Positions 1-64,000 of a stretch of DNA of 64,000 bases are shown here, one piece after another (position 1 is the stretch's first letter; each line of letters starts with the position of its first letter). The DNA comes from a virus. Both the position numbers and the translations under genes were made by a program. The notes beneath the pieces are model-generated. The model had not been told where the DNA came from. It made no database searches and saw only the letters and a list, made by a program, of their open reading frames with translations. The DNA lies in IMG/VR virus record IMGVR_UViG_3300047666_001259, positions 32,001 through 96,000 of that record, one strand, 5' to 3'.

Positions 1-177
1 GGGTCTATTCAGAACAACAGCTTTACAACTGCTTTCAGAAAAATAAGAGATTTCATTTCATTTGAATCACTTCACGAATTGTACGATGGAGTAATTGGGT
101 GGTCAGAAGAAGGTGGGAGAGAATACATTGTATATAATCCTAGAAACATTAAGATAATAAATTTTACGATCTTATAA
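1..177 (+). CDS. 3' end of a CDS truncated by the window edge; C-terminus resembles ADP-ribosyltransferase-like (ART-PolyVal-type) domains
   Basis: Frame 1 is open from 1 to TAA 175-177 and ends ...YDGVIGWSEEGGREYIVYNPRNIKII..., similar to the YDG..E..vf.p.qIk pattern. Confidence 0.35.
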   Translation, partial: GSIQNNSFTTAFRKIRDFISFESLHELYDGVIGWSEEGGREYIVYNPRNIKIINFTIL

Positions 178-197
178 TAATTTTGTAACTTTGCTTC

Positions 198-383
198 ATG
201 GAGCAAGTAGGGCAAGTACAAATATTTAGTCAAACGGACGACCCCGAAACACTACAACGTGAGATGAATGATTGGTTGGTTGATTGTGATGTGACAGTTG
301 TTCGTGTCCTACAAACCCAATCTGGTAGAATGGATACCACCTTGACTATCACTTTATTTTACGTGAATAATCCCGAAGATTAA
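198..383 (+). CDS. hypothetical protein; its stop codon TAA forms the TAA|C core of the first cassette site
   Basis: 61 aa ORF, TAACTTTG promoter box at 186-193. Confidence 0.7.
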   Translation: MEQVGQVQIFSQTDDPETLQREMNDWLVDCDVTVVRVLQTQSGRMDTTLTITLFYVNNPED

Positions 384-435
384 CGGTTTGTGTATGTACC
401 GTTTGAGGTACGAAAATGGAATATAAACAGTGTTA
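381..435 (+). repeat. attC-like hairpin A1
   Basis: TAAC GGTTTGTGTAT GTACC GTTTGA GGTAC GAAAATGGA ATATAAAC AGT GTTA. Confidence 0.7.
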
Positions 436-676
436 TAAAATTAAATTGATTATGGGAATGTTTGATACAGTAATAGTTCCGTGTCCAGAATGTGGAACAA
501 AAGAAGAATTTCAGAGCAAAAGTGGTGAATGTTTTTTACAAGAAGTAGAATTAAAAGACTGTCCAAGTGATATATTGTATGACGTGAATAGACACTCGCC
601 ATACACTTGTTGTGATTGCGGTACTTTATTCGAGGTAGACACAAAATCTAAAGAAAGTACTAAAGTAGTGTTGTAG
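416..676 (+). CDS. small Zn-ribbon protein (cassette cargo); start may be Met at 452
   Basis: CPECG and CCDCG motifs. Confidence 0.7.
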   Translation: MEYKQCYKIKLIMGMFDTVIVPCPECGTKEEFQSKSGECFLQEVELKDCPSDILYDVNRHSPYTCCDCGTLFEVDTKSKESTKVVL

Positions 677-677
677 A

Positions 678-904
678 TAACGATGTACCTTTTTAAAAGC
701 AAAACGGGCGAGTGTAAAATTTGAAAATTATGGATGATAAAACGATAGCTTATTATTTACAGCACAAAGTAGAAGTAAAAGAGAATAGCTTAAAACCTAT
801 GGATAAACGTCATAAAATACCTAAGCGCATAAAGAAGGAAATAAAAGAACTAAAAGCAATGATTGAACACTTGACGGAATAATTTTTTGTTTTTATACAT
901 TGTT
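678..904 (+). repeat. attC-like hairpin A2 with an ORF inside the loop
   Basis: Left arm AACGATGTAC..TAAAAGCAAAA pairs with right arm TTTTGTTTTTATACATTGTT. Confidence 0.65.
730..882 (+). CDS. 50 aa basic hypothetical protein inside the loop of site A2 (not in the ORF track)
   Basis: ATG 730 to TAA 880-882, MDDKTIAYYLQHKVEVKENSLKPMDKRHKIPKRIKKEIKELKAMIEHLTE, AT-rich leader. Confidence 0.6.
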   Translation: MDDKTIAYYLQHKVEVKENSLKPMDKRHKIPKRIKKEIKELKAMIEHLTE

Positions 905-935
905 GTGCTTAACGAAGTGGTGTTTTAATGAAGCA

Positions 936-1007
936 CAACGGTTGCAAATATGAGAAGTAAATCTTTTCATTAAAAAATAGACAAAGTAAGATTTATTTCT
1001 TATATTT
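936..1007 (+). repeat. attC-like hairpin A3 (GTT core degenerate)
   Basis: AAATATGAGAAGTAAATCTT pairs with AAGATTTATTTCTTATATTT. Confidence 0.65.
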
Positions 1008-1038
1008 AGTATCAAAAATTTTATACAAATTAAAAAAT

Positions 1039-1260
1039 ATGGAAAATACATTTGAACCAAGAAAATCCATCTCCGAAAGATATAGTTTGGAGAATATGTC
1101 TAAACAAAGAGGAATGTCTATTGATGACTATAAGTTAGAAATAGACAAACAACTCAAAATGAAACAGGATATTATTGATAAACAACTATCAAAAGGATGG
1201 ACACAGGAACAATCTGAAACTCACGCTATGAGGTGTTTGTATATTGATGGATTTTCTTGA
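1039..1260 (+). CDS. hypothetical protein (cassette cargo)
   Basis: 73 aa ORF flanked by a perfect 15 bp inverted repeat at 1010-1024 / 1285-1299. Confidence 0.7.
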   Translation: MENTFEPRKSISERYSLENMSKQRGMSIDDYKLEIDKQLKMKQDIIDKQLSKGWTQEQSETHAMRCLYIDGFS

Positions 1261-1306
1261 CCGACATTCAAAGATTAAGAACTCATAAAATTTTTGATAT
1301 TGAATA

Positions 1307-1429
1307 TAACGCTGAGTATATGAAACGTAAATTTTAAACAGACAAAATGAATAAAACAGGATATTATATATTAGGAATACTGAGCGGTTTGACCCTATAC
1401 AAACTAATTTATGTTTTATATACATTGTT
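1307..1429 (+). repeat. attC-like hairpin A4
   Basis: GTATATGAAACGTAAATT pairs with AATTTATGTTTTATATAC (two G.T pairs), then ATT GTT. Confidence 0.75.
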
Positions 1430-1586
1430 GTTGTTAGTTGATTTTACGCCTTTATACCCTTACTTAATAGATATAAACTATTATTGCGAAAAGTATACAA
1501 CTAAAAATATTGCTGAAATAGGTGCAATACTTTTGATAGTAATACCAATAGCAATATTTGTGATTAAAGAGCGCAGACTTAAGTAA
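1347..1586 (+). CDS. small two-TM membrane protein; starts in the A4 loop and reads through the right arm
   Basis: Two hydrophobic stretches; YVLYTLLL is encoded by the hairpin right arm. Confidence 0.65.
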   Translation: MNKTGYYILGILSGLTLYKLIYVLYTLLLLVDFTPLYPYLIDINYYCEKYTTKNIAEIGAILLIVIPIAIFVIKERRLK

Positions 1587-1599
1587 AATCTATTAACTA

Positions 1600-1651
1600 C
1601 AATGACTACTGTATGTGGCGTAGCTTTTCGCTATGACATATAAAGTTTGTT
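1600..1651 (+). repeat. attC-like hairpin A5
   Basis: CAAT..TGTATGTGGCGTAGC TTTTC GCTATGACATATA..GTT. Confidence 0.7.
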
Positions 1652-1688
1652 AGCATTAGTACGGATTAATAACTAAAAACTTAATAAG

Positions 1689-1880
1689 ATGACAAAAAGA
1701 GAAAGATTAAAAGAGTGGATTAAAACTCTAAACGAAGAACAAAAAGATACTGTGATACTTGAACTTACAGACTTTGCAATAGATGCCGAGTATGTTGGTT
1801 TTTATGATACTACGAAAGTACCATATTATGATTGTACTGGAGAAAATCTAGATGGAACTGAAAGCGATGATGAAGATTAG
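1689..1880 (+). CDS. hypothetical acidic protein (cassette cargo)
   Basis: Bounded by GTTAGCATTAGTAC (1649) and GTATTACTGCTAAC (1880-1893). Confidence 0.7.
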   Translation: MTKRERLKEWIKTLNEEQKDTVILELTDFAIDAEYVGFYDTTKVPYYDCTGENLDGTESDDED

Positions 1881-1931
1881 TATTACTGCTAACGTATAGT
1901 AATATGATTAGTGCGGATTAATAACAAGAAA

Positions 1932-2099
1932 ATGGCAAAGACACGAGAACAAAAAAGAATTGAAAATGCGGATAAAGTTTGTAGAGAACTTAGATACCAA
2001 ATAGTAGAATATGGACTAATAGGCGATTGGGATGCAATTAATAAGCATTTTAATTCTTGGATGAATAATGCTAAAAAATCTAAATACGAAAGACCTTAG
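1932..2099 (+). CDS. hypothetical protein (cassette cargo; likely ATG 1932)
   Basis: ORF track 1911..2099; the GTG at 1911 lies in the hairpin arm. Confidence 0.65.
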   Translation: MAKTREQKRIENADKVCRELRYQIVEYGLIGDWDAINKHFNSWMNNAKKSKYERP

Positions 2100-2136
2100 C
2101 ATTAGTACGGATTATTAACAGATAAATTATATAAAA

Positions 2137-2322
2137 ATGGAAGGAATAAAAGTAACATTAGTGCCAAATCAAGAAACAGACTACCAAGCGTTTAGATTTG
2201 ATGAATTAGGTATTACTTATTTTGAATGGTCAAAAATGAGTGAAGATGATAAAAGAATCTTGGTGTTAGAAAACATTATGGAAAATATATGCTCTCACGT
2301 TGACTCGATGGATGAGTATTAA
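2137..2322 (+). CDS. hypothetical protein (cassette cargo)
   Basis: Bounded by TTAGCATTAGTAC (2096) and GTATTAATGCTAAC (2316-2329). Confidence 0.7.
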   Translation: MEGIKVTLVPNQETDYQAFRFDELGITYFEWSKMSEDDKRILVLENIMENICSHVDSMDEY

Positions 2323-2325
2323 TGC

Positions 2326-2521
2326 TAACGGATATGGTTAAGGTTAGTTGCGGGTAGAATATTAATGAATTAAATAAACAAAAATGAAAGCAGATTTAGA
2401 ACAGTTGGAAAAAATGCAAGAAGACTTATTTAGGCAACAATGTGATTTAGATATACAGAAAGCAATGGTAAAACACTTTATAAAAAAGAAAGAAGACGAG
2501 CTATTAACTTTAACCGATGTT
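2326..2521 (+). repeat. attC-like hairpin A7 with long coding loop
   Basis: GGTTAAGGTTAGTTGC pairs with GCTATTAACTTTAACC, then GAT GTT. Confidence 0.75.
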
Positions 2522-2584
2522 GTGGACAGTTTGCCAAGTGATAGACCTAAATTAAGACCATCTTACATTGGCGATAAAGACTAA
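2384..2584 (+). CDS. coiled-coil hypothetical protein starting in the A7 loop
   Basis: ELLTLTDVV is encoded by the right arm and GTT core. Confidence 0.7.
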   Translation: MKADLEQLEKMQEDLFRQQCDLDIQKAMVKHFIKKKEDELLTLTDVVDSLPSDRPKLRPSYIGDKD

Positions 2585-2615
2585 AAAAAATAAAACAATA
2601 CGGTGTAATTGTCTA

Positions 2616-2685
2616 CAACACCGAAATAAACTCTTGTGCGTAGCATAGAGTTTATTGAATGTTAAAGTGCGTTTTTATGCACTTT
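2616..2685 (+). repeat. terminal attC-like hairpin A8 plus short tail hairpin
   Basis: AATAAACTCT..TGC GTA GCA..AGAGTTTATT GAAT GTT AAAGTGCGTTTTTATGCACTTT; homologous to 52133-52197. Confidence 0.75.
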
Positions 2686-3558
2686 TTAGCTATTTAAAAC
2701 AGTGTTAAATGTTTGAGTTAAATCAGGGTTTATGATTCTCTGCTTGTAATCAAGTTCTCCCGAAGTAAATTGAGATTTTCTAGTCAATAGATTGAATTCC
2801 CTAAACAAGAACCCATTTTCATCAAATACTCTGTATTTACCACTTGCATTATCACGAATAGTATTCCCATAGAGAGCGTATGAGAGCGTCTTAACAGTTT
2901 GATCGACCATTTCGATCTGAATCACTGTAGGATCGAAGGAAGTGGCTGTAATGAGTATCTTCTGCCCTGCATTACCTAAGTTCACTTGTTGTGAATTTGA
3001 AATAAGGTTTCTTTCATCAGGAGTTAGAGTTAAAAACAAGTTTGTTCCGTTTGGATCAAGAACATAAGTGCTTGAACTAGCATTGGCGTTGTTGTTGTTT
3101 GTAGAAACAGAAACAACCTCAGATGTAGTAACAATCCTGTGAAAGTTTTTTGTCTTTACTCCATTTTCATCAAAGTATTCGATCATGTAACCGATCAACG
3201 ACCCGGGACTCTGAAACTGAAGTTTTGGAATAATAATTCCTTTCTTAGAAATCTGAACCTCAGTATCTGTATTTGTTGTAATCATCGAACAATCAATAAT
3301 CGTTGTTTCAAACGACTTAGGTTTAATAAGCACAGTGTAGAAACCTAATCTGTTAAAAATTGAAGCAGGAAGCCTCAATTCGTAGACACCATCTGCTCCG
3401 ATCAGTTTCTTAAATTCATTATCTGATATTGCACCAAATAATGGAGCCATCTGAGGGTTCGTTGGAGTCTCTCTAGAGGCTGTATATGAATACAAAACAT
3501 CAACATCATTGCTGTTGACATTTGAAAGTACTTTTGTTCCGTATATTCCTACACTCAT
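2686..3558 (-). CDS. putative virion structural protein
   Basis: 290 aa, beta-rich, last gene of the structural block, TATTTAT motif upstream. Confidence 0.55.
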   Translation of the reverse strand: MSVGIYGTKVLSNVNSNDVDVLYSYTASRETPTNPQMAPLFGAISDNEFKKLIGADGVYELRLPASIFNRLGFYTVLIKPKSFETTIIDCSMITTNTDTEVQISKKGIIIPKLQFQSPGSLIGYMIEYFDENGVKTKNFHRIVTTSEVVSVSTNNNNANASSSTYVLDPNGTNLFLTLTPDERNLISNSQQVNLGNAGQKILITATSFDPTVIQIEMVDQTVKTLSYALYGNTIRDNASGKYRVFDENGFLFREFNLLTRKSQFTSGELDYKQRIINPDLTQTFNTVLNS

Positions 3559-3591
3559 TTCTTTGTTTTTTTATAAATATCTGTTTAAAAA

Positions 3592-5988
3592 TTATCCACC
3601 CGTGCTTCCATCAGTTGTTTCAGATTCATCCGTAGGGTCGAATAACTCATATGGAATACTTTGCCAAGAGCCAGCCTCTCCATCAAAACCAGTTGTTATT
3701 GGACAAATAGTACTCAATAAAGTAGATAATCTAAAGTTAAAATCACTATAGTTAGTGTCATTACTATAATCATCAAGTATCACAATTCCATTCATAGTTA
3801 TCTTATGCTTATGAATTTCACCTAAGAACGTGTCGGTGCAAAGACCTCCAGACTCATAAGTAACCGCCATGTTAGTGTAAGTTGTTTGTAGATTATATCT
3901 ATTCACAAACGGGTTCACTGGAGCAGTTGTAGTAAATGTTCCTAAATTTAGAGTCTCGCCATCTTCTGATCCCTTCATCACAAAATTGTGGAATCCATTT
4001 TCAATCCCACTCACTGGAATAGTTGGGTGAATATATCTTAGCTTCATTCCATAATCTGCTCTTAAATAAATTGGTCTATTAAAAGTAAACTCCCCTAATT
4101 GAACAGTAGTCTCTCCTAGTATAGCGTTTGTGGGTAAGAAGAATTGAAATTCATTTCCTGTCACAGGAATAATAAAATCCTCTCCCGCAGGAACTGTCTG
4201 TCCGTCAAAAATAATATCATCCCCATTATTGGTAATGATCATTTCAATTTTAGAAACAAAATCTCCATCACTATCGAATCCAAAATTAAAATCAGGGAAA
4301 CTAGAGAAGCTTTGATCAAAATCTTGAGTTGCCTCATTATATTGATGACCCATTTTAACTAACCAAACATTCGATTCTTGATTTGTAGCTTCAGATGAAA
4401 GCCTCCTTAAGTGAGTAGCACTATTACCCTCTGTCATTCTACCCTTTTGCCTATAAAGGTCACCTAGATTGAAAACTACAGGCTTTGTAATTATAGTAGC
4501 ATCTACAATATTAACAGCTCCTTGAATTGGGTATACAGAAGTATCAAATTCCAATCCGAAAGGATTCTCTAAACTAACTGTAACAGATTCAATAAACTCT
4601 GGAATTTGATCAGCAAGTAATTGAATATCTACTGTCTTAGTTAATTCCCCAATTCCCCAAACAACCCTCTGAGGGCTTATTAACCTAAAGTCTGCTTCTT
4701 GGATAGCTATATTTTGTGCTGAATTTAAGTAAGAAAAAACAACATCAACACTTTCTCCTCCGAGAGAGCTAGTTTGATCTAAAGTTAATTCAAGTCTAAC
4801 TAAATCACCTTCTTGCGCATTTAATGTGAACATCAAATCACCCCTTAGTGTTTGATACATTTGCCCAAGGTCTCCAGTAAATCCTACTTTTCTAAATATT
4901 GTGTTATCAATAATTACAGCATTATGCTCTAAATTGTCACCTCCATATACATTTAAGAGAGAAGTTAACTTTATAATAATACTTTCAGGTTGTTCAACAA
5001 CCAAATCGTTATTAACAGTAAGATTTATAGTTTTAAATTGTTCTCCTATACCCCATTGAATTAAGAAATTTTCTCCAATAATAACATCATTAGGATCAGC
5101 GGTTACATATTCGACAACAACCTCAACTTCTTCTATCCCTCTGATAGAAGGTTGAGAAAGAGTTAAGGGTATGGGATACCCAGCGCCTTCGATATACTGC
5201 CCTCTGTTTTCAAGGAAAGATACACCTAGCGCATTGTTATTAAACACTACGTTTTCGTTTGTTTCTAAATTTGTATCTACGAAACACTGAAGAATACTTG
5301 AAACAACGTTGGATTCACCCGGGTTGCTTGGAGAAACATTTTCTAATATTTCAAAATATTCAGCATTCAAGTCAATAATTCCTCCCACATAAGATTCAGC
5401 CAGAATTGGCTGAATCTGAACATCAATCACATCATTACAAACTTTATAAGTCTCAATAGCTGTTTTGTCGTAATTCTTGTAGAGTTTTATCGGAAGATAA
5501 TAACTATCCTCATTCGTGTATTCATACAAATAATCACGAGTAGAGTCAATTCTACTTGCGCCCCCAATGCTAGCTGGCGCACCCGAAGGTCTCACAAACT
5601 CATTCCCATCCCAAGCAAAACTATTGTCACTCACGATTATGTTAATTGTGTTTTTTAATTGATCATCAATAAACACGGTTGGAGAAGGAGTTCCTCCAGC
5701 TACGGTTGTTTGAAAAAATTGGTTAAAAACAATTGAAAGCTTTCGGTCATCATAGAATATTTCCTTCCTCTCTGCTTCGTTAGAATTTTCGTTTAGATAT
5801 TGAATGAAATTATCGATAACAATTTGATTTTGAGAATTGTTCAAATACCCACGAATGTTAAACTCACTAGTAATACCTCCACCCAAACTTTGAGTATAGA
5901 CATAGTAATCATCACTTAATTCCAATTCGCTAACTGTAATTGGAGAGCCTGTAAAACGTGGGTTTAAGAAAAGGTCAAACTGTTGCAT
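3592..5988 (-). CDS. large acidic virion/tail protein with Calx-beta-like repeats
   Basis: Two repeats of the type WGIGE..KT(I/V)....D...E..ES(I/V)...L. Confidence 0.55.
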   Translation of the reverse strand: MQQFDLFLNPRFTGSPITVSELELSDDYYVYTQSLGGGITSEFNIRGYLNNSQNQIVIDNFIQYLNENSNEAERKEIFYDDRKLSIVFNQFFQTTVAGGTPSPTVFIDDQLKNTINIIVSDNSFAWDGNEFVRPSGAPASIGGASRIDSTRDYLYEYTNEDSYYLPIKLYKNYDKTAIETYKVCNDVIDVQIQPILAESYVGGIIDLNAEYFEILENVSPSNPGESNVVSSILQCFVDTNLETNENVVFNNNALGVSFLENRGQYIEGAGYPIPLTLSQPSIRGIEEVEVVVEYVTADPNDVIIGENFLIQWGIGEQFKTINLTVNNDLVVEQPESIIIKLTSLLNVYGGDNLEHNAVIIDNTIFRKVGFTGDLGQMYQTLRGDLMFTLNAQEGDLVRLELTLDQTSSLGGESVDVVFSYLNSAQNIAIQEADFRLISPQRVVWGIGELTKTVDIQLLADQIPEFIESVTVSLENPFGLEFDTSVYPIQGAVNIVDATIITKPVVFNLGDLYRQKGRMTEGNSATHLRRLSSEATNQESNVWLVKMGHQYNEATQDFDQSFSSFPDFNFGFDSDGDFVSKIEMIITNNGDDIIFDGQTVPAGEDFIIPVTGNEFQFFLPTNAILGETTVQLGEFTFNRPIYLRADYGMKLRYIHPTIPVSGIENGFHNFVMKGSEDGETLNLGTFTTTAPVNPFVNRYNLQTTYTNMAVTYESGGLCTDTFLGEIHKHKITMNGIVILDDYSNDTNYSDFNFRLSTLLSTICPITTGFDGEAGSWQSIPYELFDPTDESETTDGSTGG

Positions 5989-6497
5989 TACTTGTTAATT
6001 GTTATATTTAAATCATTTGCTTTAGACGTTACATTAGATAGGTTAAGTTGTTCTAAATCTAAGTCATCTATCGTTATTGTGCTACCATCTGTCAAAGTCC
6101 AAGGTAGACTGTTCTTCCCTTGAGAATCAAACCATCTCTTCACTTCTTGATTGCTGAAATTAGATATCTCTGGTCTTAAAGACCTGATATAATCTATTAT
6201 AGTCACAATTAAATCTTCGCCTTTGTTAATATGAATTTCATTTACATTATCAAAGAAACCAAACTCCATGTAAAAAGGATTTACTTCCTGTCTTTCAATC
6301 TTCTTAATAGTGTCGTCAATAACAACATCGACATAATCTATGATTTTCTCTGTTCTCAACATCGGGAACTGAATAAAGAAATCGTTTTCAGGCACTTCTG
6401 CTAGAGTTCTATCGCTTTGAACGATACCATATCCTTGCGAATACCCGCTAAAAGGTAGGGTGTTAATATAGAGTTGATATTTTCTTGAGTCTTCCAT
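5988..6497 (-). CDS. hypothetical (probable structural) protein
   Basis: 169 aa, translationally coupled to the downstream gene. Confidence 0.55.
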   Translation of the reverse strand: MEDSRKYQLYINTLPFSGYSQGYGIVQSDRTLAEVPENDFFIQFPMLRTEKIIDYVDVVIDDTIKKIERQEVNPFYMEFGFFDNVNEIHINKGEDLIVTIIDYIRSLRPEISNFSNQEVKRWFDSQGKNSLPWTLTDGSTITIDDLDLEQLNLSNVTSKANDLNITINK

Positions 6498-6517
6498 TTA
6501 CATTAAATAAGAGAATA

Positions 6518-9500
6518 TTATATTTGATAGGCAAAACCACCTAAACCATTTCTTCCGACATTTGCATCTCCAACCAAAAGATTAGGTACAATTGTTTGCG
6601 CTGTAATATAAGTGCCTAACACATCTAGTTGAATTTGTGATAATTCCAACCCAGCTAACCCCAACTCTTCTTCATCGCTAATAAAGAAGTTATTGCTTGT
6701 ATTTCCAAAAGGATTGGCGAATTCCATACCGAAGTTAGGATCATATTCAGCAAAATTAAACCCTCCTGTATTATTAGAACCTCCCCCTATTTCCTGAATA
6801 ATATCAACAAAACCATCAAGAAGTTGTTGAAATAAATCAGCAGTGTCCTCAACTGGTGTGTATTGATCGATATTTGTAACAGCAAAATCTTGAGCTAAAA
6901 ATTTTGATCTCATTCTAAGCTTATCAACTTCAATAAGCTCTCCATCCACTAAGCCTCCAAAGTTTCCATCACTATCCCCAACATCAATAACCTCCTGCAT
7001 ACTTGGGTTTCCAGCCAATGTCTCACCTTCTGAGTTATAAACCCAAACTTGATCACCATTTTCCCACCATATACTTGCATCACCATGTAAAGTGTTGGAA
7101 CCACCAGCTCTTCCAATTTTATAAAGAACATCATTGTTCAGTTTAAAATCAAAACCCCTATATCCATCTACTTCTGAAAAGTCAGCGAAAGGAATATGGA
7201 CATCTATAACTTTTTTAGTTGGAAAAGATACTATGTTCTCATCTGTACAGGGAATGACTTCAACTGAATTTGAACTCCAAAAAGAAGATTCTAAAATTTC
7301 TCCATATAGATTAAATCTGCCATAAGTTGTCAGATTTAATCTAGAGTTTGGCAAGATATTATCAGACAAAAGAGCTATGTGATTTATGTAAACTTTTTCC
7401 GAGAAAGGCATTGGAGTTCCAACATACCCTTGTTCACCTTCGTCTTCAATAAAAGTAGTAAGTATGTCTTCCGAATCAGGAATAACATTTCCTAATCCAT
7501 AAAAATTACCTCCGTTATAAATTGATCTATTCAAATAGAAGCACTCTTCATTTTCCTGATCGTAAGGAGTTAGTACGCTCCCTAACACATTAACAAGATA
7601 TTTATTTACACCTTCCTCAGAAGTTTCTAAGAAATCTGGAGGAACTACCATTGTCCTATATCCTTCTTTTGCAAAAGATATTTCATAATAACACTTTTGG
7701 TTTGCTGTGTTAGCGTATAGCTCAAAATTGACACCACTCTGACTAGAGGGGGTGTATTCTTGGATTGTTTCTAAAAGCCACCCTTCCACTGTAATTTCTA
7801 CCGTTAAGAATCCTCCACCATCTTTTGAAGAAAAGGTAATCGATGATTCATTATCATCAAAAGTTGCTTTAAAATCTTTCTCTAATCCCTGATTTTTAAT
7901 ATAGTCATATTGACCGCCATCAAGCTTTGCTTTAAACCTTACATAGTAGCTACTAAAGGCTCCCTCAGCATCAACAGGCAGTTTTGTTCCGTTAACAATA
8001 AAGTCTTTGTCTGCTGGGAAAAAATCATAATCATTAGGGTTTGTAGACCCAGTGTAAGTTGCCTTAATTTTATGAGGAACAAAATTATCGTAACTAATTT
8101 TCACTGGGAAACTCTTTTCTTCTCCCGCTAAAATCGCAATTTCCTGATCTAAACCAAAAACTGGATTCACTGGAATTACTGAATTTATCCCAGTGTTTCT
8201 AATTTTAACAATCATAGTGTCGCAGGGAAAAAATTCAGCGTTCACCCCTTGCCAAGAAGCTCCGTTCCTTAAAACTGAAGGGCTAGAATAATTAAACACA
8301 TCATTGTTAGAGAAGTTTGAGTTATAAGCCTTTCTTCCTTCGAAGAGTAGCCTGTTTTTGTAAACATCTCCAATATTGAATTTAACCTTACCTCTTTCGG
8401 TTTGATCTAAAATGTAAAGCTGAGAAACTGGAATAATTCCATTTTCTAATCTGAATTTTTCAGATAATGAAAAATTAAACTCTTCTTTAAGCTCAATTTC
8501 AACATCATCATTAACTATTATTTGTAAATCCTTGCTTATCTCATTTTCTTCCCAAGACATAGAATAAGGGAATTCAATAGACTCCCCATTTAGCAAAACG
8601 TCCATATCAGGAACAGAGCCAATATTGTAGTTGATTATGTCAGAGAAGGTCTCATCTGCATTATCTGCATTAGGATCATAAGAAGCATCAAGAGTTATTC
8701 TGTATCTTGTGTAATATTCATCACCTTCTACATCAGGGTTAAAGAAAGAAATTTCTTCCACATTAAGAATAACATGAGTTCCGATATAACTTCCACTACC
8801 AATAACTAAAGAGAAACCAGCCGTAACAATATCTAAAGCCCCAGTTGGAAGCGCTGTATAGAATGCAACATTGCCTCCAACATTTCTAAATAGTATTCCT
8901 TGAGAACCCTCTTCTCCCTCAAGAGTTTGCGATGCTACCTGACCAAAGTAATAAGAAAAATTCGTAGCAGGAGAAGCTAGGTTAAATAAACAAGTTTCAT
9001 TTCCGAAAGGAGATGCTTCGTTTAAATATATTTGCATATTGAACACTTGACCTTCTTCAATTTCATCACCAGTGGTTGAGAAAGAAATTTCTCTAGGTTT
9101 TTCTTCCTTAACGTCTAAATCCAATCTAATCCAATGCTTATTGAAAAAGAAAGAAAAATCGTTTTCAATTATAAGAGCCGACTCTCCAAAAGCATCAAAA
9201 TCAAATGTATTTGTTCCGTAAGAAACAAAATCTCCATCAACATTATAAAAAACAAGCTTTTGTTCCCAAGACTGATCCTCATAATAAAAGTCATCTGATA
9301 CTAATCGAATATAAGCAGAATCGAATGGATAGTTGTTTAATTCAATAAGATATTTTCCATTTTTTCTTCTAAAAATGTTATCTGTATCAAAAGAGTAAGT
9401 ACTACTTTGAGTTGTGGAATATAAATCAGAATAATTTGCATCTGAATATATCTCAAGAGTCAAGTTGTTGCAATCAATAATTGTAGAGGATAGTTTTCCG

Positions 9501-9670
9501 TATATTCTAAAGTTACGTGATCGATCTCTTTCTATTCTAAACTGTCTACTTAAATCGAAATCATTGTCGTATTTCTCTTTTTGAATTTCATGAAAAGTTC
9601 TCCCTAAATCTATTCTGATGAATTGATCTATATTATCGTCATTGATTAATATTTTCTTTTTATTTGCCAT
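6518..9670 (-). CDS. large virion/tail protein with a Calx-beta-like segment
   Basis: 1050 aa, very acidic; WEENEISKDLQIIVNDDVEIELKEEFNFSL. Confidence 0.55.
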   Translation of the reverse strand: MANKKKILINDDNIDQFIRIDLGRTFHEIQKEKYDNDFDLSRQFRIERDRSRNFRIYGKLSSTIIDCNNLTLEIYSDANYSDLYSTTQSSTYSFDTDNIFRRKNGKYLIELNNYPFDSAYIRLVSDDFYYEDQSWEQKLVFYNVDGDFVSYGTNTFDFDAFGESALIIENDFSFFFNKHWIRLDLDVKEEKPREISFSTTGDEIEEGQVFNMQIYLNEASPFGNETCLFNLASPATNFSYYFGQVASQTLEGEEGSQGILFRNVGGNVAFYTALPTGALDIVTAGFSLVIGSGSYIGTHVILNVEEISFFNPDVEGDEYYTRYRITLDASYDPNADNADETFSDIINYNIGSVPDMDVLLNGESIEFPYSMSWEENEISKDLQIIVNDDVEIELKEEFNFSLSEKFRLENGIIPVSQLYILDQTERGKVKFNIGDVYKNRLLFEGRKAYNSNFSNNDVFNYSSPSVLRNGASWQGVNAEFFPCDTMIVKIRNTGINSVIPVNPVFGLDQEIAILAGEEKSFPVKISYDNFVPHKIKATYTGSTNPNDYDFFPADKDFIVNGTKLPVDAEGAFSSYYVRFKAKLDGGQYDYIKNQGLEKDFKATFDDNESSITFSSKDGGGFLTVEITVEGWLLETIQEYTPSSQSGVNFELYANTANQKCYYEISFAKEGYRTMVVPPDFLETSEEGVNKYLVNVLGSVLTPYDQENEECFYLNRSIYNGGNFYGLGNVIPDSEDILTTFIEDEGEQGYVGTPMPFSEKVYINHIALLSDNILPNSRLNLTTYGRFNLYGEILESSFWSSNSVEVIPCTDENIVSFPTKKVIDVHIPFADFSEVDGYRGFDFKLNNDVLYKIGRAGGSNTLHGDASIWWENGDQVWVYNSEGETLAGNPSMQEVIDVGDSDGNFGGLVDGELIEVDKLRMRSKFLAQDFAVTNIDQYTPVEDTADLFQQLLDGFVDIIQEIGGGSNNTGGFNFAEYDPNFGMEFANPFGNTSNNFFISDEEELGLAGLELSQIQLDVLGTYITAQTIVPNLLVGDANVGRNGLGGFAYQI

Positions 9671-9680
9671 TATTATATTC

Positions 9681-12600
9681 TTAAGCTAGATGATATGGTA
9701 TTAAATTACTAACCCCTCCATTACATGTATACCCAACATAATCAGACATAAATCTTGAGTCATACCATCCTCCTTTATTTTGTGCAGGATTAGCTATAGC
9801 CATTCCGTTTACCTCTATTGTGTGTTGACCTTTATTCCCACTAACCCAATGATCTTTACATCCTTCGCTAGAAGTCCAACTACCATCACTATAATTTGTT
9901 CTACAATTCAATAACCTTGTTCTCATGTGATAGGTCGGTATTGCGTTTTCGTCACCTCCCGTATGGTTTAAAGATACTATAGGGACTGAGAACCCTTCTG
10001 GCCCTTCGGCTTTCAAGTTATTTCCCCCATTATAAAGAGTGATATTTTTCCAAACTAAACCGTATCTTGCTTTAGTGTATTTAAAGTCATCAAAATCAAA
10101 TACTGCATTTGTCGGAAGGATTAACTCTAAGTGATTAAATGATCCAAATAAACCAAAAGGTATTGGGTATGATTGATTTGGGGTTAAAGTAATCATGCCC
10201 ATAATATCCACATCGACAACTCCTTTATTAGTGATTTCTAACGTCATAGCTTGCATGGTAAGCATATTACCCTCACTATCATTTGACCAGAACTTTCTAC
10301 CTCCAGCGCCTCCATCGTTTTTCGTCTGTGGTCTTAATCTATTTCCTGACTTACCTCTTTGAGCGTAAAACTTTCCGAACTTCAATTTTACAAACTGAGA
10401 AATTGGCACTGGGTCTGGTGAAACCAAGTTATAAGGAGATGGGTCTAATATTCTATAAATATCTAAAGAACCCTCTCTAATATTAGGGGAGTTTCCCATT
10501 TCTAAAGCAATTCTTCTTCCATCTTCAAAATTTTCAAAACTAATTGAATTACTATAAGGAGCAACGGAAGTGTAGTAGCTAGTAGTAGCTTCGCTCTCTG
10601 AGACTGTTAAGTTTGGTCTGTCAGTATCGTTTTCTAACATAGCCTCTGAACCTCCCCACCAAGGGTAACTAAACACTCTCGGCATACCTTCGGGTCTTAA
10701 CCAATACCCGTACCCACACTCAACTCTCTGATATTTCTCCCCATTTAAAACAGATGAGACACCATTATCAATCGGAAACAAAACATTTGGTTTATAACCG
10801 TTGGCATACATTTCATTCTGGTTAACTCCTTGTTCGTACTTATATAGATAATTTTGGGTCACTGTCTTAGAAAAATTGTTCTTAAACCAATTTAAACTAG
10901 CCCCAACACCTCCATCATAAGAAACCCCATAGCCTCCCGTACCACCCAAGCCAGAATCTGAATTTTCATCACTAAAGTCAGCAAACTGCCTTCCAACTAG
11001 ATCACCATCTATATACTTTGGTCGTTCAATATATTTTTTACCTTCCTCACTAAGAAGGTTGAAGTCAGGATTCATTACCACAGGCACTTTTGGAATGCTA
11101 TATTTTTCTGGATACAAAGGACTCCAAGGTTTTTCGTAAGGAAAGAACCCCTCAACACCAACTGATCCTGCGTTTGGTGTTGAGTAAGATGTATTGTTTC
11201 TGTTTAGATTAAAATGATCTCTTGTTGCATACTCAACCTCATCGAGATGAGTTTTTTCTAACCCTGTATGTCTAAATACGGCATCCTTAGAAATGTATTG
11301 TTGCGATATCTGATAACCAGCTAGCCAAACTCCTCTCTTGCCAGTTGGGTTTCCATTAGCATCAGTTCTAAACCCGTCAGGGTCATACATATTAGCTGGA
11401 ATCTTAAAAGCATGATATCCTTTAGTTCTAAATTCAGCATTCTTTTTTCTTTGAGCAAACTCATTATACCAAAATATTCTTGAATCCTCATCACGGTCAT
11501 ACATGTTGTGGATTTCAACAATTTCTTTATTTTTGATTGGATAACCTTCTTGAGACATATCTCTAACTGAAAAAGTTAGTGGTGAATTATAGCCTTTAGC
11601 CTGTAATTCCTCAATAGCTTTTCCTTCAAAAGAAATTGGAGTTGTAAAAAAGGTAACCCATTTTCTTAAATCTAGATTCACATCAATATTTACTTCCGTA
11701 TAACCTGTTTGAAATGAACCCCAGTTTGGAATAATATCTAACGGAATCTGACGGTAGAACAAACTAGGAATAGTATCTAAGTTTGGTTCGTCATTTACTG
11801 GGAATGGGAAATTGTTCAAAGCAATCTCATCCTTCGTTAGTCCTTGTTTAAATAAATCTACTTCAAACAACATTACTTGACTTCCTGTCGGAACATTGTT
11901 TAGAATGAACTCCCCATTATCGTTGGTGTATGTGAAGTGTTTGTAGTGAGAAGGGATAGTGTCAAACTCGCTACCACTTCTTAGATATTCTGAATTGTCT
12001 TGATTAAAAGACTGAGGGTCAAAGTACTCGTCTGGACTTGAACCTTCTTTTAGGTTTAAAGTAATTCTGTCACCTTGAGAATCTAAAGCTCCGAGTCTTG
12101 GGAACTGAGTTGAAGGCACAAAAACACCAACTGGCACATTGGCTAGTGGAATCCTTATTTTATTCCCTATTTCGTCTCTAATTGGCTGTAAAGCATTAAG
12201 AGTCCCCATTAGAGTCCCCGTGTCTGCCTCTTGATCAGGTAAGCTGTTGGTGAGATTATTGTAAACGTCAAGCGTATTTAAAAAATCTCTTGATCTAACA
12301 AGTTTTGTTGTAACAAATAAATCATCAATCTCTGCATCGTGAAAAAAGACAAACGACTTTGAGTCTCCCCCAAATCTTATGCTCATCTCTTCTAAAAAAG
12401 TTAATTTGAATGCATTTTTATCCTCCTCGTTAAAAACGAAATTATAAGCATTCGCATAACTATGTCCTGTGTAATATTGATCGAACTCAGTTGGTCGTAC
12501 TAAATTATTTTGAGAGTTTCTCAACCAAACCTCGTTTCCATCAAATTGATTTACGTATTGTGGAACACCCTGTTGATTCAACAGGACAATCGAAGGCACA

Positions 12601-12689
12601 CTATCTTTCTCACCCAACGGTATTTTGGTGTCGAAAAACACTACTGTTGTTCCTGTGCGTGACTTTTTAAGTAAAATTTCCTCTTGCAT
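9681..12689 (-). CDS. large putative baseplate/tail structural protein
   Basis: 1002 aa; TNDNGEFILNNVPTGSQ resembles a carboxypeptidase-regulatory-like beta sandwich. Confidence 0.55.
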   Translation of the reverse strand: MQEEILLKKSRTGTTVVFFDTKIPLGEKDSVPSIVLLNQQGVPQYVNQFDGNEVWLRNSQNNLVRPTEFDQYYTGHSYANAYNFVFNEEDKNAFKLTFLEEMSIRFGGDSKSFVFFHDAEIDDLFVTTKLVRSRDFLNTLDVYNNLTNSLPDQEADTGTLMGTLNALQPIRDEIGNKIRIPLANVPVGVFVPSTQFPRLGALDSQGDRITLNLKEGSSPDEYFDPQSFNQDNSEYLRSGSEFDTIPSHYKHFTYTNDNGEFILNNVPTGSQVMLFEVDLFKQGLTKDEIALNNFPFPVNDEPNLDTIPSLFYRQIPLDIIPNWGSFQTGYTEVNIDVNLDLRKWVTFFTTPISFEGKAIEELQAKGYNSPLTFSVRDMSQEGYPIKNKEIVEIHNMYDRDEDSRIFWYNEFAQRKKNAEFRTKGYHAFKIPANMYDPDGFRTDANGNPTGKRGVWLAGYQISQQYISKDAVFRHTGLEKTHLDEVEYATRDHFNLNRNNTSYSTPNAGSVGVEGFFPYEKPWSPLYPEKYSIPKVPVVMNPDFNLLSEEGKKYIERPKYIDGDLVGRQFADFSDENSDSGLGGTGGYGVSYDGGVGASLNWFKNNFSKTVTQNYLYKYEQGVNQNEMYANGYKPNVLFPIDNGVSSVLNGEKYQRVECGYGYWLRPEGMPRVFSYPWWGGSEAMLENDTDRPNLTVSESEATTSYYTSVAPYSNSISFENFEDGRRIALEMGNSPNIREGSLDIYRILDPSPYNLVSPDPVPISQFVKLKFGKFYAQRGKSGNRLRPQTKNDGGAGGRKFWSNDSEGNMLTMQAMTLEITNKGVVDVDIMGMITLTPNQSYPIPFGLFGSFNHLELILPTNAVFDFDDFKYTKARYGLVWKNITLYNGGNNLKAEGPEGFSVPIVSLNHTGGDENAIPTYHMRTRLLNCRTNYSDGSWTSSEGCKDHWVSGNKGQHTIEVNGMAIANPAQNKGGWYDSRFMSDYVGYTCNGGVSNLIPYHLA

Positions 12690-12814
12690 TTTGTACTTTG
12701 TCTTTGATATAAATAATACATGTTAAATTTCTGAAAGTAAAGAATTTTAATTATCTTTGATTTATTATGAGAAGCTAGCGTATTAAAAAAACAAAAATTT
12801 GAAGAAATATCATA

Positions 12815-12994
12815 ATGGAACTATCAAAAATAAATAATGTAGTTTTTGAAAACATTGATTTCAATGACTACCCAGATTACTCAGATGCTTATATATTTAG
12901 TGCTGACTATGACGGAAAACCAATGAGTAAAATAGAATTAGATTCACTTCCTAGCGAGTGGGTTTATGAACTGTTAATCAAACAATTAGACTAA
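12815..12994 (+). CDS. 59 aa hypothetical protein (not in the ORF track)
   Basis: MELSKINNVVFENIDFNDYPDYSDAYIFSADYDG..., downstream of TATCTTTG at 12752. Confidence 0.6.
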   Translation: MELSKINNVVFENIDFNDYPDYSDAYIFSADYDGKPMSKIELDSLPSEWVYELLIKQLD

Positions 12995-12995
12995 A

Positions 12996-13424
12996 ATGGA
13001 ATTAACAGAACAAGACAGGCAAGACCTTAAAGTAGAAATAGATCACATTTTTGACTCAGGAGCAAATAATATTCGTTTATCTGAAATGATGGATAGATTT
13101 ATCTCTCAAAAAACAGGCTCTTTAGATGTAAATTGCTTGGGCGAAACTCAAGATATGGAGTACTTAGAGAAGAATCTCCTTGCCTCTTTAAAGAAATTAC
13201 CGCATGAAATAAAATATCCAGAAGTAGATGGATTTTATAAGCACTATAAAGGTGGGGTGTATAAATTCATGTCTATGTCTGAACATACAGAGACAGGAGA
13301 AAAATTAGTCATTTACCAATCTTTATTATTCGGAAGTATCTACGCTAGACCTTTAGAAATTTGGAATGAAAGTGTAAATGTTGGATCAGAAGTAGTGCCG
13401 AGGTTCAAAAAAATGACTACTTAA
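12996..13424 (+). CDS. DUF1653-family protein with an N-terminal extension
   Basis: YKHYKGGVY...HTETGEKLVIYQSL...IYARPL...VPRF. Confidence 0.8.
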   Translation: MELTEQDRQDLKVEIDHIFDSGANNIRLSEMMDRFISQKTGSLDVNCLGETQDMEYLEKNLLASLKKLPHEIKYPEVDGFYKHYKGGVYKFMSMSEHTETGEKLVIYQSLLFGSIYARPLEIWNESVNVGSEVVPRFKKMTT

Positions 13425-13428
13425 AATT

Positions 13429-13617
13429 ATGAAATGCGAAAAACATAAGAAAGGCATGATTGTACTTCATGCTTTCTCAGAAGGTGAATGTATTATTTGT
13501 GATACTCATATTGACACTGCCCACATTCCCTGCGATTTGGTTTGTCAAAAATGTAGTGAAGAAAAAAACTTATGCCATATTTGTGGTGAATCTACTGCTT
13601 GCCCTGACAAGCAATAA
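13429..13617 (+). CDS. Cys/His-rich small Zn-binding protein
   Basis: Several CxxC motifs. Confidence 0.6.
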   Translation: MKCEKHKKGMIVLHAFSEGECIICDTHIDTAHIPCDLVCQKCSEEKNLCHICGESTACPDKQ

Positions 13618-13927
13618 CATCATCTAGCTCCTTCTTTATAGTTTCCATATATGATGCATCGAAAACATCATAAAAGAATCCTATCCTCATTGTGTGATAG
13701 GAGTTGTTTATAATATTTTTAAATTCTCTCTGATTATCTTGCTCATACCTTTGAAATGAATCCTTAGAATCTAGGACTTCAACAGGAAATCTATGAAAAA
13801 ATAACTCAAAATGATCTCCACATTCTTCTTGTAATTCAACCATTTCATTATAAGTACAGTCCGTAGGCTTAACGGTAGAGCCTAAAGTCAAACAAAAAAT
13901 CAACAGTATAAAGATTGATAGCTTCAT
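13592..13927 (-). CDS. secreted hypothetical protein
   Basis: N-terminal signal-like hydrophobic stretch; coupled to the baseplate gene. Confidence 0.55.
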   Translation of the reverse strand: MKLSIFILLIFCLTLGSTVKPTDCTYNEMVELQEECGDHFELFFHRFPVEVLDSKDSFQRYEQDNQREFKNIINNSYHTMRIGFFYDVFDASYMETIKKELDDVIACQGKQ

Positions 13928-15798
13928 TATAAAGAAGCTACACGGATTGAAACATCTTTTGCTACATCCATAATCTCGAACATCACCAAAGGTAAACCTC
14001 TTACTGAATTGTCTAGTAAGTCAATCTCAGTAATATAACCCCCTGTTTCAGGAATCAATTGTGTGTTTGATCCAGCTTGTGGGTGAAGAGTTTCTGAATA
14101 ACCACCATCTTGCATGTTGAAGAACTTAATCTCGACAACGTTAATCACGCCCGGTACCTCTCGGAGGGTGTCTACAATTTGAGATACGTAAATATGCTCA
14201 TTCATTTCCCATTTTTCTACATCAAAGAAATCGTTAATCTCTTTCACTGTAGCTTGCTTAATCTCTTTTGAATTAAAGTTATCTCCATCAATCAACAGAT
14301 CAACATTTATTCTAAGATTTATAATCTTTCCATCGTTGATCTCAACAAAGTCGTTTATCATTCTGTAACGAGAAATGTAATTAATCAAATTGTCTTTAAT
14401 TCTATCGGTTGAAGGAGATACTAGTTTTCCATTTCCAGCTCTGGAAATGATATGCATGATTACCTTATTCTCATCAACTTCAGCTGCAATTCTAAATGGT
14501 GATCCGAATTTTCCATCAATCTGATAGGCACGAGATGTGTAATCCCTGAGAGTAACACATCTCTCTTGAGCTGCGTGGTTAGCTGCTGTGTTGCTGACGA
14601 TTTCTTCAACAGAAGGCAATCCTCTACCCCCAAGAGCTGGAAATGGGTTACTTACTCTTGTTGAAGCTACGACTGCATCGTTAGTTCCTTGGTCGATTCC
14701 CGGGTTGGTTGAGTTGATATTACTAACCTCCTGTAAAACATTTGCCCCAACATTAGAAGTCAAACCCCCACCAGCTCTATACTTTACATAAACAGTACAA
14801 TTTGCAGGTAATTTTTTTCCTAAAGCCTTATTATCTAGTACATCTCCAATATTGATCGCACTCTGAGGCTTGAAAGGATTTTCAACCCCAATCAATGAGT
14901 CCAAATAATTCTCATAAGCATCATACGACTCTACGCCACCACCAAAAGTAATCCTACAAGAACCGTCTGCTAAAAATTCTTTCTCAAACCTTCTAGGAAC
15001 TTCTTTCCAATATCCTTGGAAATTTCCATTTGCATCTTGAACATCTGATTGCTTAAAAAATAAATCATCAGTCGGAAGAAAGTCTACTTCATACCATTTA
15101 ATCGAATCGTTGTTGAAATCTGAAAATGTTGGATTAGAATCCAACCCTAACTGCTCGTATATGATTATAGAATCTACATGAAGAACATTCTTATCAGGGA
15201 TATTGAATTTATAGAAAGGCTTATTGCCATCAGTAATTTCTCTTTTTATGATCTTAGTAACCCCTGCCTTAACCTTTTCTCTCTTTACGATTTGATATCT
15301 AAGAAGTTGTTGGTTCTGGTTTAAAACCTCATTAATAACTCTGTTTGGTATTCCGTCTTCCGAGAAGTCAGAAGAAAAATCTATATCTTCAAGAGTTTCA
15401 AAAACTTGACCACCACCAGCAACCCTTAACCCTGAACGGTATATTGGTAAATATGAAGTGTCTGGCCCGTCAGAGGTAGCTGGTACATCAATGATTATAT
15501 CAACAACTGTTACCGCAGGGCGTACACCCGGCACCCTATAACCTTTGGTTTTTGCCAACCTATAAGCATCAACTCTTTGACGAACTCCGTCTAAAAACAG
15601 TGAGTTGAATTTTTTGTCCGCAAGGTGAGAAAGAAGATCACCAACATAGGCATTCAAGTCGAGTATTGCCATGCCCGGTGATGCTACATTGAAATCTTGC
15701 CACTCATCTGGATAAAAGGCTTTTAGATAATTCTCCAAATCTGTTCTAATGGAAGAAAAATTTCTACTTAAATAATTAACTTGTACTTGATCTGACAT
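13927..15798 (-). CDS. baseplate wedge subunit (T4 gp6 / baseplate J-like)
   Basis: NYLSRNFSSIRTDL..YLK..YPD.WQDF..ASPG..LDL.AYVGDLLS; AAQERCVTLRDY. Confidence 0.85.
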   Translation of the reverse strand: MSDQVQVNYLSRNFSSIRTDLENYLKAFYPDEWQDFNVASPGMAILDLNAYVGDLLSHLADKKFNSLFLDGVRQRVDAYRLAKTKGYRVPGVRPAVTVVDIIIDVPATSDGPDTSYLPIYRSGLRVAGGGQVFETLEDIDFSSDFSEDGIPNRVINEVLNQNQQLLRYQIVKREKVKAGVTKIIKREITDGNKPFYKFNIPDKNVLHVDSIIIYEQLGLDSNPTFSDFNNDSIKWYEVDFLPTDDLFFKQSDVQDANGNFQGYWKEVPRRFEKEFLADGSCRITFGGGVESYDAYENYLDSLIGVENPFKPQSAINIGDVLDNKALGKKLPANCTVYVKYRAGGGLTSNVGANVLQEVSNINSTNPGIDQGTNDAVVASTRVSNPFPALGGRGLPSVEEIVSNTAANHAAQERCVTLRDYTSRAYQIDGKFGSPFRIAAEVDENKVIMHIISRAGNGKLVSPSTDRIKDNLINYISRYRMINDFVEINDGKIINLRINVDLLIDGDNFNSKEIKQATVKEINDFFDVEKWEMNEHIYVSQIVDTLREVPGVINVVEIKFFNMQDGGYSETLHPQAGSNTQLIPETGGYITEIDLLDNSVRGLPLVMFEIMDVAKDVSIRVASL

Positions 15799-15811
15799 CT
15801 TCTTTTGTTTT

Positions 15812-16201
15812 TTAAACTACTGGGTTTTGAAATTGGAATGACAAATTTATCTCGTCTTCCAGTGAATTGAATACAACTATGCTGTAAACAAATCTCACTT
15901 TCAAAACGTAAGTGTTTTCATCAAATTCAAAGATTAATTCTTCTAATTTAATTTCTGGAATTACATCCTCTATAACTTGCCTAACTTCGGCTTCTAGCAT
16001 ATCCTCAGTAATATCATCCCAAGGATCAAAAATATAGTTATAGAAAGGTGAATAAACGTTAGAGCGCATGGGACGCTGACCCGGTTTCGTAGTCATCAAC
16101 GAAATCAAGTTTGTCTTAATCGCATCTCTGGTGGTTTTTGTGGTTTGAAACCTACCTCCTTGAGAAGAGTCATTAAACGGAAAAGCTATGCCTATATTCA
16201 T
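15812..16201 (-). CDS. baseplate wedge subunit (gp25/W-like)
   Basis: IGIAFPF...AIKTNLISLMTTKPGQRPM; likely start ATG 16201. Confidence 0.85.
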   Translation of the reverse strand: MNIGIAFPFNDSSQGGRFQTTKTTRDAIKTNLISLMTTKPGQRPMRSNVYSPFYNYIFDPWDDITEDMLEAEVRQVIEDVIPEIKLEELIFEFDENTYVLKVRFVYSIVVFNSLEDEINLSFQFQNPVV

Positions 16202-16273
16202 TTTTATACCTTTGTATTCATAATGTAAATAATGCAGCAAAAAAAATAAACTAATTAAATCTTTTTGCCACAG

Positions 16274-16280
16274 TATTTAT
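16274..16280 (+). promoter_or_regulatory. putative phage late promoter TATTTAT (representative copy)
   Basis: Same heptamer about 5-35 nt upstream of at least 10 genes, on the coding strand. Confidence 0.65.
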
Positions 16281-16294
16281 AATAAAAGTTCACA

Positions 16295-17713
16295 ATGGGA
16301 ATCTACAGAATATATCCTTCCTCATCAAACACTATTGCTAACGGTAGGTATGCTACATACAACTCTAGCCAGAATGCCGTAGCCAATTTGTGGTATGGAG
16401 GTGGAATGGGTGCAAACACCTCTTTCCGTCAAAATACTTACAGTAGATTTATGATGCAATTTGACCTATCTACTTTAATGCAAAATTTTGCAGACAAGAC
16501 AATTGTTTCTGGAAGTGTATCTTCTTATAAATTAAAAATGACCAGTACTGTTGTAGGTGGTCGTGAATTAGAGAGGGAGGGAAGGATTGCAAAGTTAGAT
16601 GCAGTTATTGCTACGTCTTATGACCTTCTTGCTTTTCCGATCAATAAAGATTGGGATGAAGGTAGGGGTTATGATATTCTAGAATCTGAATTTGTATTTA
16701 CCCAATATGGTGTTCCTAGAATTACTGGTTACTCAAACTGGAATTCGGCAACGACCCTAACCGCTTGGGATGAAGATGGAATTTTTGAAGACCCATCAGC
16801 TTCTACAATTAACAACGCTACTCAACATTTTGCTTTAGGAAACGAGGATATTAATATGGACGTTACAGACATAGTTAGCTCTTGGGTTGACGCATCGGCT
16901 GCAAACAACGGTGTAGCGCTATCGTTTTTACGTCCCTACGAGCTTATAAGCTCCGATACACAGAGTTTCACGTCTTTCTTTACCCAACACACCAATACAG
17001 CTTTAAAGCCTCATATAGAGGTTAATTTCGATCAATTGATTGAAGATGATCGTTTGTATGTTTCTAATAATAGAACATCCAAGCTTTACCTCTACACTTT
17101 TAGTGGTGATTCACCAGCAAACTATGTATCAATTGGGTCGGTTGATATCACCGACAACGCTGGAACTGTAATTTATTCTGGTTTACCTGTCAATCAAACT
17201 GAAAGAGGAGTTTATTATGTGGAAGTTCTAATGAGTGGAGCTACTAGAGGTCAGAAATATAAAGACGTATGGAATGACGTTGTATTTAATGCAGGAGTAG
17301 ACTCAACAACATTTACTCAAACATTTACAATTAAAGATAATTACTACCAAAGAACTCCTTCGGTAAATGATTATTCAGTTGATATTTATGGAATTGAAAA
17401 TGGTCAGAAAATTGTAACGGGAGACAAAGTGAAAATCTTCTGCGATCTTAGGTCAAACTACCAATCTTTTAAAGCTCCTTCTAATCCATTTAGAATGTTT
17501 TATAGAATTGTGATGAATTCACAAGTAGAGGTTGTGCCTTGGAGTCAAGTGAATAGAATCGTTACGGATAATTGTCTTTCTCACTATATTGATCTAGATA
17601 CTATTTGGTTGCTTCACAACCAAAATTATAGAGTTGAATTTAAAATGCAAGAGTACGGAACCAACAGAAGGCTTCCTGAAACTCTTGAGTTTAAAGTAAT
17701 TAACCCTTTTTAA
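16295..17713 (+). CDS. putative virion protein with a DNRLRE/disaggregatase-like carbohydrate-binding region
   Basis: SRFMMQFDLS, WDEGRG, MDVTDIVSSW..NNG, PHIEV; TATTTAT upstream. Confidence 0.55.
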   Translation: MGIYRIYPSSSNTIANGRYATYNSSQNAVANLWYGGGMGANTSFRQNTYSRFMMQFDLSTLMQNFADKTIVSGSVSSYKLKMTSTVVGGRELEREGRIAKLDAVIATSYDLLAFPINKDWDEGRGYDILESEFVFTQYGVPRITGYSNWNSATTLTAWDEDGIFEDPSASTINNATQHFALGNEDINMDVTDIVSSWVDASAANNGVALSFLRPYELISSDTQSFTSFFTQHTNTALKPHIEVNFDQLIEDDRLYVSNNRTSKLYLYTFSGDSPANYVSIGSVDITDNAGTVIYSGLPVNQTERGVYYVEVLMSGATRGQKYKDVWNDVVFNAGVDSTTFTQTFTIKDNYYQRTPSVNDYSVDIYGIENGQKIVTGDKVKIFCDLRSNYQSFKAPSNPFRMFYRIVMNSQVEVVPWSQVNRIVTDNCLSHYIDLDTIWLLHNQNYRVEFKMQEYGTNRRLPETLEFKVINPF

Positions 17714-18137
17714 TAGCGGCTCTAGGCTCAAGGTCTCCTTGTAACATTCTCCTAAGGGAGCTAACAATGTCTTCTTCAAATTGTTTTACGTAATCCTGCG
17801 CCTCATTGCAATAGCTGGAAATAATCTCATAATTTCTATAAGAACTATCTGATTCAATTCCCCACAATACTCTGATCCCAGTTTCTTTAGACAAAACTTG
17901 TAAATCCATTATGTAAATTTTGTTGGAATCTTTTAGGCTTGATTTATCTAATTCTTCGAAGAAAGGAATCACCTCTTCCTCAACTTCTAAACAATCATTG
18001 TCGCTAAAAAAAACAAAGTTAACTTTATAGTTTTTTATTAAGCGCTTTATATCTCTTTTACTTGAATCCGTTATCTCGTAGTTCTGTTTCATTTGGGTAT
18101 CCTGTTTTTTTGTAACACGTTGTACAATACTTGTAGA
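17700..18137 (-). CDS. hypothetical protein
   Basis: ORF track 17700..18188; true start uncertain. Confidence 0.5.
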   Translation of the reverse strand, partial: STSIVQRVTKKQDTQMKQNYEITDSSKRDIKRLIKNYKVNFVFFSDNDCLEVEEEVIPFFEELDKSSLKDSNKIYIMDLQVLSKETGIRVLWGIESDSSYRNYEIISSYCNEAQDYVKQFEEDIVSSLRRMLQGDLEPRAAIKKG

Positions 18138-18297
18138 CATTGTTGCTCTCCCCAAATTTAAGCATTTTTTCTGAATGATTACAATCATTTTGAAAAATAG
18201 TTAATTCTTCTTGAAGAATCGCCATCTGCTTTATAATTTCAGAACACCTTTCATGCCTGTTTACTTTTTGAACCTTAGGTTCGCTATTCTTTCTCAT
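18058..18297 (-). CDS. small protein with C..H and CxxC
   Basis: 79 aa ORF. Confidence 0.55.
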   Translation of the reverse strand: MRKNSEPKVQKVNRHERCSEIIKQMAILQEELTIFQNDCNHSEKMLKFGESNNVYKYCTTCYKKTGYPNETELRDNGFK

Positions 18298-18370
18298 GTG
18301 AGTCTAAAATACTGTAATGATAAGTACATTATAGATTTTTCTAACTCTTATGTTTCCAAAAGGAAAGGTT

Positions 18371-19306
18371 TTAGTTTATTCTTACATAAGAAGAAATTAT
18401 TCTCTGCAATTCCCCATCAACAGTGTATCTTGAGAGCTGTTCTGATAGAGACGTTGGAGCTAATGGGCTTTGTGGAGTGTGAATATGAGTCAACAACAAC
18501 CTGATCATCAAATCAAGCAATTTAATCAACTCATCACCTTTAACGGAAGGGCTTAATGAGTTAGCTAAATCTCCAAAAGAACTTAAATTATCATTTTTCT
18601 CAAACTTCGCAATACTCTTGTCTCTAAATTTACCTAAATGAGAATATAGATTAATTACTGTTGATGTAAGGTCAGATTTCGAATAAGCTTTTAACTCAAC
18701 ATCTTCATCAGTGTTTTCTTTTTGAGAAATACTAAGGAAAGCAGGTGTTTTGGTGTTTGGTTGTAAAGTTCCTTTTTCAAAAGCTCCCGCCACCAGTCTA
18801 ACTTCTTTTGATTTCAGTATTACCCAAGCATCATCACGACCTTCTAATCCTACATCAAAACCTTTAGGGATATCTAAATTACTTAAATCTTTACTTGAAA
18901 TCTGAGCTTTAGAATTTGTAGCTGTATCCTTATATATGTTCTTAGCACTAGAATAGGATTCAATCTTGTGTTGAAATTGAGAAGTGTGGACTGGCCCTGA
19001 CCAGTATCTGATTCCCGTATTATTCTTTGGGTCTTCTAAAAATACAAAGACCATTTCACCTACTCTAGGTTTAGAATAAATAAAAGAACTCTTCAAAGGT
19101 ACACACCAAGGAAGTTCATTGACATTCTTAGCCAAACGATCACGATCATCAATCCTTACTTTGATCCTACCTTGAGCCAAAGGGTCATCAACAAACTCTA
19201 CTTTAGCAGGGTAGACGTTTCTAAAATTAGCATCACCCTTGCTTGAGTAGCTTTTTTGACCCTGAATATTCAGGTTATGTCGCATCTGCTCATCAAATCC
19301 ACTCAT
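18371..19306 (-). CDS. baseplate hub/central spike (gp5/gpV-like OB-fold)
   Basis: DDPLAQGRIKVRI, LPWCVPL, PRVGEMVFVF; C-terminal HIH metal-binding apex motif. Confidence 0.85.
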   Translation of the reverse strand: MSGFDEQMRHNLNIQGQKSYSSKGDANFRNVYPAKVEFVDDPLAQGRIKVRIDDRDRLAKNVNELPWCVPLKSSFIYSKPRVGEMVFVFLEDPKNNTGIRYWSGPVHTSQFQHKIESYSSAKNIYKDTATNSKAQISSKDLSNLDIPKGFDVGLEGRDDAWVILKSKEVRLVAGAFEKGTLQPNTKTPAFLSISQKENTDEDVELKAYSKSDLTSTVINLYSHLGKFRDKSIAKFEKNDNLSSFGDLANSLSPSVKGDELIKLLDLMIRLLLTHIHTPQSPLAPTSLSEQLSRYTVDGELQRIISSYVRIN

Positions 19307-19515
19307 TACAATTGATTTATTAGTTCACTATGATTGTGACTTAGTTTATTTAAATCCTCAATACTCTTTACTACCGCTAAACGAATAATTTCCTTTTTTT
19401 CAATAGTTTCCTCTTTATCAAGGTCATCACACATCTCAAGGATTAAGTCCCTCAGAGATATAATTTCTTTTTCAACATTCTTTGCTGATTTTAATATTTT
19501 ATCTTTTCCGATCAT
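19306..19515 (-). CDS. hypothetical coiled-coil protein
   Basis: Overlapping start/stop coupling. Confidence 0.6.
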   Translation of the reverse strand: MIGKDKILKSAKNVEKEIISLRDLILEMCDDLDKEETIEKKEIIRLAVVKSIEDLNKLSHNHSELINQL

Positions 19516-19922
19516 CTTGCTATTCCAATTCCAGTGTGAGGTGCAATTGTGGCTCCAACTACTGAGATTGGCCCACCTGCATTAGCTCCGTTTGCATTTA
19601 ACAAAGCTCCTTGATCTAATACTACATCAACTCTCATTTGACCTTGAAGGTGGTCAACAACTTCTTCGCACATCACTTTTACAAATGCCTCGAATACATT
19701 TGGTGTTCCGTCAGCAAGAACTCCTGTAGGGATTCCCGCTTCATCAAATCTTGAAACTATGGAAGAAGAAAGTAGTTGAGAGTTCAGCCCGGGTCTACCC
19801 TTTGCCATCAATATCTGTCCAATAGAAAGTCTAGGGACAGGAATCCTATCCTCTTCCAACATGAACAAAAGAAAGTTTGCCACCTCCTCTGATTTATTTA
19901 ATCCTTGATCTATTTTTAACAT
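19512..19922 (-). CDS. putative baseplate-associated protein
   Basis: Gly-rich C-terminus GANAGGPISVVG; lies next to the spike gene. Confidence 0.5.
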   Translation of the reverse strand: MLKIDQGLNKSEEVANFLLFMLEEDRIPVPRLSIGQILMAKGRPGLNSQLLSSSIVSRFDEAGIPTGVLADGTPNVFEAFVKVMCEEVVDHLQGQMRVDVVLDQGALLNANGANAGGPISVVGATIAPHTGIGIAR

Positions 19923-19931
19923 CTTGTTTTT

Positions 19932-21197
19932 TTAAGCGGTTGGTATTGGTACTATGGTTGCTAAAGTCGATGCAGCAGCGGCAAATTTTCTTGCTTTCTC
20001 TGCCGTTTCAGCAACGTCTCCCAGCATTCCAAACCTAGCCTTTATTTTTTCAGCCTTTCTTCTTTGTCTTTCTAAGAAAGTTCTAGCAAAATAGTTTGTC
20101 ACTAATCTTTTGAAAACTTTGATTACTTCCAACAAGATAATTGCTAACAACCCTTTTAGTAGAAGGTTTAATATTCTTTCGGAGAATTCAGCTTTTTCTT
20201 GGTTGTCTGGGTCGTTTATAATAGAGCAGGGATCAGAAAGTAAACTATCCTTTGTTACATTAACTCCCGCAGGAGTTGATTGAATAGCGTCCATAATTGG
20301 ATCAATATAAGCGTAAATTATAGTAGAAAAATATCCAATCAACTTCTCTATTAATATTCTGAAGAAACTTTTACCAGCCTTATTAGCGTTCTGTTCGTTA
20401 TTAATTCCTTGTGTTTGACTTTGAACGTAATTCACCATCACCTCCATACTTTGAGCTGGAGTCACAGCTTGACCTTCTATGGTTTCTGTTCCTCCTCCTT
20501 CAAAAATAAAAGATGGGTCTTCTGGTAATTTAATCTTTATTGTCTGACAATTTATCTCAAACTCTACTTGCCCAGCCTCTAATTGTCTTTTTAAAGCTAT
20601 TCTATTGTATTCTAAATCTTGATCCTTAACAATTGCTTTGTTTGATAAATCAAAATTCGAAGCAGCGCATACAGCTGCATTAATAAGCCTATCTCTTTCA
20701 GCAGCACTAGGATTTAAATATTCTCCCGCTGGTGAGTCCTTCCCTCCAAATATCATTAAAGCTAAATCTTTAGCCATCTGTTGCTTAAAAGTTTCTAGAA
20801 AATTAGTCGGCATCACAGCACTAAAATAAGCCATGTTTTGTGACTTAAAACTTGAGGCAGTTTCTGCGTCTATTGCACCTGATTGATTGATGTTTGGTAA
20901 AGAAATCCCCTTCTTAGAGAGAGTTTCTGCCAACCCATCTAGAACAGTATCTTCTAAAAAACTTGATCCAGCACCAAAAAGCCTATCAATAAAAACCAAA
21001 AACAATACCTCAGGTTGAATACCCATACTCTCCATCACTTTGTTTAGATAATCAAACATAGAAACTTGTTGAAATTTCGGAATGTTTATCTGCTTAAACA
21101 AAGGAATGTTTAACAGGTTTTTCATCGAAGATATTTTCGATACAAGTTCTGACTGAGAACTTGTTAAAGGATTTTGGGCTGGTACGTTAAAAGCCAT
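19932..21197 (-). CDS. putative structural protein (helical)
   Basis: 421 aa, in the late operon. Confidence 0.5.
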   Translation of the reverse strand: MAFNVPAQNPLTSSQSELVSKISSMKNLLNIPLFKQINIPKFQQVSMFDYLNKVMESMGIQPEVLFLVFIDRLFGAGSSFLEDTVLDGLAETLSKKGISLPNINQSGAIDAETASSFKSQNMAYFSAVMPTNFLETFKQQMAKDLALMIFGGKDSPAGEYLNPSAAERDRLINAAVCAASNFDLSNKAIVKDQDLEYNRIALKRQLEAGQVEFEINCQTIKIKLPEDPSFIFEGGGTETIEGQAVTPAQSMEVMVNYVQSQTQGINNEQNANKAGKSFFRILIEKLIGYFSTIIYAYIDPIMDAIQSTPAGVNVTKDSLLSDPCSIINDPDNQEKAEFSERILNLLLKGLLAIILLEVIKVFKRLVTNYFARTFLERQRRKAEKIKARFGMLGDVAETAEKARKFAAAASTLATIVPIPTA

Positions 21198-21622
21198 TAT
21201 CTTTCTTTATTGTTGTCGTTATCTATTTTTCTCTTTTCTTTCTTTGATCTCCTACCGTCTCTCATGTCTTTTGCCATTTCAGCAAAAAGCTCTCTCTCTT
21301 CAAGAGTGACAGCAGAAGCTTGAGTCGATTCATCTAATTCGCTATATGCAATCTTCTGGATCGAATTTGCTATATCAATGATTGATGATGACGACTTCGA
21401 AGCAAGCTCTAAATAAGAGATTGCTGTCTTACCAAGCATGGCAATCATTTCTCCCTCATCCATTTCGTTTGCAGCCGCTCGGTACATATCCATTGATTCA
21501 TTTCTTTCTTCCATTTTAAGCTTAATGGCATAGTTCATCAGTTCGGTATAAGAGTCTTTGGTAGTTTCGACTACAGGAGTCTTACTATTACTCTCTTCTG
21601 GTGTTAAATTTTGATCTTCCAT
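21197..21622 (-). CDS. hypothetical protein
   Basis: 141 aa, TATTTAT upstream. Confidence 0.6.
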   Translation of the reverse strand: MEDQNLTPEESNSKTPVVETTKDSYTELMNYAIKLKMEERNESMDMYRAAANEMDEGEMIAMLGKTAISYLELASKSSSSIIDIANSIQKIAYSELDESTQASAVTLEERELFAEMAKDMRDGRRSKKEKRKIDNDNNKER

Positions 21623-21656
21623 ATCAATTTGTTTTTCATAAATAAAGCATTAAAAA

Positions 21657-22043
21657 TTATCTACTTTTAAGAAAATTAGTTTTCATCACAGCATATTTAA
21701 ATTCTAAGCTTCTTGTGATGTTTAATAAAGCGGGTTTACTTGCCCTAACAGGAGTCTCTCGGATTAAATATTGGATGAAGTGTTTCCTTGAGTGAATAAT
21801 CTCTTTCAATTCAGAATATGGCATTTCATTAAAGTCTTCAATTAAACTAGCCACCGTCTGAAAAAAGAAATATTTCTCATCGTTATCTGTATTCAAATAC
21901 ATATCGCAATCATGGTCTAACCCAGCTAGTATAAAATGATAAAAGCCAGCACAGTTCTGGTTATTGATCCCTGCGTGGCTTTTGTCATTAAATATAGTTC
22001 TGAGGAAAGAGTAAAAAATTGCTTGTCTTACTTCTAAATCCAT
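21657..22043 (-). CDS. hypothetical protein
   Basis: 128 aa, coupled to the sigma-like gene. Confidence 0.6.
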   Translation of the reverse strand: MDLEVRQAIFYSFLRTIFNDKSHAGINNQNCAGFYHFILAGLDHDCDMYLNTDNDEKYFFFQTVASLIEDFNEMPYSELKEIIHSRKHFIQYLIRETPVRASKPALLNITRSLEFKYAVMKTNFLKSR

Positions 22044-22918
22044 TATCCTTCTTCTTTCTTCTTTATAAATCCTTGTTTCTTAACTCGGTAGAAGGCTCTG
22101 ATCCTAGTTAGAGAGTAAGTGATATCTTTTCTCTGTAACCCAGTTTCTTCCGCTATCTCTTTATAAATATCAACTTTATTATAAGCTCCAATTTTATGGT
22201 GTTCCGTTAGGATATACACTAGAGCTTTTGAAACTGTGATATCATTCTTTGTCCACTTACTCTCTTCACCTTTCTCAATTTCTTCTTCAAGAAGAGATTT
22301 TATGTAGTGAAAGAGTTGGAACATGATATCCATTTCTTCTAATGGCAATCCCTCCTCATCTAAGCTCTCCAGTCTCTTCGCATCCACTTCTGGTTTATGA
22401 TCTTCATAATCCAAAAGTCTAGACTTAGTTTCGTGGGTCTTCTTTATTTCATTCATACAATAGTTCTTCGCCATTGTCCCGAAATAAGAAAAAGATTTAT
22501 GACCCTTGTAAGGATCAAAGTTTGCAAACTTGTCGTGTATGTGACCAAGACAGTCGTTGTGAGCTGTCCTTACGTCAATGTCATATCTGAAAAGTTTATA
22601 TCTATAAATGATATTCTCGACTAACCTGTTTAAAGGTTTTTCTAAATGCTTTATGTACAAGCGATTCTTCTTATCTTGTACTTCCTCGCTCATAGACCAT
22701 TCAATCTTGTCTTGAAACTCCGCCAGAGTTCCATCTTCAATTGTTGAGTCATAAGTTTCTTTCCTGTTTTCTAAGTACTGTTTCATCTTAGCAGTTAAAA
22801 ATCGAGTATCCATTTCTAAGAACACTCTCACCGCCTCTTCTGTTTCAGCTGTCCAGTATATTTTCTTCTTCTTTTTTTCAGGTATTACATTAACTATTGG
22901 TGCTGTGTTACCTGTCAT
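22043..22918 (-). CDS. phage sigma-factor-like protein (gp55-like late sigma)
   Basis: YWTAETEEAV, LVENIIYRYK, FDPYKGHKSFSYFGTMAKNY (region 2-like), C-terminal HTH-like IAEETGLQRKDI. Confidence 0.65.
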   Translation of the reverse strand: MTGNTAPIVNVIPEKKKKKIYWTAETEEAVRVFLEMDTRFLTAKMKQYLENRKETYDSTIEDGTLAEFQDKIEWSMSEEVQDKKNRLYIKHLEKPLNRLVENIIYRYKLFRYDIDVRTAHNDCLGHIHDKFANFDPYKGHKSFSYFGTMAKNYCMNEIKKTHETKSRLLDYEDHKPEVDAKRLESLDEEGLPLEEMDIMFQLFHYIKSLLEEEIEKGEESKWTKNDITVSKALVYILTEHHKIGAYNKVDIYKEIAEETGLQRKDITYSLTRIRAFYRVKKQGFIKKKEEG

Positions 22919-23366
22919 TATATTTTTTATTTTTTTTAATCTTATAAATCTCGTTCATAACATAACTTTTTATTATTGTACTGTAGTAAGAGTAAGATTT
23001 ATATCCTATGTAGGGATTAAAATTTGTAAATTTTTCATATACATAACTTAAACAATCATTATGAGCTGTTATTATATCAATGCCATAATCGGATAGCATG
23101 TAACGATAAAAAATGTTTTCTATCATTTGATTTAAAGGTTTTTCTAATTGATTTTTGTACAATCTATTTTTCTTATCTTGCACTTCTTCACTCATTGACC
23201 ATTCAATTTTCTTCTGATACGATGCTAAACTACCTTTAAGACACCTAGTTAAAAATTGAGTGTCCATCTCTAAAAACAACCTAACAGATTCTTCCGTTTC
23301 ATCTGTCCAACATATGTTGTTATTTTCAGGCGGTGCAGTTTTTTTTCGCTCTGCGTTACCTCTCAT
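22908..23366 (-). CDS. truncated paralog of the adjacent sigma-like gene (N-terminal half only)
   Basis: Shares KIEWSMSEEVQDKKNRLY, LEKPLN, TAHNDCL with 22043..22918. Confidence 0.75.
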   Translation of the reverse strand: MRGNAERKKTAPPENNNICWTDETEESVRLFLEMDTQFLTRCLKGSLASYQKKIEWSMSEEVQDKKNRLYKNQLEKPLNQMIENIFYRYMLSDYGIDIITAHNDCLSYVYEKFTNFNPYIGYKSYSYYSTIIKSYVMNEIYKIKKNKKYNDR

Positions 23367-23368
23367 TT

Positions 23369-24331
23369 TTACGCTGTTTGTTCGATTAATTCTACTCTGC
23401 TTAAATCGTCATCGAAGAATACATAATCATCTAGAGCTGCTTGCGTCCAGTGTTGAATCTCTCCTTGAGTAATTCCACCATTTTCAGGCTTCAATTGTGT
23501 AAGGTGAGAAGGAATTTTAGAAGATTTATGAGTAAATGTATCGGTAGCTGTGTGTCTCAGCAAATAACCTACTCTTGGGATATTCATCACCTGAATATCG
23601 TTGTATACCATTCTCAAAAAGAATTCGTAATAGTTTGTTATTTTTAAACATCCTTTCATAGGATACATTAAACCATCTCTTTCCTCAATATTATCACTCT
23701 CCTCCACTAAAGATGACACTCGATAAAGTGCGCCTAAAGGGTGAATACAATTAAATCTACTCAATAACATATAGTCATAGTATCCTGCGGATTCAGCCAT
23801 GTTGTCTGCCCAGCAGAATTCATTAATATATGAAGTAAATGATTCAGCGATCATATTCTTGATCAAAGGTAGGAAGATTCCAACTTTAGCGTTTTCTTCA
23901 GCATATTTCTCTGCTATTTCGTACCACTTAAGAGATACTTCATCTTCACATTCAACAACCGAGAAATAATCATACCCAGAATCTACCGCTAGTTGGAACG
24001 TCTTATTAAAGATGTCCGCAAAGCTATTAATCTCGATCTGCTCAATTGTGTGATTTACCTCTGTTCCATCGAAATATTCGATTTTCTTTTCAGTTTCTTT
24101 TCCATCCTCATCTTCTCCGTCTACGAAAACAGAAATAGTAGGCTTCTTAATAACTTCAGAAATTGTCTCTAACTCGTCATCTGCAAAACCTTCGTGTAGA
24201 AATACTACATCAATGGGTTTGTCTTGCATAGAAAGTCCGTATAGACACTTATTTAAAAGCTCAATTCTTAAGTCTTTGTTGAGGTATACCCCAACAAGTG
24301 TATTAGTTTGTTTTTGCGGCTTCAAGCTCAT
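23369..24331 (-). CDS. GT-A-like glycosyltransferase (family 2-like, divergent)
   Basis: LNKCLYGLSMQ, FSVVECEDEV, GALYR, YEFFLRM..IPRVGY; likely start ATG 24331. Confidence 0.6.
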   Translation of the reverse strand: MSLKPQKQTNTLVGVYLNKDLRIELLNKCLYGLSMQDKPIDVVFLHEGFADDELETISEVIKKPTISVFVDGEDEDGKETEKKIEYFDGTEVNHTIEQIEINSFADIFNKTFQLAVDSGYDYFSVVECEDEVSLKWYEIAEKYAEENAKVGIFLPLIKNMIAESFTSYINEFCWADNMAESAGYYDYMLLSRFNCIHPLGALYRVSSLVEESDNIEERDGLMYPMKGCLKITNYYEFFLRMVYNDIQVMNIPRVGYLLRHTATDTFTHKSSKIPSHLTQLKPENGGITQGEIQHWTQAALDDYVFFDDDLSRVELIEQTA

Positions 24332-25511
24332 GTGTTCTTTCAGTTTTATATTCTTTAATAATTTCAAAAATTCTTTCCTTCTCACCACTTACGGTATAAT
24401 TCTTAAGAAGGTCTTCATAGTCAGATTGGATTTGTGGAACATCCATTTCTCCAGATAACCATTTTTCCAATGCTACACCTAAAAGTTCTACCATTTGGAA
24501 TATTTCTCCGTTGTGCGCCCAGAATCCATTATTATCCTTCACATACTCTTTTGAGCCGAATGGGAACCATCCAACTACGTGAGTACCAGAAGCCATTGAT
24601 TCTAGTGGTAATGTACCAAATCCAGCAATCTCATCTGTATACATACAGAAAGCGAATTCTGAAAGTCTTTCAGCAAACTCTTCACGCTTCAAACCTCCTA
24701 GCTCCACAAATCTCACCCATCTTAGGTGTGGGTTTACAGCACGGAACATTTTAATGATGTTCATTACTTTGAGATTAGTTTCTTGACCTCTTGGGGTCAT
24801 GAAAGCCACCATAGGCTTTTTCTTTGAGATTTCCTCTGGAAGTTGAAAGACTTCTCTATCGATCCCTTGACGAATCTTCTTGATGTTCATGCCCGGCATC
24901 GTGGTGTTGATAAACTCGGTAATAGCATCCGAAACAGAAACAACGTCTCTAATTCCGAAGTTTTGCCAGCTTTGACCATCCTGCATTCCAGTAAGGACAT
25001 ATGCCCAACTTTGCGCTAACACAATTCTCTTACAAGAAACTTGTGCTGTCATTTGCATAATATTAGGGAATCCCTCAGGGATAAACATAAAGTCTTCCGA
25101 CTGAACTTGAAGTGGCGTAGTTTCAAACGTAACTACCTTACCTTCCGAGTTGATCGTCTTTGCCTCTTTGTCTCCTAATGCTTTGAATTCTATTTTACTA
25201 ATATCAAAATCAACCCAATCAGCATTAAATGTATTAAAAATGTCTACTCTCTTTTTAGCTTTCACAGACTCTTGTTGTGATAAGTTAGGGTCGTGTTGTG
25301 GCTCATACCACACCTTGATATCATATCTCTCAGATAAGTGAGATGCCAACCTTAAGAGAACGCCAACGCCACCACTAGGGGTAGGCATTGCAGGACAATA
25401 AAAATGTACAGTGAATTTATCTCCTCTGATTCTTTCTACCACCTGATCGATTAGTTCGTTACGGCTAACCTCTTCTTTTTGGACTTCTTGCTCTTGAATT
25501 TCTTCTGCCAT
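24303..25511 (-). CDS. GT-B glycosyltransferase (family 4-like)
   Basis: PSGGV N-terminal motif; DEIAGFGTLPLESMASGTHVVG. Confidence 0.8.
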   Translation of the reverse strand: MAEEIQEQEVQKEEVSRNELIDQVVERIRGDKFTVHFYCPAMPTPSGGVGVLLRLASHLSERYDIKVWYEPQHDPNLSQQESVKAKKRVDIFNTFNADWVDFDISKIEFKALGDKEAKTINSEGKVVTFETTPLQVQSEDFMFIPEGFPNIMQMTAQVSCKRIVLAQSWAYVLTGMQDGQSWQNFGIRDVVSVSDAITEFINTTMPGMNIKKIRQGIDREVFQLPEEISKKKPMVAFMTPRGQETNLKVMNIIKMFRAVNPHLRWVRFVELGGLKREEFAERLSEFAFCMYTDEIAGFGTLPLESMASGTHVVGWFPFGSKEYVKDNNGFWAHNGEIFQMVELLGVALEKWLSGEMDVPQIQSDYEDLLKNYTVSGEKERIFEIIKEYKTERTHELEAAKTN

Positions 25512-25648
25512 AATTGTTTTATTTGGATTACTAAGTCAAACTTAGACAGCTAGGATTTAAAATTCAAGTTTTTTTTAAAAAAACTATTTAACCATGTTTT
25601 TTTTGATTTTCACGATCAATCTTCTTATTTTAATTAAAATTATACACA

Positions 25649-25864
25649 ATGGATTTAAATTCAGCAATTAAAGTACTTATCGACAGCACTCTTAAAGCTC
25701 AAGAAAGTGGGCTTTACTCTTGGTATGAATCAAGAGATATAGCTAACGCAGTTGACGCTATAGAAGAAATTTCTAGACAACAACAAGAAATATTAGCAGC
25801 TCAACACGTTAAAAAAGAAAACGAGCAACCAGCTATCCCGCCTGTTGCTCGTCCTCAAGAGTAA
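25649..25864 (+). CDS. hypothetical protein
   Basis: 71 aa ORF with A-rich leader. Confidence 0.6.
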   Translation: MDLNSAIKVLIDSTLKAQESGLYSWYESRDIANAVDAIEEISRQQQEILAAQHVKKENEQPAIPPVARPQE

Positions 25865-25872
25865 GTTTGATT

Positions 25873-26454
25873 TTAAAGGATTCTATACTGAGAATCCCTT
25901 TTTAGAATGAAGTCATTTTTCGTTTCAACGAAGAATGATTCTTTAATTGTGTCGTATATTACAGTTTCCTTGCTATCTTTACCTAGATCAATGTAAACTC
26001 CAACTACATTATCCCAATCTGCATTCCAGTGGTTTTTTCCGTAGATTTCTTTGTATCCATTACCTTCTAAGATAGAATTAATCTCATCGAGAGAATCTCT
26101 CACGTCACTCACCATCCCATTTCTAGCGGAAACCAGAATAGATTTCGTCTTGTTTGGGAATGACTCTAAAAGACCTTTTGAAAAGTCATCGTATTCAAAT
26201 GTGCTTTCATGCAATAACTTTTGTCTGTTGAATTCCATATCAACATGTTCAGTTAATGGCTTACCATTAACTGCTTTAACATTGTAAAGGATGCCATCAT
26301 ACTTTCCTTTCTCAAACGACCTTCTTTTAAACTTGATGGTTTTCTTAACTGTCTCGTCTTCTTTTCCTTCGTTAAGAATCTTAATTGTATTCAACGTCCT
26401 GCTTTCACGAATTCCGATTAACTCCAAATTCCTCTTTTTTCCTGTTTGTTCCAT
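25873..26454 (-). CDS. hypothetical late protein
   Basis: 193 aa, TATTTAT upstream. Confidence 0.6.
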   Translation of the reverse strand: MEQTGKKRNLELIGIRESRTLNTIKILNEGKEDETVKKTIKFKRRSFEKGKYDGILYNVKAVNGKPLTEHVDMEFNRQKLLHESTFEYDDFSKGLLESFPNKTKSILVSARNGMVSDVRDSLDEINSILEGNGYKEIYGKNHWNADWDNVVGVYIDLGKDSKETVIYDTIKESFFVETKNDFILKRDSQYRIL

Positions 26455-26488
26455 AACTTTTTCATTTCTAATAAATAGTTAAGGAAAT

Positions 26489-26761
26489 TTATTTTTTGCC
26501 ACTTTTAATGTTATCGAGATTGATATTCAACCCACTTAACATGCCGTTATCTTGCACTTTATCATTCTGGCTTCTAATCCCTTTCTTTTGATCAGTAAAG
26601 GCTGTTTCTAGTATTGTTTCTATGATCTCGGAAGAAACCCCTATTAATCTATTTTTCATTTGGTCTGCATCTAAACCCTCTTCGTTATTATGCCAGCTTG
26701 CTATCTTAAAATAAGTTAGCTTAACAAGCTCGTCCATGTCAATCTGTATTTCTTTCATCAT
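26489..26761 (-). CDS. hypothetical protein
   Basis: ORF track. Confidence 0.55.
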   Translation of the reverse strand: MMKEIQIDMDELVKLTYFKIASWHNNEEGLDADQMKNRLIGVSSEIIETILETAFTDQKKGIRSQNDKVQDNGMLSGLNINLDNIKSGKK

Positions 26762-27158
26762 CTATCATTTTTAAACATTTATCTATTATACTACTTTTTA
26801 TGTCATACTCCAAATTAACAACACCACCCTCTCCTTCAATTTTCTTCTCAATTCTCCATTCAGCACCCTCTTTCTTAGTGTAGTGCTTCATGGTGGAATA
26901 TTCGTTTCCTGATTCAATGATTTTCATCCAAGTATAATCTTTCGGAAGAAGTTGATATACAATCTGTTTTTTAGAAACCATAATACTTTCATACAGCTTC
27001 CCGTCTTTATGCTTTTCTATTTCTAGGTAGTTTGCAAAGTTCACTCCCGTCATTTTGGGATTAAATACATATTTATAGGAGACACCATCTTCTGCCTCAG
27101 TCGTGAAGTTGTGAGTGGTTCCCATAAAATGAGAAGAGTGATAATTAGAAGTCTTCAT
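26739..27158 (-). CDS. hypothetical protein
   Basis: ORF track 26739..27173, likely ATG 27158. Confidence 0.55.
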   Translation of the reverse strand: MKTSNYHSSHFMGTTHNFTTEAEDGVSYKYVFNPKMTGVNFANYLEIEKHKDGKLYESIMVSKKQIVYQLLPKDYTWMKIIESGNEYSTMKHYTKKEGAEWRIEKKIEGEGGVVNLEYDIKSSIIDKCLKMIDDERNTD

Positions 27159-27174
27159 ACTAAAAGATAACAAC

Positions 27175-28131
27175 GTGGCTAAGAAAAATCAAATAGAAGA
27201 CCGAAAACCTGTTTTAAGAGATGCCATGCTCTACTATTATTTAGAGTTTGAATCTGAAGTTTTAACTGGAGAAGATATCAAAAAACTTTTAAGTTATGCC
27301 GATTTAGATAAGGTTCCAGATAGGGTCATCCTTCTAAATGATATCTACTCAGAAAACCTTGACTGGAACCAACTATCCAACGCAAAAATAGCTAGACTAA
27401 TTTCTATGTTCATTGACCGTAAGGATGTCCAATTCATTCTGGATAAAGTCAATTTGAAAGAAAAAAAATTTAAGATCAGGGAAATCATTTGGTGTATAGC
27501 TAGAATGCCTGAACTTACAGAAAATACTTTTGGAATAGATTTAAAAAAACTCACAAAAAAAGATGCCTACACTCTATTGAGTCTTGGGCATGATTATTTT
27601 ATTGACAGGATCGATATATCTCGATACAGGTTCAATCCAACAGAGATATATAAAATTGTCAGATCATATCTGTTCGACAGACCAATTATGGAAAAAGTTA
27701 AATCTAATACATTAGAAGGGTTTCACGTATCTCAAGTATTAATCAATACTGGGAGAGATAATCTTGATCTTATAAAATTAGAGAAACTCACCCCAAGTCA
27801 TTGGGTAGAAGTTTTAGGGAAAAGGAAATTTTTATTTGATCTTTGTGATTTCAGTAAGTTTCTCGAAGAGGATGTAATCTTTGCTATTAAACTAGTATCA
27901 ATATTTCCCGATTATCAACCTGCTCATAATTTCATTCTAAAAAAGAAAGACACTATTGGGGATAAAGGGTGGGGTATGTTGTTAGAGTTGTTTCCAACTA
28001 AATACATAGATCACTGCGATTACGGTAGCTTGTATGAAGGTACGTGGGTTAAAGTTGTAGACAAACATCCAGAGCTTCTATCTTATAGAGCTAAAGTGGT
28101 TAAGAAGGCTCCAGAACTTCCGATAATATAA
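27175..28131 (+). CDS. helical-repeat hypothetical protein
   Basis: Recurring roughly 24 aa units ending L...W..(V/L)L...P. Confidence 0.55.
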   Translation: MAKKNQIEDRKPVLRDAMLYYYLEFESEVLTGEDIKKLLSYADLDKVPDRVILLNDIYSENLDWNQLSNAKIARLISMFIDRKDVQFILDKVNLKEKKFKIREIIWCIARMPELTENTFGIDLKKLTKKDAYTLLSLGHDYFIDRIDISRYRFNPTEIYKIVRSYLFDRPIMEKVKSNTLEGFHVSQVLINTGRDNLDLIKLEKLTPSHWVEVLGKRKFLFDLCDFSKFLEEDVIFAIKLVSIFPDYQPAHNFILKKKDTIGDKGWGMLLELFPTKYIDHCDYGSLYEGTWVKVVDKHPELLSYRAKVVKKAPELPII

Positions 28132-28752
28132 TTACTTCTCAGTTTCAATTATAGTAATCCCCATACTGTGAGGTGCTGGGTATTTTCCACCAAAATACGG
28201 AAACAATTTATATGTGAACCACTGGAGTAAACCAGTTGGGTTTTTATCAACTCTTTTTAACGCTCTTTCTCCATCAATATTTTTAGCTTTGAATTCATAA
28301 TAGGTTTTGAAAGCATCTAAATCCAACTCCACCCACTCTTCAGGTAAACAATCGATTAATTTTTCGTACTTTCGCTCCCCGTTAACATAGCAGTAAGTGT
28401 GAATTTCTATTTTTTGACCCATAGCTCTCCATCCAAATCTTGCGGAATTTTTATGGTGGTGACCAAAAGAGAATCCAAAAAGTTTATTGATTTGATCGTA
28501 TTGATCAGGTAGAGTATAAAGGCATTCTTTATCAAATTTCACTTTGATATTTAAGTCTTTCATTTTAAAATAAAAGAAAACCCAAACCAACGCAGTCATA
28601 ACTATAGATGCCCAGCCGTAAATATTTTCAATGTTACTATTCAAGAATATTCCTGCGGTCAAAAAAATCATTCCAAGCGGATAAAGTAATTCCTGAAACT
28701 TCAGCCCTTTAAAAAAATGTTTACCTTGCTTAATATTGAATCTCTTTTCCAT
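28132..28752 (-). CDS. membrane protein with a beta-sandwich-like domain
   Basis: Two TM segments; INKLFGFSFGHHHKNSARFGWR; LFPYFGG. Confidence 0.6.
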   Translation of the reverse strand: MEKRFNIKQGKHFFKGLKFQELLYPLGMIFLTAGIFLNSNIENIYGWASIVMTALVWVFFYFKMKDLNIKVKFDKECLYTLPDQYDQINKLFGFSFGHHHKNSARFGWRAMGQKIEIHTYCYVNGERKYEKLIDCLPEEWVELDLDAFKTYYEFKAKNIDGERALKRVDKNPTGLLQWFTYKLFPYFGGKYPAPHSMGITIIETEK

Positions 28753-28813
28753 CGTTCTTTGAATTTGCTAATAAATATGTATATATTATCTTAACTTTTA
28801 TTGAAAAAACAAA

Positions 28814-30019
28814 ATGATAAATTTAGAATACTGTTTAATTGAAAATCAATACAGCAAAGACAAAGAAACTATTGTCTGCATTACACGTAAGGGGGAAATA
28901 GAACTAGATAGGTCAATCACAGAAGATTTGAACTACAAGAGAGCGGTCTTGATTCTACAGAAATATGAATTCCTCGCATTAGAGAAATTATGGTTTGAAT
29001 GTTACAAGAGTGATGGTTTAGATAAAGAGCAGCTTGCGAAAGACTTTTATGATATTGGGATTGATCAATCTGAAGATTTAAAAAACCACTTAAAGGATAT
29101 GATTGAACTTACTTTTGAACTAGAAAGCGACTCTCCTGTTAAAGATAATGGTGATCCTGAGTTTTTTGTACCAGACCAAAATAGTTACACAATTAATATT
29201 GACGATAAGTCAGTAGACACTACTGACTCAAATACGTTTAATTTCACAGATATTAACTTTACCGCTAACAATACAGAAAAAGCTAAGCCAACTTACCAAG
29301 CAAGCAGAAACAGTTTGATATCCTACAAAACTCCAGAGAACAAAGAAGTTGTCTCATTCTGTTTTTATCTTTTCTTAGATGCAAAGCTTTCTGTTAACGG
29401 AGAATACTATTTCCTTTTTAGAGGAGATTTCTTTAATGAGATAGGAAGTGAATCATCCAACTTCATTAAGCCAATAAAATTAGACTTTAAAAGAATTGTG
29501 TATGACGTTAACGCTGTACAAAATAAAATTGTCTTTGAAAGCATAAAAACTTCACAAGAAATTATGGAAGACATTGATTGCCTGTTCTCCACTAAATACA
29601 AATTCTTTAAAGAGTTAAAAAATTCCAAAGGAAAAACTACAAAAGGAACGATGGATTTAGATTTCAACATTCTTGAGATCAAAGACTGTATTGATAAGGG
29701 TGCTAAAATCGTTTTTGAGACATCAATGATGGACTTTCAGACACTTTGTGTGATAAGTGACCGAGTAGAAAAAGAAATCGAAGCAGAGTTATCTGATATG
29801 ATGCCAGTAGTATTTTTACAAAAAGCTGTTGACGAACTACATGAGAAAATAAACACAAAAAGAGTAGAGGCAGCTACGGCAGAGGATTATGAAGACGCTT
29901 CCAAATACAAAGAGCTTCTTGAAGCTGTAGAGGGAAAAAGAAATATGATTTACTCTTACCCTAGTAAAGACATGCCGATGGAAGATTACTTTGAGAAATT
30001 CAAGATAGGAAAATTCTAA
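28814..30019 (+). CDS. hypothetical protein with a C-terminal UVR-like motif
   Basis: EAATAEDYEDASKYKELL. Confidence 0.55.
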   Translation: MINLEYCLIENQYSKDKETIVCITRKGEIELDRSITEDLNYKRAVLILQKYEFLALEKLWFECYKSDGLDKEQLAKDFYDIGIDQSEDLKNHLKDMIELTFELESDSPVKDNGDPEFFVPDQNSYTINIDDKSVDTTDSNTFNFTDINFTANNTEKAKPTYQASRNSLISYKTPENKEVVSFCFYLFLDAKLSVNGEYYFLFRGDFFNEIGSESSNFIKPIKLDFKRIVYDVNAVQNKIVFESIKTSQEIMEDIDCLFSTKYKFFKELKNSKGKTTKGTMDLDFNILEIKDCIDKGAKIVFETSMMDFQTLCVISDRVEKEIEAELSDMMPVVFLQKAVDELHEKINTKRVEAATAEDYEDASKYKELLEAVEGKRNMIYSYPSKDMPMEDYFEKFKIGKF

Positions 30020-30077
30020 AATATGGCTTGTTATTAGAATATTTTTTCTATATTTGCTGTGACAAAAAAGCACAAGT

Positions 30078-31202
30078 ATGGATTACAAAGACTACAAGCC
30101 TTGGGTGCAAACCAAACTATCGCCCAAATTCCACTCAGACCCTGAAGATGATCGGGAGAGTGAATTGAGAACAGTTATTGAAGACTTCATTAAAGTCGGA
30201 AATCAACTAGATGTTCTTAAAAAGAACAAATTTTACGGAAGAGTTAAAGGTCATCCCAATCACGTAGAGTCAGGGGTTGAGGTTCGTCCCTCAGATTCTA
30301 ATTTTATAAAAGAATCTGAAGATGAACAGCTTCTTCATGCTATTATCGGAATGGCAACTGAAACAGTAGAAATGCTGGAGGCGATCTATGCCTCAAAATG
30401 GAAAGGAGAAGAATTCGATACAGTGAATTTCTTTGAAGAAATGGGAGACCTTGAGTTTTACCGTAGCATTCCATTTAATAACCTCGATTGGACTGAGAAA
30501 CAAGTCCGTGATACCAATTATTTCAAGTTAGAGAAAAGATATCCAGAGGGTTACACTGATAACAGTGCGAATAACCGTGATCTGGAATCAGAAAGAGAAA
30601 TTCTCGAAAAAGGTTTGTCAGAAAAAGTCACCACAATTATCGATGAACCAGTAATTCTGGTTTTCTATCTCAATGTTGGTAATTTAGAAGAATGTGATGT
30701 GCAGGAATCCATTGAAAAGATCAAGCATCAATTCCGTTTTAAAGATGAAAAATTTTTAAGTTTTTTTATTCCTGTGCGTAACCAAGATTCTAAGGTCGAA
30801 TGTATCTATCCTGTTCTCCTTGATGATACACAAAAATCAAAAGTCAAAAAAGCAATTCAGCGACTCGAAAAAGAAATACCTGAAATAAGCTATAAATTTA
30901 TTTATGTTGCCTTAACAAGTTTTGATGCATTTCATGGAATAAAAGTTCCAGCAAGATTTGAAAATTTGATGAGGGAAATTGAATCCACTTATGACGAGAT
31001 GATTGAAGGTGTGTTTACTGATTATGACGAGTACAGAAGTTTTGAAGTTGAATGCGCTTCGCAAGCAAGGCATGGTTCAAACGGAACAACTGAGTATGAA
31101 TCTCTTAAAACAGATGATTTAACTGACCTTTTTGATGTAGAAAAAGAACAGATAATAAAACTTGAAAGTTATAAATTTCTAACCTTCAGTTATGATGTCT
31201 GA
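30078..31202 (+). CDS. MazG-like NTP pyrophosphohydrolase with C-terminal extension
   Basis: LLHAIIGMATETVEMLE, EEMGDLEFY, N..KLEKRYPEG. Confidence 0.8.
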   Translation: MDYKDYKPWVQTKLSPKFHSDPEDDRESELRTVIEDFIKVGNQLDVLKKNKFYGRVKGHPNHVESGVEVRPSDSNFIKESEDEQLLHAIIGMATETVEMLEAIYASKWKGEEFDTVNFFEEMGDLEFYRSIPFNNLDWTEKQVRDTNYFKLEKRYPEGYTDNSANNRDLESEREILEKGLSEKVTTIIDEPVILVFYLNVGNLEECDVQESIEKIKHQFRFKDEKFLSFFIPVRNQDSKVECIYPVLLDDTQKSKVKKAIQRLEKEIPEISYKFIYVALTSFDAFHGIKVPARFENLMREIESTYDEMIEGVFTDYDEYRSFEVECASQARHGSNGTTEYESLKTDDLTDLFDVEKEQIIKLESYKFLTFSYDV

Positions 31203-31599
31203 AAGAAAAATTATCGAAAAAGGTCTTATAAATGACGAGTATTTTTATCTATCTTTAATAGAGGTGGGGGCTAAAATTCCATTAAAATTTAAACCTTTAA
31301 TGGAGGAAATAAAAACTAACTTTAATGGAAGTTTTGAATATATATTTGATAATTATGAAGATTATCAAATACAAGTAGAAGTTTTCAAATCTAACAATGA
31401 TATTGAGTCATACGAGACAATAGAATATGAAGATGATTATAATGCAATACTTTCTGATTTATGGAATATTTCAGAAAATAAATTATTAAAGCTCAAAAGT
31501 TATAAAGAACTTAAAAAGAAAGATATTATTGAAAAGCTGAATGCAGCCAATGAAAGTAAAGATTTGCTTTCAACAATAAAACATCAAAAATTAAAGTAA
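31192..31599 (+). CDS. hypothetical protein
   Basis: ORF track. Confidence 0.55.
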   Translation: MMSERKIIEKGLINDEYFYLSLIEVGAKIPLKFKPLMEEIKTNFNGSFEYIFDNYEDYQIQVEVFKSNNDIESYETIEYEDDYNAILSDLWNISENKLLKLKSYKELKKKDIIEKLNAANESKDLLSTIKHQKLK

Positions 31600-31603
31600 C
31601 AAC

Positions 31604-32713
31604 ATGAACAATCTAGATAAACAATACCAAGACTTACTTCAAGATATTCTTGAAAACGGCACAAAAAAAGGAGATAGAACAGGAACAGGAACTATCTCAG
31701 TGTTCGGAAGACAAATTCGACACAACATGAAAGATGGGTTCCCTCTTTTGACTTCCAAGAAAATGGCAACCAAACAAATTATCACTGAACTTCTTTGGTT
31801 CTTACGTGGTGAGACAAATATTCAATCTCTAGTTCAAGATGGAAACTATATTTGGGTTGGTGATGCTTATAAGAAATACACCACGTACCACAATAACCAT
31901 CCAACTATCCACTCCAATAGATTTGAGATTCTTTCTAGAAAAGATTTCATCGAAAAAATCAAAACTGATAACGATTTTGCTAAACAATGGGGCGATTTAG
32001 GGCCAATCTACGGGAAACAGTGGAGAAAGTGGACTTCCACTTATTTTGATAAATACACCTCTCAAGACCCGAAAGATTTATCAGTTCACGTAGATCAAAT
32101 TGCAGAGATGATAGATAAGCTCAAAAACCGACCAGATGATCGAAGAAATATGGTTACTGCTTGGAATCCAGCTGAAGTAGATGCCGCAACACTTCCTCCA
32201 TGTCATTATGGTTTTCAAGTTTGGACAAGAGAACTCTCTATAAGTGAAAGAAATATGATCATGTACGATCACCCTGAGTTTGATGTAGGTGATGTTCCAA
32301 TAGGAAAGCGAGAAGAGGAAGATAAAGAACATTATCTCAAAATGGATCACCAATTATGTGATGGGTATAATGTTCCAAGGCGAGGAATTTCACTTCTCTG
32401 GAATCAAAGGTCTTGTGATACTCCTTTAGGGATTCCGTTTAACATTGCTTCTTACGGAGCTTTGTTGCAAATATTAGCCCAAACAGTAAACATGGTTCCT
32501 GAGGAGTTGATTGGAAATCTTGGCGACACTCACATTTATTTGAACCAAGTAGATGCAGTAAAAGAACAGCTTAAAAGAGCTTCTCACAAACTACCTCAAT
32601 TGGAAATTGAAATACCAAAAGGAATGACTGACCCTGCTGAGTTAAAGTATGAAAACTTCAAGTTATTAAATTATATATCAGAAGACAAAATTGCCTTCGA
32701 ATTATCAAATTAA
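31604..32713 (+). CDS. thyA: thymidylate synthase
   Basis: DRTGTGT, ELLWFLRG, LGPIYGKQWR, LPPCH, QRSCD..LGIPFNIASY, GDTHIY. Confidence 0.97.
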   Translation: MNNLDKQYQDLLQDILENGTKKGDRTGTGTISVFGRQIRHNMKDGFPLLTSKKMATKQIITELLWFLRGETNIQSLVQDGNYIWVGDAYKKYTTYHNNHPTIHSNRFEILSRKDFIEKIKTDNDFAKQWGDLGPIYGKQWRKWTSTYFDKYTSQDPKDLSVHVDQIAEMIDKLKNRPDDRRNMVTAWNPAEVDAATLPPCHYGFQVWTRELSISERNMIMYDHPEFDVGDVPIGKREEEDKEHYLKMDHQLCDGYNVPRRGISLLWNQRSCDTPLGIPFNIASYGALLQILAQTVNMVPEELIGNLGDTHIYLNQVDAVKEQLKRASHKLPQLEIEIPKGMTDPAELKYENFKLLNYISEDKIAFELSN

Positions 32714-33031
32714 ATGAAAAAATACAAAGCATACCTAAAACAAAGCGGAGAAGGTTGTGATTACACAATTGGATGCGCTCAAACTGTGGTGGGATTTTTA
32801 GCAGAGAACATGGAGTCAGCTCACCTTAGGCTTAAAGAGATTATTATGGATGAATACACTGGAGAGCGCCAGTTAGATTCAGCAAATATTTACGAAGTAA
32901 CTGAGGAGGTGTCTGTAAATTTAGAAACACTCTATGCTGAGTATAATGAAATGCAAAGAGCTGCCGCTCAGGGTTATAAACTCCAGAAGGAAAGAGAAGA
33001 ATACGAACGACTAAAAAATAAATTTGAATAA
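32714..33031 (+). CDS. hypothetical protein
   Basis: ORF track. Confidence 0.6.
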   Translation: MKKYKAYLKQSGEGCDYTIGCAQTVVGFLAENMESAHLRLKEIIMDEYTGERQLDSANIYEVTEEVSVNLETLYAEYNEMQRAAAQGYKLQKEREEYERLKNKFE

Positions 33032-33261
33032 TGGCAAAAAAAGATGAATCATGGAAAGAGGAATGGAAAGACATGCCTGAATTCCACCAAGAAGATTTAA
33101 CCTCTCACAGAAAAGTTGTTATTCATTTTAGAAATGACGAGGATGTGGAAGAATTCGCAAATCTTATTGGTCAGAAATTAACTCCGAAACAAAAAAGCAC
33201 TTGGTTTCCTCACATGGAGCCAAGAAGATATGCACACTTAAGATATACTGATGAATCCTAA
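33031..33261 (+). CDS. small partner protein upstream of the TAGT-type glycosyltransferase
   Basis: EWKDMPEF, VIHFRNDEDVEEFANLIGQ, STWFP; overlaps the GT start. Confidence 0.6.
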   Translation: MAKKDESWKEEWKDMPEFHQEDLTSHRKVVIHFRNDEDVEEFANLIGQKLTPKQKSTWFPHMEPRRYAHLRYTDES

Positions 33262-34105
33262 ATATCCCATTTACATCCCATCCAAAGGAAGGTGGGAAAC
33301 AAGGAAAACAGTAAAGGCTCTTGAGGCAATTAATGTGCCTTACAGTATTGTTGTAGAACCTTTTGAGTATGATTTGTATTCGGCAGTTATTAATCCTGAC
33401 AATATTCTGGTATTACCAGAAAATGACATGAAATTAATAGGGTCAAGAAACTGGATAAAAGCACACTCAATTGAAAAGGGTTTTAAAAGACACTGGCAAC
33501 TTGATGATAATATTGAACAGTTCAATAGGCTTAACCAAAATTTGCAAGTAAAGGTTTCTTCTGGAACAGTTTTTAGGTGTATTGAAGACTTTACCGATAG
33601 ATATGAAAACGTAGCTTATTCAGGTTTTCAATATGACCACTTCGCAAAAGCTAAAACAAAAATGTCGCCCTACATTTTAAACACAAGAATTTACTCTTGT
33701 ACGCTAGTAAATAACAGCGTACCGTTTAAATGGAGGTCAATATACAATGACGACACAGATGTTTGCTTACAAGCTCTTAAAAGCGGTTGGTGTACAATAT
33801 TATTTAATGCTTTCCTACAATGTAAAGCAACAACGATGACCGTCAAGGGAGGAAACACGGAAGAGTTATACTTGATTGAAGATGGTCGAAAGAAGATGGC
33901 TCAAGCGTTAGTGGATTTACATCCAGATGTTGCGAGAGTAGCGTGGAGGTTTAATAGATGGCAACATGTTGTAGATTACAGTTCATTTAAGTCAAACAAA
34001 CTAAATAAAAGAGAGGGTTTAGTAGTTCCCGACAGAGTGAATAACTACGGAATGGTCTTGAGAGATTTTGGAACTCCAAAGAACGTTCCTGAACAATATA
34101 AATAA
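33251..34105 (+). CDS. TET/JBP-associated (GREB1-like) glycosyltransferase, putative DNA base glycosylation
   Basis: YPIYIPSKGR, VVEP, RNWI, HWQLDDNI, RIYSC, YNDDTD..LQ.LK.GWCT, KGGNT. Confidence 0.75.
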   Translation: MNPKYPIYIPSKGRWETRKTVKALEAINVPYSIVVEPFEYDLYSAVINPDNILVLPENDMKLIGSRNWIKAHSIEKGFKRHWQLDDNIEQFNRLNQNLQVKVSSGTVFRCIEDFTDRYENVAYSGFQYDHFAKAKTKMSPYILNTRIYSCTLVNNSVPFKWRSIYNDDTDVCLQALKSGWCTILFNAFLQCKATTMTVKGGNTEELYLIEDGRKKMAQALVDLHPDVARVAWRFNRWQHVVDYSSFKSNKLNKREGLVVPDRVNNYGMVLRDFGTPKNVPEQYK

Positions 34106-34222
34106 AAATAATGAGACTAATTGACTACCTGCTGATAGCTGATATGAATTCTTTGAAATCTAAATATGAGATTATACTTTGGACAGGAGAAAAGGGAGCA
34201 GAACAATTTAAAACAAAAAACG

Positions 34223-35554
34223 ATGAATTACGAAAAAATTAAAGAAGGAATCGAAGTATTCGGGTTCTGTGGTAAAATTGGAACTGGCAAAAATTATATT
34301 GCCGAACAAATTTTCCAAAAGATGATGCCAGAAAAGCAGACAGCAGTTTTAGCGTTTGCAGATCAACTAAAAATTGATGGAATTGTAAAGCTTGGTTTGG
34401 AGCGTTACAAATGTTTTGTTGAGAAAGATGAATTCACAAGAAAATCCCTTCAACGCATCGGAACAGAAGAGGGTAGAGATGTTTATGGAAAAGATTTATG
34501 GATCAACTATATGAGAGAGTGGATCATGGTCAACGCTGAGCGTGGAGTTAAAAGATTTATCATTTCGGATGTTCGTTTCAAAAATGAGTTTGATCTAATA
34601 GCGGAAGAATTTAATGGAATCAATATTAGAGTAAATGCTCCCGAAAGAAATAGAGAAAAATTGATCCAAGAAGCTAAGGGTGATGAGGAAAAACTAGCAC
34701 TATTATCAGCTCATATCTCTGAAACTGATTTAGATGAAGGTAGAGATTTTGGTTACACAATCACTAACGACTATCAAGATAACGCTGTACTTCAAGTCAG
34801 AGAACTTATAAAAGAAATTAAAGCAAAGGATAAAGAGGATTTAGTAGTATTTTGTGATGTTGATGACACAATCTGTAAATGCGGTATTTATTATGAAAGT
34901 ATCATTAATGAAGTTCGAGATTTGATCTGGAGTAACCTATCAATCAGGGTTGATAAAGAATTCTTTAATGACTCTTACAATTCTGCTTTTAAAAAGAGAG
35001 ATGGAGGTTATTATAAAGTCTTCTTTGAGCTTACTAGATTTGCAAACTCACTAGCTGGAACTGTTGAGGAATTTAACATGCACATCAACCCTAAAAATTA
35101 TGCAAGAATTCATAAAAAAGCTTACGAATTAGGTATGAGTGTATTCGATGTAAATTATGAAGAAATACCAAATAGAATCAATGAGTTACGGGAGCTTCAA
35201 AAGAGTGCTAGAGTAGTTTTATTTACAATGGGTGATCATTTGGAGCAATCTAAAAAAATATGTCAGCTAGGCATACAAGATATTGAGTTTGAAATATTTG
35301 ACTTCAAAGACGCAACGATATTTAGAAATTTAATGCATAAGTATCCAGCTCATAAGTACGCAATGATTGGGGACTCTCTCCAGAGAGATGTTCTTTCAGC
35401 AAAAGAGGCTGGTGTAGATTACCCTATTTTAATGTTGGCAAAGCCAAATCCTTTTGTAAATTATGACAAATCAGAAGAGGAAGGATACCATATTGTCAAA
35501 AGTATTGAGGAGGCTAAAGTCTTCATTGAGAGAGAAGTTCAGGTGTCTCAGTAA
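34223..35554 (+). CDS. dNMP kinase (T4 gp1-like) fused to a HAD hydrolase
   Basis: GKIGTGK, AFADQLK, LQRIGTE.GR, ISDVRF.NE; then DVDDT and MIGDSLQRD. Confidence 0.85.
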   Translation: MNYEKIKEGIEVFGFCGKIGTGKNYIAEQIFQKMMPEKQTAVLAFADQLKIDGIVKLGLERYKCFVEKDEFTRKSLQRIGTEEGRDVYGKDLWINYMREWIMVNAERGVKRFIISDVRFKNEFDLIAEEFNGINIRVNAPERNREKLIQEAKGDEEKLALLSAHISETDLDEGRDFGYTITNDYQDNAVLQVRELIKEIKAKDKEDLVVFCDVDDTICKCGIYYESIINEVRDLIWSNLSIRVDKEFFNDSYNSAFKKRDGGYYKVFFELTRFANSLAGTVEEFNMHINPKNYARIHKKAYELGMSVFDVNYEEIPNRINELRELQKSARVVLFTMGDHLEQSKKICQLGIQDIEFEIFDFKDATIFRNLMHKYPAHKYAMIGDSLQRDVLSAKEAGVDYPILMLAKPNPFVNYDKSEEEGYHIVKSIEEAKVFIEREVQVSQ

Positions 35555-35578
35555 ATTTTTATCAACACTAGAGCTAAA

Positions 35579-35977
35579 ATGATAAATGAACCATATTTAA
35601 AAATACATTTCTATAATAAACCAATAATGTTAGATAAAAAAAAGTTCTATGATTTGGGAGACAATCTTAATTCCAAAATTCATAGCCAAACCTTTTGTGA
35701 AGCAATTTCATTAGATAAGTTTGAGGGTTGGACAGAAGTAGGCAAAGTCTACAATCTTAAAGCGCAGGGTAAAGAATTTGGTGAGGCAAGAATTCTTGCT
35801 GTTCATGAATGCGACAAGTCAGATGTGTACAGTAGGAGCTTACCTTCGATGTTGATGTCTTTAGCATCGGGAGAGAGCAGTACTAGATGGGCTGAAAAGC
35901 TTGAAGACTTATCTCCTAAATTTTATTTTGTATTGTTTGAAAGAATAGTTCAGTTAGAACTAAATCTTAGTGACTAG
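35579..35977 (+). CDS. hypothetical protein
   Basis: ORF track. Confidence 0.55.
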   Translation: MINEPYLKIHFYNKPIMLDKKKFYDLGDNLNSKIHSQTFCEAISLDKFEGWTEVGKVYNLKAQGKEFGEARILAVHECDKSDVYSRSLPSMLMSLASGESSTRWAEKLEDLSPKFYFVLFERIVQLELNLSD

Positions 35978-36386
35978 GATCAACGTCAGTTGGTGTTGGT
36001 AGAGAATCTAATTCAGGGGGAGAATAAGTGCTAGTAGGATTTGAAGTTGGAACGGGAACGGGTTGAAGAACAACTGTTCCTGTAGTTCTATCCAGAAGTA
36101 ACTTAACATCCCCCTTAATTTCCCACACATCATCTTCAATAGCTTCTGTGTCTTCAGATACTTCTTTTACTTCAAGAAGAACTTCTTGTTTCATTTTATT
36201 CAATCTCTCAATGTCCTTTTGTTGATTTTCATCAATTGCAGAGTTAAGATTTAAATAGAAATACACGAGCAATCCCATAATAATAGACGAGACAATTCCT
36301 AAGAACCAAAAAATAGTTTTAATATTTGTGGTTACAGTTGAATCTTCATTGAACTCCTTATTTCCTACTTTAAGTCTATTTCCCAT
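35967..36386 (-). CDS. single-TM coiled-coil protein with Pro-rich tail
   Basis: TM segment IFWFLGIVSSIIMGLLVYFYL; likely start ATG 36386. Confidence 0.6.
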   Translation of the reverse strand: MGNRLKVGNKEFNEDSTVTTNIKTIFWFLGIVSSIIMGLLVYFYLNLNSAIDENQQKDIERLNKMKQEVLLEVKEVSEDTEAIEDDVWEIKGDVKLLLDRTTGTVVLQPVPVPTSNPTSTYSPPELDSLPTPTDVDPSH

Positions 36387-36387
36387 T

Positions 36388-36852
36388 TTAAAAAGATGTG
36401 CAGCTATCCCAAGTAATAAAATACTGTGTGTTTGGCTGTAAGTTATACAAACTAGACACCGCTCTAGTTTCAGCAAAGTTTATTAATAAATATCTATCTT
36501 GATAAATTACTTGATCACCGTAAGGCGTAATTGCGTGAACTTTAAAGTTCGTTATGTAAGTAGCTGATCCCACACCACCTTTTCTGCTTTCGCCATAAAT
36601 GTATAAAACATTCCAATAATATCCTTGACTCCAAGTTGTGTTGCTAATAGCTGCTTTAAAATGAGAATTCCCATTCCAGTGGGCATTCCACTGAATTGAG
36701 TTCACATGCATCTTATTAACATAAGGAGTTGATTCAGAGTAAGATATCCCTATCTTTTCCTTTTCTGTTGAATCAAATGTTGAATTTGCAACAGCCGAAG
36801 GAAACAAAGTTAGAGATAAAATTAAAAACAAATATGTTAAGAGCTTTTTCAT
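36388..36852 (-). CDS. secreted hypothetical protein
   Basis: Signal peptide MKKLLTYLFLILSLTLFPSAVA. Confidence 0.65.
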   Translation of the reverse strand: MKKLLTYLFLILSLTLFPSAVANSTFDSTEKEKIGISYSESTPYVNKMHVNSIQWNAHWNGNSHFKAAISNTTWSQGYYWNVLYIYGESRKGGVGSATYITNFKVHAITPYGDQVIYQDRYLLINFAETRAVSSLYNLQPNTQYFITWDSCTSF

Positions 36853-38402
36853 ATATCGTAAATATGTTCGTTTCCGTAATTTTTTGCATAATCTTTAATA
36901 AACACACCGGCTATAGAGTTTGCTTCATCCTCGATGTCCCCACCAATATCTTGTACTGGATCACCAATATTAAACAACCCAAGTTCTCTCTGCCTGTTGT
37001 GAACTAGCTCATGAGCAATACTTCTTAAGATATCTACCATAGCTCTACCTCCGCAGACAATGTAATTCTCATTATAGTAAGGAGAATAAGCTGCTGTAGT
37101 CATCCCATCCTTTTTCTTATCCATTAAAATAACTTTAATAGGCTCTTTCATTTCAAGCTTGAATTGAACAAAGCACATGAAGTCTTGTATGGTCTCTAAT
37201 TTTATAGGGGTCATTCCTCTAATTTCTCCCTCTATCGTAATCCAATTCTCATCGTCCTCGATATCCTTGGCTTCGTTTATTTTGTTTTTTGCTACCTTCT
37301 TTTTTTCTTTAGCCATTTCAGGATTGGTAGTAAAAGCAAAATCATCAACATCACCTTTTTTCATTTGCTTAGCAGCTTTTCCAGCTTCTCCCGAAGGCTC
37401 AATGTCTCCTGACTGCATTTGGTCAACAACATTGAAAAACTTTCTTTGCTTGTCCGATACAGCTTTCTCATCAATTGAGATGTAATCGTTAAAGGATTTT
37501 ATCTTAAGATCAGATAATGTGTCTAGATACCCTTTCTTTCTAAGGTATTTAAAAGCTAAATTTGCTGCACTCAGCTCTTCTTTATCAGTTTCAAGACCTT
37601 TAGAACGAGCATTCCATATTTTATCAGAGATTCTATCTACTAGTCCCCCGATTTTGTCAAACCCATTTGCTTTCTCAGCTTTTTCAATCATTCCAATAAA
37701 AGAAACCACCTTCTTTTTAACATCTTCGACATCAATTTTAGAGTTGTTCTTTTCTGGTTTTGTGTTCCATGTATTTTTTACAAGAGAATACTCACCATTA
37801 GAGTGAGTTTTTTGTTCAGAGTCTTGAGCATACAATTCTATATCGTGTCCTTTAATGCGAACATCGTACTTAGAATTCCAAACAGTTTTCTTAGCATGAA
37901 GAAATTCAGATACTAAATCTTCATCATCATCGATCTTATCGTAATCAATCACAAGGTGAACATCAATATCGCTAGTTTCGTTGTAAGTATAATGAGCCAT
38001 TGACCCAACTATAACAACATCTCTAATAGGTGCTTTGATCTTTAAGAACTCATAAAAGTCTTTTGCAGCCGTAAGAAGGGCAGTGCGGACATCACTCTTG
38101 AGAGTTTGGTCTTTATCCCACAGAATATCACTCAAACCATCTTTAATCACCCCAGAGGCTTTAAAATCGATATCGTCAACATTGATCTCATCTAAAATTT
38201 CTCTGTACCTGTGAGGGTAGAAGTATTTTTTAGATGGGCTATTTGGGTTTCTATGTGCGGCTGATTTCTTAGACGCAAGGGAAGTGTTACGGGGGGATTC
38301 TTGAGTTAAGTCCTCGTTTTCTGTCGAAAGAATAAACTTATCGTCAGCTCCATTCCTCTCGGAAATATTTTTCTTTTTGTAAGTTCTTGAACTTCTTGAC
38401 AT
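36849..38402 (-). CDS. Pol-beta-superfamily nucleotidyltransferase fused to a C-terminal HExxH zincin-like domain
   Basis: VGSMAHY....SDIDVH, third acid in DIELY; ILRSIAHELVH..Q...EDEAN. Confidence 0.75.
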   Translation of the reverse strand: MSRSSRTYKKKNISERNGADDKFILSTENEDLTQESPRNTSLASKKSAAHRNPNSPSKKYFYPHRYREILDEINVDDIDFKASGVIKDGLSDILWDKDQTLKSDVRTALLTAAKDFYEFLKIKAPIRDVVIVGSMAHYTYNETSDIDVHLVIDYDKIDDDEDLVSEFLHAKKTVWNSKYDVRIKGHDIELYAQDSEQKTHSNGEYSLVKNTWNTKPEKNNSKIDVEDVKKKVVSFIGMIEKAEKANGFDKIGGLVDRISDKIWNARSKGLETDKEELSAANLAFKYLRKKGYLDTLSDLKIKSFNDYISIDEKAVSDKQRKFFNVVDQMQSGDIEPSGEAGKAAKQMKKGDVDDFAFTTNPEMAKEKKKVAKNKINEAKDIEDDENWITIEGEIRGMTPIKLETIQDFMCFVQFKLEMKEPIKVILMDKKKDGMTTAAYSPYYNENYIVCGGRAMVDILRSIAHELVHNRQRELGLFNIGDPVQDIGGDIEDEANSIAGVFIKDYAKNYGNEHIYDI

Positions 38403-38414
38403 GTTCGAGGGGTT

Positions 38415-39122
38415 TTAAATTAATTTTTCAAAATCCTCGCTGCTGTATTCATACCAAGTTTCAAATAGTTGATTGAAAACATTCAAGGAATGTCCTGCTT
38501 TAGAGGCGTTCATTTGATTTGCTTCATCAAGCTTGTCAAAATCAAAATTAGCTTTCTTTACTAGGACACACTCTTCTTTGTCCATAATAACTACTAATCT
38601 GTCTTGATTCTGCGGAAGACCCCACATTCTAGATTCTTTGATTCTACCTTTGTCTTCAGGGATTTCATAACCCATTAATCTTTTAAAGGTATCTTGCTCC
38701 TGTTCTTTCTTGTAGCTCTGCTTCTTTTGATCGTTGTAAACCTTCATAGCCTCATTGATCTTTGGGTTTCCTTTTTCCCAAGACTTCCCTTCTTGACCTG
38801 TAGGGACTTTAATTGTGGAGTCGGGGTTAAATGATGGGCAAATTGCTGGAATAGAGTTTCCTGATTTGTCGGTCATTCCCGGCAATAGAAGCTCATCCTC
38901 ATCCTGATGAAGCTTAGAATCATGCATCTCATTAATTGAAGTGAAAATACCTTTTTCCAAATCTTCTTTCATTTGATTCACATCAGCCATAAGAGAATCA
39001 ATATCATATTCCTCCCCTTCAGGAAGAATAATATTCTTCTCAACAGCATCAGCCTTTTGGTCAGAGGTTAAATCCCTGTTCAATTTCTCCAAAAGTTTTT
39101 CGAAACTTGTTTTATTTTTCAT
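38415..39122 (-). CDS. hypothetical late protein
   Basis: 235 aa, TATTTAT upstream. Confidence 0.6.
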   Translation of the reverse strand: MKNKTSFEKLLEKLNRDLTSDQKADAVEKNIILPEGEEYDIDSLMADVNQMKEDLEKGIFTSINEMHDSKLHQDEDELLLPGMTDKSGNSIPAICPSFNPDSTIKVPTGQEGKSWEKGNPKINEAMKVYNDQKKQSYKKEQEQDTFKRLMGYEIPEDKGRIKESRMWGLPQNQDRLVVIMDKEECVLVKKANFDFDKLDEANQMNASKAGHSLNVFNQLFETWYEYSSEDFEKLI

Positions 39123-39202
39123 CGCAAAGTTGTAGATATATGTTCTCTGTTAATAAATACCTAAAAAAAACCCCTTATTTTAAGCTCTTTTAAAAAAATT
39201 AG

Positions 39203-39210
39203 TATCTTTG
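39203..39210 (+). promoter_or_regulatory. Bacteroidota sigma-A -7 box TAnnTTTG (representative copy)
   Basis: Also at 186, 12752, 30049, 41331 (+) and 54905, 59960 (-). Confidence 0.65.
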
Positions 39211-39230
39211 TAAAGAACAAACTTAAAAAG

Positions 39231-39743
39231 ATGACAAAAGAAATTCAAGAAAATGCTCAAAAAGTAATCGATGCTGGAATAGCACACGATGGGCAGAGAC
39301 CTACTATGTTTGACTCACTAGACTACGCTCTAGAGGGATATGTGATTCTGACTAATGGGGATTTTAGGTCTGTTTACAACAAACAGACCATTATCGAAAC
39401 CCTCTCTAAAGAATATCAGGAAGATTGTGACCCTGAAGATGATCCGATGGAGATGGCGTATGAGTGGTTTTATTTCAATATTCTCGGAACAGGTCTTTCC
39501 GAAGGGACTCCAGTATTTATGGAAGGGTTTTATGATGACCTATTTTCTGACCTAGAATTATCCGAAGACGAAGACCTCTTCATGAAGACAATAGTGGAGG
39601 ATGGTGTTTGGTCTATTTTCGAATGTGGAGCTGAAAGTTTTGAGTATGATTACCTATTGGTTTTTGATGCTAAAAAAATGAAAGCCCTCGATATTTCTAC
39701 CGAAGGCTTTCCAGATTGTAGTGCTTTTCTTCAAAGGTTATGA
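39231..39743 (+). CDS. acidic hypothetical protein
   Basis: TATCTTTG upstream; AYEWFYFNILG...GTPVF. Confidence 0.6.
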   Translation: MTKEIQENAQKVIDAGIAHDGQRPTMFDSLDYALEGYVILTNGDFRSVYNKQTIIETLSKEYQEDCDPEDDPMEMAYEWFYFNILGTGLSEGTPVFMEGFYDDLFSDLELSEDEDLFMKTIVEDGVWSIFECGAESFEYDYLLVFDAKKMKALDISTEGFPDCSAFLQRL

Positions 39744-41285
39744 AAGTAACTCTGTAAACCTTTGAGCTTCAGCCTGAGCTAACCATTTACCCATTTCTGG
39801 GGTTCCATTAGTAAGCCCTGCTGCTTCCGCATCCTTACCACCTAATTTAGGTAGATTGATGTAGTCCATAAAAGCTTCAATCATCTTTGGATCACCCATT
39901 CCTAACAGCCCAGCTTTTGCTATCTGCTCAAAAGAAGCAGACTGTTTGTCTCTCTTTGATTTAGCATTGTTTGGGTTTAGGGATTTTAGGTCAACCAAAT
40001 AAGAGACCGCCTTAGCAAAATCCCCAGAGTACTTTGCAGCCATTAAAGCCTTGAAAAGCTTATTTGGGTTGTTGTTTCTAGCAATCGAAGCCAAAACAAC
40101 AACCTGATCGTGATCATTTACCAATTTCTCTTTAACATTAACGTTAATGTTAGGGAGAACCTGTGGCATCATTCCAAAATCCTCAAGCATATCCAAGTAG
40201 TTTTGGACAGACTTAGCTTGTTGTATTCCCTTCAGAAACTCAGCCATAATAGCTTCAGCTGGCTGACCTCCGAGAGAATTGTTCTGACGGATAGAATCAG
40301 CAGTCGCTTGATCCAAAGGGTTACCAACACGAGCAGCAAACCTAATTGCCCTCATAACTCTAATTCTGTGTTCATCAAACCTTTGAGTAGGATCACCTAC
40401 AGTTCTTACAATTCCGTTCTTGATATCCTCGATACCACCAACGAAGTCAATGATTTCTTTAGAATCAATATCATAGTATAAGGCGTTGATCGTCAAATCA
40501 CGTCTGTAAGCATCTTGGTCAATGGTTGAGTATGCAGTTTCAGGTTTAGTGTGATCATCTCCGATGTCAGTTCTAAACGTAGCAATCTCATACAATCCGA
40601 TATCAGTATTAGGAATATGATCAGGAGTGGCTACGTGGACTACGGGGAATGTAGCACCAGCTTCTTTGATTCCGTACCCACCAACTGCATTAAACATAGC
40701 CAAAATCTCTTGCGGCTTGGCATCAGTTGCTAGATCGTAATCTTTAGGTTGCACCTTATTTAAGGCATCTCTAACTGCCCCTCCAACAACATACAGTTCA
40801 AATCCAGACTTCGTAAAAATCTGGTTAATCACCAACAGGTCATTCGGTAAAGATAGCTCAAAAGGCACTCTTATTTCGTTTTCTATTTTCTTCAAAGCTT
40901 GTTCCATTAAATCTATTTCTTCAATTGTTGCTTCCACCTCTCTTTCTTGTGGAAGAACCTTAATCCCTTTCTTCTCTAGGAAAGCAACTAAAGCTACCGT
41001 CAAAGGTACGGAAATTACTCCACCCGCCAAAAGACCTAAAGCTTTTCCTACGTCACCAGTTTGCCTTTTAAGAAAAACCTTCTCTTGTTTAGTGACTTTT
41101 TGTCTTTTGAGGATTCTCATGAGAATCTCCATTGCTTGCTTAGTCTCTTGAGTTTCTCGTTTAATAACATCAGGGGCTTGTTTCTTAACATCCTTAGTTG
41201 TATCCCAAGCCTTATTGACTCCCTTTCTTATTTTCTGAAAAACATTCTCCTTAACGAGCTGTTTTAACTGTTCTTCTTCTTTCAT
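39738..41285 (-). CDS. cca: CCA-adding enzyme / poly(A) polymerase family (class II) with N-terminal extension
   Basis: VGGAVRD, DYDLAT, EIATFR, RRDLTINAL, RF.EH.IR.MRAIRF. Confidence 0.85.
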   Translation of the reverse strand: MKEEEQLKQLVKENVFQKIRKGVNKAWDTTKDVKKQAPDVIKRETQETKQAMEILMRILKRQKVTKQEKVFLKRQTGDVGKALGLLAGGVISVPLTVALVAFLEKKGIKVLPQEREVEATIEEIDLMEQALKKIENEIRVPFELSLPNDLLVINQIFTKSGFELYVVGGAVRDALNKVQPKDYDLATDAKPQEILAMFNAVGGYGIKEAGATFPVVHVATPDHIPNTDIGLYEIATFRTDIGDDHTKPETAYSTIDQDAYRRDLTINALYYDIDSKEIIDFVGGIEDIKNGIVRTVGDPTQRFDEHRIRVMRAIRFAARVGNPLDQATADSIRQNNSLGGQPAEAIMAEFLKGIQQAKSVQNYLDMLEDFGMMPQVLPNINVNVKEKLVNDHDQVVVLASIARNNNPNKLFKALMAAKYSGDFAKAVSYLVDLKSLNPNNAKSKRDKQSASFEQIAKAGLLGMGDPKMIEAFMDYINLPKLGGKDAEAAGLTNGTPEMGKWLAQAEAQRFTELLS

Positions 41286-41500
41286 ACGTATAAATACTTT
41301 AAAGTATTCTTTGTTAAAACGAAAATTTTGTACATTTGTTGCATGATAGAAATATTAGAAAAAATTGTACCTTCGCAAACAGGCGACCCTCTCGGTCAAG
41401 TTATTGATTTATTTGATGACCTTACGGATGGAGAAAGAGTCATAGTGATGGATGGGTTTAACCAAAGAACAGGAAAGAAGCTAGAAAATTCAGAAAAATA

Positions 41501-41689
41501 ATGGAAAGAGATTCGACAGAATACAAGTTAGCTGAGAAAATAGTGCAACTAGAAAAAGCTTTGAGGGTAGCAAACAGAGCTTTGGAGTTGAGTGGCTCTT
41601 ACGGAGTCCACCCTGACATATCAGTTAGTTTTAGGGAAAGTCAGAAGTTCCACAAAAGAGTAAGAGAAGTAATAAAAGAAAACAAATGA
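41501..41689 (+). CDS. hypothetical protein
   Basis: ORF track. Confidence 0.55.
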   Translation: MERDSTEYKLAEKIVQLEKALRVANRALELSGSYGVHPDISVSFRESQKFHKRVREVIKENK

Positions 41690-42093
41690 AGAAAGATAAA
41701 GAACCATTATTCCATTTAGAATTTGTTACAGAAGAAGATCAAAAAAAGAAAGATGCTGAAACAATTTCCAATCTCAAAGAGGAACAGAAGAGTGAGTTCG
41801 TTTTTGAAGGAGAATCTCTTTATTTAGATTATTCAGGTCACGCTTTTTTGAATGGATTCTTTAATAGTTACATTACCAAATCTAGCATAAGAGCTACACA
41901 ATATCTTAGCGGATTCTGGAATATAAATGGTGATGGCTACAATTATGAAGATGGCAAATTTATAAAAATAGAATACCCTGAACAACCATCAGAGCCAATA
42001 GATTTCAATAATATTAGTTTTCCGATAGTAAAAAATGTTGTTGCAAAACTAATTTCTGATGATTTAGTTTCAGAAACACCAAAACACGATTGA
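41686..42093 (+). CDS. hypothetical protein
   Basis: ORF track. Confidence 0.55.
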   Translation: MKKDKEPLFHLEFVTEEDQKKKDAETISNLKEEQKSEFVFEGESLYLDYSGHAFLNGFFNSYITKSSIRATQYLSGFWNINGDGYNYEDGKFIKIEYPEQPSEPIDFNNISFPIVKNVVAKLISDDLVSETPKHD

Positions 42094-42115
42094 TAATAAG
42101 CAAATTAACAGGGTT

Positions 42116-42325
42116 ATGAATGTAAAAGAAAAAACCTTCAAAATGGTGGACTGGAATGATATATTACCTATAGTTCCTGAACACAGTTATTTATGGGACG
42201 TTGGAAATGATTCCTTCACCATTTACTTTATTAATGATCCCAGTGAAGAAGATGATCCTATCTCTAAATTTCTTATTGAGAAATATGATAATATTAGTGT
42301 GGGGGATTCAATATTAATAGGATAG
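42116..42325 (+). CDS. hypothetical protein
   Basis: ORF track. Confidence 0.55.
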   Translation: MNVKEKTFKMVDWNDILPIVPEHSYLWDVGNDSFTIYFINDPSEEDDPISKFLIEKYDNISVGDSILIG

Positions 42326-42331
42326 AACAGA

Positions 42332-42766
42332 ATGACAAAGAAGAAAAAGAAAATAGTACAAATTGATCTTGACGGAGTTATGGTCGATTACATGGAGCAA
42401 AAGGAAAACGGCTCTCTTCACCAAGATGAAAGAGGCTTCTTTTTGACAATGAGACCAATAGTTGGAGCTGTAGATGCTTATCACAGACTTCATTATAGTG
42501 AAGAATATGAACCTTACATTCTTTCTACCGCACCTTGGAGCAACACTTGGTCTTGGATGGAAAAAAGAATCTGGGTCGAAACTTTTATTGGTGAGAAAGC
42601 TTTTAAGAAGCTCACTTTGACTCATAACAAAAACTTAGTCATAGGTGATTATTTAGTCGATGATAGACCTTTTAATGGTGCAGCTGAGTTTACGGGAGAA
42701 TGGATTCAAATGGGTTCGGAGAAATTTCCAGACTGGGACGCAGTGTTAGAATATTTAGGAGTATGA
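42332..42766 (+). CDS. 5'(3')-deoxyribonucleotidase (NT5C, HAD family)
   Basis: IDLDGVMVD, ILSTAPW, EKRIWV, HNKNL..GDYLVDDR. Confidence 0.9.
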   Translation: MTKKKKKIVQIDLDGVMVDYMEQKENGSLHQDERGFFLTMRPIVGAVDAYHRLHYSEEYEPYILSTAPWSNTWSWMEKRIWVETFIGEKAFKKLTLTHNKNLVIGDYLVDDRPFNGAAEFTGEWIQMGSEKFPDWDAVLEYLGV

Positions 42767-42987
42767 GATACTTTAAAAGGAAATTCAAAACCACTCAAGG
42801 AGTTAGGTTAGCTATCTTCCTGAAGAGACCTTATGATTGGGTTAGATTAAAGCTAGAAGGACAATCTATACTTTCTCACAAGTATAGTTATTCTCTCATT
42901 GGTTTTGGGGAGTATCAAGGAAGATATAAGATAGTAAATTTAATCATTACTCAAGAGATGATTGATGATATAAAAAAAACAATTTGA
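42763..42987 (+). CDS. hypothetical protein
   Basis: ATG overlapping the upstream TGA. Confidence 0.5.
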   Translation: MRYFKRKFKTTQGVRLAIFLKRPYDWVRLKLEGQSILSHKYSYSLIGFGEYQGRYKIVNLIITQEMIDDIKKTI

Positions 42988-43070
42988 AGAATCATTTTTA
43001 AAACTTGTCCATATAAGAAACTTATCAGTCGAGCAGAGAAAGCTCTAGAATTATAATAAAACCAAAAACA

Positions 43071-43280
43071 ATGAAAGAATTTAATACCATAGGAACTATT
43101 ACATTTGATTTCAGTATCGATGTTGAAGCCTTAACGGAAGAAGAAGCTGAAGCAAAAGCGTTGGAGATAGTTAAGAATTATTACCACCTAAGCGTTACTG
43201 GTGCATATCATCAAAAAGATGAAATAAAAATCAAACACCTAGACACAGGAGTTTCTCGAAATATTCAGACGGAATTTTAA
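43071..43280 (+). CDS. hypothetical protein
   Basis: ORF track. Confidence 0.6.
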   Translation: MKEFNTIGTITFDFSIDVEALTEEEAEAKALEIVKNYYHLSVTGAYHQKDEIKIKHLDTGVSRNIQTEF

Positions 43281-43297
43281 CAGAACGGCTTTGATTT

Positions 43298-43322
43298 GCA
43301 ACAAATAATTTTTTCTTGCGTT
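43298..43322 (+). promoter_or_regulatory. ECF-sigma-like promoter (AAC-N16-CGTT)
   Basis: GCAAC-16 nt-CGTT; same spacing at 43866, 60177 and 63745. Confidence 0.55.
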
Positions 43323-43340
43323 AAATAAAAAAAATTTAAC

Positions 43341-43847
43341 ATGCAAATAAAACTAAAAAGTAATAGTTTAAAGAATCTTTCATTTATCTTTGATGCTCTT
43401 GGAACGTTAAATTTATCTTACGAAGATGAAGTAAGTATCAACCAGCATTTAAATTCAATAAAAATTGATATCCACCATCTTCAATATAAAGGAGAATTTG
43501 ATGGTGATAAATTTATAGATTTTATTGATCGAGTTAAGTTTGTTAATAATCTAGAAATCAAACACCCTAACTGCTTAGCTGAGAGGATATTTGCTTTAGA
43601 TATATTAAAATCAAACGGTGTTGATTTATCTCAACCAAAAATAGGTGAATACGAGGTGGTTAAAAAAAAGTCGAGCGAGAGATTTTTTCAAAAATCCTCT
43701 GGTAATATTAGTAGTGTTTTTAGTTTTGTAAACCTTGTTGGTGACAAATTAATTTTCAGTTCTATCACTATAAATAAGTTTAGTTCATTTGAGATAATAA
43801 GTAAAATTTTAATTGATAAGGTTGAAAATTATAAAACTCAAAACTAA
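43341..43847 (+). CDS. hypothetical protein
   Basis: ORF track, very AT-rich. Confidence 0.55.
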   Translation: MQIKLKSNSLKNLSFIFDALGTLNLSYEDEVSINQHLNSIKIDIHHLQYKGEFDGDKFIDFIDRVKFVNNLEIKHPNCLAERIFALDILKSNGVDLSQPKIGEYEVVKKKSSERFFQKSSGNISSVFSFVNLVGDKLIFSSITINKFSSFEIISKILIDKVENYKTQN

Positions 43848-43865
43848 TTCTTTGCGAAACGATTT

Positions 43866-43890
43866 GCAACAAAACGATAAATAATACGTT
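43866..43890 (+). promoter_or_regulatory. ECF-sigma-like promoter upstream of the NAD operon
   Basis: GCAAC-N16-CGTT. Confidence 0.55.
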
Positions 43891-43915
43891 AAAGAGGAAA
43901 CAAACAAGTAAATAT

Positions 43916-45190
43916 ATGACTCACAAGGAGCTAACAAACATCGAAGGAAGGTATACGCAGTCAACTATTGATGACGATTTATATAAGCTGAACATGCAGT
44001 ACGCAGCCTTTGTTCTTTTTCCAAGAGCTAAAGTTCAATATAAGTACATCCTTCGATCTGATGTTAAATTCCCAAAAGGATTCGGAGCCGTCCTGAGAGA
44101 CATCATCCACCAATATTCTGGACTTACTGCTCCAGAAGGTGCAGAAGAGTTTCTTAATAGAAGATGTGGGTATTTACCTCCTACTTTTATAAACTTCTTA
44201 TTGAATTTCCGTTTCAACCCTTCTGAGGTTGGAATTATTCAACATAAAGATGGATCAATTGAAATTGATATCGAAGGATACTTTTTCTCAGCTATTAGAT
44301 GGGAAGTAACTTTGATGGCAACAATATCTGAGCTTTACTTCCTAATGACGGGAGAGGCTGATAAGATTGATATCGAAAGAATGAACAATTCTGGAGAAAA
44401 AGCAAGTCATCTTAGATTGCATGCAATCAAGTTTGCTGAATTTGGAACTCGAAGAAGATTCTCTTATAAAAACCAACTTCATACAGTTAAAGAATTGAAG
44501 AGAACTGGTTGGGACAGTTTTATCGGAACATCTAATGTTCACATCGCCATGATGGAAGATTTAACTCCAATTGGAACTCAAGGTCATGAGTGGTTCATGT
44601 TTCACCTAGCCATGTATGGTGCTAGAATGGCAAATGTCATGGGAATGAGAAATTGGGCTGATGTCTTTAATGGAGACAACGGAATTATCCTTCCTGACAC
44701 ATTTACTACTGATGAATTCTTAAAAGTATTTGACAAAAGAATGTCTAAGCTTTATGATGGATCAAGATGGGATTCTGGAAGCTATAAGGATTTCACCGAC
44801 AAATTCGTTGAACATTACAAAAAATTCAAAATAGATCACACTTCTAAACAATATGTTTACAGTGATGGGATTAACTCTTTACAAAAGTGTTATGATATCG
44901 TAAGCTACGGAAATAAAGTTCACGATATTCCTAGATCAAACTTACCTTTAGGTATCGGAACTTGGTTTACCAACGACTTTGAAGGAATCACTCCTTTGAA
45001 TCAAGTAATCAAAATGTGGGCAGCACAACCAATCGAAGACGGAAGGTGGATTGATGTTTGTAAAATTTCTGACTCTTTCGGTAAAGTTACTGGAGAGAAA
45101 GAAGAAGCGGACTTGACTATGAAGGTGCTTGGGGTTAATTTAGAAGACCTTCAGAAAAAGAGTGAAGAAGCAGAAGTGTCAGAAGTATAA
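43916..45190 (+). CDS. pncB: nicotinate phosphoribosyltransferase
   Basis: DDDLYKLNMQ, EFGTRRRFS, GTSNV, GTQGHEW, DSG, SDG, GIGT..TND, KISD. Confidence 0.92.
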   Translation: MTHKELTNIEGRYTQSTIDDDLYKLNMQYAAFVLFPRAKVQYKYILRSDVKFPKGFGAVLRDIIHQYSGLTAPEGAEEFLNRRCGYLPPTFINFLLNFRFNPSEVGIIQHKDGSIEIDIEGYFFSAIRWEVTLMATISELYFLMTGEADKIDIERMNNSGEKASHLRLHAIKFAEFGTRRRFSYKNQLHTVKELKRTGWDSFIGTSNVHIAMMEDLTPIGTQGHEWFMFHLAMYGARMANVMGMRNWADVFNGDNGIILPDTFTTDEFLKVFDKRMSKLYDGSRWDSGSYKDFTDKFVEHYKKFKIDHTSKQYVYSDGINSLQKCYDIVSYGNKVHDIPRSNLPLGIGTWFTNDFEGITPLNQVIKMWAAQPIEDGRWIDVCKISDSFGKVTGEKEEADLTMKVLGVNLEDLQKKSEEAEVSEV

Positions 45191-45600
45191 TGGAAAAAAT
45201 GGGAAGCAAATTAACACATAGATTTACAGTATTTCCTCAAGACACCAACAATCTCCAAACTTTATTTGGAGGAAAATTGATGGCTGAGATGGATTTAGCA
45301 GCAGCAACTCTTTGTAGAAAGCTTTTGATAACATCTGAAGCAGAAGGAGCGGTTACTGCATCTTTCTCTAGGATTGATTTTACAGCACCTGCTCATGTGG
45401 ATGACTTAATCGAAATCAAAGCTGAGTTAAAGATGATTGGAAAATCTTCATTGAGGATACGGTTGGTGGCTTCAAAAGAAGACCCAGACGGAAAGGTAAT
45501 AAAAATTGGGAGTTCTAACGCAACTTTTGTATCTTTGAAAGAAGGGAAATCTTTTCCTCATGGAATTAACTGGAACAATGTATGTTCCGAATACTTTTAA
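45190..45600 (+). CDS. hotdog-fold acyl-CoA thioesterase (YciA-like)
   Basis: VFPQDTN...LFGGKLMAEMD, VTA...IDF.AP, GKSS. Confidence 0.85.
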   Translation: MEKMGSKLTHRFTVFPQDTNNLQTLFGGKLMAEMDLAAATLCRKLLITSEAEGAVTASFSRIDFTAPAHVDDLIEIKAELKMIGKSSLRIRLVASKEDPDGKVIKIGSSNATFVSLKEGKSFPHGINWNNVCSEYF

Positions 45601-45603
45601 AAT

Positions 45604-46242
45604 ATGATTACAATAGGTTTATATTTCGGATCATTTAACCCGCTCACGAGAGCGCACTACAAAATTGCAGAACATTCTTTGACTCATTTGGATGAAGTTT
45701 GGTTTGTGGTTTCTCCCGCCAATCCTGATAAGGAAGCAACTGGAGAGTTAGAAGATGCTAGTCATAGGCTTGAAATGGTTAAAAGAACAGTGGATTTCTA
45801 TAATGAAAACAAGAAATCTGTAAACCTATTTGCTTCTGATGTAGAGTTTCATCTTCCTAACCCATCTTGGACTGATTCTTCAATTAAGAAGATTAAAGAA
45901 GAGCTTCTTAGAGATCGAGGTTTGAATGAGGGTGAATATGATCTTCGAATCATTTGTGGTCGTGACACTCACTACAGAATTCAAACTTGGAAGAACAAAG
46001 ATTACATTATTGACAACTGTAGTTTCTTGGTTTATGACCGTGCTGGAGTTGATTCAGTAGAAGACGAAGCTCTTCATCTAAAGAGTTATTATGTTAATGA
46101 TCTTGGCATCCTTCCAATATCTTCTACAATAGTCCGAGAGACTATTCATAAAGGAGGAGAAATATTTAATCTCGTCCCAGATGTCGTTGACTGTTACATT
46201 AGAGAGAACGGCTTGTATCCTTACAAAACTAAGAAACGATGA
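45604..46242 (+). CDS. nadD: nicotinate-nucleotide adenylyltransferase
   Basis: GLYFGSFNPLTRAH, VWFVVSP.NP.K, RLEM, ISSTIVR, YI.ENGLY. Confidence 0.9.
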   Translation: MITIGLYFGSFNPLTRAHYKIAEHSLTHLDEVWFVVSPANPDKEATGELEDASHRLEMVKRTVDFYNENKKSVNLFASDVEFHLPNPSWTDSSIKKIKEELLRDRGLNEGEYDLRIICGRDTHYRIQTWKNKDYIIDNCSFLVYDRAGVDSVEDEALHLKSYYVNDLGILPISSTIVRETIHKGGEIFNLVPDVVDCYIRENGLYPYKTKKR

Positions 46243-46502
46243 TCCCAATAGATATAGAACATGAACTCTATTATGATCGTGGCAAGCCTGAGTTAAGAGA
46301 GAGAACTCGTAATAGATTAATTAAGATGAAAGAGGTTGGGATGGAAGCATACCATAACTATCAATTCGGTTATGAAGGTGTGATGTCAGGTCTTTGGATT
46401 GAAAGAGTTTGGGGCTTTAGTGAAGAGAGATGGAATAAATACATGAAATGGGCAACGGACTTAATTAAAGAGAAAACAGATGAAGCTACTAAGGTGTCCT
46501 AA
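46239..46502 (+). CDS. hypothetical protein
   Basis: ORF track, overlaps both neighbours. Confidence 0.6.
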   Translation: MIPIDIEHELYYDRGKPELRERTRNRLIKMKEVGMEAYHNYQFGYEGVMSGLWIERVWGFSEERWNKYMKWATDLIKEKTDEATKVS

Positions 46503-47838
46503 TTGTAATGACGTTATCCGTTTAGTTCATATTGAATGGAGAACTTGTGAGTGTGGAGGTTGTGGAGGTCAATATAATAAAGACCTCATGAGCGCAACCA
46601 TCGGAGGGAAATGCGATGTAATTGGGCTATCAAATTTATTCTTCAACGAAGACTTTAGAAAAAAGACTTGGGAAGAAAAAGTGGAATTCAGAAAAGAAAT
46701 TAACCATTACCCCGCTGAGATTTGGTTCGGAGAGATGCAAGGCGACAATCAGATCATTCGTATTGAAGACCCTAAAGGTGGGAGAATTGAAATGGATGTA
46801 GAGTTTGACCCAGAGAGTGAAACTACTAAATCAATCATCACAGACAAAAGAAATTATTTTGTTAACCTTGCTGACGATACAAAGCCGAAAGAATTAATTA
46901 TTCATAATAAAATGGTTCCGTCTTTTAGAGATGCTGAAATGAGATTGGGAGGAAAGTCTTCCGCTGTTGAAGCCATAACAGATAGAACAAAAGAACAAAA
47001 GAACAATAACATGGAGACAATCAATTACGAAGAAGTAGCAACCCATATTACCAAGTGGTTGAAAAATTACAGCGTAAAAGCTGGGGCTAAAGGATATGTT
47101 CTTGGTATTTCAGGAGGAGTGGATTCAGCGGTAGTTTCTACTTTGTGTGCCAGAACTGGACTGCCTCTAACTTGTTTGGAAATGCCGATCCACCAAAACG
47201 AAGAACATGACACTCGTGCTGCAAGACATATTGATTGGCTTGAAGAAAATTTTGATTACGTAACAAGAGAAAGAGTTGATTTGACAGCAACTTTCGATTT
47301 GTTCATGAACTCAAACAGTATTATTCAAGGTGGGGACATGTCCGCTGTTCGGCTAGCAGGAGCCAACGCCAGAAGTAGACTTAGAATGGTTCAGCTTTAC
47401 TTAATAGCTTCAATCAAGAATATGTTGGTCTGCGGTACGGGAAACAAGGTTGAAGATTTTGGTGTAGGATTCTATACTAAGTACGGTGATGGAGGAGTTG
47501 ATGTAAGTCCAATTGCAGACCTTTTAAAGACAGAAGTTTGGGGATTGGCAAAACACCTTGGAATAAACGAAGAAATCGTTTCTGCCATACCTTCAGATGG
47601 TTTGTGGGGAGATACTAGATCAGATGAAGATCAGATTGGAGCCTCTTACCCAGAGCTTGAATGGGCAATGGCTTATATCGATAAAAATTACACTGACATT
47701 TCAATGGGGGTTCATCCTTACAATGATGTTACGGAAAGACAAATGGAAGTAATTGACATTTATAGAGGATTCAATTCTCGAAACCAACACAAGATGGTAG
47801 AGATTCCCGTTTGCGATGTTTCTAAATTTAGAAATTAA
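46480..47838 (+). CDS. nadE: NH3-dependent NAD+ synthetase with an in-frame N-terminal Cys-rich domain (NadE domain starts at ATG 47011)
   Basis: LGISGGVDSAV, NARSRLRM, GTGNKVE, FYTKYGDGG, PSDGLW, DEDQIG, HK. Confidence 0.92.
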   Translation: MKLLRCPNCNDVIRLVHIEWRTCECGGCGGQYNKDLMSATIGGKCDVIGLSNLFFNEDFRKKTWEEKVEFRKEINHYPAEIWFGEMQGDNQIIRIEDPKGGRIEMDVEFDPESETTKSIITDKRNYFVNLADDTKPKELIIHNKMVPSFRDAEMRLGGKSSAVEAITDRTKEQKNNNMETINYEEVATHITKWLKNYSVKAGAKGYVLGISGGVDSAVVSTLCARTGLPLTCLEMPIHQNEEHDTRAARHIDWLEENFDYVTRERVDLTATFDLFMNSNSIIQGGDMSAVRLAGANARSRLRMVQLYLIASIKNMLVCGTGNKVEDFGVGFYTKYGDGGVDVSPIADLLKTEVWGLAKHLGINEEIVSAIPSDGLWGDTRSDEDQIGASYPELEWAMAYIDKNYTDISMGVHPYNDVTERQMEVIDIYRGFNSRNQHKMVEIPVCDVSKFRN

Positions 47839-47856
47839 TAACATTTAAATCGAATT

Positions 47857-48168
47857 ATGAAAAAAGAAAATTTAATAGAACAATATAAAGAAATATCGAA
47901 AACATATTCATCTTTTGAAGATTGTTATAATCTTGTAACAGAAACTAATAATGTAGAAATATGTAAATTTTGTTTAGATTCTGATGGTATTTGGAAAAGA
48001 CTTGAATTACAATGGATGTTGGAATTTTTTCAAACCAACGAAGAATATGAAAAATGTGAAGTTTTGAAAAAATTAATAGAAGAACATTTTATTGCTGATG
48101 AATATAAACAAAATGAGTTGAATAGTAAATTAGATGAATATGTTTCTTATATAAATAACGGTAGTTAG
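47857..48168 (+). CDS. hypothetical protein (possibly first cassette of array 2)
   Basis: EEYEKCEVLK motif; very AT-rich; ends in TAACGGTAGTTAG. Confidence 0.65.
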   Translation: MKKENLIEQYKEISKTYSSFEDCYNLVTETNNVEICKFCLDSDGIWKRLELQWMLEFFQTNEEYEKCEVLKKLIEEHFIADEYKQNELNSKLDEYVSYINNGS

Positions 48169-48512
48169 TAATCCTATATAAGAATAGTAATAAAGGACGT
48201 GGAACTGCCGCTAATGAAATAATGAGTGGTTATGCGTTGTATAATAACAACTGTGCTGAACCCACTTGGTTACTTACTGAGTTTAATTATTTAAAAGAAA
48301 CAACAAATATTAAATTCAAAAAATACTTTGGATATAAATTAACTGAAGAAGAAAGCGTTGTGTTTTGCTATGAAAATGATTGATATAATGAGTGAGACAC
48401 TAAGGAGTGCAAAGGGAGTGCCTAATGGCTCTTTTCGGTGTGCCGATGACGAATGTATGTTATCCCCCTCTCATTCATTATATCTTTTGTTATTGTGCGT
48501 TTTAATACACTC

Positions 48513-48714
48513 TAACGGTTTGTGTATGGGTATTTTTTGCCCGATTTAATAATAACTAAAATTTAATAAAATGACTGAGGAAATTAAGCAATTACTGATT
48601 GACTGTGCAAACTTTATCCAACCGTATGATGATGGAGGAAACGAAGCTGAAAGGTTAATGATAAGACTTGATGAAGCACTAAAGCAAGGGTAATAATTAC
48701 CTATACACGTTGTT
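48513..48714 (+). repeat. attC-like hairpin B2 with an ORF in the loop
   Basis: GTGTATGGGTATTTTTTGCCC pairs with GGGTAATAATTACCTATACAC. Confidence 0.75.
48571..48693 (+). CDS. 40 aa ORF inside the B2 loop (not in the ORF track)
   Basis: MTEEIKQLLIDCANFIQPYDDGGNEAERLMIRLDEALKQG with the shared AATAACTAAA leader. Confidence 0.55.
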   Translation: MTEEIKQLLIDCANFIQPYDDGGNEAERLMIRLDEALKQG

Positions 48715-48736
48715 GTATGTCTTTTTTAATTGCATA

Positions 48737-48790
48737 CAATATGTTGTATGTGCCGTTATGAGGCACGAGCAATGAATTTTAAACCTTGTT
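48737..48790 (+). repeat. attC-like hairpin B3, homolog of A1
   Basis: GTATGTGCCGTTATGAGGCACGA..AATG..TAAAC..TGTT. Confidence 0.65.
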
Positions 48791-48805
48791 AGGCACTTTA
48801 CGATA

Positions 48806-48997
48806 ATGGATAAGATGGAATCATTCACGTACAAAGGCTTCAAGGTAGACCCAACTTGTTATAACTATGGTTTTGAATGTATAGTTCAAGACGAAGCACC
48901 AAAGCTATTTGGTATGTCTATAAATGGCATCAAGTTAGAGATTGACGAATGGATTAAAAAAGAAAAAAGGGAAGGGGAAAACTTAGAGTACCTATAA
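48806..48997 (+). CDS. hypothetical protein (cassette cargo)
   Basis: ORF track. Confidence 0.65.
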   Translation: MDKMESFTYKGFKVDPTCYNYGFECIVQDEAPKLFGMSINGIKLEIDEWIKKEKREGENLEYL

Positions 48998-49014
48998 AAT
49001 TAAAGACAAATAAA

Positions 49015-49320
49015 ATGAACGAATCAAAAGAAATGATGGGGGAGCAATGTTTAACCGAAAAACAAACATTAAAAACCTCTTTAGAAAAATTAAACCAAAG
49101 AAACTATGAACTGAATGATATTGCGTCATTAAGTTCTCTATTAGTAGAAAAATTCTTTAACCCTAATAACGAGCCTAGAGATAATCAAGGTTCTGATAGA
49201 GAAAAAGAAAGACAGCCTGATAATATAGTTGAAGTTTTTGACGAGGTATCTAAAAAGCTTGGTAATAACATAAACACTATTGGGAGCAATTTGCAAAGAA
49301 TATTGGCAATAATGGAATAA
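49015..49320 (+). CDS. coiled-coil hypothetical protein (cassette cargo)
   Basis: ORF track. Confidence 0.65.
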   Translation: MNESKEMMGEQCLTEKQTLKTSLEKLNQRNYELNDIASLSSLLVEKFFNPNNEPRDNQGSDREKERQPDNIVEVFDEVSKKLGNNINTIGSNLQRILAIME

Positions 49321-49392
49321 CCAACTTGTGAGCGTGGGCTTTTTCTTATTAGCAGAATGTTTGATTTGAAACTGAATTTAGCCCATGACTTA

Positions 49393-49479
49393 CAACGTTT
49401 AGGCTAAGGTTAGTAGCCTTTAATACTAACCATTAAATTATAACAAGACCTATTGAGGCTATTAATTTTAGCCATTGTT
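49393..49479 (+). repeat. attC-like hairpin B5
   Basis: GGCTAAGGTTAGTAGCCT pairs with AGGCTATTAATTTTAGCC; related to the A7 arms. Confidence 0.75.
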
Positions 49480-49493
49480 AGGCATAGTTTATT

Positions 49494-49697
49494 ATGGAAG
49501 CAAGAGAATTTTACGACAAAAGAATTAACGAAGAACCGACTATTGGAAGCGTACAGTTAATGGAAGAATATGCAAAACATATTATTGAAATTAACTTTTG
49601 TGATGGCTCTCCTATTGAATTTAACAAACTATCGGTTGAGCAACTAAAAACAATTCACAAAAATATAAATAAGTGTGTCGATTGGGTTAACTCCTAA
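49494..49697 (+). CDS. hypothetical protein (cassette cargo)
   Basis: Bounded by GTTAGGCATAGTT and AATTGTGCCTAAC. Confidence 0.7.
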   Translation: MEAREFYDKRINEEPTIGSVQLMEEYAKHIIEINFCDGSPIEFNKLSVEQLKTIHKNINKCVDWVNS

Positions 49698-49704
49698 TTG
49701 TGCC

Positions 49705-49828
49705 TAACGGAATTGTATAAGGTTTCGTTACGTAGATTAAATAATAAATTAACAAATAAAAACTGAATTGTGATTAAGCAAGAAAATAATAAACAAACAG
49801 AAATTAGTAATGAACTTTATACGGTGTT
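49705..49828 (+). repeat. attC-like hairpin B6
   Basis: GTATAAGGTTTCGTTAC pairs with GTAATGAACTTTATAC, one extra base in the left arm. Confidence 0.75.
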
Positions 49829-50108
49829 ATGCCCCGTTAATTTGTTTAGGTACTTCCTTCGCAAGCAATACAAAGACGTTGAAATTAGTAACGAAGAATG
49901 CGATGAATTAAACACAGACTTTCACAAACACTTAACAAGCCTAAAGTTAAGCGAAAAGCAAAAGGAAAACATAATGCCTAAAAGTGAAATAGATGTAATA
50001 ATGAACTCTGAACACCCATTAAGAATGGATGGATTTAGCCCTGCTTATGTTTTTCATTTTGGTGAATATATAAAAAGTAGAGCAGTCGCATTGGCTAATG
50101 GGGCATAG
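49770..50108 (+). CDS. hypothetical protein starting in the B6 loop
   Basis: SNELYTVL is encoded by the right arm; ends TAATGGGGCATAG, complementary to GTTATGCCCCGTTA. Confidence 0.65.
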   Translation: MIKQENNKQTEISNELYTVLCPVNLFRYFLRKQYKDVEISNEECDELNTDFHKHLTSLKLSEKQKENIMPKSEIDVIMNSEHPLRMDGFSPAYVFHFGEYIKSRAVALANGA

Positions 50109-50113
50109 CTGTT

Positions 50114-50302
50114 GTTATCGGCAGTTTAATTGAAAAATATCAAAAAGTTCGCAATAAAAATCAGGAGCAATTTATGACTCAATTTGGAAATGAATATTCT
50201 ATATCAAACGCACTTTTATTGGAAGAAAGAGATTGTTGCGACAGATTTATAGAAGATTTGAAAAAACTGCCGATAACGGCTGATGATAAACAATCGTTTT
50301 AA
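50114..50302 (+). pseudogene. headless cassette ORF left after collapse of its upstream hairpin
   Basis: Open frame VIGSLIEKYQKVRNK...KLPITADDKQSF* beginning exactly at the GTT core. Confidence 0.45.
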
Positions 50303-50320
50303 TGTTGTTTATCATTTGTT
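50274..50320 (+). repeat. attC-like hairpin B8 (shortest intact site)
   Basis: TAAC GGCTG ATGATAAACAA TCGTTTTAATG TTGTTTATCAT TT GTT. Confidence 0.8.
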
Positions 50321-50433
50321 ATGTGTAGGTGTGGTTAATTAAGGTAGAATGTTTAATCGGAGAACTGAACAAAAATTTTAAAAGAAAAAGAAGGGTTGAT
50401 TTTAAAATTTGAATATTTATATATAAACATATT

Positions 50434-50952
50434 ATGAGTGAAGATATGAGAAAAATGATTGATAAAGCTAAGAACTTTAATCAGTTTTTAAATGAAAACG
50501 AAAATTTAATGAACCAAATATTAGATAAAATTAGTTCTAATGGTATAACATCATTAAATACTGGTGAATTAAAATATTTGAAACAATATTCTTCTGGACA
50601 AATAAATCCAGATTTAGAAAAAGCACTTCAAGTTGAAAGTGGTTTTGTTTTTGTTTCAAAAAATATACCACTGTTAAGATTTGAATATAATTTCACCGAA
50701 GAATCAGATGAAGAATATCAAAAAATGCTACACAAAGGAACCGTTTATATTGACGGATTAGAATTTGATGGAGATATTTATTGTGATGAAAATGGAAAAT
50801 ATGAAGCATTCGATTTTCACACATATCAATCCAATGATGATGGCACAACTGACCAAATAGAAGATTTAGCTTACTATGATGATGAGTTAGATGGTAAGAT
50901 AGAAAAATTCTTTAAAAATGAAGTTTCTCCTTACTTAACCTATTCATTTTAA
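50434..50952 (+). CDS. acidic protein with a phage-late-type N-terminus (cassette cargo)
   Basis: MSEDMRKMIDKAKNFNQFLNENEN; TATTTAT at 50414-50420. Confidence 0.7.
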   Translation: MSEDMRKMIDKAKNFNQFLNENENLMNQILDKISSNGITSLNTGELKYLKQYSSGQINPDLEKALQVESGFVFVSKNIPLLRFEYNFTEESDEEYQKMLHKGTVYIDGLEFDGDIYCDENGKYEAFDFHTYQSNDDGTTDQIEDLAYYDDELDGKIEKFFKNEVSPYLTYSF

Positions 50953-51001
50953 AAAGTTGGCGGGATTTTTCTTTTAAAATTTTCAACCGAAATGTTGATT
51001 A

Positions 51002-51041
51002 GAACGATAAACGGAACGATAAACGGAACGATAAACGGAAC
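51002..51041 (+). repeat. 12 bp tandem repeat GAACGATAAACG x3.3
   Basis: Direct reading of the sequence. Confidence 0.9.
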
Positions 51042-51050
51042 ACTTACACA

Positions 51051-51140
51051 TAACGTTAAGTATATGGTTTTGTAAGCCATAGCAGAAATTTACAAATTAA
51101 AAACGAATATTAATTAGGCTTATAAACTATATACATTGTT
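51051..51140 (+). repeat. attC-like hairpin B9
   Basis: GTATATGGTTTTGTAAGCC pairs with GGCTTATAAACTATATAC. Confidence 0.8.
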
Positions 51141-51178
51141 GTGTGTAATACGGGATTTAAGCCACAAACTTTATAAAA

Positions 51179-51361
51179 ATGCAAAGAAAGATAAATTGCA
51201 AACACAACAACATGGGTGCTTGGTGTACCAACAAGGATATAAAACGCTCATTGTTTGGTATAGGTGCAAGATGTTGTACTGAATTTAATGACAAAAAATG
51301 TGATTTAAAAGAAATTAGAACAAGGAAAGGCAAGCCGCCACCAAGACCAACGAAAGCGTAG
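51179..51361 (+). CDS. small Cys-rich basic protein (cassette cargo)
   Basis: Bounded by GTTGTGTGTAATAC and GTATTACACACAAT. Confidence 0.7.
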   Translation: MQRKINCKHNNMGAWCTNKDIKRSLFGIGARCCTEFNDKKCDLKEIRTRKGKPPPRPTKA

Positions 51362-51370
51362 TATTACACA

Positions 51371-51588
51371 CAATGTTATGGATATGGATTGATTTTTAAC
51401 GGATAAATAAACACAGAATTATGAATATAGACGAAGAAAATAAAGCAAAAGAATTTTACATTAAGAGTGCTATAAATGGCATTCATACACCACGAACTAA
51501 TATGGTTGAGATAAACTATTTAGATATGCTAAAGCTAATGCACTCTTACAGCCAAGAGGTAGTTAAAAATTTATCTATATCTGGTGTT
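51371..51588 (+). repeat. attC-like hairpin B10 with coding loop
   Basis: GGATATGGATTGATTTTTAAC pairs with GTTAAAAATTTATCTATATCT. Confidence 0.75.
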
Positions 51589-51759
51589 AAGAACTGGGTG
51601 GCGGTTAAAGACTCTATGCCCGAAAATTGCGACCAAGTTTTTGTAAAGTATGAAAATGGCAAATATGGAATAAATGAATGGTGGAAAAGTGATGATTGCT
51701 GGAAATACCAATTTGATAATATGATAGTAAAAGAATGGTGTAAGCCACCTTGTTCTTAA
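51421..51759 (+). CDS. DUF551-like protein starting in the B10 loop
   Basis: NWVAVKDSMPE...VFV...V.EW.KPP. Confidence 0.7.
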   Translation: MNIDEENKAKEFYIKSAINGIHTPRTNMVEINYLDMLKLMHSYSQEVVKNLSISGVKNWVAVKDSMPENCDQVFVKYENGKYGINEWWKSDDCWKYQFDNMIVKEWCKPPCS

Positions 51760-51819
51760 CGTCTCGTATATGGTGTCGGAATTTTATTTTTCTTAAAATT
51801 ATGCATTATATACTTTGTT
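51757..51819 (+). repeat. attC-like hairpin B11
   Basis: GTATATGGTGTCGGAATTT pairs with AAATTATGCATTATATAC. Confidence 0.7.
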
Positions 51820-51853
51820 ACCAATAGTACGGATTTTAATAACTAAATTTAAT

Positions 51854-52135
51854 ATGAAAACAATAACTTCAATTATAGCACTAGCTAAGGCATTTTTTAT
51901 ATTGCTTGTTAGGCGTAGTGCTTCTTTACCGCAAGTCTTAATGACTAAAAATGATTTTGAATTAGTTTTAAACCACTATCTACTAAATTATTGGGATATA
52001 AAACATGAAAATATTGATGGATTTGAACATTTAACAATTCAAAATCATTTACCATTTTATAAAAAAAGGTTTGAAGAAATGAAAAAAGTAATTGATGAAC
52101 GCAAGATTATTCGTGTGATGGTGCATTACACCTAA
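51854..52135 (+). CDS. hypothetical protein (cassette cargo; likely ATG 51854)
   Basis: Crosses an orphan right arm and GTT at 51890-51910; ends GCATTACACCTAA, complementary to GTTAGGCGTAGTGC. Confidence 0.65.
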   Translation: MKTITSIIALAKAFFILLVRRSASLPQVLMTKNDFELVLNHYLLNYWDIKHENIDGFEHLTIQNHLPFYKKRFEEMKKVIDERKIIRVMVHYT

Positions 52136-52197
52136 CACTGGAATAGATTGCGTTTCAATGCAACTCTATGGAATGTTAAAGCACGTTTTAATGTGCT
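52133..52197 (+). repeat. terminal attC-like hairpin B13 plus tail hairpin
   Basis: TAACACTGGAATAGATTGCG..TGCAACTCTATGGAATGTTAAAGCACGTTTTAATGTGCT. Confidence 0.75.
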
Positions 52198-52215
52198 AAA
52201 TTTTAAATTCATAAA

Positions 52216-52500
52216 ATGAAAGATTTGAAACCAAATTTTAAATCAGTTAGAGAACTCTGTGAAGAGTTCGGAGTTCAGGTAGAGCTTTCTTTCGGGAAGA
52301 AATTTAGAGCTATCGTGAGCAATGATGAAGAAATTCATGTGTTACAAAACGGATGGGATAAAAATCTAATTGAAGAAATCTCAGCCTTATCTGCTGAGAT
52401 GTGGAAAAGAGAAGAAAAAAGATATAAGGAGATTTCTGATAGGCTTAAAAACTTAGACCCTGAAATCTTTCCAGACAACTTATTTGAAGATAAAGAATAA
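52216..52500 (+). CDS. hypothetical protein
   Basis: ORF track. Confidence 0.6.
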   Translation: MKDLKPNFKSVRELCEEFGVQVELSFGKKFRAIVSNDEEIHVLQNGWDKNLIEEISALSAEMWKREEKRYKEISDRLKNLDPEIFPDNLFEDKE

Positions 52501-52700
52501 TGGTAAGAAGGAGCGATATTTGGTTTTTTGGAGTAATTGCATTTGCGATGTTCCTAATAATATATGATGTAGTTACGCAGACATTTCAACCTTGGCATAA
52601 CTACTGGATGATTCTCCTGATACCTTATGTTCCTATTAAGATTTTTTATTCAAAATCAAAGCTGTTCAGATGGCTTAATACAGATATATGGAAAAGTTAA
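52500..52700 (+). CDS. small membrane protein
   Basis: Two hydrophobic segments. Confidence 0.6.
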   Translation: MVRRSDIWFFGVIAFAMFLIIYDVVTQTFQPWHNYWMILLIPYVPIKIFYSKSKLFRWLNTDIWKS

Positions 52701-53152
52701 AAGCAGCAATCGAACTTAAGAGTAAGTATAACCAAATGGAGCTTGAAGAAGTGGCTGAAGAGTTCTCTAGATTCTCTGGTCAAAAAATTCCTCAGAAAGC
52801 TATTGAGGATTTTAGATTTGTTGGTCTAAACAATGTAGACTTTTTAACATCTGATTGGCTAAACCGATACAGCTTGAAAAATCTTTTTCAATACGAGGTT
52901 AAGAAAGAAAAGAATAAAATACCAAACCCAGAAGATGGTGAATTCCTAATCATGAGAATCATGCACACTTCTGATAAACAATTCCAAAAAGGAATGAATG
53001 TTTATGTGCTAAATAACGAAACTGAAGGAAACTGGGTTTCCCGACATTGTGATACAGGTTATTTAACAATTCCAAAAAAGTTTAGGCATATGGAGGTTAA
53101 AGTCTTTGAATATAACGATGACAATTGGTATTTAACAGGACTTAAATCTTGA
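52688..53152 (+). CDS. hypothetical protein
   Basis: ORF track. Confidence 0.6.
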   Translation: MEKLKAAIELKSKYNQMELEEVAEEFSRFSGQKIPQKAIEDFRFVGLNNVDFLTSDWLNRYSLKNLFQYEVKKEKNKIPNPEDGEFLIMRIMHTSDKQFQKGMNVYVLNNETEGNWVSRHCDTGYLTIPKKFRHMEVKVFEYNDDNWYLTGLKS

Positions 53153-53190
53153 GTTTCTCATTTGTTTTTATTAATTTAAAAATAAAACAA

Positions 53191-53580
53191 ATGGAAAACT
53201 CAGAATTTTCACTTTCAGGAGGCAATGATACAATCGGATTAGATTCAATCGGAACTGGTGATGGTGTTATAACAATCACAAACGGAACCACAACAAGTTG
53301 GGTTCAACTTGAGCCTCAGCCTCAGTATGTTGATCAAGAGATATTGGAATATAATGTTTCGGAAAACAGAAAAAATATAGAAATTATTGTCAAGCAAAAA
53401 CAGGCTTGGGGACAGACCTACATAGGAACTACTCCAAACTTTTCTGTTGATGAAAGAATTTTAAAAAGAATCTATAAAGTTAGAAATGGGAAGTTGAAGC
53501 TATTTAAAGAAGAAGTAGGAGAGGTTATACCTCCTCAACACATTCCAGAAAGTTATAGGTTCAATGAAGAGAAGAAGTGA
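53191..53580 (+). CDS. hypothetical protein
   Basis: Likely ATG 53191. Confidence 0.6.
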   Translation: MENSEFSLSGGNDTIGLDSIGTGDGVITITNGTTTSWVQLEPQPQYVDQEILEYNVSENRKNIEIIVKQKQAWGQTYIGTTPNFSVDERILKRIYKVRNGKLKLFKEEVGEVIPPQHIPESYRFNEEKK

Positions 53581-53998
53581 TAAGTCAGTGTTAACGAAAG
53601 CCTTCGCAATAGCGAAAAGAAATGGCTTTGATGTAAATCCTGCCATATTCACTGACGCTAGAACTGACAGTTGGTTGATTTCAGACCAAAAAAATTACTA
53701 CAACCTTATTTTTGATCACAGATTTGCTAGAGCTTTGTTCGGCAAAGAATTAGTGACGATTGATCCTTACGGTGAAGAATTTGAAGAAGATGAAAAAGAA
53801 TTCTATCAAATAGATTTAGTCAAGACAGTAACAGCAGGGAATTTCCCGCTAGCTGGACTAGTTTATATCGAGGATGGTGTCGAAATCCCTCATTGGCAAT
53901 ATCACTTAAGTCACATGGCTCTATCTGAAGACCCAGTGGATTACTTAAGGATTTACCTGAAAGACTTCGACAGACTCACCAAGAAAATTGAGAAGTAA
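53564..53998 (+). CDS. hypothetical protein
   Basis: IFDHRFARALFG, WQYHL..M....DP..YL. Confidence 0.65.
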   Translation: MKRRSDKSVLTKAFAIAKRNGFDVNPAIFTDARTDSWLISDQKNYYNLIFDHRFARALFGKELVTIDPYGEEFEEDEKEFYQIDLVKTVTAGNFPLAGLVYIEDGVEIPHWQYHLSHMALSEDPVDYLRIYLKDFDRLTKKIEK

Positions 53999-54000
53999 TA

Positions 54001-54900
54001 TTAACTCATTGTAATAGGGGCGATATTTTTGTTAAATTTGTCCCAAAGCTTCTCAATCAACTCACTTTTTGTAACCTCAGTGTTTCCTTTTTTCTTAAGA
54101 GTAATCACCTCACAACCAGTTAACCCGTATCTGTTTCCGCTTTTGTAAGGATTTTTTCCTACACTCAAATTGTAATCAAAATAAAACAAATCTTCCCCCT
54201 CATCGTCAAGGTTTTTTTCCACTCTATCTGATATATCATAGCATATCACTTCTGGAACAAAGTAATTCCCTTTTCCATCAGTTACGAATTCATTGTGAGG
54301 AATAGATTCAATTTCTTTAATGTATTCAGTGAAGACTTCTTTGGCTGACTTAAATTTATAGTCCTCATCTTCTATAAAATCAACATTGTAATCTCTGGAC
54401 TCTATATTTCCTTCTTCGTTGAATTCTATAAAACAACATCCGTATCCAATTGTTGTTTCAAATTCAAAACGGTCACAACCATCGTAAGAGCTATATCTTT
54501 CAGACAAGTAATGAATGTTATCCAATCTACCCTCTTGATTTTCTCCAAGCCTTCTTATCTTTCTTACAAACTCACCCTGCTTGCTAGGGATTCCTTCTGA
54601 GTGAAACCTATTGAAGTATTGACAAACATCAAACTTCTTGTTGATCAAATAGATTTTTGTCTTTTGCTTTAACTCTTCAATTTCTTCTTTCGGAATAACC
54701 ACTGAATTACCATCAGGGTCTTGACATAAAACTTCTTTACCACTCAAGTCCTGAATGACTTTCAAATTGATGTGATGCCTATAATTAAATGTTTCTGGAG
54801 TCTCAATAGCCTTAATTTGCTCCACTAATGCTGGGTCGAGATTTTTGTAAACACTATGAGCGTCTGAATCTTCTTTTATCTTTTCTAATAGTTCTATCAT
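54001..54900 (-). CDS. hypothetical protein
   Basis: Likely ATG at 54900 just downstream of TATATTTG. Confidence 0.6.
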   Translation of the reverse strand: MIELLEKIKEDSDAHSVYKNLDPALVEQIKAIETPETFNYRHHINLKVIQDLSGKEVLCQDPDGNSVVIPKEEIEELKQKTKIYLINKKFDVCQYFNRFHSEGIPSKQGEFVRKIRRLGENQEGRLDNIHYLSERYSSYDGCDRFEFETTIGYGCCFIEFNEEGNIESRDYNVDFIEDEDYKFKSAKEVFTEYIKEIESIPHNEFVTDGKGNYFVPEVICYDISDRVEKNLDDEGEDLFYFDYNLSVGKNPYKSGNRYGLTGCEVITLKKKGNTEVTKSELIEKLWDKFNKNIAPITMS

Positions 54901-54937
54901 GCAACAAATATACAAAATTTACGTTAAGTATAGTATT

Positions 54938-56092
54938 ATGTGGAAATGTTTTGGTTATACGGAAAAAGTAGAAGATTTAGACTGGCAAGCAATTACCAAT
55001 AAGTTTGAATGGATTAGGGATATGATAGGTGTCCCTCAAGACCCCGTGTTCCATGCTGAAGGTGACGTTTGGACGCACACACGCATGGTTACGGAAGAAG
55101 TTATATCTCATCCAGACTTTCTAAAATTAGACTTACAAACCAGACACATCATGTTTACATCTGCTTTGTTGCATGATGTCGAAAAGAGATCAACCACTCA
55201 GGAAGAGTTTAACGAAGAGTTAGGTAGAATCCAGATCGTTGCACCATCTCATGCTAAAAAAGGTGAATACACCGCCCGTCAAGTTCTCTACCGTGATCTT
55301 GACTGCCCTTTTGATGTCAGGGAAAAGATTTGCAGAATCGTAAGATATCATGGACTCCCTATTTTCGCAATAGAAAAAGATAATCCACAAAAATCTGTTA
55401 TTCAAACTTCCCTCTACGGAATAAATCACTTATTGCGTATTTTTTCTGAATGTGATATGAGAGGAAGGGTGTGCGGTGATTTTGAGTCTCAAATGTATCG
55501 CATTGAATTGTTCGAAGAGCTTTGTAAAGAGAACAACTGTTTTGATAAACCTTATGAGTTTGAGTCAGACTTATCTAGATTTATCTTCTTCAAAAAGAGC
55601 CAATCCTCTCCAGATTATGTTCCTTTCAATAACATTGAAATGACAGTTCACTTGATGTGTGGAATACCTGCTTCGGGGAAAGACCACTTTATCAAGAATA
55701 ACCTGCCTGATCTCCCAATGATATCGCTAGATGATATCCGAGAGGAGCTTGGATTTAAAGCTGGAACAGGAACTGGTCAAGCTATTCAGGAGGCTAAAGA
55801 ACGTGCGAAGCAATACTTGAGAGTTGGTCAAGATTTTGTTTGGAACGGAACAAACATCACAAGAGAAACTAGAATGCAGTTGATTGATTTGTTTACTTCA
55901 TATAAAATACACCCCGCCAGAGTGGTGATTCAGTATGTGGAAACTGCATCAAATCAGCAGGTTGTGCAAAATAAAGACAGAAAAGCTGTTGTTCCCTCGA
56001 AAATTATTGCTAAATTTGTAAGAAATCTTGAAGTGCCTGATTTGTCAGAAGCACATCAGCTCAATTACAATTTAAACTATGGCAGTAACTAA
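54938..56092 (+). CDS. HD phosphohydrolase - P-loop kinase fusion (RNA end-healing type)
   Basis: QDPVFHAEGDVWTHT, LLHDVEK, H..KG, CGIPASGK, SLDDIR, WNGTN. Confidence 0.85.
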   Translation: MWKCFGYTEKVEDLDWQAITNKFEWIRDMIGVPQDPVFHAEGDVWTHTRMVTEEVISHPDFLKLDLQTRHIMFTSALLHDVEKRSTTQEEFNEELGRIQIVAPSHAKKGEYTARQVLYRDLDCPFDVREKICRIVRYHGLPIFAIEKDNPQKSVIQTSLYGINHLLRIFSECDMRGRVCGDFESQMYRIELFEELCKENNCFDKPYEFESDLSRFIFFKKSQSSPDYVPFNNIEMTVHLMCGIPASGKDHFIKNNLPDLPMISLDDIREELGFKAGTGTGQAIQEAKERAKQYLRVGQDFVWNGTNITRETRMQLIDLFTSYKIHPARVVIQYVETASNQQVVQNKDRKAVVPSKIIAKFVRNLEVPDLSEAHQLNYNLNYGSN

Positions 56093-56987
56093 AAAAAGAC
56101 CAGCAAGAAAACCTCGATCATTCAAGAAAACGTTTTCACCATATAAAGCCCTCAAGGTTGATGAACAACACTTAGAGCTTGAAGGTAAAATAATCCCAAT
56201 TAACGGCATCACCTTTCAACAGAGTGGAGATATCCTAAGTGAAATCCCTCACCCAAAAGCAGAAGGAGCAACTCTGACCACTCACAGCAACTCTGCTTTA
56301 GAAAGATATAGTCCCAATAACATCGATTGTGTTCAGTTTTGGCAAAATGCCACTAGAGACTTCCCAATCAATGCAATCGCAGGTAGTCAATGTATGAGTG
56401 TGAAAGACATTGATGACAACCATAAACAGTTGATTCATCACGAGTATTTCAAAAACTTTGTCGGAACTCTAAAAAAAGAAGAAAAGGTTTTAGAGATCGG
56501 AGTAGGATATGGCTCTCTTTATAAAGCTCTTCTAGCTGAAGATAGAATTAAAAAGGAAGATTGGAATTTTTTGGATGTAGTGAAGTTAATCGATTTCGAA
56601 CACCCAAACTTCTACTTAGGAAATGGATGGGACATTCCAAGAAAAAATGGAATTCCAGAAAAGTTTGATGTAGTGGTTAGTCATAACTGCTTCCAGCACT
56701 TATCTCATGACCAAAGAGTTTCTTATTTGATTGACATCTTTGATCGATTAAAGTCTGGCGGCAGACTTCATTTCAACGCATTTGTATTTGATGATCAAGA
56801 TCACTCGAACATTGAGTTCTTTACAGGAGTGAGTGAAGATGGTTATCCTTTGAGTTTTTTCTTTGGTCAATACACTAAATGCATGCCTTTCACAGATAGT
56901 TGCAAACTCCTTGCGGAGATAGGTTTTAAGGTTGTAGAATTTGACACTGACCACAACAGCGGATTCTTCCATTGTATTAAACCTTGA
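56079..56987 (+). CDS. class I SAM-dependent methyltransferase
   Basis: VLEIGVGYG, FDVVVSHNCFQHL, LKSGG. Confidence 0.85.
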   Translation: MAVTKKRPARKPRSFKKTFSPYKALKVDEQHLELEGKIIPINGITFQQSGDILSEIPHPKAEGATLTTHSNSALERYSPNNIDCVQFWQNATRDFPINAIAGSQCMSVKDIDDNHKQLIHHEYFKNFVGTLKKEEKVLEIGVGYGSLYKALLAEDRIKKEDWNFLDVVKLIDFEHPNFYLGNGWDIPRKNGIPEKFDVVVSHNCFQHLSHDQRVSYLIDIFDRLKSGGRLHFNAFVFDDQDHSNIEFFTGVSEDGYPLSFFFGQYTKCMPFTDSCKLLAEIGFKVVEFDTDHNSGFFHCIKP

Positions 56988-57153
56988 TATTTTAGAAAAA
57001 TTCTTTTATATTCCTTTATGGAAGCAAAAGTAATTTCTGAAATAAAAAAAGCTTTAAACTATTTAAAAGAGAATCAGTCGCAAATTTCAGAGGATGTTTC
57101 TGAATTTGAGGACTCGATTCTCTTTGCGTTTAAAGAATTAAAGAAAATAGAGC

Positions 57154-57603
57154 ATGAACAACCAAAACAATAGACCACTGCTGCAACAATGGGCAGGAGG
57201 GATTGATTTTAAGACGATCCTTATCATCATCTTAGGGTTGCTGGTGGCGTTTATATTTCTTTTTAATTCTGGATGGCAACAAAATACTGGTTATTCTGAT
57301 GATCAAGTTGATCAGTTAAAAGCTATCTTTGAAGAAAGAATAACTGACTTAGAAGAAGAAAACAGTCAACTAACCGATTCTATAGTAGTGTACACCGAAG
57401 TTGCCAGACAACTCAGAGAATCTATTACTGATAGAGAAGGCGTAATAGATGGGCTTCAGGAAATAATCGATAAAGAGCAAAAGAAGATTGATGATCTACT
57501 TGCACAAAGAGAAGAGATAAGAGAAGAAATAAAGAGCTTGGACGATAAAGGGTTGGAAGATTGGTGGATAGAATATTTCAAGAGTAAAGAAGAAAAAGAA
57601 TGA
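57154..57603 (+). CDS. N-terminally anchored coiled-coil membrane protein (spanin-like?)
   Basis: One TM followed by long heptads. Confidence 0.55.
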   Translation: MNNQNNRPLLQQWAGGIDFKTILIIILGLLVAFIFLFNSGWQQNTGYSDDQVDQLKAIFEERITDLEEENSQLTDSIVVYTEVARQLRESITDREGVIDGLQEIIDKEQKKIDDLLAQREEIREEIKSLDDKGLEDWWIEYFKSKEEKE

Positions 57604-58262
57604 AGAGACTAATACTAATATCATCTTTGTTGTTTCTATTTTTAGGAACAGGATTCTCTCAGCATAGCTCAGACTTTCTAGCAGAAAGAATTGGCTTTGC
57701 CGAGCAAGATTCCGTTGATAGAATTACGAGACAAGCGACTGTGGTTTACAGTTCAACTAAAGATACAATAGACTTTCCAGATCAAGTAAACGAGTTTCCT
57801 CCGATAGAGGCAGAGACTGATTCGACTGGATATGTTTTTTTTAATTTTAACAAACCTTATCCGTACTTCAAGTATATTAACGGAACCAATGTTCTTTTGA
57901 TGACTTCTATACAAAGTAGACAAATAGCTAGTGATATCTCAGATTATTCAATTATGGATTCAATCATTGTTTCATATGAATTTAAAAATGCTCACTACCT
58001 TAATTTGATTGAACAAAAAGATTTCACTATCCTTGATTTAGAAGGAATAATCACACAAAAAAATAGTACAATAGATGCTCACGACTCTATGTTGGCTAAC
58101 AAAGACGCTATCATAGATGAAAAAGATACAGAGATCAGATTACTAAATGATGACATAGAACTCAAGAACAAAGCTCTTAAGAAGCAAAAATGGCTTATTG
58201 GTGGAAGTTTAGGAATAGCTATTGCTGTACCTGTAGCTGTCTTGATTTTTGGAAACAAATAA
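57600..58262 (+). CDS. signal peptide + coiled-coil + C-terminal TM protein
   Basis: MKRLILISSLLFLFLG; C-terminal WLIGGSLGIAIAVPVAVLIFG. Confidence 0.6.
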   Translation: MKRLILISSLLFLFLGTGFSQHSSDFLAERIGFAEQDSVDRITRQATVVYSSTKDTIDFPDQVNEFPPIEAETDSTGYVFFNFNKPYPYFKYINGTNVLLMTSIQSRQIASDISDYSIMDSIIVSYEFKNAHYLNLIEQKDFTILDLEGIITQKNSTIDAHDSMLANKDAIIDEKDTEIRLLNDDIELKNKALKKQKWLIGGSLGIAIAVPVAVLIFGNK

Positions 58263-58268
58263 AAAATA

Positions 58269-58829
58269 ATGGAAGAAAACAATAACATAGAAACTCAATC
58301 GGAAGAAAATAATCTTCTATCTGAGACTCAGGCGCAAAAAAACAACCAGTTGGTTACGCAGTTAAAAGATGCCTTGTTAATTAATCAAGTTTTAGCCTCA
58401 TCGGTTGAAATTCTTGGTGAAGCTCATTTGACAAAAAATGAGAAATACGAAATGATTAGAAACCTGAATGAAGCCTCAACAATTAGTGAGGTTCAAACTC
58501 GTGCCAATATCATTAGAGAACAATTTGGAATTCAATCTCAGTCTCAAAACTTTAGAGATATTCAAGAGGACGATAGCTTTTGGTCATCTAGCTTTAGAAA
58601 TGAGCTAGACAATTACTATGATCTTCATAAAGGGGTTAATGTAAAAATGACTCTAGCAGAAAGTTTGATTGAAGTTGAAAAATACTTCAAACTTCTTACG
58701 GAGTACGGTAAATCTAACGAGACCAATGTTCAAAGCATTACTGATAGAATTCTTGAACAAGAACCTAAAGCTAGAACTGGACTCGAAAGACTTAAAGGGC
58801 TAAACGTCTCGATTAACACCATTCAATAA
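58269..58829 (+). CDS. hypothetical protein
   Basis: ORF track. Confidence 0.6.
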   Translation: MEENNNIETQSEENNLLSETQAQKNNQLVTQLKDALLINQVLASSVEILGEAHLTKNEKYEMIRNLNEASTISEVQTRANIIREQFGIQSQSQNFRDIQEDDSFWSSSFRNELDNYYDLHKGVNVKMTLAESLIEVEKYFKLLTEYGKSNETNVQSITDRILEQEPKARTGLERLKGLNVSINTIQ

Positions 58830-59940
58830 AAGAGAAAGCATAATCGTGCTTTTCATCTTTTTCATGTTTTATTGGATCACCTGCTTTCAGCTTGAATTTA
58901 TTCAGGTCTGGAAAAAAACTGTCTGCCTCAAATTCTCCTTCTACTTGAGTTTTATAAACTTTACTGATCAATCCCTTATCTAGGAATTCTGAGTATATTT
59001 GAGAGCCACCACAGACCATAATCTCGTTCTGATCATTGTTCTCTGTCCAGTCAATCGATTTAGCTACTGCTTCTTCAATCGTGTGAACTACAGTTACGTT
59101 GTCCTTAGAACCTTTGTACATCCCACTTTTATCAAGGGCATCAATAGCTACTTGGTAATTTAGGTCTCTAGTAACAACAAAAATGTGTCTCTTTGGTAAA
59201 TCGAGTCTCCCAAGAGATTCATAGGTCTTTCTTCCCATAACCAAAGCCTTCCCTATAGTGTTATCTTGGAAATACTTGAAATCATCAGGAAGATGCCATA
59301 AAAGCTTGTTGTCGCTACCAATCTCGTTATTCATCCCAGTAGCCACAATTGCAGAGAAGTTCGGCTCAAAGCCCATTGCTTTACGCACACGAGCATACTG
59401 CTGCTCAATTGTGCCTGAAGCATCAATCTCAATAACTTTTCCTTTTCCAGCAAAATAATCCAGAATAGGTTTTGTTTCGTCTTCGTATTTTTTAAGTCTT
59501 CTTTTGAAGGTATCTTCCGTATCGTCCTCACGACCTAGCTCTTTAGCTCTGATGTTCATTCTCTCAATGAGAGTAACGTTATCAGTTTTGAAGTGAACAA
59601 GAGCTTCGAATGGCTCTCTACGGTTAAACATATATGAAGCAATATCTTTTGCTTGAGCAATAGTTCTAGGGTAGCCATCTAAAAGAAACCCTGCATCTAC
59701 GTGTGGGTATTCCATAATGAAATGATTCTTCACCATTTCGCTTATAATTTTGTCTGGCAGAAAAGTTCCTTTGTCTACTCCAATCAATTTAGCGTACTCG
59801 CCAATTTTAGTTCCCCTCTCCATTTCCTTTCGGATCATATCTCCAGTAGATAAGTGTTTGAAATTTTGTCTCTCCGCAAGTAGGTTGCAAATTGTTCCTT
59901 TTCCTGTGCAAGGAGCGCCAAAAATTAAGTAATTCTTCAT
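58813..59940 (-). CDS. adk-folA: adenylate kinase - dihydrofolate reductase fusion
   Basis: GAPCTGKGT, HLSTGDMIR, FLLDGYPRT, R.DD; then AIVA....NEIG..NKLLWHLPDD.KYF, MGRKTYESL, GGSQIY, DSFFP. Confidence 0.92.
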   Translation of the reverse strand: MKNYLIFGAPCTGKGTICNLLAERQNFKHLSTGDMIRKEMERGTKIGEYAKLIGVDKGTFLPDKIISEMVKNHFIMEYPHVDAGFLLDGYPRTIAQAKDIASYMFNRREPFEALVHFKTDNVTLIERMNIRAKELGREDDTEDTFKRRLKKYEDETKPILDYFAGKGKVIEIDASGTIEQQYARVRKAMGFEPNFSAIVATGMNNEIGSDNKLLWHLPDDFKYFQDNTIGKALVMGRKTYESLGRLDLPKRHIFVVTRDLNYQVAIDALDKSGMYKGSKDNVTVVHTIEEAVAKSIDWTENNDQNEIMVCGGSQIYSEFLDKGLISKVYKTQVEGEFEADSFFPDLNKFKLKAGDPIKHEKDEKHDYAFSFIEWC

Positions 59941-59992
59941 TATCGAATGTTTGTTTTAGCAAATATAGACATAAAGTTGTATATTCGCAAAT

Positions 59993-60178
59993 ATGGAAAA
60001 GATAGAGGACATAGTTATCGGTCAAGCAATGGGCGATATATTCGATTATTTAAGAAAAAAACACCCTGATAAAGATGTGTTCGAATTCAAGATTGGAAGA
60101 GTAAGAGGTCATGCAGAAAATTCGCTAGACTTAACGATTACAGACTTCGATTATAAAAATATAGACGAGGGTTGTTGA
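59993..60178 (+). CDS. hypothetical protein
   Basis: ORF track. Confidence 0.55.
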   Translation: MEKIEDIVIGQAMGDIFDYLRKKHPDKDVFEFKIGRVRGHAENSLDLTITDFDYKNIDEGC

Positions 60179-60201
60179 AACAAGTTTCTTTTTTTTACGT
60201 T
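60177..60201 (+). promoter_or_regulatory. ECF-sigma-like promoter
   Basis: GAAAC-N16-CGTT just upstream of ATG 60211. Confidence 0.55.
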
Positions 60202-60210
60202 TAACTTAAT

Positions 60211-60915
60211 ATGTACAAGAAAAAACAGAGCGTTAAGAAGACTTACTCCAATTACACTATCGAGTGTACTTACGAGAGATTTAACGGAACGTATATCAAC
60301 CAATACCACATCACTTACTCTGGAGTTCATCTTCCGAGAGAAACAAAACTTAAAGAAGAGTTTCTTTATTTAGAAGAGTCATGGTGGAACATTCCAGACA
60401 ATACCAGAGATACTCAAAAACAAAAAGTATATGATGCCGAAAAAGTAGCTTGGGCAAAAATAGGGAAGACAAAATTTAAAGATCACATGCAAGCCTCTAG
60501 GTTTATTGCAAAGGTGATCTCAAATAAATGGTTTGTTGACAATTTTCATATTCGAAAGATGTCAATGAGACACGATCACAGAAACCACGTTTCAGCCAGA
60601 GGTGGAGGTAAATACAATTGGCACTCTAGAGATGGGAAGATCATTATTCCTGACTGGGCATTATCAGATTATGTTATTCTACATGAGATTGCTCATTGTT
60701 GCCAGCAGTTTAGACCCGGGCATGGGAGAAACTTCTGCTTCATATACCTTCAGCTAGTAAGAAAGTTTGTCGGCAAAGAAGCAGCCGAAGAACTTGAGCT
60801 TCAATTCAAAAAGAACGGAGTACAATATTGGATTTACGGTACAAGAGAACCGCACATTCAAGAAAATTTAGAAACACTCATGAACAAAAGAAATGAAAGC
60901 TACTGTCCTTTTTAA
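60211..60915 (+). CDS. HExxH zinc metallopeptidase-like protein
   Basis: YVILHEIAH....PGHGRNF. Confidence 0.75.
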   Translation: MYKKKQSVKKTYSNYTIECTYERFNGTYINQYHITYSGVHLPRETKLKEEFLYLEESWWNIPDNTRDTQKQKVYDAEKVAWAKIGKTKFKDHMQASRFIAKVISNKWFVDNFHIRKMSMRHDHRNHVSARGGGKYNWHSRDGKIIIPDWALSDYVILHEIAHCCQQFRPGHGRNFCFIYLQLVRKFVGKEAAEELELQFKKNGVQYWIYGTREPHIQENLETLMNKRNESYCPF

Positions 60916-61634
60916 AGTTCGTGAGGCATTATCTTTCTGATCCTGAAAGTTAAATCCCAATAAGGATTGAGGTCTTCAGTCTTATATTGCTTGTTCAGTC
61001 TTTCTAATTGAATAAAGACCACTTTACTGAGTACTTCAACCCCAGAAGATGAGGTAAAGACTATAACCACTTTCTTTTCATCAAAACCATCACCAATTCT
61101 TTCAAATGATCTCTTAATAAAGTGATTCATTTTAGTGTGAGCGCCCATCTCTTCTTCATTGATATTAATGATTTTTAATTTTTTATCAAACAGCTGATCG
61201 AAGTTCTTCTCATTGAACTTTCCAGCAATCGCTTCATCTTGATAAAGCATTGATCCCTTTATTCCGAATATTTTCTCTTCCTCTGGAAAGTGAATGTAGA
61301 CCGTCTCGACTGAATCTTTCTTATAGACATCAAAACCCAATGCTTTAAGCTTGTCGATCATATCGGAAGCCTCACTTACCTCGAAGTCACTAATTTTGGA
61401 CTCTATCTCAAAAAGACTGCTCTTTAGTTTCTTTAAACCCTCTTTCCCTTCCTGAAGGTTTTCCTTCATTATTTCAATATCAGTCTCATAACAAGAGATT
61501 TCGTGTTCTTCTCTTTGAATTTTTTTAACCAATTCATCTTTCTCTATTCTTAGATTAAAAAGATTTGGAGACTGCAACTCCTCTTTTACTACTGTTTCGT
61601 TTGTGAAATTACAAACTGTATATCCTGTACCCAT
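60912..61634 (-). CDS. coiled-coil hypothetical protein
   Basis: ORF track. Confidence 0.6.
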   Translation of the reverse strand: MGTGYTVCNFTNETVVKEELQSPNLFNLRIEKDELVKKIQREEHEISCYETDIEIMKENLQEGKEGLKKLKSSLFEIESKISDFEVSEASDMIDKLKALGFDVYKKDSVETVYIHFPEEEKIFGIKGSMLYQDEAIAGKFNEKNFDQLFDKKLKIININEEEMGAHTKMNHFIKRSFERIGDGFDEKKVVIVFTSSSGVEVLSKVVFIQLERLNKQYKTEDLNPYWDLTFRIRKIMPHEL

Positions 61635-61848
61635 TACTATGTGTTTTATACAATATATGAATAAATTAATTGAAATTCAAGAAAAAAAAGTTGTCAACAA
61701 ATATATAATGAATCTATAGAAACACAAGTCTAACGGCAATGAAACCTCGATAAAAACTCCTCCCTATTATATTGATCTTTTTCTTTATATTGCTATTTTA
61801 CCAAACAACAAATAAGAAGCTATTTATTTTCAAAGAACATAAATTGTT

Positions 61849-62733
61849 ATGAGAAAACTACTTACTATCCACTTAGTCTGCTGCGCTCTTTTATTCTCAG
61901 TCTTTATAAGCTGTAAAAAAGAGGTCATCGAACCAGACGCTCCACAAATAGAAAATGTTATAAGAACAACTGAGATGCCTACTCAAGAAGAGTTTGACAA
62001 AAAAGTTGATTGTGTATACCAGATGTTACAAAACACTGGTAACGAAGAAATAATGGCTATTGAGTATCAAGTAGTTCATAATACAATGAAAGAAGCATAT
62101 AAGAATAAAAGAAAGGTATGTTATGACACAATAGACCTTCTTGGTTTGCTTGCGGAATACGGAATAACTACTCCAGATTATATTCCTGTTTGGAACAGCC
62201 ACTTTCAAGATGCAAATTGCACTGTTGCACAATGGCAATATTTCGCTAAAGAAAGAGGAGAAGATGGAACGGCAGAGAATACAGACTTAATTCCTGATCA
62301 AGTTATATGGACTGTTTCTGGAACTGATGTTGATGCTACCGCTACAGAAGGAACTTTGAAATTTGTTACATATACCACTAATTTAGAAGGAGATACTATT
62401 CCTAACACAAATTGCCCGGGTACGTTTCAACCACCCTGTAATGGCGCTCATCCAGTAGATGTTACAGCTACAGTGGGGATCGCTGTATATCAGAGGTCTA
62501 ATATTAGCTACGGACATGTAAATAACGTTCCTGTTGGAATAGCCCCACCTTGTACTGAGTATTCAAGTGCTGATATCACGAATTCTTCAACATTCGACTT
62601 TGACTGTTTTTGTCCAATCGTATTTGATGAGTTTGAGTTCTTAATCGATGATGGTCTAGTGTGGGATTTGAATGGGGATCATTCTGTTAATTCAGCTGAT
62701 CTTCTAATTTTATTGGCAGCTTACGGTTGTTAA
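61849..62733 (+). CDS. lipoprotein with dockerin-like Ca-binding motifs
   Basis: Lipobox FISC-KKE; C-terminal DLNGDHSVNSADLLILLAAYG; internal DTIDLLGLLAEYG. Confidence 0.7.
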   Translation: MRKLLTIHLVCCALLFSVFISCKKEVIEPDAPQIENVIRTTEMPTQEEFDKKVDCVYQMLQNTGNEEIMAIEYQVVHNTMKEAYKNKRKVCYDTIDLLGLLAEYGITTPDYIPVWNSHFQDANCTVAQWQYFAKERGEDGTAENTDLIPDQVIWTVSGTDVDATATEGTLKFVTYTTNLEGDTIPNTNCPGTFQPPCNGAHPVDVTATVGIAVYQRSNISYGHVNNVPVGIAPPCTEYSSADITNSSTFDFDCFCPIVFDEFEFLIDDGLVWDLNGDHSVNSADLLILLAAYGC

Positions 62734-63104
62734 TCCTCTTCTTTTACTAAAACAAATTCTGGACTCACACTATAGATGAGATTTTTATATTGAAAATCTT
62801 TCGTAAGGTACACATGAATAGAGTCGCCTTCTTGGATACAACCCCAAGAATGAAGGTAACTGTCTTGAGTAATGTGGTGTCTGTAATTTTCATACTCCAA
62901 AAACAAATCATCCCTACCATTACGTTCATTTTTTTGAACACAAATAGTTGCAGCTAAGACTTTTTCATCTCCTCTCGGATCGCATTTGGTTAGAATGACC
63001 GCAAATATCCCAAAGAACATAACAGTCCAAAGGAAACCTCGGATTCTCAAGCCCATTAGAAGGACTAGAAATAATAGCAAGAAAAATAAAGTAGTTACAC
63101 TCAT
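62730..63104 (-). CDS. membrane protein
   Basis: Two N-terminal TM segments. Confidence 0.6.
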   Translation of the reverse strand: MSVTTLFFLLLFLVLLMGLRIRGFLWTVMFFGIFAVILTKCDPRGDEKVLAATICVQKNERNGRDDLFLEYENYRHHITQDSYLHSWGCIQEGDSIHVYLTKDFQYKNLIYSVSPEFVLVKEED

Positions 63105-63123
63105 AAAGTGTTAACGAAAAAAA

Positions 63124-63717
63124 TTAATCATTGTTACCATCGTAACCTCTTAATTTTCTCATCTTAAGATAGAATGGAGAAGTTTTCTTAGCAATACTAA
63201 GTTTCTCCTCGTCATTTGCATCATAGAACTCTAAGCTATTAAAGTTGGAGTCTGGCGCTTTAGAATAAATTATATTACTTAGAAAGTTCTTGTCGGTACT
63301 AGTCTGAAAGTCACTCCATTCTGGATTCTCTTTCTTTTTAATATCGTCTCGTTTAAAAAACTTACTCCAAACACCATATGCTTCATCAGTAGTGTTCCCA
63401 GTTCGATCAGGCATTAACCCTTTAGGGAAAACGTCCATCATTGCAATCTCGTACATTGATGCTCCGAAGTTAGGAGAAGCTGCCACACCTGTTACTTCGT
63501 AGTCTCCAGAATTAGTTTGAAAAATCTCTATGTTTCCAACAACTTTATCTGTTACAAAATCAAACAGATTATAAGAGGTGCGTCCACCAGACTTTTCTAC
63601 TACAACTTTCATTGATTCGGCAAATTCGCCTATACCAATTCTAGCTTCAGGTAGAACTTCTTGTTCGCATTTGCAAATATGCTCTTGAATTTTGTTTCTT
63701 ATCTTGTCTCTTAGCAT
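63124..63717 (-). CDS. hypothetical protein, possible GNAT-like fold
   Basis: VTGVAASPNFGASMYE...TTDEAYGVWSKF. Confidence 0.45.
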   Translation of the reverse strand: MLRDKIRNKIQEHICKCEQEVLPEARIGIGEFAESMKVVVEKSGGRTSYNLFDFVTDKVVGNIEIFQTNSGDYEVTGVAASPNFGASMYEIAMMDVFPKGLMPDRTGNTTDEAYGVWSKFFKRDDIKKKENPEWSDFQTSTDKNFLSNIIYSKAPDSNFNSLEFYDANDEEKLSIAKKTSPFYLKMRKLRGYDGNND

Positions 63718-63744
63718 TGTAATAACTTTCTTTCTCTAAATAGT

Positions 63745-63769
63745 GAAACATTTATGTATTTTTTACGTT
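63745..63769 (+). promoter_or_regulatory. ECF-sigma-like promoter
   Basis: GAAAC-N16-CGTT upstream of ATG 63779. Confidence 0.55.
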
Positions 63770-63778
63770 ACACAAATT

Positions 63779-64000
63779 ATGGAACAAGATACATTTACAG
63801 AGATTGAAGAGAAATATATCAACCGACCATTTGAAGAAGAGCATATGTCTTTTGAAGATTTTCAAAAAATAGACGATATTCGAGAGAAAACAAAGGTTAG
63901 TAACAAAACTCACAAAGAAAGACTTGAAAGAGCAAACTCTTTCCGAGAGCTTCAGAAAGGTGACCGTGTTTACTTCACTTATAAGTATGAAAATAAGTCC
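63779..64000 (+). CDS. hypothetical protein, truncated by the window end
   Basis: Open frame from ATG 63779 to the edge. Confidence 0.55.
   Translation, partial: MEQDTFTEIEEKYINRPFEEEHMSFEDFQKIDDIREKTKVSNKTHKERLERANSFRELQKGDRVYFTYKYENKS

Follow-up and report, generated by a model that had tools for sequence, protein, structure and literature searches.

A large marine phage carries, within the window (the whole stretch of 64,000 nucleotides that was analysed), a 4-kb row of small genes with hairpin recombination sites between them, here called array 2. About 12 co-oriented sites lie between positions 48375 and 52177, with the layout (T)AAC, 3-6 nt, stem, loop, stem, 0-4 nt, GTT (Table 1). Nine hairpins are regular (S2, S3, S5, S6 and S8-S12), with stems of 10-22 bp, and three are irregular (S4, S4b and S13). 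The initial annotation had described these hairpins as separating short ORFs. The hairpins were confirmed, but ORFs also lie inside or start in the sites: the loop of S3 holds a whole ORF, while in S6, S10 and S12 the ORF start sits in the loop or stem and reading continues over the GTT. Three 'units' of 27-32 nt are empty. In its design, the terminal element matches the end of array 1 (2617-2685).

Table 1. Sites and units of array 2 in window coordinates; fractions out of 10 are matches between the two ends of a unit.
Feature	Position	Strand	Description
Site S2, core AAT	48375..48491	+	arms 48382-48397 / 48469-48484 (16 bp: 15 Watson-Crick pairs, 1 G.T); loop 71 nt; followed by TTTT-GTT
Empty unit, 28 nt	48489..48516	+	S2 GTT to S3 AAC; 6/10
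Site S3	48514..48711	+	arms 48522-48542 / 48688-48708; loop 145 nt, with ORF 48571-48693 (40 aa)
Empty unit, 32 nt	48709..48740	+	AAT at end
Irregular site S4	48738..48790	+	3' half 48759-48792 100% identical to Maribacter phage Panino
Two-ORF unit	48788..49396	+	ORFs 48806-48997 and 49015-49320; ends not complementary
Irregular hairpin S4b	within 48788..49396		arms 49328-49340 / 49380-49393
Site S5	49394..49479	+	AAC-GTTTA-18-bp stem-loop 36-stem-ATT-GTT; CM R1 55 bits, E 3e-8 on +, 19.8 bits on -
Unit	49477..49708	+	67-aa ORF 49494-49697; ends GTTAGGCATAGTT / AATTGTGCCTAAC, 8/10 beyond triplets
Site S6	49706..49828	+	stem 13 bp, loop 88 nt; 112-aa ORF 49770-50108 begins within loop
Unit, core AGC	49826..50109	+	GTTATGCCCCGTT ... 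AATGGGGCATAGC, 9/10; then TGTT and the next GTT with no intervening hairpin
Unit	50114..50277	+	42-aa ORF 50174-50302; perfect ends GTTATCGGCAGTT / AACTGCCGATAAC, 10/10
Site S8	50275..50320	+	stem 12 bp, loop 11 nt (TCGTTTTAATG); CM R1 38 bits, E 6e-5
Unit	50318..51054	+	172-aa ORF 50434-50952 (DUF6576 N-terminus); 9/10; inner 18-nt perfect inverted repeat 50372-50389 / 50966-50983; 3x12-nt tandem repeat 51003-51038
Site S9	51052..51140	+	AAC-GTTAA-GTATATGGTTT ... AAACTATATAC-ATT-GTT; CM R1 58 bits, E 7e-9
Unit	51138..51374	+	60-aa ORF 51179-51361; ends GTTGTGTGTAATA / TATTACACACAAT, 10/10
Site S10, core AAT	51372..51588	+	stem 20-22 bp; loop 161 nt, with start and first 47 codons of 112-aa ORF 51421-51759; GTT is codon 56
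'Tail' unit	51586..51760	+	GTTAAGAACTGGGTGGC ... GCCACCTTGTTCTTAAC; codes residues 56-112 of ORF 51421-51759 (phrog_924 match limited to residues 58-101); stop codon TAA within TAAC box
Site S11	51758..51819	+	CM R1 30 bits, E 0.002
Empty unit, 27 nt	51817..51843	+	
Site S12	51841..51910	+	ATG 51865 within 5' arm; CM R1 23 bits, E 0.05
Last unit	51908..52136	+	GTTAGGCGTAGTG ... CATTACACCTAAC, 8/10; ORF stop is TAA inside CTAAC
Terminal element	52134..52197	+	weak site S13 (arms 52143 / 52159), then short GC hairpin and T-rich run

Pairing of unit ends and choice of the folding strand

The initial annotation proposed that the bases following each GTT pair with those preceding the next AAC and not with their own hairpin. 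The six complementary end pairs that it quoted are all present where it had placed them, and score 13/13 (50114/50277), 12/13 (50318/51054 and 51138/51374) and 11/13 (49477/49708, 51586/51760 and 51908/52136). A seventh pair was found at 49826/50109, where the inter-unit hairpin is absent. Over 11 consecutive pairs, comparison of the 10 nt 3' of each GTT with the 10 nt 5' of the next AAC gave 76 matches versus 43.2 +/- 5.5 for permuted partners (0/200,000 permutations were as high), whereas the flank of the same site's AAC was matched at chance level (3.9/10). The rule extends to the whole site family: in 131 site pairs the next AAC scored 7.1/10, the own AAC 4.3 and permuted partners 4.09 +/- 0.12. 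When GTT...AAC pairs no more than 2.5 kb apart are simply counted over the whole genome, the number stays at the level of chance (97, versus 71-100 in shuffles), so that a valid test depends on site order. Selection, not chance, accounts for the end complementarity.

The stems also indicate which strand folds. In the window, the L stems contain 126 Watson-Crick pairs, 20 G.T and no A.C, and the R stems 6 G.T versus 1 A.C, giving overall 26 G.T versus 1 A.C; the R stems of other phages contain 86 G.T versus 1 A.C. As G.T wobbles far outnumber A.C, these data show that the coding strand is the strand selected to fold. In the alignment of the site family, 98% of cells are paired, compensatory changes occur in 18/20 L-stem pairs and the covariation score is 0.627 versus 0.159. 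Compensatory changes were also seen between the arms of S10 and those of another viral locus, L087.

Conserved wobbles of the G.U type on a transcribed strand are also expected from a functional RNA structure. The hairpins could thus be RNA-level elements only, stems in a polycistronic mRNA serving processing, stability or translational control, with modularity as a by-product. This would fit the co-orientation of every site with the genes, the strong wobble preference (nearly invariant at column pair 29/82, G.U in 64/65 sites) and the start codons carried in loops. We nevertheless consider it unlikely: whole-unit DNA differences between contigs fall exactly at TAAC, a recombinase gene is tightly linked to the sites, and pairing across 160-740 nt around entire ORFs is easiest to understand if the ends have been joined. 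In addition, no Rfam family matched and a search for terminator-like hairpins found none. An RNA role may exist alongside DNA recombination.

Site family, linked recombinase and unit-level differences

A covariance model, CM R1, was trained on 65 sites, all from other phages. It matches five window sites (S9, S5, S8, S11 and S12) and four array-1 sites, all on the + strand; on control loci it gave 2 matches in 1.31 Mb. At 68 viral loci, members of this family are found immediately upstream of a Xer-like tyrosine recombinase and point in the same direction as its gene. Within 3 kb upstream of the recombinase on the same strand we counted 190 sites in 139 kb, or 136 per 100 kb; the corresponding densities were 6.6 on the downstream side, 3.5 for the opposite strand and 2.25 for controls. 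At L087 the last unit terminates at the recombinase start. Several elements of array 2 are found again in recombinase-adjacent arrays: S3 (homologue at L119 2687-2872), the leader and trailer of the 172-aa unit, and S8, whose copies (89-98% identity, >15 arrays) all begin at (A)TAAC. The Xer-like recombinase has no IntI-specific insertion (24 profile positions versus 71 residues of VchIntIA).

A recombinase, for which the initial annotation had proposed a search, was thus found in other phages, but the 105.9-kb contig of this phage yielded no enzyme of the tyrosine, serine or HUH type. This absence is weak counter-evidence, because the contig is only an estimated ~31% complete. We infer from association that the enzyme acts on the sites; accessory-gene islands often lie near integrases for other reasons.

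Differences between contigs respect the units. L087 and L093 share a single block, 370 nt at 97% identity, which begins precisely at TAAC and stops at AAC-G. L151 is L154 with an extra 797-nt unit, inserted exactly between ...CATAAC and the recombinase leader, and the pairs L149/L152, L149/L154 and L134/L136 diverge exactly at TAAC. The 'tail' unit of array 2 shares 94% identity with L087 and L093 up to AAC+G, where the similarity stops; in other contigs it is joined at GTT to five unrelated heads, and its ends covary. In the phage's own population, assembled contigs were compared. In the ice-metagenome runs X1 and X6, long flanking contigs stop at 48739, in an R'' triplet, and in X1 the long downstream contig begins at 51844, immediately past the R'' AAC of an empty unit. 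One X6 contig connects 48740 to 49401, an S5-type hairpin, and 48953-49344 also occurs in a different, more abundant 2840-nt contig of that run.

Breakpoints at the cores, as predicted in the initial annotation, were thus found for whole units bounded by TAAC, but others fall at GTT (one tail, five heads) or inside loops (the Panino 34-mer; a left edge at 51561), and a model with TAAC as the sole crossover point does not account for these. The site-specific cassette idea itself is borne out by covarying unit ends in relatives, TAAC-bounded whole-unit differences and the associated recombinase in other phages. Array 2 may be decaying or rarely active, because S4, S4b, the hairpin-less junction 50109-50114 and S13 are degenerate or chimeric.

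Relation to integrons and other cassette systems

As in bacterial integrons, the sites form folded single-strand hairpins that have R and L boxes, and their conserved AAC/GTT triplets border an unpaired spacer; a full R box arises only when the ends of a unit are joined, the array itself containing hybrid ones; the genes are small, unrelated and co-oriented; and a tyrosine recombinase of the Xer/IntI branch adjoins the array, new units entering beside its gene. In contrast to integrons, the recombinase lacks the IntI-specific insertion, and its gene follows the array in the same orientation. It is the coding strand that folds, and each site stands ahead of its gene, the reverse of integrons, and the mobile unit is a site plus its downstream gene with TAAC...TAAC boundaries, not G|TT...G|TT. 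The internal loop is asymmetric (~5 vs ~2 nt), the L stem has no extrahelical bases but some conserved G.T wobbles, and ORFs begin in loops and can be fused across GTT. The attC footprint claimed in the initial annotation therefore holds as far as hairpin recombination sites delimiting mobile units are concerned; canonical attC/IntI it is not, given the coding strand, the TAAC...TAAC units and the Xer-like enzyme.

The initial annotation believed such arrays to be undescribed in lytic phages, a lifestyle that is assumed for this phage. Yet attC clusters (CALINs) in virulent phages have been published (Qi, Rajabal, Ghaly, Tetu and Gillings 2023, Front Microbiol; PMC9892861), and one of those sites, P12002L_attC1 (NC_028924 30002-30062, - strand), belongs to the present family by CM R1, with the same layout as S8 and the same TCGTTTTAAT loop. 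These clusters likewise lie in phage genomes without an integron integrase. The authors regarded them as canonical attC sites and as a means of exchange between phages and bacterial integrons; the paper reports no dedicated recombinase, strand or polarity reversal, or unit-level comparisons.

Array 2 might consist of ordinary cassettes from a host integron (a CALIN), with any recombination carried out on the bottom strand by host IntI. The R''/L''/L'/R' box order with AAC and GTT cores, some boxes that exactly fit RYYYAAC/GTTRRRY (GCCTAAC / GTTAGGC), the placement of the longer spacer in the AAC arm when the + strand is folded, as expected of a canonical top strand (Nivina 2016, PMC5027507), and the HattCI prediction of the Polaribacter phage P12002L member as attC all speak for it. 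This origin is made improbable by the wobble bias placing folding on the coding strand, by unit boundaries at TAAC|G, each site preceding its own gene, by the ORF starts in loops and by the linked recombinase without IntI insertion. Moreover, IntI1 recombined 5/6 phage sites, the exception being P12002L_attC1 (PMC9892861).

Other known systems share parts of this design. Xer-type enzymes act on a folded hairpin or move gene modules in two cases. In CTX phage, a folded single-stranded attP hairpin is recombined by XerCD. In Acinetobacter plasmids, pdif gene modules are bounded by inverted Xer sites and moved by Xer-type enzymes (PMC7399989). Both differ in using host XerC/D and dif-like 28-bp sites, and are not known to have hairpin arrays with unit-specific covarying R boxes or an array-adjacent phage enzyme. 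The PeSLs of T4-type phages, mobile regulatory cassettes reportedly described by Arbiol et al. in 2010, consist of repeats that combine a promoter with a stem-loop and presumably recombine by homology; they too concern large lytic phages, whose hyperplastic regions hold small genes that are bordered by repeated stem-loops and shuffled between genomes. That array 2 is of this type, shuffled by homology or microhomology with no dedicated enzyme, is very unlikely despite its small ORFan genes in a plastic region, its site sequences that recur across many phages and could serve as homology (e.g. the S8 hairpin) and a conserved CGGATTTAA-like motif upstream of many starts: each unit has its own covarying end pair, neither required nor maintained by such shuffling, only 3-5 nt (TAAC, GTT) are common to junctions, and the conserved triplet core and strong linkage to one clade of tyrosine recombinases set it apart.

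We therefore favour, with a probability of about 0.7, a distinct integron-like cassette system that occurs in Bacteroidota-type phages and on Bacteroidota chromosomes as well, and of which array 2 is an integrase-less member. The substrate would be single-stranded DNA, each site folding into a hairpin in which the R box pairs (T)AAC with GTT(A), followed by an asymmetric internal loop (~5 nt vs ~2 nt) and then by the L stem, where G.T wobbles are conserved. A long R box (10-17 bp) exists only once the two ends of a unit meet, as they would in an excised circle. The Xer-like recombinase, encoded at the downstream end of the array in other phages, would cut and exchange the coding strand at or within TAAC|G, so that the mobile unit would comprise hairpin (often with a translation start), GTT, gene body and TAAC. 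New units would be inserted behind the last TAAC and ahead of the conserved recombinase leader, and rarer exchange at GTT may join loop-encoded gene 'heads' to different 'tails'. For this phage the enzyme may be encoded in the unrecovered ~70% of the genome or act in trans. The system appears to be the phage-type equivalent of bacterial integrons.

Organization of array 2 and complementarity of its unit ends

The window corresponds to bases 32001-96000 of a linear 105.9-kb IMG/VR phage contig with a CheckV completeness of ~31%. Array 2 spans positions 48375 to 52177 of the window, where all ORFs lie on the + strand. It contains nine regular hairpin sites (S2, S3, S5, S6 and S8-S12), each with (T)AAC and GTT at its ends, a stem of 10-22 bp closing a loop of 11-161 nt, and spacers of 3-6 nt on the AAC side and 0-4 nt on the GTT side, and three irregular ones (S4, S4b and S13). 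At 50109-50114 two units, a unit running from one GTT to the next AAC, abut without a hairpin. Several window sites are degenerate. The array has the architecture of attC sites, R''(..AAC)-spacer-L''-loop-L'-spacer-R'(GTT..), in which the R box is completed by the next unit. A comparison with Rfam gave no match. The initial annotation had the sites separating short ORFs, which is partly correct: a 40-aa ORF lies wholly within the S3 loop, ORFs begin inside the S6, S10 and S12 hairpins, in loop or stem, and continue through GTT, and three units of 27-32 nt are empty. Two ORFs stop on the TAA of a (C/T)TAAC box. The cargo consists almost entirely of ORFans; Pfam and PHROGs searches of ten ORFs yielded a DUF6576 N-terminus in one ORF and a weak phrog_924 match, limited to the part after GTT, in one ORF, and nothing beyond these.

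At its 3' end the array has a terminator-like element, and ordinary genes come next. Similar elements end both arrays of the window (array 1 being the second) and may be terminators that close them; the letters of their GC-hairpin stems are swapped between the two ends (GCAC/GTGC versus GTGC/GCAC). In this phage as well as in Maribacter phage Panino (L001), many cassette ORFs have a conserved (A)CGGATT(T)TAA-like motif 15-30 nt 5' of their ATG; it is a candidate phage promoter or translation signal brought by each unit. The flanks of the S4 piece shared with Panino differ on both sides between the two phages; the piece comprises GAGG..ATG and a 6-codon mini-ORF whose stop is the TAG of GTTAGG. 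Sites of Polaribacter phage P12002L have similar loops with an SD-like sequence and ATG. The leader and trailer of the 172-aa ORF flank different ORFs, with 91-98% identity by BLAST, in the arrays of L131, L138, L140 and L154, and constitute a second, nested level of modularity.

The initial annotation quoted six pairs of complementary unit ends; all are correct in the sequence and a seventh was added. Counted over the whole genome without regard to order, GTT...AAC inverted pairs are no more frequent than expected by chance, and this count was therefore replaced by an order-aware permutation test. Over the 11 consecutive GTT-to-next-AAC pairs of array 2, 76 matches were counted in the 10 nt beyond the triplets, while permuted partners gave 43.2 ± 5.5, and none of 200,000 permutations reached 76. 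The AAC of a site's own hairpin gives 3.9 matches out of 10, as expected by chance; it is with the next R'' that the R' of a site pairs. This test being decisive, the concern that shuffled sequence would do equally well is put to rest.

Coordinates of features in the window and in comparison loci
Feature	Genome or locus	Position	Description
Array end elements	Window	52134-52197 (array 2); 2617-2685 (array 1)	Weak AAC(A)C...GAATGTT site, short GC hairpin, T-rich run
(A)CGGATT(T)TAA-like motif	Window	48541-48552; 51152-51163; 51396-51410; 51828-51845	
(A)CGGATT(T)TAA-like motif	L001 (Panino)	3250-3275; 3690-3715	
S4 3' half	Window; L001 (PP540027.1)	48759-48792; 4001-4034	34 nt, 100% identity to Panino site
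Leader and trailer of 172-aa ORF	Window	50316-50389; 50962-51018	Within 737-nt unit
Perfect 18-nt inverted repeat	Window	50372-50389 / 50966-50983	In leader and trailer of 737-nt unit
Tandem repeat AACGATAAACGG x3	Window	51003-51038	In trailer, just 5' of R'' box of 737-nt unit
nadE	Window	46480-47838	Array 2 begins shortly after
Control matches of covariance model	L011; L023	9183-9289; 9114-9173	~0.8 kb upstream of NadE homologues, same strand
Conserved recombinase leader	L149, L151, L152, L154	~60 nt before recombinase ATG	
Conserved recombinase leader	L134; L136	4275-4330; 6003-6058	
Family sites in P12002L	L185 (NC_028924)	30002-30062; 32217-32287; 38029-38096; 38873-38942	- strand
Recombinase homologues with same-site arrays	L195 (Maribacter sp. 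R77961 chromosome); L224 (Polaribacter sp. R77954 chromosome); L210; L230; L240		

A site family associated with Xer-like recombinase genes

Relatives of one array-2 unit led to a 26-kb phage contig (L082/L087) in which an eight-site array of the same kind ends at the start of a gene for a 294-aa tyrosine recombinase. With a profile of three such recombinases (A1), 68 viral loci were retrieved, many of them on contigs of 100-460 kb. We measured site densities with a simple AACG-hairpin-GTT detector. Up to 3 kb upstream of the recombinase gene, on its strand, the density is 136 sites per 100 kb (190 sites in 139 kb), compared with 6.6 downstream on the same strand, 3.5 on the opposite strand and 2.25 per strand in 1.31 Mb of unrelated phage loci, which contain no cluster of three or more sites. 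A generic hairpin scan lacking the AACG filter gave 63 matches on each strand and was discarded as too noisy. In the arrays of these other phages, the 10 nt following GTT and the 10 nt preceding the next AAC match at 7.1 positions out of 10, compared with 4.3 for the AAC of the same site and 4.09 ± 0.12 for permuted partners.

Sixty-five recombinase-adjacent sites could be aligned. Their TAACG...TGTT is invariant, 98% of cells are paired and 18 of the 20 pairs of the L stem, formed by the hairpin arms, show compensatory changes. A covariance model, CM R1, was built from this alignment, with nothing from the window's genome included. It recognizes five array-2 sites on the + strand, S9 (58 bits), S5 (55 bits), S8 (38 bits), S11 (30 bits) and S12 (23 bits), which places array 2 in the family, as well as four array-1 sites on the same strand. 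Nothing else was matched in the 64-kb window, and two matches were obtained in the 1.31-Mb control. NAD-salvage genes may often border such arrays or ride in them. BLAST detected copies of S8 (89-98% identity) in more than 15 recombinase-adjacent arrays, and homology of S3 and its loop ORF to a site of L119. Among 80 loci obtained with the NadE flank, the sole close one stops at the gene, and neither the 154-aa downstream gene nor the 101-aa cassette ORF has relatives in the viral contigs collection; these flank searches thus gave no syntenic relative with which array 2 could be compared.

With the XerA-like protein 4a8e the recombinase gives a full-length alignment (E 5e-53), and it is scored as XerA/XerC/XerD. 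Its alignment with VchIntIA (2a3v) falls into two pieces, with 24 profile positions opposite 71 residues, showing that it lacks the insertion specific to IntI. Most bacterial relatives (33-39% identity) come from Bacteroidota, and several have arrays of this kind beside the gene, for example on one Maribacter and one Polaribacter chromosome and in a genome of Tenacibaculum. In Bacteroidota chromosomes some arrays are upstream and co-oriented, as in the phages; others are downstream on the opposite strand. In the other phages the recombinase gene lies directly downstream on the same strand; the window phage has none there in the recovered contig, ~31% complete, where PF00589 and the A1 profile found no match and no tyrosine, serine or HUH recombinase was detected. 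Nor does an IntI with the I2-helix insertion accompany array 2. By association, the sites are putative substrates of the Xer-like recombinase.

Folding strand and boundaries of the mobile unit

In order to identify the strand that folds, G.T and A.C pairs were scored alike. The L stems of the window comprise 126 Watson-Crick, 20 G.T and no A.C pairs, and its unit-end stems 6 G.T and 1 A.C, making a total of 26:1. Unit-end stems of other phages, which had no role in picking those sites, contain 86 G.T and 1 A.C. This bias shows that the coding strand is the strand selected to pair, as single-stranded DNA or RNA. Some wobbles are near-invariant, such as one stem position that is G.U in 64 of 65 sites, and in the 65-site alignment the G following AAC is always opposite the T preceding GTT. 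The L stems of the window are gapless, and extra unpaired bases are found on the AAC arm of the coding strand.

Comparison of related loci located the limits of the units. The flanks of L087 (IMG/VR) and L093 (a TARA scaffold) share only one block, of 370 nt and 97% identity, whose limits are exactly TAAC on one side and the next AAC-G on the other, with hairpin, GTT and body in between. The near-identical recombinase loci L151 and L154 differ by a 797-nt unit in L151, which separates ...CATAAC from the conserved recombinase leader; a spacer and hairpin open this unit, and a complementary R'' box of its own closes it. L149 and L152 are 100% identical from ATAAC on and unrelated before, and L149/L154 and L134/L136 diverge at the last TAAC. 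The shared block, the insertion and the divergence points indicate that the mobile unit is a site with its downstream gene, bounded by TAAC, and that new units enter beside the recombinase; the presumed cut can be placed only to within the shared TAAC(G). Unit gain follows the logic of integrons with inverted polarity: instead of consisting of a gene with its attC behind it and crossing over at G|TT, units extend from TAAC to TAAC with the hairpin at the 5' end. Since units are inserted or replaced at the leader, it is a candidate attI-like site. The leader, which separates the last unit from the start of the recombinase gene, comprises TAAC and then a TATCATATATCAACACC-like sequence and reads TAAC then TA..ATATATCAACACCTA...AAAACC.CT.TATAAAACAA.GTTTTAA.

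A second, older type of junction is located at GTT: the tail unit 51586-51760 is joined to five unrelated hairpins and heads in other contigs. Its ends covary (AAG/CTT versus AGT/ACT; GGTGGC/GCCACC versus GGTAGC/GCTACC), and in one contig its R'' box is 3' of the stop codon, which argues that the pairing is selected at the nucleic-acid level.

The phage's own population was examined in six ice-metagenome runs, which contain 91-96% of the stretch. In the assembled contigs of two runs, ignoring low-support joints (side under 30), long unique contigs end at 48739 and restart at 51844, both R'' triplets, and the interval is represented by short contigs broken at sites. In one contig 48740 (...CAAT) is directly followed by an S5-type hairpin, so that 660 nt are skipped, and another contig, three times as abundant, also contains the unit 48953-49344.

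A purely RNA-level role of the stems would account for the wobble bias; it conflicts with the unit-precise differences at the DNA level and with the recombinase linkage. The stems may in addition have an RNA role. Canonical integron polarity, in which the bottom strand folds with extrahelical bases opposite the AAC arm, is not that of array 2. In canonical attC sites the longer spacer on the AAC arm belongs to the non-recombined top strand (Nivina et al. 2016, PMC5027507), whereas in array 2 it sits on the AAC arm of the folding strand, a real difference. Spacer asymmetry was considered as a sign of canonical polarity, a reading rejected since both the wobble bias and the unit boundaries indicate the contrary. 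PeSL elements combine an early promoter with terminator-like stem-loops repeated between genes. A scan for such features gave no terminator-like hairpins (0 found, 1.6 expected) and no excess of sigma-70-type promoters, the promoter search being confined to types other than those of Bacteroidota. The HUH Y1 transposase (PF01797) of IS200/IS605 or REP/RAYT hairpin elements gave no match in the contig at E ≤ 1.

Relation to integrons and significance

The initial annotation was aware of no description of such a cassette system in lytic phages. A CALIN is a cluster of attC sites lacking an integrase, with at least two IntegronFinder or HattCI attC calls inside 4 kb and no nearby intI. Qi et al. 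(2023, PMC9892861) reported 17 phage CALINs, of which three were in virulent isolates. In that work IntI1 recombined five of the six phage sites tested, the one failing being P12002L_attC1, and HattCI called one member of the present family as attC (PMC9892861). P12002L_attC1 is the CM R1 match at NC_028924 30002-30062; it shares its layout and loop with window site S8 and is co-oriented with the methyltransferase genes. The family sites of P12002L bracket DNA methyltransferase and Mom-like genes, so that counter-defence genes are cargo in a cultured phage. Full-text literature searches found no paper on the link to a Xer-like recombinase, the coding-strand polarity or the TAAC-bounded units.

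Taking enzyme, polarity, chimeras and array 2 together, we consider it about an even bet (probability near 0.5) that these arrays are a second kind of integron, with large Bacteroidota phages as its main carriers and further examples in Bacteroidota chromosomes. Hairpins folded from the coding strand would be recombined by a Xer-like enzyme that lacks the I2 insertion of IntI, and inserted units would bring their own translation start, upstream-first. Occasional exchange at an in-frame GTT would create chimeric proteins from interchangeable heads and tails. Array 2 would then be one cassette store, served by an enzyme acting in trans or encoded in the portion of the genome missing from the contig. 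We infer that the window phage is lytic and infects a Bacteroidota host.

Integrons are the textbook bacterial device for gene capture and shuffling, and recombination of single-strand hairpins is generally taken to require an insertion that only IntI has. The phage system apparently does the same job with a simpler Xer-like enzyme, the opposite strand and inverted cassette polarity, which bears on how single-strand recombination evolved. Among the 'CALINs' published for marine phages are sites on which bacterial integron integrases probably do not act, and this changes the inference of a bridge to bacterial integrons. The system also bears on the origin of new chimeric proteins and on the renewal of accessory and counter-defence genes in large phages, and the almost wholly ORFan cargo of array 2 provides a ready list of candidate phage-host interaction genes.
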